This document shows positions 1 through 57,731 of a DNA stretch of 57,731 nucleotides, piece by piece. How positions within the stretch are numbered: position 1 is the stretch's first letter; each line of letters starts with the position of its first letter. Origin of the DNA: Candidatus Omnitrophota bacterium (GTDB lineage: Bacteria > Omnitrophota > Gorgyraeia > Zapsychrales > Fredricksoniimonadaceae); NCBI GenBank assembly GCA_903901225.1, contig CAIUQE010000009.1, positions 1 through 57,731 on the forward strand, in the 5' to 3' direction. Position numbers and translations under genes: made by a program. The notes under the pieces were generated by a model. That model was not told the DNA's origin. It did no database searches and saw only the letters and a program-made list of their open reading frames with translations.

Positions 1-750
1 GTCGCGCATGACCTGACGGGAAATCTCGCTGCGGGAGGACACAAGGTCCTCCCCTACGCCCATCGTCCTTACGCCTTGTGTTGTAGGGGTGGACTTTATG
101 TCCGCCCGCATGGCAGCCTGGTAGTCTTCCTCCAACATGACCTTCAAATGCGCGCCGACAACATAGGCCGTGTTATTGCGCTCCAGGACGCGGGCCTTGT
201 CAGCGGTGATCCAGACCTTGTTGAAGGTGTCCACCGGCACATCAATGCTCCCAAACTGCGCCTGGGCCTTCTCATAGATCCTGGCCCAGAATTCCTTGCC
301 CAGCCCCTTCTCGGGATATACCAATGATGCGGTCAACTGCTTGAGGATGTAATCCTGCGCCAGCATATCGCGACCCAGCTCGGTCTTCCCCAGGTTTTCA
401 GGGATCATGCGGTCTTTTTCATAGGGAGACAAGTTCACCCACTGGTCGTCTTCCTTGACCGTGAGCGAGGCGAGGAAATATTTGATGAGTTTTTCGGATT
501 CTGCCTTGAACTGCGAACCTTCGACCGCGAAACCGGAATCGCCAGCATCCACGATGAAATCAAACAGGAGCGGGTTCGCGGGATGCAGGCTGACGCCTTT
601 CATCACCACAGGCATAAAAGCTGTGGAAAGGCCCACCATGGTCCCGGGTTGCGGTAAATTAAATGCTGTCTGAGCGTAAGAAGGCGGGATGAGGCTAGTC
701 GAAATGAACGAAAAACATACAAAAAATGATAAAATTTTTCTAATTATCAT
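1..750 (-). CDS. Large secreted protein, N-terminal part only (runs off the window); Omnitrophota-type conserved N-terminal domain
   Basis: Not in the ORF track because it has no stop in the window. Hand translation from ATG at 750 (GGAG RBS upstream): MIIRKILSFFVCFSFISTSLIPPSYAQ (Sec-type signal) then LPQPGTMVGLSTAFMPVVMKGVSLHPANPLLFDFIVDAGD...KLIKYFLASLTVKEDDQWVNLSPYEKDRMIPENLGKTELGRDMLAQDYILKQLTASLVYPE..., open to position 1. Confidence 0.85.
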   Translation of the reverse strand, partial: MIIRKILSFFVCFSFISTSLIPPSYAQTAFNLPQPGTMVGLSTAFMPVVMKGVSLHPANPLLFDFIVDAGDSGFAVEGSQFKAESEKLIKYFLASLTVKEDDQWVNLSPYEKDRMIPENLGKTELGRDMLAQDYILKQLTASLVYPEKGLGKEFWARIYEKAQAQFGSIDVPVDTFNKVWITADKARVLERNNTAYVVGAHLKVMLEEDYQAAMRADIKSTPTTQGVRTMGVGEDLVSSRSEISRQVMRD

Positions 751-808
751 TAAAAACTCCAATTTTTAAGGGTTTCAGACATGAAAAATATGTAATTAGA
801 TGTAATAA

Positions 809-837
809 AATATACCCGACAGAATTTTGATTGTCAA
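809..837 (-). promoter_or_regulatory. Sigma70-type promoter of the large secreted protein gene
   Basis: Minus strand TTGACA-17 nt-TATATT, about 60 nt upstream of the ATG at 750. Confidence 0.7.
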
Positions 838-844
838 GGCAGGC

Positions 845-878
845 AAAAAAATAAGGCGGCTTCCTCGAGCCGCCTTAT
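845..878 (-). terminator. Rho-independent terminator after the hypothetical gene
   Basis: ATAAGGCGGCT-TCCTCG-AGCCGCCTTAT perfect 11-bp stem, followed by a T-run on the minus strand. Confidence 0.8.
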
Positions 879-910
879 CCATTAAGGGTCCTCGCCTGGA
901 TAGAGCCGCG

Positions 911-1264
911 CTAGGCCAACGCAGCCGGTTTATCCGAAGAGAGAACATGGGTTTTCCAGTAGATCTGGATGCGAAGGCTGTGGCAGTAGCGGATCTGGAA
1001 GACAAACCTGTTCTTTTTGATATATATCACACCCTTGACCTTGAACAGGAATCCCTCAGACTGCTGCTCTGTGGACACCTTCTTGACGATCCTGACCTGC
1101 GGAGGGGGGAGCTCATCCGGCACCCCGTCCACCCGCGTGACCAGGTATACAAAATTCTTCCGCGTCGCGGTATCGCTGTCTTCATCCGACATATTCTCCC
1201 GGATTGAGATCAGCCGACCCCGGTTACGCGAAAGCTCCTGTTTTATGTACGCTAACTGTTTCAT
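911..1264 (-). CDS. Hypothetical protein (about 117 aa, basic)
   Basis: ORF 911..1279; ATG at 1264 has GGAG upstream; flanked by its own promoter and terminator; no recognisable family. Confidence 0.7.
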   Translation of the reverse strand: MKQLAYIKQELSRNRGRLISIRENMSDEDSDTATRKNFVYLVTRVDGVPDELPPPQVRIVKKVSTEQQSEGFLFKVKGVIYIKKNRFVFQIRYCHSLRIQIYWKTHVLSSDKPAALA

Positions 1265-1289
1265 AGTCTTGTTCTCCACCTATGCATGA

Positions 1290-1318
1290 AGGATAACATC
1301 CACATAGGGAATAAACAA
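1290..1318 (-). promoter_or_regulatory. Putative sigma70 promoter (extended -10) for the hypothetical gene
   Basis: Minus strand TTGTTT-17 nt-TATCCT with TGn before the -10. Confidence 0.4.
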
Positions 1319-1396
1319 GGTGGCGGGACAATGACCAGGAAAAGGCTTTCTTATGACGGAGCAAAGACTTGGGGAAGCTTTACAGAAAAGAAAAGA

Positions 1397-1535
1397 GATG
1401 TTTAGCGCCCCTGTGTTTTCACCGCGCCGAGCGCCAGGTTCCCTTCCGCCTGGAGCGAGGGGGATCGTGATCCCCGAGTGAAGCCGGAAGAGTGGCGCGA
1501 TAAGGCAGGCGAAAAAGTTTCAGGCGCTAAACATT
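1397..1535. ncRNA. Candidate structured non-coding RNA (possibly 6S-like)
   Basis: 12-bp closing stem ATGTTTAGCGCC/GGCGCTAAACAT, internal bubble, CGCGCC/GGCGCG helix, hairpins CCAGG/CCTGG and GGGGATC/GATCCCC; pyrimidine-rich tail on the minus strand. Confidence 0.4.
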
Positions 1536-1544
1536 CAGGAAATC

Positions 1545-2180
1545 TTACTTTGTCCAGGGCAAGCGGACGCGGGGTTCCTGGCCTGAAAGCAGGCGATGGA
1601 TATTGGGGCGATGGCGCAGGACAATGAAAATACAAAAAACAATGCTCAATATGATCATGCTGGTGGGCGCGACAAAGAAGATCATAAAAACAGGAAGGCA
1701 AATAGCTGTGATCAAAGAAGATAGAGAAACTATCCTTGAAACAAGGAAAGCCAGGGTCCACACCACCACACACAACAGGACCGCTATCCGCGCTTGCGGG
1801 ATCACCACGGTCAAGCCGATCAGCACACCCAGCGTTGTGGCAATGCCCTTGCCCCCCTTGAAATTGAGAAAACAAGTCCAGTTATGCCCGCACACCGCGG
1901 CCACCGCCGCGATAATACGCCCTGTGACGGAAGCATCCAAAAAACCCGCGACAAAAACAACCGGGATGATCCCCTTGATGATATCCAGGATGAGCACCGC
2001 GGTCCCCGGCCCCTTGCCCAGCACCCGGAACGCGTTGGTGGCTCCCACGTTCCCGGAACCATGCTGGCGAATATCCAGCCCCTTCAACAACCTTCCGAAA
2101 ATATACGCGGTGGGGATCGATCCGATCACATAACTGAGCCCGGCCGATGCCAGGACCTTAACGAGCGTCGTGATGTCCAT
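1545..2180 (-). CDS. plsY: Glycerol-3-phosphate acyltransferase
   Basis: YVIGSIP, DIRQHGSGNVGATNAFR, GHNW..F..FKGGKGIAT and RHRPNIHRLL motifs. Confidence 0.96.
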   Translation of the reverse strand: MDITTLVKVLASAGLSYVIGSIPTAYIFGRLLKGLDIRQHGSGNVGATNAFRVLGKGPGTAVLILDIIKGIIPVVFVAGFLDASVTGRIIAAVAAVCGHNWTCFLNFKGGKGIATTLGVLIGLTVVIPQARIAVLLCVVVWTLAFLVSRIVSLSSLITAICLPVFMIFFVAPTSMIILSIVFCIFIVLRHRPNIHRLLSGQEPRVRLPWTK

Positions 2181-2730
2181 TGTTCAACCTTTTTATCCCT
2201 TCCATCATGTAAATGATCCCGGAAATAATGGTCACAGCCAATGCCGCCAGCCACATTCCCAACGCCAGGGGCCATTGGATAAAGACAGCGATCACGCATA
2301 CCGCCTGGAGGAACGCCGTCAGCTTTCCCCAGACATTGGATCGTATCTCGATCGCGCCGCAGACGACCTGCAGCAAAAGCGCGCCAAGAACGAGAATGAC
2401 ATCCCGTGCCATGAACGCCACCACAAGCCACAACGGCAGGCGGACCGCCCATCCGGCTTCATTCCCGACATGGTACAGGCACAATAGCGCACTGATGAAG
2501 ATCGCCTTATCCGCCAAAGGGTCCAGGATCGAACCCGCCCTTGTTTTCTGGCGAAAATGCCGCGCGACATAACCATCGACCACATCCGAGATCTCGGCCA
2601 GGATGTAGACCGAAAGGGCCGTCCAGCGGTATGCTTCATGGCCCGACTTGTAATACAGCATCAGCCCGATAAATACCGGCACGGCCATGATACGGGCGAT
2701 GGTGATCTTGTTGGCAAGGGTCAGTGCCAC
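2158..2730 (-). CDS. pgsA: CDP-diacylglycerol--glycerol-3-phosphate 3-phosphatidyltransferase (CDP-alcohol phosphatidyltransferase)
   Basis: TLANKITIAR and DVVDGYVAR...GSILDPLADK signature. Confidence 0.88.
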   Translation of the reverse strand: MALTLANKITIARIMAVPVFIGLMLYYKSGHEAYRWTALSVYILAEISDVVDGYVARHFRQKTRAGSILDPLADKAIFISALLCLYHVGNEAGWAVRLPLWLVVAFMARDVILVLGALLLQVVCGAIEIRSNVWGKLTAFLQAVCVIAVFIQWPLALGMWLAALAVTIISGIIYMMEGIKRLNNGHHDAR

Positions 2731-2732
2731 GA

Positions 2733-2981
2733 CTACTCCTCCACGGGAATTAATCTGGCCCCGGTGCCCGGTTCGAATTCCAGCGCCCCGCTGTAATGCC
2801 GGCCGGTCAAAGGCGAATATTTCTCAACCGTGTCCTTGGATGCCGCCGGTGCCAGGGCCCCGACAACTTTCCGGGCCGCCTCGACCTGGGCGGATACCGT
2901 CTCAGATCTGGAGGGGCCAGGACGCGCCGTCGCGCAACCGGCCAGCAGCACGCAAAAAAAGAGTACGGCTATCTTATCCAT
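2733..2981 (-). CDS. Small lipoprotein of unknown function
   Basis: MDKIAVLFFCVLLAGC lipobox; AGGA RBS; tightly packed between lepB and pgsA. Confidence 0.8.
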   Translation of the reverse strand: MDKIAVLFFCVLLAGCATARPGPSRSETVSAQVEAARKVVGALAPAASKDTVEKYSPLTGRHYSGALEFEPGTGARLIPVEE

Positions 2982-3544
2982 CTGATCCTGTAAAGCGGCC
3001 AAAAAAGGACCTCCGCCTTGCCCACCACCAGCTCTTCGGGAACAAAACCCCAGTAACGGCTGTCGTGGCTTGAGGCGCTGTTATCACCCATCACAAAATA
3101 CTGTCCCGGCGGCACCGTGATCTTCTTCCCGGGCTGGGCATACTCGCCGTAATTGTAATAATGGATGCCGGCGATGGCCCCATCAGCGACGGGCGCGTCA
3201 TTGATGTACACCCGGCCGTCCCTGATCTCCACGGTCTCACCGCCGACCGCGATGAGGCGCTTGATAAAATCCTTCTGCCGCTGGACCGGGTACTTGAAGA
3301 CCACCACATCCCCCCGCCGGGGCTTCGTGAACCCGGGCAAACGATACTGCGTGAGCGGGACCATCGGGCCATAGGCAAGCTTGTTCACAAAAAGACGATC
3401 GCCTTCCACCAGGGTCATGCGCATCGATCCCGAGGGGATCTTGAACGGCTGGATCAGGAACGTGCGGATGAGCATGGCGAGGATGAACGCCACGACCAGT
3501 GATTCCACCCATTCCCAGACGACCTTTTGCGTTTCTTCAGACAT
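2969..3544 (-). CDS. lepB: Signal peptidase I
   Basis: IPSGSM (catalytic Ser), DFIKRLIA (Lys), GDNSASSHDSRYWG; follows lepA. Confidence 0.96.
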   Translation of the reverse strand: MSEETQKVVWEWVESLVVAFILAMLIRTFLIQPFKIPSGSMRMTLVEGDRLFVNKLAYGPMVPLTQYRLPGFTKPRRGDVVVFKYPVQRQKDFIKRLIAVGGETVEIRDGRVYINDAPVADGAIAGIHYYNYGEYAQPGKKITVPPGQYFVMGDNSASSHDSRYWGFVPEELVVGKAEVLFWPLYRIRWIR

Positions 3545-3567
3545 GAATTTATTTAACATACGTCCTT

Positions 3568-5358
3568 TTAGATCTTGAGGGCGGCAAGGAAGGCCGCCTG
3601 GGGCACTTCCACGCGGCCGATCTGTTTAAGTTTCTTCTTGCCTTCTTTTTGCTTCTCCCACAATTTCCTTTTGCGCGAAATATCGCCGCCATAACATTTG
3701 GCCGTGACGTTCTTACCCATGGACTTGATGCGCGAGGAAGCGATGATCCGCCCATCACATGATGCCTGGATACGGATATCGAAAAGCTGCGCCGGTATCA
3801 GTTCCTTGAGCTTGTCGCACAAAGCGGCCCCTTTTTCATACGCGCGGTCCTTATGGACCAGACAGGCAAAGGCGTCACACGCCTCATCGTTGATCAGGAT
3901 GTCCAGCTTGGCGATCGGCGCCGCGCGATACCCTGTGAATTCATAATCGATGGATCCGTAACCCCGCGTCGCCGACTTGACCATGTCGTTAAAATCGACA
4001 ATGACCTCGGCCAGCGGAATATCATAGACCACGCGCATGCGGTCGGAAATGAATTCACTTTTGACATAGATCCCGCGTTTGCGCTTGGCCAGCTCCATCA
4101 CCGCGTCCATGCAATTGACGGGTGTGAGGACCGACACTTTCAGGTAAGGCTCCTCAACGGACTTCACGTCGCTCATGTTCGGCAGCTGCGAAGGGTTCTC
4201 GATGTCCGTCATGACGCCCGCCTTGGTCTCATAACGGTAACCGACGTTGGGCGTGGTCAGGACAAGGTTCAGGTTATACTCACGCTCCAGGCGTTCCTGC
4301 ACCACCTCCATGTGGAGCAGGCCCAGGAAGCCGCAACGGAAACCATGCCCGAAAGATTCCGATGTCTCGGGTTCATAGGTGAAACTCGGGTCGCTCAGGC
4401 GCAATTTATCGATCGCCGTGCGCAGCTCCATGTACTCGTCGGCGGTCACGGGATACACGCCGCAGAAGACCAGCGGCTTGAGCTGGCGGTAACCTTCAAG
4501 CGGCTCGGCGCAGGGATCGGTAACATCGGTCACCGTATCGCCCACGCGCACTTCCTTGGGGTCGCGCACATTGCAGGTGATATAACCGACTTCACCGGCG
4601 CCCAGCTCTTTGGTCTTGGCGTCAAAGGGCGAATAATAACCCATCCCCTCGACGGTAAACTCCTTGTTCATGTGCATCAGGCGGATGCGCGTGCCGATGC
4701 CGATCTTCCCGTCAATGACGCGGATAAAGATCACAACACCCTTGTAAACGTCATATTTCATGTCAAAGATCAGGGCTTTCAGCGGCTTGCCGGGATCCCC
4801 GTAAGGCGACGGGATGAATGACACGATCTTCTCAAAAAGCTTGTCAATGTTAAGGCCCTCCTTGGCGGAAACCCGCTGGATGTCCTCTTCCTTGAACTTG
4901 AGGATCTCCTTGAACTGGCGTGCCGCCTCATTGGGATCGATGTTGGCGATATCGATCTTGTTGATGACCGGCAAGATCTCAAGGTTATTGCTGATGGCAA
5001 GGAAATAGTTGGCGACCGTCTGGGATTCAACGCCCTGTGACGCGTCGATGATGAGCAACGCCCCTTCGCACGCCTTGAGGGATTTCTCGACCTCGTAAGT
5101 GAAATCCACGTGGCCGGGCGTGTCGATGAGGTTGAAAAGATACTCTTTCCCGTCGTTGGCCTTGTAGGTCAGGCGCACGGCGGATGCCTTGATCGTGATG
5201 CCGCGCTCGCGCTCCAGGTCCATGTCATCGAGCAACTGGTTCTTGAAACTGCGCTCATCGATGGCGCCGCAATGGAGCATCAGACGGTCCGCCAGGGTGG
5301 ACTTGCCGTGATCAATGTGCGCGATGATGGAAAAATTACGTATGCGTGACTGGTCCAT
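3568..5358 (-). CDS. lepA: Elongation factor 4
   Basis: IRNFSIIAHIDHGKSTLADR, DTPGHVDF, KCYGGDISRKRKLWEKQKEGKK. Confidence 0.99.
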   Translation of the reverse strand: MDQSRIRNFSIIAHIDHGKSTLADRLMLHCGAIDERSFKNQLLDDMDLERERGITIKASAVRLTYKANDGKEYLFNLIDTPGHVDFTYEVEKSLKACEGALLIIDASQGVESQTVANYFLAISNNLEILPVINKIDIANIDPNEAARQFKEILKFKEEDIQRVSAKEGLNIDKLFEKIVSFIPSPYGDPGKPLKALIFDMKYDVYKGVVIFIRVIDGKIGIGTRIRLMHMNKEFTVEGMGYYSPFDAKTKELGAGEVGYITCNVRDPKEVRVGDTVTDVTDPCAEPLEGYRQLKPLVFCGVYPVTADEYMELRTAIDKLRLSDPSFTYEPETSESFGHGFRCGFLGLLHMEVVQERLEREYNLNLVLTTPNVGYRYETKAGVMTDIENPSQLPNMSDVKSVEEPYLKVSVLTPVNCMDAVMELAKRKRGIYVKSEFISDRMRVVYDIPLAEVIVDFNDMVKSATRGYGSIDYEFTGYRAAPIAKLDILINDEACDAFACLVHKDRAYEKGAALCDKLKELIPAQLFDIRIQASCDGRIIASSRIKSMGKNVTAKCYGGDISRKRKLWEKQKEGKKKLKQIGRVEVPQAAFLAALKI

Positions 5359-5385
5359 GCTGTATCGGGGTCTTTTCCGGAAAAA

Positions 5386-6084
5386 TTACTTTTTGTTCTG
5401 GATATGCCGCGCGATCGTTCCAATGACCTCATCGACGCCCATGCGCGTCGAATCGATCAGGACCGCGTCATCGGCCTTTTTCAGGGGGCCTACCTTACGG
5501 GTGATATCTTTTTCATCGCGTTCCGCCAGGTCCTTCTTCAAAGCTTCTTCATCAACATCCTGCCCCTTCGCGCGAAGCTCATCGATGCGCCGCTGGCAAC
5601 GCACGCCGAAATCCGCGTCCAGGTAAAATTTAAATTCCGCCTGCGGGAAAACGACGGTACCCAGGTCCCTGCCCTCCCCCACCAGGGCCTGTTGCTGCCC
5701 CATCAGCCGCTGCCACGCGACCATGATATGGCGCACACCCGCGGCACGCGCCACGTAGAACGTCGTGTTAGTCACCTCAACCGAACGGATCGTCTCGCTC
5801 ACATCCTCCCCATCGAGAAGGACTTTCAGAGGATTACCCGGCTGATTGACCAGTTCAATGCGCGTTTCACCGGCAAGCGCCACCAGGGCCGCCTCATCGT
5901 CCAGCTTTACCCGACGACGGATCGCCTTGACCGTGAGCGCGCGGTACATGGCTCCCGTATCCATGAAAGCCACGCCCAGCCTTTTCGCCAATCCCTTGGC
6001 CACGGTGCTTTTACCGGCTCCAGCCGGCCCGTCAATGACAACAATGGAGCGGAACGCCGCGGCGGACTGACAGGGATCAGACAT
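5386..6084 (-). CDS. cmk: Cytidylate kinase
   Basis: IDGPAGAGKST, DTGAMYRA, EGRDLGTVVFP; start placed at MSDP (6084). Confidence 0.96.
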   Translation of the reverse strand: MSDPCQSAAAFRSIVVIDGPAGAGKSTVAKGLAKRLGVAFMDTGAMYRALTVKAIRRRVKLDDEAALVALAGETRIELVNQPGNPLKVLLDGEDVSETIRSVEVTNTTFYVARAAGVRHIMVAWQRLMGQQQALVGEGRDLGTVVFPQAEFKFYLDADFGVRCQRRIDELRAKGQDVDEEALKKDLAERDEKDITRKVGPLKKADDAVLIDSTRMGVDEVIGTIARHIQNKK

Positions 6085-6943
6085 GGCTCTTTTTCTCCAG
6101 TGATTCACGTTTGGCTTTGGCCTGATTGAAAAGCTGCATGAGCGCCGCTTCATCACGGTCCACGACCGCCTTGCGGATCTCGGAAATGGATTTGGCCGAC
6201 TCATCGAGCGCCTTGAGGACATTGCGATAATTGGACGAACAGATATCAGCCCACATTTGCGCGGAAGAACCGGCGATGCGGGTGCTGTCCTTCAATCCGG
6301 CGGCGGCATGCTTCAAATGGTCCTCGGGGATCGCGCGCATCAAAGCGAAAGCGGTCAAATGCGGCAGATGGCTCGCGTACGCCATAGCCTCATCGTGCGC
6401 CGCGGGATCCATGACCGTGACATTCGCCCCGAACAGCGTCCAGAGGTGCTTCACCTTGTCCCTGGCCATGCGATTGGTCTTGTCCGTCGGCGTCATCACG
6501 CAGGCCGTATCCTTGAAAAGGTCCTCGCGGGCGTGCGCTATCCCGCTCTTTTCCGACCCCGCCATGGGATGCGACCCGACAAAAAGGACATGCGGCGGGA
6601 AAAGCTTTTCAGCCGCCTCGACAATGGCGACCTTGGTGCTGCCGACATCGGTGACGATGCAACCCCGGCGCAAATGCTTGGAAATATCATGGATCTGTCC
6701 AAGGATGACCTTGACCGGAGCGGCCAGGATAACAAGGTCCGCGCCCTGGATGGCCTTATTCACGTCAAGCGTCCCTTCGTCAATGGCCTTCATCTCCTGC
6801 GCGGCGCGCAGCGACGCTTCCTGGCGCGAGGTGCCGACGACCTGCGCCGCGAGGCGGTGTTTTTTCAGCGCGAGCGCGAAAGAACCACCCAATAAACCCG
6901 TGCCGAGGATAACGGCCCGGCGAAACATATGCCTGTGGAACAT
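6077..6943 (-). CDS. tyrA: Prephenate/arogenate dehydrogenase
   Basis: GTGLLGGS Rossmann motif, DVGSTK, GSHPMAGSEKSG, SHLPH. Confidence 0.95.
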   Translation of the reverse strand: MFHRHMFRRAVILGTGLLGGSFALALKKHRLAAQVVGTSRQEASLRAAQEMKAIDEGTLDVNKAIQGADLVILAAPVKVILGQIHDISKHLRRGCIVTDVGSTKVAIVEAAEKLFPPHVLFVGSHPMAGSEKSGIAHAREDLFKDTACVMTPTDKTNRMARDKVKHLWTLFGANVTVMDPAAHDEAMAYASHLPHLTAFALMRAIPEDHLKHAAAGLKDSTRIAGSSAQMWADICSSNYRNVLKALDESAKSISEIRKAVVDRDEAALMQLFNQAKAKRESLEKKSHV

Positions 6944-6985
6944 TGTAAGTCCCCTTCCTTGAAAATTTACGTTAAATGCCTTTGC

Positions 6986-8080
6986 TCAAACAAGTTCTTC
7001 CAGCGCCCGCAGGAACATCCTGTTTTCCGCCGGTGTCCCGATCGTGACGCGGATATAATGCCTTAGCCCCCAGATGCTCATGTCGCGCACGATAACGCCT
7101 TTCTTCATGAGCGCCAGCGCCGTTGCCGAACTGTCACCCGGCAGGCGCACCTGGATGAAATTCGTACACCCCTTGCTGTAGGCCACGCCACGGGCACCGA
7201 GTTTGCCAAGACCGGCGCACACAAGATCCCGCTCGCGCTCCAGCACCCTGAGGATCTTCCTGAAATAAGCCCCGTCCTTGAGCGCGGCCAACGCCGCGGC
7301 CTGGGCGATCGACGTGACGTTGAAAGGTTCGCGCGCGCGGTTCATCACGTCCGCGACCTCGACGCTCGCGGCCCCGTAACCGACGCGCAATCCCGCGAGG
7401 CCGAAAAGCTTCGAGAATGTCCGGGCCACAATGATATTGCCCCTCTTGCGGAGCAGGGCCAACGTGTCCGGATAATCCTTTTCCGAAACGAACTCAAAAT
7501 ACGCCTCATCAAAGAACACCAGCACATCCTCCGGGAAGCCCTTGAGGAACGCATCCACTTGAGCCTTGGAGATATACTGGCCCGATGGGTTGTCGGGATT
7601 CCCGATGAACACGATCTTGGTCCTGGGCGTAACGGCTTTCTTCATGGCTTCAAGGTCATAACGCAGGCCATTGAGAGGCACTTCAACCAGTTTGGCCCCG
7701 ACCGCGATCGAGGCGATGGAATAGACCAGGAATGACGGCTTCGCGACAACCACCTCATCCCCGGGATTCACGAACGCGCGCAGCGCCAGAACGATCACCT
7801 CGTCCGAACCGCAGCCGAATACCAGCTGTTCGGGGGCAATCTTCATTCGCCGGGCCAGCGCCTGGCGCAACTCGTGACAATTCCCGTCGGGATAACGGTT
7901 GACCTCGCGGGCCGCCCGCGTGATCGCCGCCAGCACCCGGGGTGATGGGCCGTAAGGATTCTCGTTCGAGGCAAGCTTGATCACGCGCTTCAACCCAAAA
8001 GCGCGCCTGACCTCGGCGATGGGCTTGCCGGGGACGTAAGGCTTGATCTTGAGGATATTTTTGTTCGCCCTGTTTTTCAT
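6986..8080 (-). CDS. hisC: Histidinol-phosphate / aromatic aminotransferase
   Basis: KLASNENPYG, NPDNPSG, DEAYFEF, RTFSKLFGLAGLRVGY. Confidence 0.95.
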   Translation of the reverse strand: MKNRANKNILKIKPYVPGKPIAEVRRAFGLKRVIKLASNENPYGPSPRVLAAITRAAREVNRYPDGNCHELRQALARRMKIAPEQLVFGCGSDEVIVLALRAFVNPGDEVVVAKPSFLVYSIASIAVGAKLVEVPLNGLRYDLEAMKKAVTPRTKIVFIGNPDNPSGQYISKAQVDAFLKGFPEDVLVFFDEAYFEFVSEKDYPDTLALLRKRGNIIVARTFSKLFGLAGLRVGYGAASVEVADVMNRAREPFNVTSIAQAAALAALKDGAYFRKILRVLERERDLVCAGLGKLGARGVAYSKGCTNFIQVRLPGDSSATALALMKKGVIVRDMSIWGLRHYIRVTIGTPAENRMFLRALEELV

Positions 8081-9144
8081 AACGCCTCGGGATAGGATCC
8101 CAGGATCTTGAGTGATTTGCACATCCCCTCCAGCTGCGTGAGGGCCTTATGGACATTCTTGTCTTCGCGATGCCCCTGAAGGTCGAGAAAGAAATAATAA
8201 TCCCACGCTTTTTTCTTGATCGGCCGCGACTCGATCCGCGTCAGATTGATCCCGTTGCGGGCGAACGGCGCGAGCATCGCGTGAAGGCCGCCGACCCTGT
8301 CGCTGATCGAAAAAACGATGGACGTGCGGTCTTTACCCGTCGGACGCGCGTCCGTCCGGGCAATGACAAAGAACCTGGTCGCGTTATGCGCGATATCCTG
8401 GACATTGTTCCTGATGACCGACAACCCGTAAATACGCGCGCAATCAGCCGACGCCAGCGCTGCCGCGTCCTTCTCGCCGGCCGCGAGCCTGGCCGCGTCC
8501 GTGGTCGACGCGACGCTCACCTGCTTGACCCGCTCCGGCGGCAAATTAGCCAAAAGCCAATTACGGCACTGGGCCAGGACCTGGGGATTGGAATATATCT
8601 TGCGGATCTTCTCCAACGCGCATTGCGCAATGACAGCGGGAGATATCTTCAACGTCAACTGGGAGCAGACCTGCAGGTCGGATTCCGCCAGCAGATCCGC
8701 TGTCGGTGTCACGGCGCCCTCGACCGAATTTTCGATCGGAACGATACCATGGTCGCAATCCCCGTCCTCCACCCGCCGGAACACTTCCGCGATGCTGCCG
8801 CAGCCGACATAGGTCAGCTGGGTGCCGAATTTTTTCACGGCCGCGGAATGGGAATTCGACCCTTCCGCCCCGAGGTAGGCAATGCGCAGGCGCTTCTCGA
8901 GAGAAATCGACGATGACATGATCTCGCTGTAGATGGCATCAAAAGCGGCAGGCGCCATAGGCCCCTTGTTCAAGGCGCGCACATGCTCCAGGACCTTGCG
9001 TTCCCGCTCCGGCGCGTACACGCCGCCGTTGACCTTGACCTTGACCTTGCCGATCTCCAGAGAAACTTTGGCCCGGTCATTAAGGAGCCCGACGATGCGC
9101 GCGTCGATCGCGTCGATGTTATGACGAAGTTTGTTGAGGTCCAT
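8077..9144 (-). CDS. pheA: Chorismate mutase/prephenate dehydratase
   Basis: N-terminal CM (LRHNIDAIDARIVGLLNDR), PIENSVEG, NATRF, ACT domain LTRIESRP; GGAGG RBS 6 nt before the ATG at 9144. Confidence 0.96.
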   Translation of the reverse strand: MDLNKLRHNIDAIDARIVGLLNDRAKVSLEIGKVKVKVNGGVYAPERERKVLEHVRALNKGPMAPAAFDAIYSEIMSSSISLEKRLRIAYLGAEGSNSHSAAVKKFGTQLTYVGCGSIAEVFRRVEDGDCDHGIVPIENSVEGAVTPTADLLAESDLQVCSQLTLKISPAVIAQCALEKIRKIYSNPQVLAQCRNWLLANLPPERVKQVSVASTTDAARLAAGEKDAAALASADCARIYGLSVIRNNVQDIAHNATRFFVIARTDARPTGKDRTSIVFSISDRVGGLHAMLAPFARNGINLTRIESRPIKKKAWDYYFFLDLQGHREDKNVHKALTQLEGMCKSLKILGSYPEAL

Positions 9145-9910
9145 TGCCATCCTCCATAACCCTTGACTGTCCGCTGGATTCTCCCAACGCCTCATCCTCC
9201 GCGACAGCAGGCAACGCGTTGGTATGTTTCTCAAGTTCTTCAATGTCCAGGCGGGTTTGTTCCCGGGCGATCTCTTCCCGGTCAACCGCCGGTGCCACGG
9301 CCCCGTTGGCGACAGCCGCCACGGGCGCCGCCTCAGAACCCGCCTCGTTCGTCCTGGCCATGAGCGCGGGAAAATCTTCCAGGCGCGGAAGGTCTTCGAG
9401 AGCGCGCAGGCCGAAATATTCCAGGAACTGGCCCGTCGTCCCATAAACGTAAGGCCTGCCAGGGACTTCCTTGCGGCCCGCGATCTTGATGAGCCCCTTG
9501 TTCAGAAGGTGCATGACCGTCCCGTCGGAATTCACGCCGCGGATCACCTCGACATCCGTCCGCGACACCGGCTGTTTATAAGCGATGATGGCCAGCACTT
9601 CAAGCCCTGCGCGCGAAAGCTTTTCTTTATGGCGGGTCTTGTAGAACTCACGCACATACTCCGCGAAAAGGGAACTCGACAGCATCTGCCACCCGCCCGC
9701 GATCTCAACAACGGTCATGCCGCGCAAGGCCGTGCCCTCGGGAACAACGTCGTAATCATGTTTGAGCCGCTCGAGAACGGCCTTGATGTCCTGCGCCGTC
9801 GAACCCGCCACCACGGACTTGATCTGATCGACCGTCACGGGTTTTTCGCTCACAAACAACAGCGCCTCGACAGCGCCCTTCAAATGGTCCGATTGTCCCT
9901 GGTCCATCAT
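9119..9910 (-). CDS. scpB: SMC-ScpAB condensin subunit ScpB
   Basis: VEALLFVSEKP, LSRAGLEVLAIIAYKQPVSR, GRPYVYGTT..FLEYFGL..L.DLP. Confidence 0.95.
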   Translation of the reverse strand: MMDQGQSDHLKGAVEALLFVSEKPVTVDQIKSVVAGSTAQDIKAVLERLKHDYDVVPEGTALRGMTVVEIAGGWQMLSSSLFAEYVREFYKTRHKEKLSRAGLEVLAIIAYKQPVSRTDVEVIRGVNSDGTVMHLLNKGLIKIAGRKEVPGRPYVYGTTGQFLEYFGLRALEDLPRLEDFPALMARTNEAGSEAAPVAAVANGAVAPAVDREEIAREQTRLDIEELEKHTNALPAVAEDEALGESSGQSRVMEDGNGPQQTSS

Positions 9911-10536
9911 GGCCTCCTCGATGCGGCGTAGATCTCGTTGAGCAGTTCTTCCACCGTGTTAATATCCTTTTTACGCGCCAGCACCCCGGCGATCATCTCA
10001 AGGGCTTCCGCTTTTTTGTATTGCAACTGCACCAGGACATCCAGCGCCTCCTGCTGGAACACCTGCTGTGACACCCCCGCCGGCCCCTTGACCGCCTGGT
10101 CGCCGATAAGGCCGAAACGCCCGACCTTACCCTGCAACTTCGCGATGACGTCCTTCGCCTTCTGCTGGCCTATTCCGGGCAGCGTCTTCAAGAAGGCGGC
10201 ATCACCTTCATCGATCGCGCGCGCGATCTCGGCGATCGACCGGTTGAGCGCCCGCACCGCGGCTTTGGGACCTATCCCGGAAACGGAAATGAATTGAAGG
10301 AAAAAATCTTTTTCCAGCTCGTTCAAAAAACCGATCAAAAACGGCGTGGCCGTGCTGGGCGTCATCTGAAAATAATGGTACGTCGTGAGGGAAATATTAC
10401 CGTTAGGGTCCGTGGCGGCGTCCAGGCGCTGAAAGACAGATGAAGGGACGAACACCTCATAGCCGAGCCCGTCAACCTCGACGACGACGGCATTGTCCTT
10501 TCTTTCAACGACCTTTCCTTTGAGGCGGGAGATCAT
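9907..10536 (-). CDS. ruvA: Holliday junction branch migration protein RuvA
   Basis: MISRLKG, GLGYEV, VSGIGPKAA and LPGIGQQKA HhH motifs. Confidence 0.94.
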   Translation of the reverse strand: MISRLKGKVVERKDNAVVVEVDGLGYEVFVPSSVFQRLDAATDPNGNISLTTYHYFQMTPSTATPFLIGFLNELEKDFFLQFISVSGIGPKAAVRALNRSIAEIARAIDEGDAAFLKTLPGIGQQKAKDVIAKLQGKVGRFGLIGDQAVKGPAGVSQQVFQQEALDVLVQLQYKKAEALEMIAGVLARKKDINTVEELLNEIYAASRRP

Positions 10537-11012
10537 GGAGTTCCCCGACCGGCATGGGCCATCGCGAGCGCCAGCGCGTCTGAAGCGTCAAGCGTAAGCT
10601 TCGCCGGATCAATTTTCAAATAGTTCGCCACCACGCGCCGTGTCTGCTCTTTTGAAGCATTGCCATTGCCAACGACGGCCTTACGCACGCGCTTGGGGCT
10701 TTCCTCAATGTAGTCCACGCCCTTCTGGGCGCATACCAGGCAGATAACGCCGCGCGCGTGCCCCATCACCACCGCGGTCATGGGATGCGCGTAATGCGCG
10801 TAAAGTTTTTCAAGAACTACAACATCAGGCTTCTGCCGGTCGATGATATCGCCCAGGTGCCGGTGGATCTTGACCAGCTTGCCGGCCAGCGGATCACGGG
10901 GGTTGGGCTCGATCGTGCCAACCTCCAGTGCCCTGACGCGCCTGTCAGGACCGCGTTCGACCACACCGTATCCCGTGGCTTTGAGCCCCGGGTCGATCCC
11001 CATCACCCGCAT
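10533..11012 (-). CDS. ruvC: Holliday junction resolvase RuvC
   Basis: MGIDPGLKATGYG, GHARGV, GNGNASKEQ, DASDALALA. Confidence 0.95.
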   Translation of the reverse strand: MRVMGIDPGLKATGYGVVERGPDRRVRALEVGTIEPNPRDPLAGKLVKIHRHLGDIIDRQKPDVVVLEKLYAHYAHPMTAVVMGHARGVICLVCAQKGVDYIEESPKRVRKAVVGNGNASKEQTRRVVANYLKIDPAKLTLDASDALALAMAHAGRGTP

Positions 11013-11029
11013 TGGCTGACCCACCCGCT

Positions 11030-11779
11030 TTACTCTTCCAGCGCGGCCATGTCTTCATCAGAGATGTCAAAATTCGCGTAGACATTCTGGACGTCTTCGT
11101 TATCCTCAAGCGCTTCGATAAGGGCCAGGATATTTTTGGCCTCCTGCCCCGCGATCTTCTTGGTGTTCGTCGGGATCATGGTGACTTCCGCCGATTTCAT
11201 GGCGATCTTCTTGGCGTCAAGCGCTTTCCTCACAGGTTCCAGCGACGTCGGTTCGGTGGTCACCTCATACACATCCCCCTCGACCTTCATGTCTTCGGCA
11301 CCCGCTTCAAGGATGATCTCCATGAGCGCGTCCTCGCCGATCGCCTTGGTCTCGACCTCGATCAAACCCTTCTTGCTGAAAATATACGCTGTCGAACCTG
11401 GCGACGCCAGGGCGCCGTTCTTGCGGGTCAACGCCGTGCGGACTTCCGCCGTTGTGCGGTTCTTGTTGTCCGTCAAGCCTTCAATGAAGATCGCCACGCC
11501 GCCGGGGCCGTAAGCGTCAAAGGTGAATGATTCATAGACAACGCCTTCCACATCGCCCGTCCCCTTCTTGATGGCGTTTTCGACGTTGGTCGACGGCATC
11601 CCCAGCCCGCGCGCGCGCAGCATGGCCGTGCGCAACCGCGGATTCACATCCGGGTCCCCGCCGCCTTCTTTGGCCGCCGTGACGATCTCACGGGTTATCT
11701 TGGTGAACGCCGCGCCGCGCTTGGCATCCGTGACGCCTTTTTTATGCTTGATCTTTGCCCATTTTGAATGACCTGACAT
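11030..11779 (-). CDS. yebC: YebC/PmpR family protein
   Basis: MSGHSKWAKIKHKKG, YGPGGVA, TDNKNRT, EDVQNVYANF. Confidence 0.96.
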   Translation of the reverse strand: MSGHSKWAKIKHKKGVTDAKRGAAFTKITREIVTAAKEGGGDPDVNPRLRTAMLRARGLGMPSTNVENAIKKGTGDVEGVVYESFTFDAYGPGGVAIFIEGLTDNKNRTTAEVRTALTRKNGALASPGSTAYIFSKKGLIEVETKAIGEDALMEIILEAGAEDMKVEGDVYEVTTEPTSLEPVRKALDAKKIAMKSAEVTMIPTNTKKIAGQEAKNILALIEALEDNEDVQNVYANFDISDEDMAALEE

Positions 11780-11836
11780 CTACGTCTCCTTGTTTGTTCA
11801 ACTTTAGAAAATCATTTTTTCACTTTTTGCTGAACG

Positions 11837-12205
11837 TTCGCCACATAAGCCGAGTTCTGTTCTTTCCGGCGAACCTTGCGGCCCGCCGAAAAGGACGACC
11901 ATCCAACTTACTCCCGGAGTTGCCCCCAGGACTCTTGCGGCCTACCCGAGGATCTAACGGGACGGATCGCCCCGCACTCCGGCCACTTTCATGGCACGGA
12001 ATATCTCCTCTATTTGGCCTTGCTCCGCGCAGAGATCGCCCGTTTCACCCCCCACTGAAGGGGTTCGTCCCTGTGGCTCTATTCGCCCGCCCTGTGTTTG
12101 CGTGAGCAAAACAGGACGTCCCCAGCATTATCTGGGTGCGCTATCCTTTGGAGCTCGGACTTTCCTCCCCCATGATGAACACATCGGGGCGGTCGTCGTG
12201 GCTTG
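11837..12205 (-). ncRNA. rnpB: RNase P RNA (type A)
   Basis: Minus strand contains GAGGAAAGTCCGAGCTCC near the 5' end and ACAGAACTCGGCTTA near the 3' end (P4 pseudoknot), GCCAC/GTGGC P1, and GGGTGAAACGG..GCAAGGCCAAATAG. Ends approximate. Confidence 0.93.
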
Positions 12206-12614
12206 CGTCCTGCAAAACATTCTTTTTAAGAGCGGACGTGGCCAACCGGTCAGCTTCCTGATTCTCTTCCCGGGGGACCACCTTGCATTCAACATTCTTG
12301 AAACGTTTTAAAAGCGCAACGGCCTTTTCATACAAAGGCTTCATGTTGACATGCTTGACCTTGTACTTGCCTTTGATCTGATAAAACAAAAGCTCGCTGT
12401 CGGTGCGTAACTTGACCTGCTCGGCGCCAAGTGCCTGCGCCGCCTCGATCCCGCGGATAAACGCCCGGTATTCAGCGATATTATTTGTCGCAACGCCGAT
12501 AGGTTCGGATATTTCCTTGACGATCACGCCATCGCGGCGGATCACGACGCCGATAGCCGCGGGGCCCGGATTGCCGCTGCAGGCGCCGTCAGAAAAGATC
12601 TCCCACGCGATCAT
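12141..12614 (-). CDS. rnhA: Ribonuclease HI
   Basis: SDGACSGNPGPAAIG, TNNIAEY, TDSELL, REENQEADRLA; C-terminal tail encoded within rnpB. Confidence 0.93.
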   Translation of the reverse strand: MIAWEIFSDGACSGNPGPAAIGVVIRRDGVIVKEISEPIGVATNNIAEYRAFIRGIEAAQALGAEQVKLRTDSELLFYQIKGKYKVKHVNMKPLYEKAVALLKRFKNVECKVVPREENQEADRLATSALKKNVLQDASHDDRPDVFIMGEESPSSKG

Positions 12615-13339
12615 GAAAGCGCGCTCTCAAGATAAAGGATCCTGGCGCACGTTTCACAGCGCACGACCTCATCACAGATCGCCAACTTGTTGAGCATCTG
12701 CGCGGTTTGTTTCATATAACATCCGCCGCACGTATCATTAACGATCGGCACCATGGCCAAACCATGGCGATTTTCAACCAGGCGCTCATACATGGCCAGC
12801 GTGGCCTTGTCGATCCCCTGACAGGCGTCGTTGCGCTGGGCTTCAAACGTCGCGACCTTGTCCAAAAGGACTTTCACCGCGGCGTCCACCTTGTCCTTCT
12901 CGGCCAGGTAGATCTTTTCTTCTCCGTCGACGATCGCCTTTTCTTTGGCCATGTCTTCCGTGAGCCGGGCACTGTCATCGAATAACCTGAGAATGGCATC
13001 CTCAAGGAGCGACTTATCTGCCTTCTTGTTCTCGATCTCAAATAACTTGGCCTGATATTCCTTGTTGGTTTTCAGGGACATCAGATCCGTGTTGGCCTTA
13101 ACGATCTCCTGTTCTAAGGATCTCAGATCAAGCTCCTTGGCCTTGCGGGCACGCTCAAGCTCCTGCGCGCGGGTTTCGAGCTCCTGATAACGGGTCAATT
13201 TCTTGTCAAACTTGGCCTTGATGCCTTCGAGAAGGGCGGGCTGTTCTTTGATCGCGCGCTTGAATTCGTAAACCTCGGCATCGATCTTCTGCAGCGCGAC
13301 GAGTTTCTTCAGCTGGTCCTTCACATTCGTTTCGGCCAC
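12611..13339 (-). CDS. Coiled-coil protein with C-terminal C4-type zinc ribbon (CT398/DUF164-like)
   Basis: Long coiled coil then CGGC...CETCARILY; usual position upstream of rnhA/rnpB. Confidence 0.9.
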   Translation of the reverse strand: MAETNVKDQLKKLVALQKIDAEVYEFKRAIKEQPALLEGIKAKFDKKLTRYQELETRAQELERARKAKELDLRSLEQEIVKANTDLMSLKTNKEYQAKLFEIENKKADKSLLEDAILRLFDDSARLTEDMAKEKAIVDGEEKIYLAEKDKVDAAVKVLLDKVATFEAQRNDACQGIDKATLAMYERLVENRHGLAMVPIVNDTCGGCYMKQTAQMLNKLAICDEVVRCETCARILYLESALS

Positions 13340-13378
13340 AAGGATAACCTTTCGTTATGAAGTATTTCAATACTTCTA

Positions 13379-13556
13379 GTTGTGCTCTGCCCTCGCACAG
13401 CTCGGCCAGGCACTACTTATACCTCTGGTTGTGCTCTGCCCTCGCACAGCTCGGCCAGGCACTACTTATACCTCTGGTTGTGCTCTGCCCTCGCGGAGCT
13501 CGGCCAGGCACTACTTATACCTCTGGTTGTGCTCTGCCCTCGCGGAGCTCGGCCAG
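13379..13556. repeat. 49-bp tandem repeat, 3.6 copies, each unit palindromic
   Basis: Unit GTTGTGCTCTGCCCTCGC(AC/GG)AGCTCGGCCAGGCACTACTTATACCTCTG starting at 13379, 13428, 13477 and 13526 (partial). Confidence 0.97.
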
Positions 13557-13558
13557 AG

Positions 13559-13640
13559 CACCATTTTTGTTCTCCCATATTGCGCTAAATGTTCCACAAT
13601 TCTGGTTGGAACATTTAGCGCTTAAAGAACAAAAATGGTG
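13559..13640. repeat. Nested inverted repeat (two 15-bp stems) including the tRNA 3' end
   Basis: CACCATTTTTGTTCT (13559-13573) / AGAACAAAAATGGTG (13626-13640) enclosing GCGCTAAATGTTCCA / TGGAACATTTAGCGC. Confidence 0.9.
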
Positions 13641-13712
13641 GACGCAGAAGGACTTGAACCTTCGACCTCTGCCATGTGAGGGCAGCGCTCTAACCAGCTG
13701 AGCTATGCGTCC
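13636..13712 (-). tRNA. tRNA-Val(CAC)
   Basis: GGACGCATAGCTCAGCTGGTTAGAGCGCTGCCCTCACATGGCAGAGGTCGAAGGTTCAAGTCCTTCTGCGTCCACCA; cloverleaf, CCA encoded. Confidence 0.96.
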
Positions 13713-13746
13713 GAAATGATAGTTTAAAAGAACTTTATAATAAAAC

Positions 13747-13820
13747 TGGGCCCACCTGGACTCGAACCAGGGACCAAGAGATTATGAGTCTCCTGCTCTA
13801 ACCGACTGAGCTACAGGCCC
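13747..13820 (-). tRNA. tRNA with CAT anticodon, most likely tRNA-Ile2 (lysidine)
   Basis: GGGCCTGTAGCTCAGTCGGTTAGAGCAGGAGACTCATAATCTCTTGGTCCCTGGTTCGAGTCCAGGTGGGCCCA; G1-C72 pair, no initiator features, CCA not encoded, lies downstream of rpoD. Confidence 0.9.
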
Positions 13821-13883
13821 GAAACCCTGGTACGATGATTTTCATCAAGATTACGAAATAAAATCCATAAAAACAGCTCAAAA

Positions 13884-13912
13884 AGAATATCATATGTAAT
13901 AAATATTATCAA
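13884..13912 (-). promoter_or_regulatory. Putative promoter of the tRNA pair
   Basis: TTGATA-17 nt-TATTCT in an AT-rich intergenic region; alternatives are possible. Confidence 0.35.
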
Positions 13913-13929
13913 CTTATATAAAGCAAGCA

Positions 13930-13967
13930 AAAAAGGCCTGTTTGAGTTTCCCCAAACAGGCCTTTTT
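13930..13967. terminator. Rho-independent terminator after rpoD (bidirectional form)
   Basis: AAAAAGGCCTGTTTG-AGTTTCCC-CAAACAGGCCTTTTT. Confidence 0.88.
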
Positions 13968-13987
13968 AACTTAAGCATTACGTGACA

Positions 13988-15574
13988 TCAGATCACGTGA
14001 TCCTCTTTGACCGACATGTCCAGGAACATCTTGATGCGCCGGGAACGGGTCGGATGGCGCAGCTTCCGCAGGGCCTTGGATTCGATCTGGCGCACGCGTT
14101 CACGCGTCACGTTGAATTCAGCGCCCACTTCTTCCAGCGTCCGGCTGGTACCGTCCACGATCCCGAAACGCAATTCCAGGATCTTGCGCTCGCGCTCGTC
14201 CAGGGTGTCAAGGACCGCCTGGATCTCGTCCTTGAGCATGGAATGCAGCGTGGCGTTGGCCGGTGAAATGGCCTTCTTGTCCTCGATGAAATCCCCGAAG
14301 TTCGTATCGCCTTCATCGCCGATGGGCGTCTGCAGGGATATCGGCACCTGGGATATCTTCATGATCTCCTTGACCTTGCTGGCCGGGATCTTCATCTGCT
14401 TGGCGATCTCCTGCGCCGCGGGCTCGCGGCCGTTCTCCTGCACGAAAAGGCGGGAGATGCGGATGATCTTGTTGATCGTTTCGGTCATGTGCACCGGGAT
14501 ACGGATGGTGCGCGCCTGGTCGGCGATCGAGCGCGTGATCGCCTGGCGGATCCACCACGTGGCGTACGTCGAAAACTTGTAGCCGCGCTTGTATTCGAAC
14601 TTCTCGACCGCGCGGATCAGGCCCATGTTGCCTTCCTGGATCAGGTCGAGGAACGACAAGCCGCGGTTGATGTATTTCTTCGCGATGCTGACCACAAGGC
14701 GCAGGTTCGCTTCCACCAGCTTCTTCTTGGCCTTGTTGAACTGGGTCTGGCGCATGCGGATCACGCGCAACTGCTCGCGCACGCGGACAACAGGTTCGAT
14801 AAGGTCCTTGAGCAAACGGCTTTTTTCTTCCAGGACCTGCTTGCGGGTCGTATCGATCTTTTTCATGCCCAGCAACTTGTCGCAGCGGTGCAGGCGGTAA
14901 AGGATCTCGTCGATACGGCCGATGATCTGTTCGTTGACCGACGCTGTCAACTTGAAGTCTGCCACGCTGGCGATCGCCTCCGTGATCTTTTTGACACGGC
15001 GGGCCTTTTCCAGGGTGTGCTTGAGGTCCTTGAGCAACGTCGGACGGCGTTCCAACTCATCCTTGACCACGTCCTCAACACTGATCTCCCCCTTGAGGGC
15101 GCGATCGATCGTGTTCATGGCCTCGCGCCGCGCGTAAGCATTGACGAAGAGCGCTTCCGCGAACTTGAACTCCGCTTCCTCGATGCGCTTGGCGAGCGAT
15201 ATCTCCTCTTCGCGCGTCAACAGCGAGATGGAACCCATCTGCTTGAGGTACATCTTCACCGGATCATCGAGCGGGATGAATTTTTCCGCGTAAACGTTAT
15301 CTTCCTCGGCGCTTTCATCGGCGGGACGCTTGGCCTGCTCGCGCGCGTCTTCCGCGGCCGCGTCGCTCTCCACCTGCTCTTCCTCGCCTGAATCCACGAC
15401 CCTGATACCTTTTCCGTCAAGGATCTCAAAGACCTGGTCAATATCTTCGGAAGAAGCAATGGAATCGGAAAGGGTCTCATTGACCTCATCATAGGTCAAA
15501 AACCCCTTCTTTTTCCCTGAAGCCACGAGCTTCTCCAGGTCCTGCTGGAAATCTTTTTCTTTTTCTTCCTTCAT
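13988..15574 (-). CDS. rpoD: Primary sigma factor RpoD
   Basis: Region 1.1, [60 protein letters not shown]. Confidence 0.98.
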
Positions 15575-15581
15575 TACAACC

Positions 15582-17381
15582 TCACCCTTTTAGGAGCTGA
15601 TTGAATTCTTCCTGAGCGCGCCTGAGCGCTTCATGATCACCCGACTTCTCGGCCTGGCGGATCTTTTCTCTCCATTGTTCGCGCTTGACCTTGCGGTCAC
15701 GGTCACGGATGCGCTTGAGGCAGTCCGCGAACGCTTTCTCGGCGGTCTTGGGGGCCATGGCATCCGGCTCCGAGGCGATGGCCATCAGCTTGCGCCGCAG
15801 CCCTTCATCCTCGAACGCCCCCACCAGCGCGGCCGGCCCGGCGTCACGCCCTTCGTCCAACAGGCCGTAAGCGACCGCCAGCACCTTCCGTGCCGCTGCC
15901 CCGGGAAGATCACCGGGGTCGATCCGCGCCCGCGCTTCTTTCAGCCAGCGCGCATCCGCCATGACGAACCGTAACAGCCATTCCTCATCAGAGGAGAACC
16001 CGGCGTTCAACGCGGGGTCAGGGGCATTGGTCCTCATATCAGCGGGACGCGGCAGTGCCGGGCGCTTCTTCAAAATATTCTGCCGTTCAGCCTCGATCTC
16101 GTATTCGTTCACGCTGAGCGCCGAGCGGAGCTCCTTCAAATAAGCGCTCTTGACGCTCGTGTTGGCAACCTTTTCGATGGTCGTCAGCATCTCGCGGAGG
16201 ATGACCCCGCGGCCTTCGGCCGTGCGAGCGTCGAACTCCAGTTTCAGCCGCTGCAGCTTGAACTCAAAGAGGCTTTTGGCCTCGCGCACATAACGGCGAA
16301 AATCTTCAACCCCGAATTTCTGGATGAACGAGTCCGGGTCTTCCCCGTCGGCCAGTGCCGCGACCCTGACATCCATCTCCTCTTCCAGCAGGACATCGAG
16401 GCTTCTCAGCGCCGCCGACTGCCCCGCGGGGTCCATATCAAACAGCATCGTGACATTGCGCGTATAGCGCCGTATCAGCCGGATCTGGTCCGGCGTCAGC
16501 GCCGTTCCCTGTGACGCGGCGACATTTTCAACCCCCGCCACGAACGGCCTGATGAAATCCAGGTACCCCTCAACAATGATCACCCTGTCCTCACGGGCCA
16601 GCGCGTCCTTGGCCCAGTGCAATCCGTAAAGATGCCGCCCCTTGGTATAAACCGGCGTCTCGGGTGAATTGATATACTTCGCCTTGTCGTCCTTCTTCAA
16701 GGCCCGCGCGCCAAAAGCAACGGGGCGGCCGCGGTAATCAAAGATCGGGAACATCACCCGTCCGCGGAACCGGTCGTAAGAACCTTTCTTCGCGCCGTCC
16801 TCACGGGTGACAACGAGACCTGACTTGTCAATGATCGCCGCTTCAAATCCCTTGGACCGCAAATGCCGCGTCAACCCGTCCCACGCGTCGTAACTGTAGC
16901 CGATCTTGAAACGCTTCACCGCGTCAAGGTTCAGCTTGCGTTCCTTCAAATATTCCCGCGCGATCCCCACTTCCTTTTCGCGGCCGGTGACCAGGTTGCC
17001 GTGAAAATATTCCACGGCCGCGGCATTGGCCGCAAAGATCGTGTCCCTGATCGCGTTCTGCTTCTGGCTATCGGCATCGCGGCCCGTCTCCGGGACCTCG
17101 ATCCCCGCCTTCGCGGCCAGGAACCGCACCGCTTCAGGAAATTCCATCCTTTCCTGCTTCACCACGAACGAGATGGCGTTACCGCCGGCCCCGCAACCGA
17201 AACAGTGGAATATCTGCTTGTCAGGCGTCACCACGAACGACGGGGTCTTCTCGTTATGAAAAGGACAAAGAGCTTTATAATTCTTTCCCGCGCGCTTCAG
17301 CGGCGTGTAACTTCCGATAAGTTCCGCGATGTCGGTCCGTTCCAGGACCCGCGTTATGATCTCTTCCGGGATAAGGCTCAC
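15582..17381 (-). CDS. dnaG: DNA primase
   Basis: [16 protein letters not shown] zinc finger, KYINSPET, Toprim VEGYLD and FDMDPAG. Confidence 0.98.
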
Positions 17382-17400
17382 GGCAATATTCTCCGCCGGT

Positions 17401-17970
17401 TCAACGCTTCCCGGTCACAACCAATTGATCGAACACGGCCTGATTGACCTTCTCGTCCGGGTAAAACTTCGTGACCAGCCCCTGGGTGATCTTGCGATAC
17501 GCTTCAGGCGCGACGGGCAGGACGTATTTCTGCGAAAAAGACGCCCGCGTGATATGCTGCATGTACGGCTGGCCGGTCAGTAAAAAAAGAAAAAGAAAGA
17601 GGCTCGCGGTAAGAAAGAACCGGGCCACCGAGATAATGGCCGCGCCCCAGCGGTCCACCACCGATATTGTCTGTACCGTAAAAACCATACCAAGGCCATC
17701 GCGCAAATACCGGAACACAAAAAGGACAACCAGCCAGATAGCAGCAAAAGACAAGGTTTGGGTAGCCGGTGCCGGGAACTTGGAAAAATGGCCTATGAGA
17801 ACAGCCAGTTTCACGTAATAATGAAAAGCGGCGAATACGGCAACGAGAGTACCGAGGTTCTTGATGAGCTCCGCGACAAATCCGCTGTTGATCGCGCTGT
17901 AAACCGTCCGCACCGCAAGCGCGATAAGGAGAAGGTCGATCCCGTTCAGTTTTCTCAAAAATTCCATCAT
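17401..17970 (-). CDS. cvpA: CvpA (colicin V production) family membrane protein
   Basis: NGIDLLL..GFVAEL, four TM segments, VDRWGAAIISVAR. Confidence 0.78.
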   Translation of the reverse strand: MMEFLRKLNGIDLLLIALAVRTVYSAINSGFVAELIKNLGTLVAVFAAFHYYVKLAVLIGHFSKFPAPATQTLSFAAIWLVVLFVFRYLRDGLGMVFTVQTISVVDRWGAAIISVARFFLTASLFLFLFLLTGQPYMQHITRASFSQKYVLPVAPEAYRKITQGLVTKFYPDEKVNQAVFDQLVVTGKR

Positions 17971-17993
17971 GGTTTATCACTCCAAAGTGCTGA

Positions 17994-18023
17994 AGTATAA
18001 CATATGCATTTCGGAAGTGTCAA
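17994..18023 (-). promoter_or_regulatory. Sigma70 promoter for cvpA-dnaG-rpoD
   Basis: TTGACA-18 nt-TATACT with an extended -10 TG. Confidence 0.7.
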
Positions 18024-18029
18024 GGTTCG

Positions 18030-18068
18030 AAAAAAAGAAGCCAAAGGAGGGAATCCTTTGGCTTTCTT
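18030..18068 (-). terminator. Rho-independent terminator after smc
   Basis: AGCCAAAGGA-GGGAA-TCCTTTGGCT stem with a T-run on the minus strand. Confidence 0.8.
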
Positions 18069-18100
18069 GATGTTACGTTCTTGCGAAAAAATACAGAGAC

Positions 18101-21466
<3,366 letters not shown>

Positions 21467-21516
21467 GGGGCTGAGCTCCTTTGAAAAATGTCTGCCCTGC
21501 GATTGCGCGCGGGACC

Positions 21517-21720
21517 TTATTCTTTAACAGCCTGGGGTTCCTGCGCTTTGGCGTCGTCCTCAAGCCACGCGTCGATCCGCTGTTTGCGGAACCGCCACAG
21601 GCCGACGATCTTGACGGCCGGGATCTTGTCTTTCTTGACCCAGTCGTAAACCGTGCGTTTTTTGACACGCAGGTATTCCGCCACTTCATCGATGGTCATC
21701 AACTGCCCGAACTGTTCCAT
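21517..21720 (-). CDS. Excisionase/MerR-like helix-turn-helix DNA-binding protein (67 aa)
   Basis: LMTIDEVAEYLRVKKRTVYDWVKKDKIPAVKIVGLWRFRKQRIDAWL; GAGG RBS before the ATG at 21720. Confidence 0.88.
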   Translation of the reverse strand: MEQFGQLMTIDEVAEYLRVKKRTVYDWVKKDKIPAVKIVGLWRFRKQRIDAWLEDDAKAQEPQAVKE

Positions 21721-21796
21721 ACGCCCCTCGCTCGAATTGTTACATATTGGGATAAACAGCCGCCGAAGGTACCAGATATGGCACCATGGCATTTTC

Positions 21797-21829
21797 AATT
21801 TATTGATAAAAGATGGGCTTGTCAATAAA
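21797..21829 (-). promoter_or_regulatory. Sigma70 promoter of the HTH-smc unit with an overlapping 8-bp inverted repeat
   Basis: TTGACA-17 nt-TAAATT; TTTATTGA (21799-21806) / TCAATAAA (21822-21829). Confidence 0.55.
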
Positions 21830-21919
21830 GGAATGAATTATTATGCTGACGCATACAAACAACGCGTGCGGTATTTTGACATTCTATCGCATAGAATGCC
21901 GGCTCACAAGCTCACGGCA

Positions 21920-23146
21920 TCAGGTAAGTTCGGGAATTGCCGTTTTTTTCGGGACAATAACGATCCCGGAGGCCGTGACCGCGAAACGGGTACGGTCAAG
22001 TTCAAGGTCATAACCGATCCTCTCTCCCGCGGGGATCGTGACCTGCTTGTCGATGATGGCCTTCTTGATATGCGCGCCCTCACCAACAACGACACCATCC
22101 ATGAGGATGGAATCCTGCACGTGCGCGCCCTTGCGCACCATGACCTGAGAGGACAGGACGGAACGTTCGACAAGCCCGCCCTCGATGAAACACCCGGGGG
22201 ACACGATCGAATCAACGACCATGCCCGGCGTTTCGCCGCCCTTGGTGTCGCGCACGTTGCGCAGCGACATCGGCGGGTAGTGGGAATAGTGCGTGCGCAG
22301 GGGCCATTCTTTGTCATACAGGTCAAACGCCGGATGCAGGGTAACAAGGTCCATGTTGGCCTGGTAATACGCGTCGCGGGTCCCGATGTCGCGCCAGTAA
22401 TCCGACTGCTGGCCAAAATCATACGCGAGCACCTTTTTCTGCGACGCCACAAGCTTGGGGATGATGTTCTTGCCGAAATCATGGTCCGAGGTGCTGTCCG
22501 CCGCGTCGCGCTCAAGCTCGCTCACCAGCGTGCTGCCGTTGAAAAGGTAGATCCCCATCGACGCGAAGATATGGTCCGGTTCACCGGGAATGGTTTTGGG
22601 GACCTGCGGTTTTTCCTGGAACCCGCAGATGAAACCGCCCTGATCGACCTCGATCACGCCCAGCTGGGGCGACTCCCGCTTGGGCATCTTGATGCACGAA
22701 ACCGAGGCGTCCGCGCCGTGGTCGAGGTGCGCTTTGATCAGTTTCTGGTAATCCATCTTGTAGAGGTGGTCGCCGGCGAGGATCAGCACCAGGTCGGCGC
22801 CGTGGTCGTGAATGGCGTAAATGTTCTGGTAGATCGCGTCGGCCGTGCCCCGGTACCAGTCATCGCCCAGGCGCTGCTGGGCCGGGATCGGGTCAATGAA
22901 CTCGCCTAACTGGGAAGAGACAACATCCCACCCCGCGAGGATGTGCTTTTGCAGGGAGAATGATTTGTACTGGATAAGGACATAAATACGGCGCAGCCCT
23001 GAATTGATGCAATTGGAAAGGGTAAAATCAATGATGCGGTAGATCCCGCCGAAGGGGACCGCGGGTTTCGCGCGGTCGCGCGTCAGGGGGTTCAGGCGCT
23101 CGCCCTTGCCGCCCGCCAGGATAAATGTCAGGACGTTTCGCGTCAT
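21920..23146 (-). CDS. glgC: Glucose-1-phosphate adenylyltransferase
   Basis: LAGGKGERL.PLT..RAKPAVPFGG, WYRGTADA, YWRDIGT, beta-helix C-terminus. Confidence 0.97.
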   Translation of the reverse strand: MTRNVLTFILAGGKGERLNPLTRDRAKPAVPFGGIYRIIDFTLSNCINSGLRRIYVLIQYKSFSLQKHILAGWDVVSSQLGEFIDPIPAQQRLGDDWYRGTADAIYQNIYAIHDHGADLVLILAGDHLYKMDYQKLIKAHLDHGADASVSCIKMPKRESPQLGVIEVDQGGFICGFQEKPQVPKTIPGEPDHIFASMGIYLFNGSTLVSELERDAADSTSDHDFGKNIIPKLVASQKKVLAYDFGQQSDYWRDIGTRDAYYQANMDLVTLHPAFDLYDKEWPLRTHYSHYPPMSLRNVRDTKGGETPGMVVDSIVSPGCFIEGGLVERSVLSSQVMVRKGAHVQDSILMDGVVVGEGAHIKKAIIDKQVTIPAGERIGYDLELDRTRFAVTASGIVIVPKKTAIPELT

Positions 23147-25386
23147 GGTGCTTCCTTCCTTTTCAATTGCCGCCGTTTCACGTCAATGTCCTTCATTTTT
23201 TTCACCGCCTGCGCGTCATCAGGGTCGCGGGCCAGGGCCATCGCGTAGATCTTCGCGGCCCACTCCAGCTTCCCGGCGTCCTCGCAAAAACCGCCGATAG
23301 CGATGATCTCGGCCAGACCTTCTTGCAAGGGGAATATCCGCTGCTTCAATATATCATAAGCCTTTTGATATTGCTCTTTTTTGACGCACACTTTCGCGCG
23401 CACGTAAGGACCGGAAGGATCATCCGGGTTCTCCTCCAGGCGCTGGGCCTGTTCCAGGGCCCGCTCATATTCACCAAGGCCGACATAAGCAATGGCCATG
23501 CCACGGCGTAGTTTGCTATCACCTGGCTTTTGCAGGAGGGCCAGGCGGAAATTCTCGAAAGCTTTTTGATGGTCCTTTTTATCGGCGAAGATCTCGGCCT
23601 TCACCTTGAAAGCGTCCAATGAAGCCGGAGCGATCCTCAACGCGGCGTCGGCCTGGGCCACAGCTTGCTCGGGATAACCCATATCGCGCAGGAAGCCGGC
23701 CCGCGCCGTTTCCCGGTAAGGATTCACCTGGGCGGCGCCCAGGCGGCGGATATCCGAAACAAGCGGCGGCAGGGTTTTGAGGTCAATGGCGAACTTGCGG
23801 ATCAGCGCCGCGTTCTCGGGAATGTCGCGCAAATAGACCAGCCCGTCGTCGGCAAAATACACCAGCCGCCATTCCCGCTTCTTGTCAAAAAGATCCAGGA
23901 CGCTCTTGCCCGGACGCGTGTAGGCCGCGCCAAGCAACGCGGCTTTCAGATGATACCGCGCGACCGCCTCATCCAGGGCCTTCCCATCCCCGTCATCCCA
24001 GATCTTACGGTAGAACTGGAAGAACTTGTCGCCGTAAAGTTCCGTCCTCCCGTCGATGAACACCTTGATGCCGGGATACGCGCGGCCGACCAGGTAAGCC
24101 CCGGAATTGAAATCATTGAAAACGGGCCCCTTGATCCCGTTGCGGATCATAAAATCAACAGCTCCGTCGGGAAATGTCCGCTGGGCGACCCCCAAAAACT
24201 CGCTCTTGCGCTCGAATTTGTTGAAATCATAATACCCGTTCTGCGCCATGTCGCCGCCGTAATTCAGCAGGAAAACAATGAACGCGAGCTTGAACAGCCA
24301 GCCGGTCAACAGCTCGAACTCTTCCCTGACGAACCGCGCGGGGACCATGGCCTTAAGGTCCAGGGCCGCCGCGTTGAGCATGACCGCGATATACGCCATG
24401 ACCGAAAAATAGACCATGTTGCGCAGCGCCATGAGCGCGAAGGCGAGCACCAGCGCCCAGGCCAGCAGTAAGCCCAGGTTCAACCGGCGGATATTCAGGA
24501 TAAAACTGATGGCCGAAACAAGGATCAGTGTCTTGAAAGGCCCCTGCTGTCCAAAATCAAAAAACTTCGCCCACACGATGGATGGCTGCAACTCGGTGAT
24601 GTATTTGAAGAAAACCTTATGGCCGCCGGAAAGCTGCAACAGCACCTTCAACGGGTACACGGCACCCTTGAGTGTCAGCGGATTTACCAGCGTGGCCAGT
24701 ACGATAACGGCAAACGCGATCATAAGATGGCGATAACCCGTATCAGACAGCCGTCCCTCTTCCCGCCAGGCCGGCGGCAGGGAGCAATGCCGACGCGCGG
24801 CTTCCGCAACCAGAAAAAGGCCGGCAAGGACCGGCCCCCAGAAAAAATACCCGTGCATGTTGACCCACAGCACTTGCAGCACGGCCAGGACCGGCAAGGC
24901 CCAGCGCCGCTCCATGAACGAGGTAAGGATCATCAGGAAAAGGACGAAATACAGGACGCTGAAAAGATCAGGACGAACGGTAAATCGCGTCTGATAAACC
25001 TGCAGGACGCTGAACAAAAGCGGCAGGATGACAAGCTGGCGGTCACTGCGGTAGGTCCACAGCAAAAGGACCATGAACGTCGCAAGGACCATGAACGCCT
25101 GCATGTACAAGAGGCCGTCAAACCCGAAAACCGAACGTACCGCGTGGGCCACGACCTGGAAAAGCCACTCATGGTTGACCCAGGCGCGGCCGCTGATCGT
25201 CGCGGAAAGGATATCCTTCGCCGGGACATGGCCGGTGGCGGTGATGATCTCGCCCATCTTCAGGTGCAGCCACAGGTCAAGGTCCCTGACCTCGATCAGG
25301 CACGCGAACGCGACGATGGCGAACAGGACACCCAGCGCGAGCAGGCCAAAAAGGCGCGTCAACTGACGGTAAAAATCCAGGCTCAC
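23143..25386 (-). CDS. Multi-pass membrane protein (GT-C-like) with C-terminal TPRs
   Basis: DLWLHLKMGE, WVNHEWLFQ, about 12 TM segments, FIDGRTELYG, followed by TPR-like helices. Confidence 0.75.
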   Translation of the reverse strand: MSLDFYRQLTRLFGLLALGVLFAIVAFACLIEVRDLDLWLHLKMGEIITATGHVPAKDILSATISGRAWVNHEWLFQVVAHAVRSVFGFDGLLYMQAFMVLATFMVLLLWTYRSDRQLVILPLLFSVLQVYQTRFTVRPDLFSVLYFVLFLMILTSFMERRWALPVLAVLQVLWVNMHGYFFWGPVLAGLFLVAEAARRHCSLPPAWREEGRLSDTGYRHLMIAFAVIVLATLVNPLTLKGAVYPLKVLLQLSGGHKVFFKYITELQPSIVWAKFFDFGQQGPFKTLILVSAISFILNIRRLNLGLLLAWALVLAFALMALRNMVYFSVMAYIAVMLNAAALDLKAMVPARFVREEFELLTGWLFKLAFIVFLLNYGGDMAQNGYYDFNKFERKSEFLGVAQRTFPDGAVDFMIRNGIKGPVFNDFNSGAYLVGRAYPGIKVFIDGRTELYGDKFFQFYRKIWDDGDGKALDEAVARYHLKAALLGAAYTRPGKSVLDLFDKKREWRLVYFADDGLVYLRDIPENAALIRKFAIDLKTLPPLVSDIRRLGAAQVNPYRETARAGFLRDMGYPEQAVAQADAALRIAPASLDAFKVKAEIFADKKDHQKAFENFRLALLQKPGDSKLRRGMAIAYVGLGEYERALEQAQRLEENPDDPSGPYVRAKVCVKKEQYQKAYDILKQRIFPLQEGLAEIIAIGGFCEDAGKLEWAAKIYAMALARDPDDAQAVKKMKDIDVKRRQLKRKEAP

Positions 25387-26123
25387 GGGGCCACCTCGTA
25401 ATTGAACGCCGCCTGTATGAGCGCGCGGGTGTAAGGATGCGACGGGCGGTTGAACACCTCGTCCCGGTCCGCGTATTCCACGATCCGCCCGCCGGTCATC
25501 ACCGCGATCTTGCGGCTCAGCCGCCGGACCACGCGCAGGTTATGTGAAATGAAGAAGTACGTCATGCGCAATCGCTGCTGCAAGTCTTCAAGCATCAGGA
25601 CAATGTCTTTCTGAACAAGCACGTCGAGCGATGAAACCGCCTCATCAAGGATGAGGAGCGAGGGTTCCGTCATCAGGGCCCTGGCAATGGCAAGGCGCTG
25701 GCGTTCTCCGCCGGAAAACTCATGCGGATACCTGGAGAGGATATCCCGGGGCATGCGCACCAGGTCAAGGACCCGGCGCATGCGCGTCAGCCCTTCCCCG
25801 GTCGTCATGCGCGGCTCCAGGCGAAGCGCCTCATTAAGTATCGCGCGCACGGAATACCGCGGGTCCAGGCTCGAAAAAGGGTCCTGGAAGACCATGCGCA
25901 CCTGGCGGCAAAATTCACGGCGGCCCGGATGCCCGTGAAAAATGACCGTCCCCTTGTCAGGCGCGACAAGCCCCATGATGGCACGGGCCAGCGTGGTCTT
26001 GCCACAACCGGATTCTCCCACCAGCCCGAGGTTCTCACCGGCTCTGATGTCAAGGCTGACGCCGTCCAGGGCTTTCACCCCGCCGGGATACGTTTTGCAA
26101 AGGCCTTCGATCCGCAGGATCAT
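25383..26123 (-). CDS. Peptide/nickel ABC transporter ATP-binding protein (OppF/DppF-like)
   Basis: GESGCGKTT, FQDP, FSGGERQR, ILDEAVSSLD. Confidence 0.92.
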   Translation of the reverse strand: MILRIEGLCKTYPGGVKALDGVSLDIRAGENLGLVGESGCGKTTLARAIMGLVAPDKGTVIFHGHPGRREFCRQVRMVFQDPFSSLDPRYSVRAILNEALRLEPRMTTGEGLTRMRRVLDLVRMPRDILSRYPHEFSGGERQRLAIARALMTEPSLLILDEAVSSLDVLVQKDIVLMLEDLQQRLRMTYFFISHNLRVVRRLSRKIAVMTGGRIVEYADRDEVFNRPSHPYTRALIQAAFNYEVAP

Positions 26124-26124
26124 A

Positions 26125-26877
26125 TCACATCTCCTCCGCGGCCAACAACGCCTTCGCGTACGCGTGATCCGCGGGCACCACACGGCCCTGGGACAGGATC
26201 ACGGTCTCATCCGCCAGGCGCCGCACCATCCCCAGGTCATGCGCGATCAGGACGATGGAAACGCCAAGCTCCCGGCGAAGTTTGCGGAACAATGCCATCA
26301 CGCGGGCCTGGAGCGTCACATCGAGACTGCTCGTGGGCTCATCGGCCACAAGCAAACCCGGTCGCGCGCACAAAGCCAGGGCCAGCATCGCGCGCTGGCG
26401 CAGCCCGCCGGAAAGTTCATGCGGATAACACCCCGCGACCCGGCGCGGGTCGGGGACTTCGACCAGCGTGAGAAGATCAAGCATCTTCTGGCGCGCGAGC
26501 GTCCCGGCCGAGGGGTTATGCGCGGCCATGGCGGCCAGAATATGGTCGCCGATCGTGAACACAGGGTCAAACGCGCTCGACGCTTCCTGGAACGACATGC
26601 TGACGCGCGCCCCGCGCAGGCGGCGAAGTTCATCGGCATTCATGTTAAGGACATTGTGCCCTTCAAAGAGGATCTCTCCCGCCTTCACCTTCATCGCCGG
26701 AGGCACCAGCCCCAAAAGCGCGAGGGCCAGCGTGGTCTTGCCGCTGCCTGACCCGCCGACAATGCCCGTGATGCTTCCGCGCCCGACAGAAAAAGAAACA
26801 TCCTTGAGAATGGGCGTGAAAGGCTGCTCCCTTAACGTGACCGTTAACCCTTTGACCGCAAGCCGGACTTCGTTCAT
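26125..26877 (-). CDS. Peptide/nickel ABC transporter ATP-binding protein (OppD/DppD-like)
   Basis: GGSGSGKTT, YPHELSGGLRQR, ADEPTSSLD. Confidence 0.92.
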   Translation of the reverse strand: MNEVRLAVKGLTVTLREQPFTPILKDVSFSVGRGSITGIVGGSGSGKTTLALALLGLVPPAMKVKAGEILFEGHNVLNMNADELRRLRGARVSMSFQEASSAFDPVFTIGDHILAAMAAHNPSAGTLARQKMLDLLTLVEVPDPRRVAGCYPHELSGGLRQRAMLALALCARPGLLVADEPTSSLDVTLQARVMALFRKLRRELGVSIVLIAHDLGMVRRLADETVILSQGRVVPADHAYAKALLAAEEM

Positions 26878-27953
26878 GCGCCCTCCCCCCGGCCCTTGAG
26901 CAAAGGGTCCCACGCGTCGCGCCAGGCGTCGCCCACAAGATTGAAGCACATGACCGTGATCCCGATAAAGAACGCGGGCCACAGTATCCACGGAGCGAAT
27001 TGCAGGCGCACAATGCTCATGGCCTCGGAAAGCATGTTGCCCCAGCTCGCGTAAGGGTCCTGGATGCCAAGCCCGATCAAACTGAGCGCGGATTCTCCAA
27101 GGATATACCCCGGCACGGCGAGCGTCACCGCCGCCAGCGAGTACGAGATCGTATGCGGCAGTATATGGCGAACAATGATCTCCATATCACCAAGGCCCAT
27201 GGTCCGCGCGGCCAGCACATAGTCGCGCTCTTTCAGGGAAAGACACATCCCCCGGATAACGCGGGCCAGCCCGGCCCAGCCGATGAACGAAAGGATGATC
27301 GTGATCGCCGCGTAGATCTGCAACGAATTAAGGCTGTCGGGCACCGCCGCGCGCAGGGCCAGCAGGAGGTAAAAACCGGGGACCATCATCACCATTTCGC
27401 ACAGGCGCATCAGCACATTGTCGACAGGACCGCCGAAATACCCCGCGATCCCGCCCACAAGAAGTCCGATACCGAAAGAGATCAGGACCCCCAGCAACCC
27501 GATAGTCAAAGATACCCTTGCCCCGTGCAGGACGCGCGAAAAAATATCACGGCCGCGGCTGTCTGCCCCCAGAAGGTATATCCTCCCCGGTTCATCCACG
27601 GTAAAAAGATGCCGGTCCATGCGCATCAAACCCAGGAACTGATAAGATTCACCGCGCGCGAAAAACTTGACGGGATAAATGTCCCGCGTTTCATCGTAAG
27701 AACGCCGGCGGTATTTATCATAATGCATCGCCACCCCGCGCACATAAGGCCCGCTGAAACTCCCGTCGGCCGCGAAGAAATGCAGGGCCGTGGGCGGGCA
27801 ATAGGTATGCAGGCGCGATTCATCCCGCAACGCGTACGGCGCGATCACGTCGGCGAACAGCGTCAGCGCGTAAAGCAAGCCCAGGACGCCGAGCGCGATG
27901 AACGCCACGCGGTCACGCGCGAACCTCTGCCAGGCCAGCTGCATTTCACTCAT
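26874..27953 (-). CDS. Peptide ABC transporter permease (OppC/DppC-like)
   Basis: LGADSRGRDIFSR, DYVLAARTMG, HILPH, ILGESALSLIGLG. Confidence 0.93.
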   Translation of the reverse strand: MSEMQLAWQRFARDRVAFIALGVLGLLYALTLFADVIAPYALRDESRLHTYCPPTALHFFAADGSFSGPYVRGVAMHYDKYRRRSYDETRDIYPVKFFARGESYQFLGLMRMDRHLFTVDEPGRIYLLGADSRGRDIFSRVLHGARVSLTIGLLGVLISFGIGLLVGGIAGYFGGPVDNVLMRLCEMVMMVPGFYLLLALRAAVPDSLNSLQIYAAITIILSFIGWAGLARVIRGMCLSLKERDYVLAARTMGLGDMEIIVRHILPHTISYSLAAVTLAVPGYILGESALSLIGLGIQDPYASWGNMLSEAMSIVRLQFAPWILWPAFFIGITVMCFNLVGDAWRDAWDPLLKGRGEGA

Positions 27954-28912
27954 AGCTTTATCCTCGGGTCAGCTTTCGCCAGCGCGATGTCGGCCAGGAG
28001 ATTTCCCAGCACAAAGAGCGCCCCACCCATCATCATGCTCGCCATAACGAGGTAAATATCCTTGGAGCGCACCGCCGTGAGCATCAGACTCCCCAGCCCC
28101 GGCCAGCTGGTGATGATCTCCATGAGCGCCGCGCCGCTGAGCAGGGCCGAAAACTCATAGCCCAGCAGGGTGATCATGGGATTGATGGCGTTGCGCAGCG
28201 CGTGCACATAAATGACCCGTCGCTCCGGCAGGCCCCGCGCGCGCGCCGCGAGGATGTACGGGCGTTCCAGCACATCGAGCATGTTCCCGCGCATGAGTTT
28301 CTGCAGGGCCGCGATCGATCCCAGCGAAAGCGCCATGGCCGGTATTGCCAGATGTTCAAGGACATCCAATATCCTCGCCCATAACGGGAATTCACTCGCC
28401 CCGGGGCTTTCCATCCCGCCCAACGGCAGCCAGCCTGTCACGGCCGCGGCGTACAACAGGATCATGGCCACAAAAAAACCAGGCAAAGCCAGGACAACAT
28501 AGGAAATGAACTGCACCACGCGGTCCGGCCATTGCCCGCGGCGCAGGGCCGCCCATATCCCCAGAGGCAAAGCAAGCGTCCAGGTCAAAAGGAACGCGGC
28601 CAGTGAAAGGATGAACGTATTGCCCAGGCGGGAGGCAATGATCTTGGCCACCGGCACATTGTAATAGAACGAATATCCCAGTTCCCCGCGCGCCAGTCCG
28701 GCAAGCCAGTAAAGGTACTGCTGCCAGGCGGGCTTATCGAGCTGGTAAAGTTTTTCATAATACGCCAGCGTGTCACGGGAGATCTGCGGGTCCATGCGCA
28801 GGGTGTCGAGATAATTGCCGGGCGTCAGGCGCATGAGCATGAACGTCATGAAACTCATGACAAACAACAGGAACACGGCGGTCAACAGGCGTTTGAGGAT
28901 ATAACGGGTCAT
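27950..28912 (-). CDS. Peptide ABC transporter permease (OppB/DppB-like)
   Basis: YILKRLL, YILAARARGL, HALRNA, WPGLG. Confidence 0.93.
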   Translation of the reverse strand: MTRYILKRLLTAVFLLFVMSFMTFMLMRLTPGNYLDTLRMDPQISRDTLAYYEKLYQLDKPAWQQYLYWLAGLARGELGYSFYYNVPVAKIIASRLGNTFILSLAAFLLTWTLALPLGIWAALRRGQWPDRVVQFISYVVLALPGFFVAMILLYAAAVTGWLPLGGMESPGASEFPLWARILDVLEHLAIPAMALSLGSIAALQKLMRGNMLDVLERPYILAARARGLPERRVIYVHALRNAINPMITLLGYEFSALLSGAALMEIITSWPGLGSLMLTAVRSKDIYLVMASMMMGGALFVLGNLLADIALAKADPRIKL

Positions 28913-30651
28913 GGCTGCCTGATGTAGATCTCTTCGAGGTTGTGGAACACCCCGCCAAAAGGCGATGGCTTTAAATTGCCGAACCTGTCCTTCACCGCGG
29001 TCAGGCGGGCGCTGAGCGCGGTGTAGATCACGGGAAGCTGTTCAGCCACGATCTTCTGGTACGCGTCATAATACGCCTTGCGCCGCTCCTCGTCCATTTC
29101 CTGGACCGCGGCCGTAAAAATATCGTCCACTTCTTTTTCCCAGGCGGTGGCCGGCACCTTCTGCCGCGGCGACCACAGGTGAAGCTGGCCCGAGGAACGC
29201 CATACGTTCTGCCCGAAATGCGGATCAACACCGCCGGTCAGCCCGAGAACAATGGCATCCCAGTCACAACTTGAAGTCAACTTTGACACGAGGGTATTGA
29301 ATTCAACAAGCTGAAGATTCACCTTCATCCCGAGCCGCTCAAGGTCGCTGCGAATGATCGAAGCAATATCCGCGCGCTCCGTATTGTCCGCGTTCGTGTA
29401 AAGATTGAACTCCAGCTTCCGCCCCGAAGCGTCCTCAAGGACACCGTCACCATCCTTGTCCGTAAAGCCCATATCCTTCAACAACGCGCGCGCCGCGTCG
29501 AGATCGAAATCATATTTCTTCACATCGGCACAATAGAAAAATCCGGCCGCCGGGCTTTCGGGTGAGTCCTGGGGATACCCCAGCCCGTTCTTGACGATCT
29601 CGATGATCCGCCGCTTGTCGATGGCATGCGCCACGGCCTGCCGGAAGCGCAGGTCCATGAACCACGCGTGCTTCCAAGGCGCCACAAGGTCCTTGCCCGT
29701 CGTCGGATTGGCTCCCGCGTTCTGGTTGAACGTGATGAAATTGCTGCCCAGGTCCGGCCCCAGGTCGTAGACCGTGAACCCTTTTTCCTTCTCCCGCGGT
29801 TTCAGCAATGGAAAATCCATGCCACGCATCGCGTAGGCGTCAAGGCTGCCTTCCAGGAATTTCAGCAGCTCGACGTCGAGACTGGGGACAATGACATATT
29901 CGATCCTCTGGATATACGGAAGCTTGTCGCCTTGGTGTGACTTTTTCCAGTAATAAGGGTTCGGGATGAAAACCACCCTGCGGCCGGGCTGGTAGGCCGC
30001 CAGGACATACGGCCCTGTCCCCACAATATTCGACGGACGCGCGTCGACCCCCCAGGTGAAGTTGAATCTCTTCGCCTTGACCGCGGCGGCGAGCAGATGT
30101 TGGGGAAGTATCTCCTGCCCCAGGCTCCTCAAGAACGGCGCGAAGCGAACCGGCAGCGTGAAGCGCGCCGTGCGCGGGTCGATGGCCTCGACTTTGACCG
30201 GCTTGCCGTCGAGCGTGAAGATGTCGCGCGCGGAATTGGGGATGTCATCATTGAAAATAAGGTCATTGAACGTGAACGCCACATCCTGTGCCGTGAACGG
30301 CACGCCGTCCGACCATCGCAGGCCTTCACGCAAATGGAATGTCCACACCAACCCATCGGCACTGGCCTCCCAGCGCTCGGCCAGGTTCGGGATGACCTTG
30401 AGCGTAAAAGGGTCGGAGGTGGTCAGGCCTTCAAAGATATGCCCCGTGACCGCGGTGGTGGACGTTTCCTTGGCCAGGATAGGGTTCAGCGACCTCGGGT
30501 CGGATGTCAGGGCCAGGACAAGCGTCCCGCCATAACGGGCCTGCGGCTCTGAAGGCGCGGCTGAGGCCGCGGCATACGCCGGGCCTAAAAGAAAAGAGCA
30601 CAGCAGGATCGCTCCGGCTGTGCTCTTGATGGTCCTGAAGATATCCGTCAT
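28909..30651 (-). CDS. Peptide ABC transporter substrate-binding protein (family 5)
   Basis: Signal peptide, DPRSLNP, LAERWE, WSDGVPFTAQDVAFT, VGTGPY. Confidence 0.93.
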   Translation of the reverse strand: MTDIFRTIKSTAGAILLCSFLLGPAYAAASAAPSEPQARYGGTLVLALTSDPRSLNPILAKETSTTAVTGHIFEGLTTSDPFTLKVIPNLAERWEASADGLVWTFHLREGLRWSDGVPFTAQDVAFTFNDLIFNDDIPNSARDIFTLDGKPVKVEAIDPRTARFTLPVRFAPFLRSLGQEILPQHLLAAAVKAKRFNFTWGVDARPSNIVGTGPYVLAAYQPGRRVVFIPNPYYWKKSHQGDKLPYIQRIEYVIVPSLDVELLKFLEGSLDAYAMRGMDFPLLKPREKEKGFTVYDLGPDLGSNFITFNQNAGANPTTGKDLVAPWKHAWFMDLRFRQAVAHAIDKRRIIEIVKNGLGYPQDSPESPAAGFFYCADVKKYDFDLDAARALLKDMGFTDKDGDGVLEDASGRKLEFNLYTNADNTERADIASIIRSDLERLGMKVNLQLVEFNTLVSKLTSSCDWDAIVLGLTGGVDPHFGQNVWRSSGQLHLWSPRQKVPATAWEKEVDDIFTAAVQEMDEERRKAYYDAYQKIVAEQLPVIYTALSARLTAVKDRFGNLKPSPFGGVFHNLEEIYIRQP

Positions 30652-31001
30652 TTCTCGCTGTTGGTCGTCGCCGCGTTGATGACGATCGTCTGCACCGGCT
30701 TCTGGTCGAAAAGTTTCTCGACATTCACCGTCGCCGCGTGGCTGCGCCGGTCAGGCAGGTCTGACAGCAGGGAGCGCTGCTTCTTCGCCGTCATGATGGC
30801 AAGGCCGATGCAGGTGACCAGGAAAATAACGCACAGCGTGGTCGTTACCTTGACCATGAACATATTGGTCTGGGCACCGAGCAAATTTTCCGCCGAGTCA
30901 AACCCCTGGGCCAGCCCGCCGCCCTTGCCGGACTGCATGAGGATGGTGATGACCAGGAGGATGCAGGTAATGACATGAATTACGGTTACGAAAGTGATCA
31001 C
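30648..31001 (-). CDS. secG: Preprotein translocase subunit SecG
   Basis: ILMQSGKGGGLA, two TM segments, follows tpiA; GTG start inferred. Confidence 0.92.
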   Translation of the reverse strand: MITFVTVIHVITCILLVITILMQSGKGGGLAQGFDSAENLLGAQTNMFMVKVTTTLCVIFLVTCIGLAIMTAKKQRSLLSDLPDRRSHAATVNVEKLFDQKPVQTIVINAATTNSEK

Positions 31002-31011
31002 GACTATCCCC

Positions 31012-31767
31012 TTATTTTGTATTTCTGATGATCGCTGCGAATGAATCCACCTTGAGGCTCGCCCCGCCGACAAGCGCGCCGTCGATATCCGGCTGTGCCG
31101 TCAGTTCCGCCGTGTTCTCGGGCTTGACGCTGCCGCCGTACTGCAGGCGCGTGGCCTCGGCCGTGGCCTGGTCGAACAGCTTGACAAGAAGGTCACGGAT
31201 GAACTTGTGGACTTCCTGGGCCTGGGCTGAGGTGGCGGTCTTGCCCGTCCCGATGGCCCAGACAGGCTCATACGCGATGACAACCGTCTTCATGTCCTCT
31301 TTGGTCAAACCCGCGAGAGACCCCGTGATATGGTCTTTCACCACGTCAAAGGTCTTGCCGGCTTCACGCTCAGCGAGATTCTCTCCCACGCACACGATGG
31401 GGTTCAACCCGCACGCCAGCGCCGCTTTCAATCGCTTGTTGACGGTCCCGTTGGTCTCGCCGAAATACTGCCGGCGCTCGGAATGGCCGATGATGACATA
31501 GGTCGCGCCCGCGGCCTTGATCATGGCGCCCGAGATCTCTCCCGTGAACGCCCCTTCGGTCTCCCAGAAAAGATTCTGCGCGCCCAAAGCGATGGTCGAA
31601 CCCGCTGCCGCCTGGAGGGCCGCCGCCAGGTCAACGAACGGAGGACAAACAACGACCTCCACCGCGGACTGAGCGCCGATCTCCTGCTTCAACCCCGCCA
31701 CAAGCGCGAGGGCTTCCGCCGGGTTCTTGTACATCTTCCAGTTACCGGCAATGATCTTCTTTCTCAT
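31012..31767 (-). CDS. tpiA: Triosephosphate isomerase
   Basis: IAGNWKMYK, GHSERR, AYEPVWAIGTGK, YGGSV, GALVGGASL. Confidence 0.98.
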   Translation of the reverse strand: MRKKIIAGNWKMYKNPAEALALVAGLKQEIGAQSAVEVVVCPPFVDLAAALQAAAGSTIALGAQNLFWETEGAFTGEISGAMIKAAGATYVIIGHSERRQYFGETNGTVNKRLKAALACGLNPIVCVGENLAEREAGKTFDVVKDHITGSLAGLTKEDMKTVVIAYEPVWAIGTGKTATSAQAQEVHKFIRDLLVKLFDQATAEATRLQYGGSVKPENTAELTAQPDIDGALVGGASLKVDSFAAIIRNTK

Positions 31768-31789
31768 AAGTCTCCTGTTATCCTTTGCG

Positions 31790-33010
31790 TCAGTGACAGC
31801 CGCAGCCGCAACCGCCCGCCGGTTTTTTCTTGTCATTCAGCGCCGTGATCCCGGGAAGTTCTTTTCCCTCGAGATATTCGAGCGACGCCCCGCCCCCCGT
31901 TGAAATATGCGTCATTTTATCATCCAGCCCGAACTTCAGCACCGCGGCCGCGGAATCCCCACCGCCAATGATCGTCTGGACACCCTTGTCTTTCAGCGCG
32001 GCCAGATGAAGGGCAATATCTTTCGTCCCCTGGATGAAAGCCTCGCGCTCGAACACGCCGAGCGGGCCGTTCCACACCACGGTCCTGGCTTTTGAAAGGA
32101 TGGCCTTGAACGCTTCCCGCGTCTTGGGGCCGATGTCCAGCGACATGAACCCGTCGGGAATAGTATCGGAAATTTTCGCGTCATTGGAATCAAAGTTCGG
32201 GACGATCACGAAATCACGGGTCAATTCGATATGAACGCCGGCGGCCTTAGCTTTCTCCAGCAGGGCTTTGGCGAGGTCGACCTTGTCTTTCTCAAGCTTG
32301 GAATCCCCGATGCCGATCCCCTGCGCCTTCAGGAAAGTGTACGCCATGCCGCCCCCGATCAGGATCGAGTTGGCTTTTTTCAAAAGGTTCTCAATGAGCA
32401 GAATCTTGTCCGACACCTTGGCCCCGCCGAGGATAACAACGAACGGGCGTTCGGGATTGTTGACGGCCTTGCCGAGATATTGCAATTCTTTCTCGATCAG
32501 GAAACCGCTGACCGCGGGCAGGTACGCCGCCACACCCGCCGTCGAAGCATGCGCGCGATGCGCGGTGCCGAAAGCGTCATTGACATAGATATCGGCCAAA
32601 GACGCCAACTCTTTCGCGAAAGCCGGGTCGTTCTTTTCCTCAGCCTTGTGGAAACGCAGGTTCTCCAGAAGCACCAGCTTTTCGGGAGCCGCCGCCAGGT
32701 CCTTCCTGACGCCGTCACCGACGCAATCACTCAAAAGTTTCACGGGCTGCCCGACCAGCTCCGCCAGGCGCGCGGCCGCGGGAGCGAGCGAGAATTCCTG
32801 CTCGAACCCCTTGCCGGCAGGACGGCCCAGGTGGCTCATCAGGATGACCCTGGCAGCGCCATGGTCCAGCGCGTACTTAATGGTAGGCACAGCGGCGCGG
32901 ATACGGATATCATCCGTGATCTTGCCGGCTTCGAGCGGAACATTGAAATCAACGCGGATAATGACCTTTTTGCCCTTAAGGTCAACGTCGCGGATGGTCA
33001 TTTTGTTCAT
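31790..33010 (-). CDS. pgk: Phosphoglycerate kinase
   Basis: [44 protein letters not shown]. Confidence 0.98.
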
Positions 33011-33075
33011 GGCATCTCCTTCGTTTAGGATAAACTCTACCTGAGCGTTCAATTATATAGGGAGAAACAGGTTTG

Positions 33076-34347
33076 TCAAACGCTGACCTTCTCCTTCTCC
33101 AATATCAGGACACCCGACACAAGGATGCCCATCATGAACCACAACAGCTTGCTCAACTGGACGGAATAAAGGGTCGTGTCAAAACCGCTTTCGACCAGCA
33201 AGCCTATCCATCCCACAAAAAGCCCCGTCAAAAGGACAGCGGTCAGGTCCTCCTTTGTGCCCGCGTGGCACCTGCCGAAGAACCGCCCGACGCTCCACAA
33301 CAACCACAGAAAAACGGCAACGCCGCTGATCCCGATCTCGGACGCCATCTGCAAATAACAATTATGCGGATACGCCTGCCAGATCTGGGAATACCTTTTG
33401 ATCACGACAGTATATGTGTTAAGGCCCGTCCCGAAAGGATGGTCCTTGATGATCTGGACCGCATTCCCCCAATAGGTCAGACGGCCTGACCCGTTGAATG
33501 TCATATCCTCGAGAACGCGCCAGGCTTTCGCGTCCCTTGGAACGAGGGAAATATGCCGCGCGGAAACCATGAGCGGCAAGAAGATCAACCCGAAAAAGAT
33601 CACCCCCGTGATACACACCAGCATGTATTGCCGGCGCATCAAAATAAATGCCAGCAAAGCAACAAAGAAACCCAGCCACGCGCTCCTGGAATACGTCAAC
33701 CCCAGCGTCGAACACAACATCATGAACACCAGCGTGGCCATCGCCTTGACATGGCCATGTTTAAGCTGCAATGGCACCGTCTTCGTTGTCCAAGCCCAGA
33801 GCGTGAACGCCAGGGCGACCGAAACCGCGGGGATCAAATACGCCCCAAGATCATTGGGATGGCGCATGGCCGCGCCGACACGGTCACCGACGAGCAACCT
33901 CATATTAAAAAAATCATACCCCTGCCATAACTGCCAGAAACCATCACCGGCAAGAACGACCGCGGAAACGAAGAAGCACCCGAAAATACCAGCCAACCTT
34001 TTACGGGTAACCACAATGGAAGGGACAAGGAGAAAAAGAAGGACGGCAAGAAAGGATTTTCCGACAAAAGCCCGCATGCTCAGCTGCGGCGCCTCACTAT
34101 AAAGAATGGAGATCGCGCAGACGGCCAAAAAAGCCAGGGCAGGAACAAGCACACTCAACGGCACCAATGTGCCGCAGGCAACGCCGCGGCGACTTGCAAT
34201 GACTTTCCTGACAAGGAAAAAAAAACAGGCCAAAGAAGCGAAAAACTCGACACCCGCGATCGTCACCGGCAGGACAAGGATGAACCCGCATAAACACAGG
34301 AAACTCGCGCGATCAAGCCAGGCCATCATGGCAGGTTGCCCCATCAA
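33076..34347 (-). CDS. O-antigen ligase (WaaL/Wzy_C) family protein
   Basis: HPNDLG, TYSRSAW, SGRLTYW, PFGTG, YPHNCYLQ..E.G; about 12 TM segments. Confidence 0.88.
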   Translation of the reverse strand: MMGQPAMMAWLDRASFLCLCGFILVLPVTIAGVEFFASLACFFFLVRKVIASRRGVACGTLVPLSVLVPALAFLAVCAISILYSEAPQLSMRAFVGKSFLAVLLFLLVPSIVVTRKRLAGIFGCFFVSAVVLAGDGFWQLWQGYDFFNMRLLVGDRVGAAMRHPNDLGAYLIPAVSVALAFTLWAWTTKTVPLQLKHGHVKAMATLVFMMLCSTLGLTYSRSAWLGFFVALLAFILMRRQYMLVCITGVIFFGLIFLPLMVSARHISLVPRDAKAWRVLEDMTFNGSGRLTYWGNAVQIIKDHPFGTGLNTYTVVIKRYSQIWQAYPHNCYLQMASEIGISGVAVFLWLLWSVGRFFGRCHAGTKEDLTAVLLTGLFVGWIGLLVESGFDTTLYSVQLSKLLWFMMGILVSGVLILEKEKVSV

Positions 34348-35762
34348 TACGCCCCCTCACCTTTAAAGACCACGGGGATCGTCTCGAACAATATCTCCAA
34401 ATCGAGCGTGAACGACCAGTTGTTGACATACCAGGTATCCCACTTGATCAACTTATGGAATGGCAGGTCGCTCCTGCCCCGGACCTGCCAAAGCCCGGTA
34501 ATGCCGGGACGAACCTCAAGGCGCTTGAGCTGTTTCAGGTCCTCAGTCTCAACCTGGGCGATCGGGAGCGGGCGCGGGCCAACCAGGCTCATATCACCCG
34601 CGAGGACATTAAGGATCTGGGGCAATTCATCAATGCTGTACTTGCGCAGGAATCTCCCGAGAGTAGTGATGCGAGGATCCTGGCGGATCTTGAAAATAGG
34701 ACCGTCAACCTCATTCCTGTGCTTTAACTCTTCCAGTTTTTTATCAGCGTCCGCGACCATGCTCCTGAACTTCCACATATTGAACACCCGCCCACCCAGG
34801 CCATAGCGTTTTGAAAAATAAAACACAGGCCCCTGCCCCTCACCCTTGATCAGGACCATGAACAGCAGAAAAAGCGGCGACAGGACGACAATCCCGGTCA
34901 GAGAAACAATGATATCGAAGAACCTTTTGCCGAACTGCTGGCGATTGTGGCCGATGTCGCAATACTCCAGCACCGGGACATAACCGATGTTGTATTTAAA
35001 AAGTTCGCTCGTGGCCTGGTCAAAGGCCTGGGGCACCACGCGCAAGGATACCTTATGCTGTTTGGCGACATCAAGCATATCGTGAAAAACCCTGCCGCCT
35101 GGATGCACCGTGATAAAGATCCTGGTGATGAACTTCCGCCGGATCACGTCATCAAGATCTCCCAGCTTACCCAGAACCTCATAACGCCCGCCAAGGTCTG
35201 CCGTGGTCTTTTTATCATCCATGAACCCGGCGATCTTGAAGCCCAGGCCCGGACGCCGCTTGATCTCCGCGGCCAGCATCATCCCCACCTTGCCGGCGCC
35301 TATGATGACCACATTGAAATTGTTATACCCGTTGGCCGCGAGAAAATCAACGAACCAGCGCTTGACGATACGCCAGAGAGAAAGTGTCACCGTGGTAATA
35401 ACAAGGATGAGCAAAAACACGGAACGCGGAAAATCCTGGACCTTCACGGTGTATACGAACGCAAGGACGGTGACCGCGGCAAAAAAAACCGACTTCACCA
35501 ACTGGGCCAGCTCATGACGCTCCACAAGTTCGCGATGGGTCTCATAAAGCTTATTGAGCCCGTTAAAAAAAAGTATTGCAACCACCCAGGCCAGGAAAAC
35601 GACATAGAAAGGGTTCTGCGTGTCAAGGAAAAGCGTGTGCAGGTCCAGCGGGAACGCGGCCTGGCGAAGCCAGCATGCCAGGAAGATAGCCGTGATGATG
35701 CCGCAAACATCAATAAGAACGTAGACAACACGGATAAAAATGAATAAAACCCTGCCGATCAT
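34344..35762 (-). CDS. Undecaprenyl-phosphate sugar phosphotransferase (WcaJ/WbaP-like priming transferase)
   Basis: KRFFDII, KFRSM, DPRIT..G.FLRKYSIDELPQ, GDMSLVGPRP, PGITGLWQV; start at 35762. Confidence 0.93.
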   Translation of the reverse strand: MIGRVLFIFIRVVYVLIDVCGIITAIFLACWLRQAAFPLDLHTLFLDTQNPFYVVFLAWVVAILFFNGLNKLYETHRELVERHELAQLVKSVFFAAVTVLAFVYTVKVQDFPRSVFLLILVITTVTLSLWRIVKRWFVDFLAANGYNNFNVVIIGAGKVGMMLAAEIKRRPGLGFKIAGFMDDKKTTADLGGRYEVLGKLGDLDDVIRRKFITRIFITVHPGGRVFHDMLDVAKQHKVSLRVVPQAFDQATSELFKYNIGYVPVLEYCDIGHNRQQFGKRFFDIIVSLTGIVVLSPLFLLFMVLIKGEGQGPVFYFSKRYGLGGRVFNMWKFRSMVADADKKLEELKHRNEVDGPIFKIRQDPRITTLGRFLRKYSIDELPQILNVLAGDMSLVGPRPLPIAQVETEDLKQLKRLEVRPGITGLWQVRGRSDLPFHKLIKWDTWYVNNWSFTLDLEILFETIPVVFKGEGAY

Positions 35763-36520
35763 ACGCTTTTCCTGATCCCTTGTTTCAATAGAAGCCCGAC
35801 GAAACGCGCGTTGCCGATCAAATACCTGCGCCAGAGCCGTCGCGGTTCGCAGCACAACCGGAACAGCCACTCCAGGCCGCAACGCTGGACCCAGCGCGGC
35901 GCCTGGGCCTTCACCCCTGACAAAAAATCGAACGCCGCGCCGATCCCGATGAGGACGGGAGCGTCGAGCGCCCTACGGTTCAGGTCACACCAGAAATCTT
36001 GTTTCGGGGCGCCCAGCGCAACCCAGATGATATCAGCCCCTGCCGCGTTGATGCGCCTGATCTCATCGGCGGGAATGCGTCCCGCTTTCGGCATGAATGG
36101 CGGCGACATCTTCCCGGCAACATTCAAACCCGGGAATTTCGCCTTCAAACGGGCTTCTAATTTATCACAGATCGCGGGCGTCGCGCCATAAAAAAAATGT
36201 TTCCAGCCCCGCGAACGCCCATGATCGCACAGCCGCTGCATGAGATCGGGGCCGTAGGTCCGCGCCACGGCGCTGTGGCCCGCGCGGCGCCCAAGCCAGG
36301 CGATCGGGACCCCATCGGGCGTTACCAGGTCCGCGGCATTGATGACACTGCGGTAAGCGGGGTCATCCTGGCAGTCCATGACGGTCGCCACCGGCGCCAC
36401 GCAAACATACCCCCTGTCGCGTCGATCCACCATATCCGCGATCACATCCTCCGCCTTTGCCAGGTTCAAGGCCGATATGTTCACCCCCAGGACATCGTAG
36501 GTAGCAACGCGCGCGGCCAT
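35759..36520 (-). CDS. WecB/TagA/CpsF family glycosyltransferase (GT26)
   Basis: PDGVP, GPDLM, VALGAPKQD, GIGAAFDF, APRWVQ..GLEWLFRL..EPRRL. Confidence 0.93.
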   Translation of the reverse strand: MAARVATYDVLGVNISALNLAKAEDVIADMVDRRDRGYVCVAPVATVMDCQDDPAYRSVINAADLVTPDGVPIAWLGRRAGHSAVARTYGPDLMQRLCDHGRSRGWKHFFYGATPAICDKLEARLKAKFPGLNVAGKMSPPFMPKAGRIPADEIRRINAAGADIIWVALGAPKQDFWCDLNRRALDAPVLIGIGAAFDFLSGVKAQAPRWVQRCGLEWLFRLCCEPRRLWRRYLIGNARFVGLLLKQGIRKSV

Positions 36521-37225
36521 TCAATCCCCCACCGCGAAACGCAAGATGGTGCCAATAGCCTTAAGCCCGTCGAACCATGTGATCTTCTTCCCTTGCGCGT
36601 AGGTACGGCCGTTATAACTGATCCCCACCTCGTAAACACGGCAGCCGCGGCGGGCCACTTTCGCCGTGATCTCCGGCTCAAACCCGAACCGGTCAGAGGA
36701 CAACGGGATCCCTTTCAGGACATCCGCGCGGAACGCCTTGAACCCCGTTTCCATGTCGGTCAGGTTGATATTCGTCAGCATATTGCTGAGCATCGTCAGG
36801 AAACAATTGCCCACATAATGCCAGAAATAAAGCACCCGTTTTGCCTGCTGGCCGGAGAAGCGCGACCCAAAGACCACATCCGCCCGGCCGGCGATGATCG
36901 GCTCCAGCATCAGCGCGTATTCTGACGGGTCATACTCAAGGTCCGCGTCCTGGATGATGACCGCGTCCCCCGTAAGCTTCGCGACGGCGGAACGAATGGC
37001 CGCGCCTTTGCCGCGGTTGACCGGATGCGAAACGGGGACAATCTCACCGGAAAACTCCAGCGCCAGCGCGGACAATATCCGCGCGGTTGTATCGGTAGAT
37101 CCATCATCCACCACAATGACCTCGCGCGCCGCGACACCCGCCACAGGCTGGCGCAACACCCGGCGGACCACGGCCTCCACGGTCCTGGCTTCATTGAACG
37201 CGGGAATGATAATGGATAATTTCAT
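36521..37225 (-). CDS. GT2 glycosyltransferase (polyprenol-phosphate sugar synthase-like)
   Basis: IIPAFNE, VDDGSTD, QDADLEYDP, DMETGFKAFR, FGFEPE, GKKITW.DG. Confidence 0.9.
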   Translation of the reverse strand: MKLSIIIPAFNEARTVEAVVRRVLRQPVAGVAAREVIVVDDGSTDTTARILSALALEFSGEIVPVSHPVNRGKGAAIRSAVAKLTGDAVIIQDADLEYDPSEYALMLEPIIAGRADVVFGSRFSGQQAKRVLYFWHYVGNCFLTMLSNMLTNINLTDMETGFKAFRADVLKGIPLSSDRFGFEPEITAKVARRGCRVYEVGISYNGRTYAQGKKITWFDGLKAIGTILRFAVGD

Positions 37226-38664
37226 CGCGACGACACCTGTTGGCGCTCGTAGACCTGCCAGTATTTCCCGTAGAAGGCAGGGCGCCAGCCTTTTAGATCA
37301 TCCGCAGGAAATCCGCCGAACCGGGAGGAATACACAAAAAACTCAGCGGAACTGTTCGACCTGGAAAATCCTCCGTTATGAAAATAATCCATGTTCAACC
37401 CCCAACGACGATTGACATGGGAAGGTATGGCCACCGAAGGCTCCGGGGCGTTCGAGAATACGCGCCCCTGGCGCGACGCTTCCTGAAAATCCGGATGAAG
37501 GCTGGACCAGACAAGAAGATTCTGCGTATCCAGATGGTAGATCATCTCGCGCGTCGTCGCGTAACCGGCCACGGCGATATTGACAACCAGCGCCATCACC
37601 ATGACCCGCCCTGCCGCGGCGGACGCGCATTGTTCCAGGGCGCGCGCCGACACTATCGCGATGAGGAACGCGAAGATCACACCCAGAGGTGTCGCGAGAT
37701 ACACGACCGCGGACCACGGCAAAAGGAGACCCAGGAAGAAAATGTAATACGATCCGCCAAAAAGGATCCCCCACTGTTCACGCAGCTGAAAACCACCCGG
37801 GAAGGACCTGCGTCCCAGAAGAAAGACCGCCATGATCCATGGCGCGTGATTCAAAAGGTCTTTTTTGAACCATTGCAGAAGATTACCCGCGAGCTTCGCC
37901 TTGTCCGTGAAGGAATAGGCCGCCGTGTAAGGAGCGGTCACGCAAACCTTCAGGAACACGCCGTAAAACAGCGAAAGGATGACCAGGGACCCGCCGGCCA
38001 ACAGGAGGCTCAGGCGATCAACCTCTTTCACCCGCGGGGACAACAGCATCATTCCGATACCGAGCGCGAAACCGAACGCAATGAACGGCTCCTTGCAGCC
38101 CAAGGCGAGGAAGTACGCCAGGATCCCGCACCCGAAATAGCCCCAGCCGATCCCCGACCCGCCTGAAAAGATGGCGTGGAGGCTGCGGTGCACCAGCAGC
38201 AGGGCCACCCCGGTAAAAAACACCCCCAGGATCTCCTGGGTGGACAGAAAGAAAAAAGCATCATAAAGATAATGGAACGACATCGCGACCGCGATCGTCA
38301 AAAAAATGGTCCAGCGTTTACCCGTCAGCTGGAAGGCGGCCAAAGCCCAGACCAGGACCGCGGCGGCAACCTCAACAAAACGAAAAAGATGGAAAAGCCC
38401 CGGCGAGTTTTCGAAGATCTTGTATGTCAAGGCGGCGTGGAATGTGGCCACAGGGCGCATCGCCCCGTTCCCCAGTATCTGCCTGAAATATGTCCACCAT
38501 TTTCCCATGATCCCGCCAGGAATGCCCAGGATCGAATGGTCGTCCATAAGCCCCCACGACCAAGTCTGTGTCAGGAGAGAAACCAGGACAACAAGAAAAG
38601 GGGCCGCTGCCGCAAGGGCAAAACCCCACACCAGCAAAGGCTGTCGTTGTTCTTCATGGGTCAT
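37222..38664 (-). CDS. Polytopic membrane protein, possible GT-C glycosyltransferase
   Basis: GGAGG RBS before MTHEE (38664); many TM segments; GLMDD loop, RP motif, KE motif in a TM helix. Confidence 0.65.
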   Translation of the reverse strand: MTHEEQRQPLLVWGFALAAAAPFLVVLVSLLTQTWSWGLMDDHSILGIPGGIMGKWWTYFRQILGNGAMRPVATFHAALTYKIFENSPGLFHLFRFVEVAAAVLVWALAAFQLTGKRWTIFLTIAVAMSFHYLYDAFFFLSTQEILGVFFTGVALLLVHRSLHAIFSGGSGIGWGYFGCGILAYFLALGCKEPFIAFGFALGIGMMLLSPRVKEVDRLSLLLAGGSLVILSLFYGVFLKVCVTAPYTAAYSFTDKAKLAGNLLQWFKKDLLNHAPWIMAVFLLGRRSFPGGFQLREQWGILFGGSYYIFFLGLLLPWSAVVYLATPLGVIFAFLIAIVSARALEQCASAAAGRVMVMALVVNIAVAGYATTREMIYHLDTQNLLVWSSLHPDFQEASRQGRVFSNAPEPSVAIPSHVNRRWGLNMDYFHNGGFSRSNSSAEFFVYSSRFGGFPADDLKGWRPAFYGKYWQVYERQQVSSR

Positions 38665-38698
38665 CGGACACCTCCCGGTAAAGCCCGTAACGGGCGTA

Positions 38699-39796
38699 TC
38701 ATATTTTCTCAAAAACACGCGCCATGGCGGCGCCGTATCTCTCGGCCGTGTAGGCCTGTTCAAAACGCCGGCGGCTGCACGCCGCCATGCGGGAACGCGA
38801 TCCGGCATCCGCCAGTAAACGTAACACCAGCGACGCGCAGGCGCCAGCGTCACCTTTGTCGAACAAAAACCCGTTTTCCCCCTCCGCCACGATCTCAGGG
38901 ATGGTCCCCTCGCGCGAGGCGACAATGGGAAGCCCCTCAGCCATGGCATGCAGCAGGACAAGCCCCGAAGCATCACGCAGCGTCGGGAAGATGAACACGT
39001 CCGCCTCACGGAACATCCGTGTCCGCGTTGGAACATCCTCGATATGCCCCAAATGGACGATCCTGCCCGGGAAATCCTTCCGCAGCTCCGCGAACGCCTG
39101 TCCGACGGCATCGCTTGCAATGCCACCGCCGAACGTGAAACGGCAGAAAGGATCCGCCCGCAAGACCTGGCGGGCCGCGTCGAATGCCACGAAGATGCCC
39201 TTGGGCACGCTCATGAAAGAGAAAAAAAGAACGTTCAGCCCGGGCCCGCGCGCCGCGTCCACACGGACCTCTCGCGTATCCTCGACCGCGATACCGGCGG
39301 CAAAAAGTTTCTCGGAGGGCATGAGCCCGGCATACGCGGACTTGACCGCCTCGCCCACCAGGATGCTCGCCGCCGTGCGCCTGAGTTGCCAGCGCAACAA
39401 CGCTGCCTGCCAGCGAGGGAGCCTGTCGTGCAATTCCCGCGCGTACTGCCCCATGTCATGCATCACGACCTTGCGGCCCAGAACGATCCCCGTCACGCAA
39501 AAAAGAAGGTCTTTCAAGAACGGCATCGGATAGAAACTGGCATTGTAAAGGACGTACTGGGGACGGAACGTCACTATGTCCCCTATGAATTGCCCGTAAT
39601 ATTTCAACATTTTGAGGAGCTTGTTCCCGGTCACTTTCTGGTTCGTCTGATAGGACCAGAAATTCATGTTAAGGAACCTGATGTCAAAATCCTTTGGAAA
39701 AGAGGACGCCATCAGCATCTCATACATCTTGCTGTGGCCGAACGTCGGCGGCGGGAGGACGCCGCAAATGAGGATCTTTTTCCGCGGCGGTCTCAT
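38699..39796 (-). CDS. GT4 glycosyltransferase
   Basis: FIFPT..DASGLVLLHAMAEGLPIVASREGTIPEIV. Confidence 0.9.
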   Translation of the reverse strand: MRPPRKKILICGVLPPPTFGHSKMYEMLMASSFPKDFDIRFLNMNFWSYQTNQKVTGNKLLKMLKYYGQFIGDIVTFRPQYVLYNASFYPMPFLKDLLFCVTGIVLGRKVVMHDMGQYARELHDRLPRWQAALLRWQLRRTAASILVGEAVKSAYAGLMPSEKLFAAGIAVEDTREVRVDAARGPGLNVLFFSFMSVPKGIFVAFDAARQVLRADPFCRFTFGGGIASDAVGQAFAELRKDFPGRIVHLGHIEDVPTRTRMFREADVFIFPTLRDASGLVLLHAMAEGLPIVASREGTIPEIVAEGENGFLFDKGDAGACASLVLRLLADAGSRSRMAACSRRRFEQAYTAERYGAAMARVFEKI

Positions 39797-40518
39797 GTTT
39801 TTTCGAATTTCTTCATCAGGAGCGTCGCGTTATAAAGCGACTCGAAGGAGCCCGCGTCCGTCCACGCCCCCTTGAGGATGGAATAGGACAGCTGGCCTTC
39901 ACGGACATAATGCGCGAGAACATCCGTCACCTCATATTCCCCGCGAGGGCTTTTTTTCAGGTTCTTCAACAAGCTGAAAACATCAGGCTGGAACATCCAT
40001 AACCCCGTGTTGACATAACAGGATTGCGGATCTTTGGGTTTTTCAACGATGCTGATGATGCGCCCCTTATCAAAAGTGACCACACCGTATTTCTGAGGGT
40101 CCTTCACTTTCGCGACCAGGATCTTGGCCTTGAAACGGTCCTGGTTGCGCTTGAAATCCTCGACGAACGCGTCCACGTTCTCGACTACGATATTGTCACC
40201 GAGCACGACCATGAAGGCGTCATCCCTGGCGAAAGGCTCGGCCAGGAGCAGGGCCGCGCCCGTCCCGCCGCTCCCTTCCTGGATCTCATAGCTGAAATGG
40301 GCCCCCCATTCCTTGCCCGACCCCAGAAGCCGGAAAAAATCCCCGACATGCTCCCCGCCGGTGACAATGAGGATATCCTTGATACCCGCGTTGAGCAATG
40401 TCTCAAGGGGGTAATAGATCATCGGTTTTTTATAAACGGGCAAAAGGTGTTTGTTGGTCACCTTCGTCAGCGGCAAAAGCCGCGACCCGGTGCCTCCGGC
40501 CAGAAGTACGCCTCTCAT
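39793..40518 (-). CDS. rmlA: Glucose-1-phosphate thymidylyltransferase
   Basis: LLAGGTGSRLLPLT....KHLLPVY.KPMI, SPRGEYEVTD, WTDAGS. Confidence 0.88.
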   Translation of the reverse strand: MRGVLLAGGTGSRLLPLTKVTNKHLLPVYKKPMIYYPLETLLNAGIKDILIVTGGEHVGDFFRLLGSGKEWGAHFSYEIQEGSGGTGAALLLAEPFARDDAFMVVLGDNIVVENVDAFVEDFKRNQDRFKAKILVAKVKDPQKYGVVTFDKGRIISIVEKPKDPQSCYVNTGLWMFQPDVFSLLKNLKKSPRGEYEVTDVLAHYVREGQLSYSILKGAWTDAGSFESLYNATLLMKKFEKT

Positions 40519-41540
40519 GTTTTCCCCCCATCCCCCCAGAAACCTCGGGCGTAACGGGGGTCAAGTTTTTCCTTGAGCGGCCGCCACCAGGCTTCATTGG
40601 CCTGATACCAAGCCACTGTTTCACGCAAGCCGCGGGCCAGGTCATAACGCGGAGCCCATCCAAGCCCCGTCAATTTGGACGAATCCAGGCTGTAGCGCAG
40701 GTCGTGGCCGGGGCGGTCCTTCACAAACTTGATCCAGCTCTCATCCCTGCCGAGCGCCTCCAACAGATAGCCCGTGATCCGGATATTCTCACATTCCTGC
40801 CCGCCGCCAACATTATACACTTCACCGTTGACACCTTTATCGACGAGCAGGCGGATCGCCCGGCAATGATCGTCGACGTGCAGCCAGTCGCGTACTTGTC
40901 GCCCTTCACCGAACACCGGGACCTTGTGCCCATCAATAAGGTTGGTGATAAAAAGCGGGATCATTTTTTCAGGGTAGGCGTACGGGCCGTAATTGTTGGA
41001 CGCGCGCGTGATGACAAGGGGCAACCCGTAGGTCTCGAAGAAACTGTACGCGAGGCGGTCGCCGCCCAGTTTGGAAGCGGCGTAGGGATTCCGGGGCTTA
41101 AGCTCATCCGTTTCCCGGAAGCTTCCCTCCATGATCTGGCCGTAAACCTCATCCGTCGATATCTGGATGAACCTCTTGAGGGAAGGATGCCGGCGCGCCT
41201 CCTGAAGAAGCGTGTAAACTCCGATGATGTCGGTCTTCAGGAAAGACTGCGGATCATCGATCGAACGGTCGACCGCGACCTCAGCCGCGAAATTCACGAC
41301 AACATCAACCCCCTCCATGGCCGCGCGGACAACAACCTCGTCACAAATATCCCCCTTGATGAATTCAAAGCCAGCGCGGCCTTCGACGTCCTTCAGGTTC
41401 GCGCGATTCCCGGAATAGGTCATTTTATCAAGGACACGGACCCTGACATGCCCCTCTTCATGGCTAAATAATAAACGGACAAAGTTGCTCCCGATGAAAC
41501 CCGCTCCGCCTGTGACCAGATACACTGTTGGTTGGCTCAT
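40515..41540 (-). CDS. rmlB: dTDP-glucose 4,6-dehydratase
   Basis: TGGAGFIGSN, STDEVYG, YAASK, NNYGP, DRPGHDLRY. Confidence 0.93.
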   Translation of the reverse strand: MSQPTVYLVTGGAGFIGSNFVRLLFSHEEGHVRVRVLDKMTYSGNRANLKDVEGRAGFEFIKGDICDEVVVRAAMEGVDVVVNFAAEVAVDRSIDDPQSFLKTDIIGVYTLLQEARRHPSLKRFIQISTDEVYGQIMEGSFRETDELKPRNPYAASKLGGDRLAYSFFETYGLPLVITRASNNYGPYAYPEKMIPLFITNLIDGHKVPVFGEGRQVRDWLHVDDHCRAIRLLVDKGVNGEVYNVGGGQECENIRITGYLLEALGRDESWIKFVKDRPGHDLRYSLDSSKLTGLGWAPRYDLARGLRETVAWYQANEAWWRPLKEKLDPRYARGFWGDGGKT

Positions 41541-43285
41541 GCCTCTCCTTGTCCTTGCTGGCCCGTAAGCTGGTCACGATATACCATCGTCACCCCGAAC
41601 CATCCCCAGAACAGGATGGCATTGTACGGAAATTCAAGTGTGACGGAAAAATTCGCGGCTACGATCCAGTAAACAAGGCCTCCCACCAGAAGGCCTCCTA
41701 CGCTTGAACGCAGCCTTTGAAAATCACGGACCATCCTTACAACAAGGAAAAAGAATATCCCGATAAAAAACACCCCCAGTATCCCTGCGCGATAAATGAC
41801 ATGAAAGAAAGAGTTGTGGGGCGCGATCCACCCGTCGCGGCTCCATTCACTGGTAGCCCAATTAAGGATCTCCAGGGATGGTGACCGCTGCGGATGCCCG
41901 AAACCAAACCCCCACCAGGCTTTCTCCCTGATCATTTCATCCTTCATGTCTCGCCACACCAGGAGGCGGAATACAATATTGTTCTGATTCAAATCCAGCG
42001 TACGGTCAGACTGTCCTGCATCCCTGGATAACTGCATCATACCCTTAAAGCCTTCTTGCAGGCTCTTTACCGGCACAGGAACACGCGGCTCTCCAACCTG
42101 AGACGGCTTCCTCTCTGGGGTGCTGTTTACCGGCACAGGAACACGCGGTTCTCCAACCTGAGACGGCTTCCACGCTGGAGTGCTATTTACCGGCACAGGA
42201 ACACGCGGTTCTCCAACCTGAGACGACTTCCCCGTTAGGGTGCTATTTACCGGCACAGGAACACGCGGTTCTCCAACCTGAGACAACTTCCCCGTTGGGG
42301 TGCTATTTACCGGCACAGGAACACGCGACACTTCGGACTGAAGGGGCTGCCTCACGGCGATCTTCGATCCCAAGTTCGCCTTGCAACTCCATTGCCACCA
42401 CGCGCACCGATCCACAACAGGCAACGTTTCATTGGGATGAAACAAATGAACCGTCAAACTCTTCTGGATAAAAGATGTCCTGCGCACCTCGATCTGCTGA
42501 GCACACTCCCTAAATTTGCTACGCACACCATCCCATGAAATGACCGACGAAAGCTTGTTATGGTCAGCGAAGATCATCAATCCCGCGACAAAGACAACAA
42601 CCATCCCGGTGGCTATACCCAGACGCAAAATATCCCGCCTTTTGACCCAAAGGAACGCATAATAAAAGAACAGGAATAACGCCACACACACCATGGCCAG
42701 AACATGCGCCCGCGGCCCCCTGTAAAGAAATGGCAAAGAATTAACAACCAGTATCAAACAGGAGCCCCATCCAAGCCAGCGCAGCCAGGAACGACGGATA
42801 TTCAAGAGCGCCATGGCAAAGATCAGGCCGAACGTCAACCAATACCAGATGAACATACCCCGGCACAGGATAACGATCCCGGCAAAACTCCCCGCGGCCA
42901 TCAAAACATTCAGCGAAAGCCTGGCCCTGCGGTAAAAAACATAAGTGATAACACCTGTTAGCGGATAATAAAAGAGCGCGGCGTTACGGAAAGACAAAGC
43001 CCCCTCGCCGATATACCCGGTCAACGTTTTTCCGACGACCCAAAGAAAATAACTCCCCAGGAGGATCGCCATGGACTTTGAGAGCATTTCGCGGTCCTTG
43101 CTCAAAAGGATCACGAAAATAAAGAAACAGAACAAAAGCAATATCTCGCTGATAAAAAAAGGGAACGGCAGCGCAGCAATGTCAACATGAAGCTCCGCGA
43201 AAGAAGAGTAATAAATAGAACTTAGCAGACAATAAAAAGCTATCGCGCCAAGGCCCAGACGGCTCAAAAAAACATCTATTCTCAT
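41537..43285 (-). CDS. O-antigen ligase/polymerase-like membrane protein with an internal 20-aa repeat
   Basis: About 11 TM segments, FRLLVW, GFGFG, APHNSFF..IYRAG.LG (Wzy_C-like). Confidence 0.8.
   Translation of the reverse strand: MRIDVFLSRLGLGAIAFYCLLSSIYYSSFAELHVDIAALPFPFFISEILLLFCFFIFVILLSKDREMLSKSMAILLGSYFLWVVGKTLTGYIGEGALSFRNAALFYYPLTGVITYVFYRRARLSLNVLMAAGSFAGIVILCRGMFIWYWLTFGLIFAMALLNIRRSWLRWLGWGSCLILVVNSLPFLYRGPRAHVLAMVCVALFLFFYYAFLWVKRRDILRLGIATGMVVVFVAGLMIFADHNKLSSVISWDGVRSKFRECAQQIEVRRTSFIQKSLTVHLFHPNETLPVVDRCAWWQWSCKANLGSKIAVRQPLQSEVSRVPVPVNSTPTGKLSQVGEPRVPVPVNSTLTGKSSQVGEPRVPVPVNSTPAWKPSQVGEPRVPVPVNSTPERKPSQVGEPRVPVPVKSLQEGFKGMMQLSRDAGQSDRTLDLNQNNIVFRLLVWRDMKDEMIREKAWWGFGFGHPQRSPSLEILNWATSEWSRDGWIAPHNSFFHVIYRAGILGVFFIGIFFFLVVRMVRDFQRLRSSVGGLLVGGLVYWIVAANFSVTLEFPYNAILFWGWFGVTMVYRDQLTGQQGQGEA
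42066..42327. repeat. In-frame 60-bp tandem repeat (about 4.4 copies)
   Basis: Exact 60-nt period; encodes RVPVPVNSTPTGKLSQVGEP and variants. Confidence 0.97.
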
Positions 43286-43286
43286 A

Positions 43287-44219
43287 TCAACCCTGTCTCT
43301 CAGGTGTGTTTGTCCTGTACCAGGCCAGCGTATCCGCCGCGCTATCCCGCAGGGAATAACGGGGCCGCCAACCGGTCGCCTTTTTCAGTTTCGCGCAGGA
43401 TCCGACGGCAAAAGGAACGCCGGGGTCCTGCCGCAGGTCCTCACGGGCCGTGATCCCGCCCTTTACCGAAGCCCTCAGCATTTGCGCCACCACATAACGC
43501 ATGGTCACACCGCGCTGCGAACAAACATTATATACTTCCCCGGGCGCCCCCCTCCCGGCCAGCGCGCACAAGGCCGCGCAGATATCGCGAATATCCAGAA
43601 AATCCCGGACAGCCCGCAAATGGCCCACGAGCGCCTCACTCTCTGAAATGTGACGTTCAACACGAACGATCTCGCGCGCATATTTGCCGCCGGCCGTGAC
43701 TGGCGTAACACCCGGGCCCAGCATATTGAAAAGACGCGCCACGACAACATCGACCCCCAAAGACGCGAAATAAAGAGCGGTCCGTGTCTGGAGCGATTTG
43801 CACACTCCATAAAAACCTTTCACGTCGCCGGATGTTTTCTCCGTGATCAGGCCGCGCCCGGAACATTCACCGTATTCCGCCGCGGTCCCAACAGAGACCA
43901 CCCGCGGCCGATACCCTTTGATCATAAGGATCGCGCCCAACAAGACCTGCGTCGTGACAACATTCGCCCGGAACATCACCTGGGGATCGGCAAGCCTGCC
44001 GCCGGCCAGATGGAATATCCACTGCGGCCGCTGGTGCCGGAGGAATGCCGTGACCGCCGCCTGATCCAAAAGGTCCATGGCAAAGAATTCGCAGGTCGAT
44101 GCCGCCGGAAGCTTCATATCAGCCCCCAGCACACGGTCCTTCGTGCATGATGACAGATGCGCCGCCATTGCCTGGCCGATGCACCCCGACACCCCTGTGA
44201 TCAATATTTTTCTGCGCAT
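43287..44219 (-). CDS. NAD-dependent sugar epimerase/4-reductase (Rmd-like SDR)
   Basis: ITGVSGCIG, GTAAEYG, YGVCK (YxxxK), RDFLDIRD, VYNVCS. Confidence 0.85.
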   Translation of the reverse strand: MRRKILITGVSGCIGQAMAAHLSSCTKDRVLGADMKLPAASTCEFFAMDLLDQAAVTAFLRHQRPQWIFHLAGGRLADPQVMFRANVVTTQVLLGAILMIKGYRPRVVSVGTAAEYGECSGRGLITEKTSGDVKGFYGVCKSLQTRTALYFASLGVDVVVARLFNMLGPGVTPVTAGGKYAREIVRVERHISESEALVGHLRAVRDFLDIRDICAALCALAGRGAPGEVYNVCSQRGVTMRYVVAQMLRASVKGGITAREDLRQDPGVPFAVGSCAKLKKATGWRPRYSLRDSAADTLAWYRTNTPERQG

Positions 44220-44229
44220 AAGATTAACC

Positions 44230-45387
44230 TTAAACCTTGCCCGCCTGTTCATAAACCGCTTCAAGTTGCTGTATTTCACGGCCGATCGAATAACGCGCCA
44301 TGGCATCAACCCTGGCCCTGGCTCCGAGGGCTGTCCGCAACCCGCTGTCCGATGCCAGCCTTCCGATCGCCTGCGCAAACGCAACAGTATCGAACGCCGG
44401 GACGACCAGCGCGTTCTTCTCGTTCAGGGCGATCTCGCGAACCCCGGCAACATCAAAAACAACCGCAGGCTTTTGATGCACCATGGCCTCGATGAGCGCG
44501 ATCGGGCACCCTTCACGACGGGATGGCATCACAAAAATATCGATCCTGTTGAAAAAATCCGTCAGGTCACTGACCCAACCGCAAAAGACCGCGCCGTCAC
44601 GCACCCCGGACTTTGCCGCCAATGCCTTGAGCGACTGAACATCGTTATCGCTGCTCGCCAGAAGAAATGAAAGTCGCGGTGTGGCAGGCAGGGCCGCGGC
44701 CGCCGCCTCGAATAAAAGATCCATGCCCTTGTCCGGAACGAACCGCGACAAGCAGCCCACAACGACATCTCCCTCTTCAGGCCTGGGCCTCAATGCCCGG
44801 GCATCACAACATGCGATCCCCAGAGGGATCACAAGCACCTTCCGGGGATCAGCACCGGCGGCAACAACCTCCTGCCCCAATTCCATGGAAACAGCCACTG
44901 TCCGGAAAAAACTTTTTCTTATCATCCAGTTGAGAAAACGGTAACAGGCCTGCTTGAAACCGCCCACACCGTTAACCCGGTCCCAAAGAAACTTCCCCTC
45001 AACAGAAGATATCCTCACAACAGAAGACCGCCCCAGAGTCGCGGCCCATGCCAGGATATCGCTGTGCAAAAAGAACGAATGCACAATATCCGGCTTCAGT
45101 TCATGCCAGGCGCGCCTCAAGCCCATGAACGCGCCGCAAAAACAACGTGTCACATGCGGGATAACCCGGATATCCTCAGCCGCGCAACCTTCCTTGATGA
45201 AAAATACGCGAAGAGCATCTTCCTGCAACGAAGAAAAAACGATAACCGGGCGAACCCTGCTTCTGTCCAGCCCGCGATAGATCTGAGCCATATGCCGGGA
45301 CGTGCCGCCAACTTCATTGAGCGCTGTGCACAACAGGACCACGACCTTGACCGCAGGCGCTTGCTGATCAAAATGCCTGGTCATCAA
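44230..45387 (-). CDS. GT4 glycosyltransferase
   Basis: GGTSRH, FVMPSRREGCPIALIEAM. Confidence 0.9.
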   Translation of the reverse strand: MMTRHFDQQAPAVKVVVLLCTALNEVGGTSRHMAQIYRGLDRSRVRPVIVFSSLQEDALRVFFIKEGCAAEDIRVIPHVTRCFCGAFMGLRRAWHELKPDIVHSFFLHSDILAWAATLGRSSVVRISSVEGKFLWDRVNGVGGFKQACYRFLNWMIRKSFFRTVAVSMELGQEVVAAGADPRKVLVIPLGIACCDARALRPRPEEGDVVVGCLSRFVPDKGMDLLFEAAAAALPATPRLSFLLASSDNDVQSLKALAAKSGVRDGAVFCGWVSDLTDFFNRIDIFVMPSRREGCPIALIEAMVHQKPAVVFDVAGVREIALNEKNALVVPAFDTVAFAQAIGRLASDSGLRTALGARARVDAMARYSIGREIQQLEAVYEQAGKV

Positions 45388-46327
45388 AGCCCCCTTTAAA
45401 AGGGATCAAAAGCGTCTTAAACAACCGCTTAAGCCCTTTGTAAAAAGAATACGGCATACACGTAAAAAGATAAAGGACGATCTTTTTCCTGTCTTGCGGC
45501 AGTAAGCGGGCAATCCGGGCCCTCGCCGCCGGGACATTGCCTTTTTCCCAATCAACCATGGCATACTGATACGCGATAACCCTCCGGCGAAAAGCGATCT
45601 CATCAACAAAATCTTTCTCAAAGGAGGGCCAAAGGCCGGCGAACTTGGAAAGCATCTGCTCTTCCTCGAGAGGGAACAGCTCCTTCTTCATCACAGTCCA
45701 GCTTTTGGCGTGCATCCTTCTTTTGGCAAGAGCCTGTTCAACATAACCAACATCAAAATAGTAGGCGATACGCAGGAAAAAGTCCGCATCTTCGACCATG
45801 CTGAAACGCTCGTCAAACCCGCCGCCGATGCCGGCCAGGACGTCACGGCGGAATATGGTGGTTGACATCGGCATTTCATAACAGGCGAGCATGGCCCGAA
45901 AAACCCTTCCCTGCGCCACTTGGCGATGAGCGATCAGTTTTGCGGAAAAACCACGCTCCGAAAAAAAGATGGCGTCAGAATAAACCGCCCCGGTTTCGGG
46001 GCTGGCCTCAAACACGTGCAACTGGCGCTCCAGCTTGGACGGCAACCAGATGTCATCACAATCCAGGAACGCAATATACCTGCCCAGGGCTTGCGCCATC
46101 GCCAGGTTCCGCGCCTGACCCAAAGGAACGGTCTTTTCACCACGGAAATACTTCAAGCGCCCGTCATAAGACCTGGCGATATCCGCGCTGTTGTCCGTCG
46201 AGCAATTGTCAAAGAAAATGATCTCCCAGTCCGCGAACGTCTGGGCATAAACACTATCGATCGCCTCGGCCAGATATTGCGCCGAGTTGTAGCAGTTCAT
46301 GACCACACTAACCACAGGCGCCGGCAT
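45368..46327 (-). CDS. GT2 glycosyltransferase
   Basis: VSVVMNCYN, DNCSTDNS, AFLDCDDIWLPSKLERQ. Confidence 0.9.
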   Translation of the reverse strand: MPAPVVSVVMNCYNSAQYLAEAIDSVYAQTFADWEIIFFDNCSTDNSADIARSYDGRLKYFRGEKTVPLGQARNLAMAQALGRYIAFLDCDDIWLPSKLERQLHVFEASPETGAVYSDAIFFSERGFSAKLIAHRQVAQGRVFRAMLACYEMPMSTTIFRRDVLAGIGGGFDERFSMVEDADFFLRIAYYFDVGYVEQALAKRRMHAKSWTVMKKELFPLEEEQMLSKFAGLWPSFEKDFVDEIAFRRRVIAYQYAMVDWEKGNVPAARARIARLLPQDRKKIVLYLFTCMPYSFYKGLKRLFKTLLIPFKGGFDDQAF

Positions 46328-47094
46328 CACCACTTCTTCCAGCGCGCCTTGCCACTGTTCCAGATGCCTTCCAACAGCTGCTGATCGCGCAGCGTATCCA
46401 TGCACTGCCAGAAACCTTCATGCCGGAACATGGCCACCTGCCCTTTGGCCGTCAATTTCTCCATCGGACTTTCTTCAAGCTCCTCATTCATCTTCAGATG
46501 ATCAAAGATCTTCCTGTTGAAAACAAAGAACCCGGCATTCACATATTCCTCGATCTGTCGCTTTTCTTTCCAGGCACTGACACGCCCGCGTTTGTCCATG
46601 TTGACCGTGGCAAAACGGGATACCGGATGCACACCCGTGAACGTCGCGATCTTTTTATGCGCCTTGTGGTACGCCACGAGATCATTGATGTTCACGTCGG
46701 AAACACCATCTCCGTACGTGACCATGAACGTATCGCCATCCACATAGGGCTCGACCATTTTAAGGCGCCCGCCCTTGGGTGTTTCCAACCCTGTATCAAC
46801 CAGAGTGACCGTCCAATCCTCACAGTGACGGCTATGGTGCAGTGTTTTCTCTTTAGAATTCAGATGGATCGTAAAATCATTGTTCATATACTCATAATCC
46901 AGGAAAAATTGCCGGATATACTCCTGCTTATACCCCAGGCACAAAACAAATTCATTATACCCGTGGGCCGCGTAACTTTTCATGATGTGCCAGAGAATGG
47001 GGCGCCCGCCGATCTCAACCATGGGCTTGGGCTTGAACTCGGTTTCTTCGCGCAGCCGCGTACCCTTACCTCCACAGAACAAAACGATCTTCAT
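46327..47094 (-). CDS. rfbF: Glucose-1-phosphate cytidylyltransferase
   Basis: CGGKGTRLREET..KPKPMVEIG, TYGDGVSD, GFWQCMDT.RD. Confidence 0.93.
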   Translation of the reverse strand: MKIVLFCGGKGTRLREETEFKPKPMVEIGGRPILWHIMKSYAAHGYNEFVLCLGYKQEYIRQFFLDYEYMNNDFTIHLNSKEKTLHHSRHCEDWTVTLVDTGLETPKGGRLKMVEPYVDGDTFMVTYGDGVSDVNINDLVAYHKAHKKIATFTGVHPVSRFATVNMDKRGRVSAWKEKRQIEEYVNAGFFVFNRKIFDHLKMNEELEESPMEKLTAKGQVAMFRHEGFWQCMDTLRDQQLLEGIWNSGKARWKKW

Positions 47095-47105
47095 AGTCAG
47101 CCTTT

Positions 47106-47555
47106 CTAACGGTGCTTGATATCCCAATCATAAGGGATCGACGGATCACACGGGTCCTTGCGCTGTATCTCATCCGGATCATGCACGATCGACGCACAGT
47201 TGGCCACGATAGCTGTTTGGTCACCGATCCCCTTAAATCCGTTCCAGACCATGGGCGGCACAGTCACCAGAGAATAATTGTCCGGCCCCAGAAAAAACTC
47301 CATGAGCTCCCCGCGCGTCGAACTTTCTATCCTGTCATCATAAAGGACGAACTTGATATTACCCAACGGGACCGCGTAATTAAGCGTCATGCGCTGATGG
47401 ATATGCCAGGCTTTCACAGCCCCCGGATGAACGGTGGAAAAATAGATCTCACCAAACCCCCTGAAATGGGGCGCGTTAGCGCGCAGCATGTGCATGATCT
47501 TGCCGCGCTCATCACATATCTGCTTCAAAGGCGTTACGATCACACCATCGATCAT
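47106..47555 (-). CDS. RmlC-like cupin NDP-4-keto-6-deoxysugar epimerase
   Basis: DERG, KAWHIH, VPPMVWNGF; located between rfbG and rfbF. Confidence 0.85.
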   Translation of the reverse strand: MIDGVIVTPLKQICDERGKIMHMLRANAPHFRGFGEIYFSTVHPGAVKAWHIHQRMTLNYAVPLGNIKFVLYDDRIESSTRGELMEFFLGPDNYSLVTVPPMVWNGFKGIGDQTAIVANCASIVHDPDEIQRKDPCDPSIPYDWDIKHR

Positions 47556-48655
47556 AGGTCCCCCTTCCCGGCCCAACACGCCCCGTTATCCCGGGCTTTT
47601 TGAATATAGGCGTCGATCTGCGCGCAACTGAGATCGAACATATTCTTCCGTCCGGCATAATACTGCCTGTACCAGAGTGCCGTGAAGGTGACGGTCTCGC
47701 GAAATGTGAGCGCCGCGGACCAGGCCAGCATCTGTTGTGTCTTGCGCGGGGACAATTGCAGCAGCAAAGCTTCCTTCTTCTTGCCGACGGCCGGCACATG
47801 CTCCCAGCAAGCGCCTTCCCACAAAAAAACAAAAAGATCCGCCAATTGACCGACCGTCTTGCTGGCGCGCTGGCGTGGGCCAAAGTTGAACGATTCCCCG
47901 ATGATCTTCGTCTGTCCTTGCAACAAACAGGCGCCCAGCCATAAATATCCGCTCAACGGCTCAAGGACATGCTGCCATGGGCGCGTGGCCTGCGGACTGC
48001 GGATGACAGCCTTCTTTCCCTGGCTCCAGGCACGGACACAATCCGGAACGATACGATCCTTAGCCCAATCACCGCCACCGATCACATTGCCCGCGCGGGC
48101 TGTGGCCATCCGCGTTTTATCCTGATGGGCAAAAAACGACCTGTAGTAAGAACTGCAAACAATTTCGGCGCACCCTTTGGAAGCGCTGTAAGGATCTTCA
48201 CCGCCCATGCGGTCATCCTCGGCATAACCGCGCGCCGTTCCAATATTCTCGTAACATTTGTCACTGGTGATCATCACCACGGCCTCGACCGACGGCAAAT
48301 GACGAACACATTCAAGCACGTTGACTGTTCCGCCGACATTCGTATCAAAAGTATTTTTCGGGCCCTCATACGACGTCCGCACGATCGGTTGCGCCGCCAG
48401 ATGAAAGACGACCTGCGGCTTGAATACCTTAAAAACATTTTCCAGCTGCCTGTAATTTACTACATCACCCTGGTAATGACGAATCTTTTTCTTCAGCTTC
48501 AGCACATCGAACAGGCAGGGATCAGAGGGCAGATACTTGGAAAATCCCGCCACCTCAGCCCCCATCTTGACAAGCCACAATGTCAGCCAGGCCCCCTTAA
48601 ATCCGGTGTGGCCTGTCACAAGAACGCGCTTGCCTCTATACGCGTTATTAAACAT
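47552..48655 (-). CDS. rfbG: CDP-glucose 4,6-dehydratase
   Basis: VTGHTGFKGAWL, HLAAQPIV, TSDKCY, DPYSASKG, GNVIGGGDW, RPWQHVLEPLSGY. Confidence 0.95.
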   Translation of the reverse strand: MFNNAYRGKRVLVTGHTGFKGAWLTLWLVKMGAEVAGFSKYLPSDPCLFDVLKLKKKIRHYQGDVVNYRQLENVFKVFKPQVVFHLAAQPIVRTSYEGPKNTFDTNVGGTVNVLECVRHLPSVEAVVMITSDKCYENIGTARGYAEDDRMGGEDPYSASKGCAEIVCSSYYRSFFAHQDKTRMATARAGNVIGGGDWAKDRIVPDCVRAWSQGKKAVIRSPQATRPWQHVLEPLSGYLWLGACLLQGQTKIIGESFNFGPRQRASKTVGQLADLFVFLWEGACWEHVPAVGKKKEALLLQLSPRKTQQMLAWSAALTFRETVTFTALWYRQYYAGRKNMFDLSCAQIDAYIQKARDNGACWAGKGDL

Positions 48656-49778
48656 GCGCCGCCGCCTGTTTAAAGAATTTCTTTATCTCAGCGGCAATAT
48701 ATTTTTGTTCCGCGGACGTGACCGCCGGATGAAGCGGCAGGGAAAGGATCTCCTGATAAACACCTTCTGTCACGGGCAACCGCCACTTACCTTTACCAAA
48801 ATATGTCAGATAATGGTTCGGATAATAATGGATGCCTGTCTCAATCCCCTTGTCCGCCAAATATCCCTTCAGCGCGTCCCTGCGGCCTCCCTTGACCCTG
48901 ATGACGTAAATGTGCGGCAACGTATCGCTGTAATCATCTTCAAACAAAGAGACCTCTTCGACGCCATCTAAAAGATCATTGTATTTCCGGGCAAGCTTCT
49001 GGCGGGCGGGTTTGAATTCTTTTTCAAGCCTTTCCAGCTGGACCATGCCAATGGCCGCGTTGATGTTGCTCATGTGGTAACGATAGCCCTGATGAAAAAC
49101 ATCAAACTGCCAGCTCCGCTGCCCCTGATATCTTTTTTCAGTATCTTTATGCACACCCACAAGCCGCGCGTCCTTCACGCGCTCCGCCACCCCGGCATCC
49201 TGCGTAATGACCGCGCCGCCCTCACCCGCCGTGATGTTCTTGATGCCGTCAAAACTGAAACACACAATATCCCCGAAAGAACCGATCTTTTTCCCTTGAT
49301 GAATGGTCCCGAACGCATGCGCCGCGTCTTCAATGACCCTCAGGCCATGGCGCCTGGCAAAGGCGTAAATCTCATCAATATGCCCGGGCCTGCTGGCGTA
49401 ATGGACCGGCATGATCGCCCGGGTCTTCGCTGTCATTTTCTTTTTGGCATCCTTAAGGTCTATCGCGCACGTCGCGGGGACAACCTCACACGGGATCGCC
49501 CTGGCCCCCGTGGCCGTGATCGCCTGAAAGCTCCCGACAAAGGTCAGCGACTGGACAAGGACCTCGTCGCCCCGTTTGATCCCGGCGCCCATAAGCCCCA
49601 GATGAAGCGCCGCCGTACCGGAATTGACGCACATGACGTTGTTGACACCAAGATACCCGCCAAGGCGCTCCTCGAATTCCTTAACAAAGCTCCCCATACC
49701 CAGATAGCCGTCATCGATCGCCTTGCCCGCGGCTTCTTTCTCCCGTGCACCAACAACAGACTTCGATAAACGTATCAT
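48648..49778 (-). CDS. DegT/DnrJ/EryC1/StrS PLP aminotransferase
   Basis: NSGTAALHL, IEDAAHA, FSFDGIKNIT.GEGG (catalytic Lys), GIETGIHY, SLPLHP. Confidence 0.92.
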   Translation of the reverse strand: MIRLSKSVVGAREKEAAGKAIDDGYLGMGSFVKEFEERLGGYLGVNNVMCVNSGTAALHLGLMGAGIKRGDEVLVQSLTFVGSFQAITATGARAIPCEVVPATCAIDLKDAKKKMTAKTRAIMPVHYASRPGHIDEIYAFARRHGLRVIEDAAHAFGTIHQGKKIGSFGDIVCFSFDGIKNITAGEGGAVITQDAGVAERVKDARLVGVHKDTEKRYQGQRSWQFDVFHQGYRYHMSNINAAIGMVQLERLEKEFKPARQKLARKYNDLLDGVEEVSLFEDDYSDTLPHIYVIRVKGGRRDALKGYLADKGIETGIHYYPNHYLTYFGKGKWRLPVTEGVYQEILSLPLHPAVTSAEQKYIAAEIKKFFKQAAAHV

Positions 49779-49803
49779 ACGTAAATTCCCCAACCGCTTT
49801 ATA

Positions 49804-51630
49804 TCAGATCAAAAAAGCCTTCATGGTCTCATCCTGGACCGGCCCGAAATATTCCCGGCGATGCTCATTCGCGTAAAGCACAGCTTTGTGCTTATAAGAA
49901 AGATAATCGCGCATCATCCCCTGCAAACATTGTTTGATCTCCTCAGGAGCATAACACGCGCCACTTTGATCATCCCAGCCCAACGGGTCAATATTGATAT
50001 TGGTCTCACAGCCAACTTTAATGCAGGGTTTCCCTGAAAAAACAATATCAAGGACAGCCGAAGATGCGAGCACGATCCCGATGTCCGCAGATTCAAGGAG
50101 CGCTTTCATATCCCCTTTGACGACCGTCATCCAATCTTTTAAAATAACAGAACTGAACAGGTCATTCAAATCCTTTTCACGCATCATCGGATGCGGCTTG
50201 AAAATACATTTTAAACCCGGCATATCCTTAAGCGCCGCATACGTTTTCAGGACCATTTCACGGTTGGAGGACATGTCCAGAGAAAGCGGGATCAGTACGG
50301 TAAAATCTTTACCCGCAGGCCGCTGGCTTAGATCGGGCGTGTCCGCCATCAAATGTTTATAGCGCAGCGCCGGCCCTGTCAGAAGTCTTTCTCCGGGAAA
50401 ACCTTCCTGCTCAAGGATCTTTTTATAATAATTCCCGTTGCTTACGATCCGGTCAGGCAAAGCCAGGCGAGCCAGCTCACAGGCTGAAACGAACGAGCAC
50501 AACAAATTCGGCGAAAGGGCGAAGTGCTGATGTCCGATGGTGCGCGTCAAGGGGTAATGCTCCTTAAACCCCAGCTGGAACAGGCGCTCCGGCAGCATAT
50601 ATTCAAACGCATCCAAAAAATGGTCGATCCTGACGTTCCTGGCCGATAAATTCCTGACAAAATAATAATTAAGAACAGCCTCCTCAATAGCCAAAGACCC
50701 AATCTGCGCCCGCAGGAGCCTTGTGACATCCATCCCATCGACCAGCACTTTCCCAACGACTGCTTTTCTGCTCCGCCACATAACGCGAAGCGGCTGCACA
50801 TGATCGCTCCATGTCAAACAGGCTTCACGCGGCAAAACAGAGATCCCCTGACTTCCTGAAGCCAGGAGTTTCTTCATTGTCTTGAAAAAATCACGGACAG
50901 AAACATTGACCATCTCGGGAAAATAGAGCACCCGGTAGCCCTGTTTGACCAGCCACAAGGCCAAGCCCGGAAAATACCTGTCTACCAACTTCCCGTCCTT
51001 ATCAAAACAATTCTGATCGCCCCAGGTATGAATGGCATAAACCTTGCCTTCCAGCGGCGCCGCAGGAACCTGTTGGCTTAAACGCATGGCAAGCACATGC
51101 ATGATGCAGGAACGCAGTAAATACTTGAAAACGCCCACCCACCGTCCAGACGCGCCCTTTATCTCTCCGTAAGCCAGGGGTGCCCATGACCGATGCGTTC
51201 GGACCGCGGCACCTTGAGCGAGCGCTTCGTCCGCGATCGCCGCAAGCAGGGCCCGGTCATCTCCCAGGAAGGCAACGCACTCTTCCTTTTTCATCTTGCC
51301 GATAAGGTCGCGAGCGACCCTCAACCGGCAAACCATCAGGAAAAATTTGTTAACAAGAGTGTTCTTCTCAAGGATGCGGTTTGCCGCCCGGTCAAGCTTG
51401 CTGTTGCCGTCAAACAGCAGGGCAACACGGTCTATGAAAGGGCGTCGTAATGTTTTGGCCGCCTCATGGCAACGGCAACCAATCCCCTCGATCTTGAATG
51501 CCCCAATGGCGGCCAGGGAAGCAAGGCGGGAATAATCATCTCCCATATAAAAAAGCCGCGTGACACCTTCGGCCTTAACGATGTGCCTTATCCTGCTGTC
51601 AGCGACTTCTTCACCGATAAGAACGATCAT
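49804..51630 (-). CDS. Surface carbohydrate biosynthesis protein, putative ulosonate transferase (TIGR04326/LIC13510-like)
   Basis: About 608 aa; DRYFPGL, FEY..PER, GHQH, ALRY, KPHP in a C-terminal GT-B-like half. Family match from memory. Confidence 0.6.
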   Translation of the reverse strand: MIVLIGEEVADSRIRHIVKAEGVTRLFYMGDDYSRLASLAAIGAFKIEGIGCRCHEAAKTLRRPFIDRVALLFDGNSKLDRAANRILEKNTLVNKFFLMVCRLRVARDLIGKMKKEECVAFLGDDRALLAAIADEALAQGAAVRTHRSWAPLAYGEIKGASGRWVGVFKYLLRSCIMHVLAMRLSQQVPAAPLEGKVYAIHTWGDQNCFDKDGKLVDRYFPGLALWLVKQGYRVLYFPEMVNVSVRDFFKTMKKLLASGSQGISVLPREACLTWSDHVQPLRVMWRSRKAVVGKVLVDGMDVTRLLRAQIGSLAIEEAVLNYYFVRNLSARNVRIDHFLDAFEYMLPERLFQLGFKEHYPLTRTIGHQHFALSPNLLCSFVSACELARLALPDRIVSNGNYYKKILEQEGFPGERLLTGPALRYKHLMADTPDLSQRPAGKDFTVLIPLSLDMSSNREMVLKTYAALKDMPGLKCIFKPHPMMREKDLNDLFSSVILKDWMTVVKGDMKALLESADIGIVLASSAVLDIVFSGKPCIKVGCETNINIDPLGWDDQSGACYAPEEIKQCLQGMMRDYLSYKHKAVLYANEHRREYFGPVQDETMKAFLI

Positions 51631-51673
51631 GCCGCCCTTTTTATTGGAAAGCAAAAAAATATGTGTTTCAGGA

Positions 51674-52438
51674 TCAAGCTCCTTGCACGCGGATATCGGC
51701 GACCGTTTCAACAACATACGGCGTCAGGGATAATAGTTTTTCTTTGGAAGTTATGCCCGCATACAAACCAATGGCAGCCTTCACCCCGGCCTGCAGCCCC
51801 ATGCGCACATCGGTCTCGGCATCCCCCACCATCACGATATCCTTGAGCGCAATCCCTGTCTTTCCGGAAATGAGCTGGAGCATCTCAGGGTCGGGCTTGG
51901 AGTTCTTGACCTGATCGGCCCCGACAACAATATCGATCAACGCCTCAACACCCAGGAATTTCATGGCCACCCACGCGCGATCGGTCCTGTCCGTCGTCGC
52001 GATCGCGATCAGGCCCCCAAGTCCCTTGATCTGCCGGAGCAACGCCACCGCTCCGGGAATGGGCTTGATAAACATGGACAGCTGCCGCGCGGAAAATTCA
52101 TCCACGTCCTTAAAGATCCGGAAACAAACCTCCTGGGCATTTTCCCCATTCTTTGTGACAACATATTCCTCAGCCGCTGCCTGCACGAAAGAACGCGGCA
52201 GGATCCCCACAGGCCCTTGCGGCAACAAACGTTGCCGGGCTACATCCACGCCCATGGCAAGCATCATGGCCTTCTTGTCGAGATCCATGTCAAAATGATA
52301 ATGCCTGCAAATACCTTCCGCGCGCAAAGCGACCATGTTGGCCCAATAATGGTACAGGTCGATCAAAGTCCCGTCCTTATCAAAACAGAACAGCTTCACG
52401 CCCTTGATCACATTTCCGTTGACTGAAATATCTACCAT
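51674..52438 (-). CDS. HAD-superfamily phosphatase
   Basis: FDKDGTLID (DxD), KPDP, VGDAETD. Confidence 0.9.
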   Translation of the reverse strand: MVDISVNGNVIKGVKLFCFDKDGTLIDLYHYWANMVALRAEGICRHYHFDMDLDKKAMMLAMGVDVARQRLLPQGPVGILPRSFVQAAAEEYVVTKNGENAQEVCFRIFKDVDEFSARQLSMFIKPIPGAVALLRQIKGLGGLIAIATTDRTDRAWVAMKFLGVEALIDIVVGADQVKNSKPDPEMLQLISGKTGIALKDIVMVGDAETDVRMGLQAGVKAAIGLYAGITSKEKLLSLTPYVVETVADIRVQGA

Positions 52439-53442
52439 ATCGGCTCACCGATATTGTCATGGACAAGTTGATCCGCGATCCTGACCGCATTTTCAATATG
52501 GACGGCCTTCTCCCAGAAATCAACGGCTTCAATATCTTTTCTGATGATCTTGCGCGCGAAAGTGCCGATAGCAACGCCATCGAACCTGACACCGCACAGA
52601 TCAGCCAGTTCCGCCGTGCGGCTGTTGGTCCCCCCTGACAAAAGGACCCTGACCTTGACACCGCTTTTCATGACCACGTCCGCCACGGCTATGGCCTGCA
52701 GCGTCGTGTTAAAATCATCCGCGCCGCCGCTCATCGGGACACCGTCAGCCTGAACGATGAACCGCTCACCGGAAACCAGGCGCGCTTTCTTGACACGGTC
52801 CATGAACTGGGTATTTCCCAAATTGAGCCTGTCGAGGCACATGCTGACATAATTATCCGGTATGATCTCGTTGACCATGCGCCACTCATCCGCGATCACA
52901 TCCGTATCCGTCACCGCCGCGTGCAACTCCAGTTGCTCAGCACCCGCCTGCCGGCACTCCAGCAACAGGGACTTTAAATTACGGTCCTGGTGCTGGAATT
53001 TGATGGCATCGACCGGACATACAGCCGCACAAATACCACAGCCGATGCACTTCTTCTGAATGACGACGATCTCTTCCTCGATCGCCATTTGGGGACAAAC
53101 CTTGCGGCACTGCCCGCATTTGACGCAGGCCACCGTAATAAAGGCCTTGCGGACATGAGGATCGCCCGCCATGCCAATACTGACATTGATGAAAGGACGG
53201 ATCATGATCTTCCGCCCTAACTTTGCCGCATAAGCCTGCGCTTTATCGATGCCCTGCATCGCATGCCTGACCACATCCACATTCGCCGACACGTCAAATA
53301 ATTTTGCCCCAGCGAGCGTATAAATAAAAACAAGCTTTTCAACCTCAAGGGCATCTTCATTGCCGGCGCCGCACACCAGCTTGAAAAGTTTCCTTTGGTC
53401 GAACAATGAACTCGCAACCTCAAATCTTGTCATGGCATCCAT
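52432..53442 (-). CDS. LdpA-family 4Fe-4S dicluster protein
   Basis: FKLVCGA, YTLAGA, DPHVRKA, CVKCGQCRKVCP, CIGCGICAAVCP, QADGVPMSG, SGGTN, GVAIGTFAR match conserved blocks of cyanobacterial LdpA as I recall them. Confidence 0.82.
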   Translation of the reverse strand: MDAMTRFEVASSLFDQRKLFKLVCGAGNEDALEVEKLVFIYTLAGAKLFDVSANVDVVRHAMQGIDKAQAYAAKLGRKIMIRPFINVSIGMAGDPHVRKAFITVACVKCGQCRKVCPQMAIEEEIVVIQKKCIGCGICAAVCPVDAIKFQHQDRNLKSLLLECRQAGAEQLELHAAVTDTDVIADEWRMVNEIIPDNYVSMCLDRLNLGNTQFMDRVKKARLVSGERFIVQADGVPMSGGADDFNTTLQAIAVADVVMKSGVKVRVLLSGGTNSRTAELADLCGVRFDGVAIGTFARKIIRKDIEAVDFWEKAVHIENAVRIADQLVHDNIGEPIW

Positions 53443-53464
53443 CCTCTATCATCTGATCCCAGGT

Positions 53465-54241
53465 TCAAAGAGCACGCCTGCGCAAATCTTTAATGATGTC
53501 GCGATAGGCATTAAGGACAATGGTCGTATCCAGCATGTATGTCAGATACCGGGCCCCGCTCTCACACAGGATGTCAAAATATTCCTTGTCCCCGGCGAAC
53601 GAACCATAGACCAATCCCGCATCCTGGATGAGCTTGGCGCTTGACCGGACAAGACGGACAACTTCTTCGTCTTTCGTTTGCCCCGGCTTGCCCAAAGATT
53701 GCGAGAGATCATACGGGCCGATGAAAACAACATCAAGCCCCTTGACCTTCACAATATCCTTCAGGTTCCGTATGCCCTCGACCCCCTCAATATGCACCAC
53801 GACCATGGTGTTCTTGTTGGCCTCCTCAGCATGCGTCGGCGCCCTTAAGCCGTAACTTCCCGCCCGGGTAAAAGGCGAATAACCGCGTTCTCCCAGAGGA
53901 TGATATTTGGAATATTTGACCGCGCGTTGCGCGTCACCGGATGTCGCCACATGAGGGATGTGGACCCCGTGGGCGCCGATATCCAGCGCCCTGAGGATAA
54001 CATGATCTTCATTGGTCGGGACACGCACCAGCGGAACAAGGCCGCATCCTTCCGCCACGCGCGCCATGTCCTGGGCTGTTTCCATACCGAGCGGCCCGTG
54101 CTCCGCGTCCAGGACGATAAAGTCCAGCCCGCTGTGAGCAATAATTTCAACAAGACCCGTCGAAGGGATGCTGCACCACGATCCCAATACTTTCTTGCCC
54201 GCCATCAATTTATCTTTAATGCCATTTGCCTTGCTCGTCAT
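53465..54241 (-). CDS. HpcH/HpaI family class II pyruvate aldolase
   Basis: DAEHGP, VRVP, LDIGAHG, HPLGERG, IEG, FIGPYDLSQSLG; ATGA-coupled to the upstream kdsB-like gene. Confidence 0.9.
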   Translation of the reverse strand: MTSKANGIKDKLMAGKKVLGSWCSIPSTGLVEIIAHSGLDFIVLDAEHGPLGMETAQDMARVAEGCGLVPLVRVPTNEDHVILRALDIGAHGVHIPHVATSGDAQRAVKYSKYHPLGERGYSPFTRAGSYGLRAPTHAEEANKNTMVVVHIEGVEGIRNLKDIVKVKGLDVVFIGPYDLSQSLGKPGQTKDEEVVRLVRSSAKLIQDAGLVYGSFAGDKEYFDILCESGARYLTYMLDTTIVLNAYRDIIKDLRRRAL

Positions 54242-54987
54242 ACGCACCCTTTTCTGTATTGTTCAACCAGTTTATCTTTACGCATAAGACCGCGAACAAC
54301 CTCAAGGTCCGCCGGAGTGTCGACACTGATATCCGCGTGCGCCACACGGACCGCCTTGATCTTGTGTCCATTCTCCAATATCCTGAGGTACTCATTGAAC
54401 TCGACCTTCTCCAGGGGGGTCTGCTCCCATGACGTATATTGAAAAAGGAAAGCTTTGCGGAAAGGGACAATGAAACTCATCTTCCACATGGTCTTGACCG
54501 GCGTGCGGGCCTCGCTCGGCAAATCTGTCCGCGAGCAATACATGATGAAATCATGAAGGTCCAGGACAGCCTTGATATCAGAACCGCTGTTCTTGACCTC
54601 ATAGGGCGTGACCAAAACCGCAACCTGGACCGCCGGATCAGCCTCAAGCGCGTCCACCGCCCGTGTCACATGATCCGGGTTAAGCAACGGCTCATCTCCC
54701 TGGATATTCACGATAATGTCCGCCTCGATCTTCCTCGCCGCTTCCGCGATACGGTCAGACCCTGTCTTATGCGCACGGCTGGTCATGATCACTTTGCCGC
54801 CAAACCCCTCGACCACGGCCTTGATCCGTTCGCTGTCCGTTGCCACATAAAGCTCATCCAAAGCCGGTGACATGCGCGCGCGGCAATACGTATGCCCGAT
54901 CATGGGCATGCCGCAAATATAAGCCAATGCTTTCTCGGGTAAACGCGATGATTCAAGACGAACGGGAATGATGCCGGCAACTTTCAT
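54238..54987 (-). CDS. kdsB: CMP-ulosonate synthetase, KdsB-like
   Basis: IIPVRLESSRLPEKAL, VATD, TGSDRIAEA, VNIQGDEPL, LRILENG, SVDTPADL. Confidence 0.85.
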   Translation of the reverse strand: MKVAGIIPVRLESSRLPEKALAYICGMPMIGHTYCRARMSPALDELYVATDSERIKAVVEGFGGKVIMTSRAHKTGSDRIAEAARKIEADIIVNIQGDEPLLNPDHVTRAVDALEADPAVQVAVLVTPYEVKNSGSDIKAVLDLHDFIMYCSRTDLPSEARTPVKTMWKMSFIVPFRKAFLFQYTSWEQTPLEKVEFNEYLRILENGHKIKAVRVAHADISVDTPADLEVVRGLMRKDKLVEQYRKGCV

Positions 54988-55020
54988 AAACACCCCTGCT
55001 TAACTCATAAGCCTGAATTA

Positions 55021-56427
55021 TTACTTGATCAACTGGACATTCGGCAAAAATATCTTTTTGACACGCACCAACTTTTTTCCTACATAAGTCCGCTTGAAAG
55101 TATTTAACAAACGCTTAAACCAATGCTTGTTATAAATTATATCTTCCCAATTATCACGATAATAACGTAACTTTCCCCTGAATTCCTTCGAATATTTCAA
55201 TACTGAATCCCTGCGTTCATTGGAAAACATATTGTAAAGCTTCTCATCAACAAGGCCCTCATCAAAACACCGGTCTCCAAGGACCGTGCCCTTATAAGGA
55301 TAAAAAATATTAACGCCACTGGACGTAAGTTTTAATTCCTGATTAAGCCGGATAGTATCCAGGATCATTTCTTCTGTTTCTCCTGGCACACCGATGATAT
55401 TCAAAGCATTTGTTTCCAACCCGAATTTTTGTGCCGCACGGAACGCCTTAACGATCATGTCCCTTGGCATCTGTCGATTCATGACCTTGTTGCGGACAAA
55501 ATCATTGCCTGACTCCACACCGATCGAAACCCTGTAACAACCCGCGTCCTTTAACAAACCGGCAAATTCCTCATCCACCACATTCGCGCGCAAGAAACAC
55601 ATGAAGGGTATCCCGATCCTTTGCTTGTACTTTTCACAAAATTCTTTCCGCCATTTCTTATCAAGTCCAAAAAGATCATCCGTGATCATGATCTTCTCCA
55701 TACCGAATCTTTCCCTTGTCTCTTCGATCTCACGGATGCTGGCCTCAGGACTACGATAACGGGGGATGTTGCTGATCCTTCCATATCGTTTGGCAATCGC
55801 ATGATTACTGCAATAGGAACATGAAAACGGGCATCCTCTGGAAAATAAAAACGTGGCATACCCAATATTTTTTATTGTTTCTCCAAAAGGGTAAACTTCG
55901 CGGTCAGGCGGCGGAAGTTCTTCCAGATTTTCAATCAAAGGCATAAGGCCATTTTGCGCCAGTTTCCCATTGACGCCATACGCGATATTCGGCGTTGTTT
56001 TCCAATCCTTCCCCTGCTCTACACAATTCATGAATTCTACAAATGCTTTTTCCGATTCACCCATGAAAAAGACATCAAGATGCTTGGACTCCAAAATACT
56101 TGCGGGCGCGATCGTTGGATGAACACCGCCACACACCGTCATGATGCCAGGATCCACTTCTTTGATCTTGTGTGCCAGTTCCTTGACAAAATGGAACTGT
56201 GAAGACACGGAAGAAAAACCGACGACATGTGGCGAAAACGTCTTTATTTCCGCGGTCACATGTTTAAACTCATCCCGCGACCGGATGATCAGTATCTTAC
56301 ATTCATAACCTGCCGCCCGGGAGGAACTCATGATAGAGGCTAATCCAAAAGAATAACAATCGTCATGAAACCCGTTAATATTCGTATAAATGAACAAAAT
56401 CCTGCTCTTCTTTGAAACGTTTTCCAT
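55021..56427 (-). CDS. Cobalamin-binding radical SAM protein (class B methyltransferase-like)
   Basis: N-terminal B12 domain (VGFSSVS, GGVHPT), RGCPFSCSYC (CxxxCxxC), GVESG, IIGVPGET. Confidence 0.9.
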   Translation of the reverse strand: MENVSKKSRILFIYTNINGFHDDCYSFGLASIMSSSRAAGYECKILIIRSRDEFKHVTAEIKTFSPHVVGFSSVSSQFHFVKELAHKIKEVDPGIMTVCGGVHPTIAPASILESKHLDVFFMGESEKAFVEFMNCVEQGKDWKTTPNIAYGVNGKLAQNGLMPLIENLEELPPPDREVYPFGETIKNIGYATFLFSRGCPFSCSYCSNHAIAKRYGRISNIPRYRSPEASIREIEETRERFGMEKIMITDDLFGLDKKWRKEFCEKYKQRIGIPFMCFLRANVVDEEFAGLLKDAGCYRVSIGVESGNDFVRNKVMNRQMPRDMIVKAFRAAQKFGLETNALNIIGVPGETEEMILDTIRLNQELKLTSSGVNIFYPYKGTVLGDRCFDEGLVDEKLYNMFSNERRDSVLKYSKEFRGKLRYYRDNWEDIIYNKHWFKRLLNTFKRTYVGKKLVRVKKIFLPNVQLIK

Positions 56428-56457
56428 CTTGTTCCCCCTTAAATATATTCGCCCCTG

Positions 56458-57537
56458 TTAAAGCGCCCGCGGGCGCGCGAACAACTTCGCGACAGCCTCG
56501 GGCTGTGAATGCATCCCGTCAAAGAACCCGTCATGCGTCAATGAATACACCGAAGGATCATACGATCCAAAAACCTTGATATTATTGCGCCGGGCAAATG
56601 AGATCAGGTATTGTTCCGACGCCAGGACCATTGTGTATTTCGGATCAGTCGACAAGACCTGATACACGCGCGGATGATACGGCGGCAAATAGAGCGACAC
56701 CTTGACCCCATCATCGCGCAGCCTCTGAACGAATTTCTCGAACATCAGCAAATATCGGGGATCAAGCCTGGAATACTCCCCAAGGGAATAAATATTATTT
56801 CCCCCGACGCTCTTCAGCACATCCCGATCGACCTCGGCGATCGGGCGCAAGCGTATATCCCTGCCATAATGATAGGCCCCATCGGCCCTCTTGATGGGAA
56901 GGTCCGCAAGATCAACGGTAACGGCGCTGAACATGTCCGGCTTCCCGGCCATTCGCTGGGCAATGCTTTTTAACGATGCCTGGAAATAAACAACCGAAAA
57001 CAACTCCGCTCCCTGCAAGAAACGATTGGCCGCTCCTCCGAAACGCCGGCGTCCGGTCACATCGCATGAGATCTCGGACATCCCTTTCTTGTAGTCAGAA
57101 AATATATTCTTCCAACGTTGCTGCCCATGATGCGCATTGAACACCCATGGATCGATCCCTAAAACAATCTCCCGCGGGATCAGATCTCTTTCCCTGTAAA
57201 GATGGTAGATCGCGATATAGTCTTCCAATGCTCCGCCTGAGACCGAACTGTTAAATACCGTTTCCCCCGGGAACTGTTCCTGCCCGAGCTGCATGGAACG
57301 GCTCGATCCGAGTATCACCAGATCCTTGGGCACTTTCAGCCCCTGAACATACGCCTTCTGCAAGCCTCTTTCATCAAAATCCTCGACATTCAGCGCATTC
57401 TTTCCGGACAAAAGAAGCCGGGCCAATTTCTTTTCATACTGGTTATTAAAAAAAAGATGCGCGGGATCCCCAATGGCATTGACGATCACTATCAGTAAGA
57501 CCACCGGCACGAACAACAATAACTTGCGAAAAAACAT
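56458..57537 (-). CDS. SGNH-like putative O-acyltransferase partner protein (DltD/AlgJ-like)
   Basis: N-terminal TM anchor, ILGSSRS, NSSVSG, DGMH (DxxH). The start is uncertain (57537, 57552 or 57558). Confidence 0.65.
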   Translation of the reverse strand: MFFRKLLLFVPVVLLIVIVNAIGDPAHLFFNNQYEKKLARLLLSGKNALNVEDFDERGLQKAYVQGLKVPKDLVILGSSRSMQLGQEQFPGETVFNSSVSGGALEDYIAIYHLYRERDLIPREIVLGIDPWVFNAHHGQQRWKNIFSDYKKGMSEISCDVTGRRRFGGAANRFLQGAELFSVVYFQASLKSIAQRMAGKPDMFSAVTVDLADLPIKRADGAYHYGRDIRLRPIAEVDRDVLKSVGGNNIYSLGEYSRLDPRYLLMFEKFVQRLRDDGVKVSLYLPPYHPRVYQVLSTDPKYTMVLASEQYLISFARRNNIKVFGSYDPSVYSLTHDGFFDGMHSQPEAVAKLFARPRAL

Positions 57538-57731
57538 TTTCGGTCCCGACATCGACATCACCGGCCTTAAAATTGAAAATATATAAATGAGGCTCTTTAG
57601 CAGAATCTGTGGGTAAGAAAGAGCATTCTTGATCAACGGGTTAGTGTGGATCGCCCGATACATACTCCCATTAGCAAGCTCAACTGATCAGGACTTTTGC
57701 ATAACCCTTATCCGGCGCGATGAACAAGGAA

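Follow-up and report, generated by a model that had tools for sequence, protein, structure and literature searches.

Introduction

LdpA is known from the cyanobacterial clock, and what experiments have taught about its family comes down to two things, the sensing of redox state and an influence on how much CikA is present in Synechococcus (PMC13421787, PMC6378743). A survey of 11,264 genomes published in 2017 called the protein unique to cyanobacteria (PMC5520375), a 2019 review of clock-protein structures treated it solely as an iron-sulfur redox sensor and described no structure for it (PMC6378743), and a 2026 review still states that its mechanism in the clock is unknown (PMC13421787). Our literature search found no paper on LdpA-family members outside cyanobacteria or on the gene cassette described below. 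Some of the non-cyanobacterial members already carry the database name "LdpA C-terminal domain-containing".

The locus analysed here lies on a contig of a Candidatus Omnitrophota bacterium, the full 57,731 nucleotides of which we refer to as the window. A preliminary description of this sequence placed a homologue of LdpA inside a sugar-biosynthesis operon and proposed from this context that LdpA-family proteins are enzymes. Below we set the window protein against its relatives, its predicted structure and the loci in which it recurs.

Results

A full-length LdpA-family protein inside an enzyme operon

The LdpA-like gene lies on the minus strand at 52432..53442, an open reading frame of 336 amino acids counted from its first ATG, and we assign its product as a clade B LdpA-family Fe-S TIM-barrel protein based on Pfam and NCBIfam matches, its position in a tree and an AlphaFold model. 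Both Pfam domains of the LdpA superfamily exceed their gathering scores, LdpA_C with 43.7 bits (3.1e-11; cut-off 22.2) and LdpA_Fe-S-bd with 36.9 bits (3e-9; cut-off 27.6), which places the protein in the superfamily. The NCBIfam equivalog model CircClkLdpA (NF045992) is covered almost completely, with residues 15-314 aligned to positions 10-332 of 360 (3.3e-43), and the score of 148.1 bits is below its cut-off of 450. The full-length LdpA-like blocks read from the letters in the preliminary description are thus borne out, and the profile search that it suggested as a check returned a significant match. Its two ferredoxin-type 4Fe-4S motifs are also present in the translation, as C106-x2-C109-x2-C112-x3-C116-P and C132-x2-C135-x2-C138-x3-C142-P, and Pfam Fer4 matches two stretches of the protein.

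A length of 333 amino acids, with M4 as the first residue, is shared by the identical protein in the databases and by most homologues, and the sequence AGAGGA stands 8 nt upstream of the ATG at 53433. The true start is therefore probably this ATG, 9 nt downstream of the first, for a protein of 333 residues. The spacing reported earlier needs only partial adjustment as a result: the start of the HAD gene does overlap the LdpA-like stop by 7 nt (52432-52438), but the distance of 22 nt from the aldolase stop at 53465 applies only to the first ATG and grows to 31 nt for the probable start.

All of the neighbouring genes considered here are on the minus strand and tightly packed. In order of transcription they encode a DUF1574 protein at the contig end (56458..57663; Pfam), a B12-binding radical SAM enzyme (55021..56427; Pfam and NCBIfam), a KdsB-like CMP-ulosonate cytidylyltransferase (54238..54993; CTP_transf_3 at 1.6e-44, NF003952 at 233.6 bits with a cut-off of 193) that is paralogous to the canonical KdsB of this genome, an HpcH/HpaI class II pyruvate aldolase (53465..54247; Pfam 5e-32, HpaI 2e-46), the LdpA-like protein, an HAD-IA phosphatase (51674..52438; Pfam HAD matches) and a TIGR04326-family GT-B protein (49804..51717; NCBIfam). 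Genes for a CDP-6-deoxyhexose follow at 45368..49793, identified with Pfam and NCBIfam as a DegT aminotransferase, a CDP-glucose 4,6-dehydratase, an RmlC-like protein, a nucleotidyltransferase and a GT2 protein.

The immediate neighbours of the LdpA-like protein look catalytically competent, judging by the residues they retain. The HpcH aldolase aligns with 2-dehydro-3-deoxyglucarate aldolase and keeps the DAEH, VRV, IEG and GPYDLS motifs. The HAD protein has its catalytic D20/D22, K181 and D206/D210 in common with 63 orthologues, its cap holds several conserved Arg residues, and the closest solved structure is that of the sugar-phosphate phosphatase TM_1254. The TIGR04326 protein has E372, P421, R452, H509 and P510 as alignment invariants along with an invariant K-x-H-P motif, and its model (pLDDT 89) finds GT-B folds in Foldseek searches. 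CMP-sugar-acid transferases typically have an HP motif, and the protein is a candidate for such an enzyme.

A sister clade of the clock protein

A maximum-likelihood tree of 44 LdpA-family proteins resolves two deep clades, A and B, with branch support of 100/99. Clade A contains a Sericytochromatia/Blackallbacteria group and the genuine LdpA proteins, one of which bears that annotation in Anabaena azotica, and at every clade A locus checked a ycf45-like AAA/PTPase/R3H gene lies directly downstream. Clade B unites the window protein and all cassette-type proteins with stand-alone Sericytochromatia genes and a small-genome group at 40% identity, perhaps Vampirovibrionia; one member of this group, seen on 215 contigs, has the annotation "LdpA domain-containing protein" in a Candidatus taxon. 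The ycf45-like neighbour was absent from the clade B loci searched for it (on genome contigs and in the cyanobacterial phylum, the window and the phage loci lying outside that search), and these loci carry the HAD gene where clade A has the ycf45-like gene. In Sericytochromatia and the small-genome group, the clade B gene occurs alone or with the HAD gene only, so that the family also works outside the cassette.

Exactly one family member is found in 60 of the 61 Cyanobacteriota genomes, with NF045992 scores of 484-630 bits for genuine LdpA (twenty genomes) and 100-177 bits for the remainder. We considered and rejected the idea that the LdpA of Prochlorococcus is of the operon type: a clade A-like gene scoring about 285 bits is present in 32 of 41 genomes, and the single-cell genome G061 alone has the cassette type.

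The window protein and clock LdpA are not orthologues but members of sister clades that differ in synteny. Its identification as the clock protein itself was discarded on this ground, on its sub-threshold NF045992 score and because its genome has neither KaiC nor Photo_RC or PsaA/B. Given the separate clade and synteny, any transfer of function to the cyanobacterial protein is a lead and not a result. The suggestion that the operon offers a new lead on what LdpA does in cyanobacteria survives in this weaker form, upheld by the strand-end residues that the two clades share and weakened by the lack of orthology.

A predicted TIM barrel with a ferredoxin on its catalytic face

The AlphaFold model of the LdpA-like protein, computed from a 32-sequence alignment (pLDDT 88, pTM 0.82), is an eight-stranded beta/alpha barrel, in agreement with the earlier guess of a TIM barrel. 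Into this barrel is set a 2x[4Fe-4S] ferredoxin domain (residues 103-150; 52993..53136, minus strand), recognised by its eight Cys in two CxxCxxCxxxCP motifs, by Fer4 and LdpA_Fe-S-bd and in the model. It fills the loop that follows barrel strand 3, between strand 84-90 and helix 156-166, and sits on the C-terminal, catalytic face. The protein thus has the arrangement that defines the superfamily, an eight-Cys ferredoxin between two barrel halves. Of the 44 family members compared, 40 keep every one of the eight Cys; the remaining four, which are Blackallbacteria-type clade A proteins, have Arg or Lys in place of C109.

About 20 polar or glycine residues at the strand ends are invariant across clades A and B, clock LdpA included. 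They comprise K21 and C24 on strand 1, D50 on strand 2, S88 on strand 3, D94 and H96 in the loop that leads to the ferredoxin insert, E172 and H174 on strand 4, Q231, D233 and G234 on strand 6, S238 and G239, G270, G271 and N273 after strand 7, and G293, A296 and R297 on strand 8 and its helix. Specific to clade B are N28, E29, S52, C202, D204, R205, R216, N245, K259 and S269. This pattern fits what would be expected of a shared ligand-binding or catalytic core surrounded by clade-specific substrate contacts, and the check for a pocket by structure prediction, proposed with the original reading, came out in its favour in that the strand-end residues invariant in both clades are consistent with a conserved ligand or active site.

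TIM barrels usually bind phosphate at GG and G-x-x-R positions like those found here on strands 7-8. The candidate phosphate-binding site of the LdpA-like protein (52552..52638, minus strand), nominated by conservation and the model, consists of SGGTN (residues 269-273; 52624-52638) and GVAIGTFAR (residues 289-297; 52552-52578), which the model places where strands 7 and 8 end. The likeness of this segment to a phosphate site, pointed out in the preliminary description, therefore stands as far as its presence and position are concerned, and a role of SGGTN and IGTFAR in phosphate binding is suggested by analogy with other TIM barrels, which usually bind phosphate at this place.

Searches for a close structural or sequence relative with known activity, by sequence and profile against the PDB and with Foldseek, returned none. 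With the full protein as query, ferredoxin domains were the sole PDB sequence matches; with the ferredoxin insert removed, a PDB profile search had no match even at E = 10. The best Foldseek matches of the model were generic TIM barrels at a TM of about 0.5 (class II aldolases, DmpG, TrpA and pyruvate carboxylase CT), from which no specific chemistry could be read. Among Pfam families searched at E up to 5, the insert-free barrel matched LdpA_C and DUF561 alone. The latter family (PF04481, Ycf23, of unknown function) is matched by 10 of 12 clade B members once the insert is removed, at best with 1.4e-7; the window protein itself reaches 16.6-17.2 bits (cut-off 21.6) over residues 12-60 only. 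The alignment of Ycf23 with the LdpA-like barrel spans the whole barrel.

The cassette recurs in bacteria and archaea, and phages carry the gene

A scan of one genome per species yielded 534 relatives, of which we studied the best 80 loci. Among these, the bacterial loci come from Omnitrophota, Elusimicrobia, Planctomycetes including anammox bacteria, Desulfobacterota, Campylobacterota, Gammaproteobacteria, SAR11, Bacteroidota, Actinomycetota, Patescibacteria, Margulisbacteria and two Prochlorococcus single-cell genomes, and the archaeal loci from Methanomicrobiales, Altiarchaeota, Micrarchaeota and Hydrothermarchaeota. The HAD gene lies directly downstream of the LdpA-like gene in 60 of the 72 loci with enough sequence, mostly with overlaps of 4-8 nt, and directly upstream in 45 of 68 is a gene for a fusion protein of about 575 amino acids that joins a DmpG-like/HMGL-like aldolase to an MptE/GT42-like domain.

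Among the 51 loci (again from the best 80 of 534) whose flanks reach at least 3.5 kb in either direction, the HAD and the fusion aldolase were each present in 45, a KdsB-like gene in 44, HpcH in 40, TIGR04326 in 39, the B12-radical SAM enzyme in 23 and NeuB in 7; all four core partners (HAD, fusion, KdsB-like and HpcH) occur together in 40. The cassette is thus a widely conserved, uncharacterised gene set, and the linkage of non-cyanobacterial homologues to hpcH, kdsB and HAD genes, on which the original proposal was staked, turned out to be strong.

The window carries the KdsB-like, HpcH, LdpA-like, HAD and TIGR04326 genes adjacent to one another and in that order. The fusion gene of this genome is on another contig, C1, at 1666-3447, followed by an MBOAT gene at 87-1625. 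MBOAT proteins commonly pair with DUF1574 proteins, and since the window ends with a DUF1574 gene, C1 probably adjoins the window such that the two genes form a pair across the junction. Contig C2 of this genome bears a canonical KdsA with another KdsB beside it, and two NeuB genes are found on C1, which makes the cassette an additional pathway. A full-length LdpA-like copy is found in just 3 of the 61 genomes of the window's phylum, a patchy distribution typical of accessory surface-glycan genes. Viruses carry the gene as well: it is present on 26 IMG/VR viral contigs, where sugar-modifying genes and a divergent HpcH-like gene frequently accompany it.

The B12-radical SAM gene, a variable accessory of the cassette, lies upstream of the LdpA-like gene in the window, with two genes in between, and recurs in related loci, and this raises the question of whether the LdpA-like protein might be no enzyme at all but a dedicated electron-transfer partner, in effect a large ferredoxin, for B12-radical SAM enzymes. 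We regard this as quite improbable. The radical SAM gene accompanies fewer than half of the loci counted above, and only 1 of the 26 phage loci, as against 45 of 51 for the HAD gene; the tight coupling is with HAD and not with the radical SAM gene; and a carrier would not need a barrel of 285 residues in which about 20 pocket positions are invariant.

The genome context also bears on whether the protein could be a redox sensor or regulator that tunes the pathway or its proteins, as clock LdpA is held to be. The family's experimental record speaks for such a role, consisting as it does of redox sensing and the CikA effect. Against it, the window genome, which is 95% complete, has no KaiC by a TIGR02655 search and hence no Kai partner; this probe replaced PF06745, which proved too general and matched RecA/RadA-type genes. 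Nor does the genome contain type I or II reaction-centre genes (no Photo_RC, no PsaA/B), in agreement with its earlier portrayal as a non-phototroph with no kai genes near the locus. In addition, Pfam finds no DNA-binding or signalling domain in the LdpA-like protein, the gene lies inside an enzyme operon with overlapping stop and start codons, and phages carry it along with biosynthetic genes. A purely regulatory role is thus the least likely of the explanations we weighed.

Discussion

The reading that we prefer, and hold to be somewhat probable, is that the LdpA-like protein is a ferredoxin-wired TIM-barrel enzyme that performs a redox step in a PEP-independent CMP-ulosonate pathway, with a phosphorylated intermediate as its substrate. 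According to this proposal, the protein, a predicted (beta/alpha)8 barrel related to DUF561/Ycf23 with a two-cluster ferredoxin inserted on its active-site face, would work alongside the DmpG-like aldolase/GT42-like fusion, the HAD, HpcH, the KdsB-like protein and the GT-B transferase. The cassette would build a 3-deoxy-2-ulosonic acid of a Kdo- or sialic-like kind from pyruvate, with no need of KdsA or NeuB, and the acid would be activated with CMP, presumably by the KdsB-like protein, and then transferred to a surface glycan. Within this route, the barrel may bind a phosphorylated sugar or keto-acid intermediate with its phosphate at SGGTN/IGTFAR, electrons would pass through the two clusters for the redox step, and the translationally coupled HAD would then strip the phosphate from the intermediate. 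The main weakness of the redox reading is that the step would need a flavin, metal or radical partner: the eight Cys are those of an ordinary ferredoxin, and no cluster is left with a free iron for substrate binding.

The nearest described counterpart of the cassette as a whole is the CMP-Kdo pathway (KdsD, KdsA, KdsC and KdsB), which likewise proceeds from an aldose phosphate through a C3 condensation and an HAD dephosphorylation to activation with CMP. The cassette differs from it in having pyruvate aldolases (HpcH and DmpG-like) where the CMP-Kdo pathway has the PEP-dependent KdsA, and an HAD of type IA where that pathway has one of the KdsC type. Nor is any SIS or CBS domain of a KdsD-type arabinose-5-phosphate isomerase detected in the LdpA-like protein with Pfam or NCBIfam. 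When the two are laid side by side, the LdpA-like protein is by elimination the sole cassette member left for the first slot. It might accordingly be a non-redox isomerase, epimerase or lyase in the place of KdsD or NanE, making the aldose phosphate acceptor for the aldolase, with Fe-S clusters that are merely structural or regulatory. The K, D, E and H residues of the barrel are typical of acid-base sugar-phosphate enzymes, and the homologous Ycf23 barrel shares the K, D, S, E and Q yet has no cluster. We nevertheless think this alternative unlikely. From archaea to cyanobacteria, none of the cassette-type or clock proteins compared has lost any of the eight cluster ligands, the exceptions being the four Blackallbacteria-type clade A proteins at C109 only. 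This conservation, like the position of the ferredoxin domain on the catalytic face, is hard to explain on structural grounds alone.

Returning to the redox-enzyme reading, the wider claim that LdpA-family proteins are enzymes fits the operon linkage, the barrel and the invariant pocket residues, and the family does look like one of enzymes; the claim is tempered by the fact that the window protein is not an orthologue of the clock protein. A bolder version, which we offer tentatively and consider less likely than the proposal for the cassette itself, is that all members of the family, the clock protein among them, are TIM-barrel enzymes or metabolite binders that are wired to a ferredoxin and built from a Ycf23-like barrel. 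Redox sensing by clock LdpA would then come about as a small phosphorylated metabolite is bound or turned over in the conserved pocket, and clade B would contribute a redox step, not described before, to a route by which bacteria, archaea and phages make a new CMP-activated ulosonic acid independently of PEP. What is new here is a large sister clade of LdpA outside cyanobacteria, whose genes are firmly tied to a biosynthetic operon and whose barrel pocket shows the same conservation. The role of LdpA thereby becomes a matter of testable biochemistry, through the ligand of the pocket and the effect of pocket mutants on circadian period. Moreover, of all the steps in what is probably a widespread, uncharacterised pathway to an acidic surface sugar, the one marked by the LdpA-like protein is the least understood; sugars of this kind matter for cell-surface recognition and phage-host interactions.

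Several described proteins help to place the LdpA-like protein itself. In Fe-S TIM-barrel oxidoreductases such as IspG and PreA/dihydropyrimidine dehydrogenase, the barrel binds a phosphorylated substrate or cofactor and Fe-S clusters feed in electrons. The LdpA-like protein resembles these enzymes in general design only. Its clusters are fully Cys-ligated, unlike those of IspG, the insert-free barrel has no match to GcpE, DHO_dh, Oxidored_FMN or NMO in Pfam at E up to 5, and the DHO_dh, FMN oxidoreductase, NMO and GcpE families are absent from the top 50 fold matches of the model. The Ycf23 barrel is homologous to that of the LdpA-like protein, and the two align at the K of strand 1, the D of strand 2, the S of strand 3, the E of strand 4, Q-x-[DE]-G on strand 6 and G-x-G-[ST] on strand 8; the LdpA-like protein additionally has the ferredoxin insert, the GDPHxRK loop, C24 and H174, all of which Ycf23 lacks. 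A further comparison is with LdpA of Synechococcus elongatus (NF045992). The clock protein acts with the Kai system, whereas the window genome has no KaiC, and its gene has a ycf45-like neighbour where the cassette-type genes have HAD and aldolase neighbours. The two proteins are only 26-30% identical, but over their full length they share the same succession of barrel half, 2x[4Fe-4S] insert and barrel half, with all eight Cys and the roughly 20 strand-end residues in common.

The LdpA-like gene and its partners

In 45 of 68 loci, the LdpA-like gene is immediately preceded by a gene for a fusion protein of ~575 aa that combines an aldolase barrel of the DmpG-like (HMGL-like) kind with an MptE/DUF115 domain, the latter displaying weak similarity to the sialyltransferase CST-I (loci L008-L087 of LdpA-family relatives; for example, L016:953-2674). 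The genome from which the window derives also encodes this fusion aldolase, at C1:1666-3447 on a separate contig (C1, locus L124). The last gene at the window end is a DUF1574 gene (56458-57663), and the first gene of C1, on the matching strand, encodes a DltB-like MBOAT protein (L124:87-1625). The two contigs probably adjoin in the genome, in which case the fusion aldolase would belong to the same gene cluster as the window genes. The glycan island continues on C1 (L124:4075-11167), where we also observed genes for an MsbA/PglK-like ABC exporter, a further B12-radical SAM protein, a second HAD, an ATP-grasp protein, a methyltransferase and a NeuB/PseI-type synthase.

No Pfam match was found for the TIGR04326 protein of the cassette (window 49804-51717). 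Its predicted structure is a GT-B fold preceded by a long N-terminal extension, and its residues E372, P421, R452, H509 and P510 are invariant.

A more reduced arrangement is found in a 40%-identity group within clade B (L108-L110; host genomes of ~1.8-2.0 Mb). The HAD gene is retained immediately 3' of the LdpA-like gene; proA, proB and a gene for prephenate dehydrogenase make up the rest of the neighbourhood, which lacks aldolase and cytidylyltransferase genes. The LdpA-like/HAD pair is thus the most persistent unit.

The LdpA family in viruses and Cyanobacteriota

Clade B proteins of ~380 aa (41-49% identity) are also encoded on 26 IMG/VR viral contigs (L132-L157), often with a divergent HpcH-like gene upstream and DegT-like and SDR genes nearby; two of the 26 additionally carry a KdsB-like gene. 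Two Prochlorococcus single-cell genomes (L081, L087) possess a cassette-type LdpA-like gene that has divergent KdsB-like, HpcH-like and HAD-like genes in its vicinity; their assemblies, which are incomplete, yielded no clade A LdpA.

Of 61 sampled Cyanobacteriota genomes (G061-G124), 60 carry exactly one member of the LdpA family, from either clade A or clade B, and 22 of 25 have one DUF561/Ycf23 gene, non-photosynthetic classes included. This distribution suggests that each of the two barrels is encoded by a core gene of the phylum.

Within clade A, Blackallbacteria-type proteins (L113, L114, L116, L121) have Arg or Lys instead of Cys at the second ligand position of the first cluster motif (C109, window numbering), a substitution suggesting that a 3Fe-4S cluster replaces one 4Fe-4S cluster. 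In every clade A locus checked (L096-L107, L113-L121), whether of genuine clock LdpA or of the Sericytochromatia/Blackallbacteria group, the gene directly downstream of ldpA is ycf45-like, and its product has AAA and PTPase domains and, in some cases, R3H. It seems worth testing whether LdpA and this ycf45-like ATPase are functionally linked.
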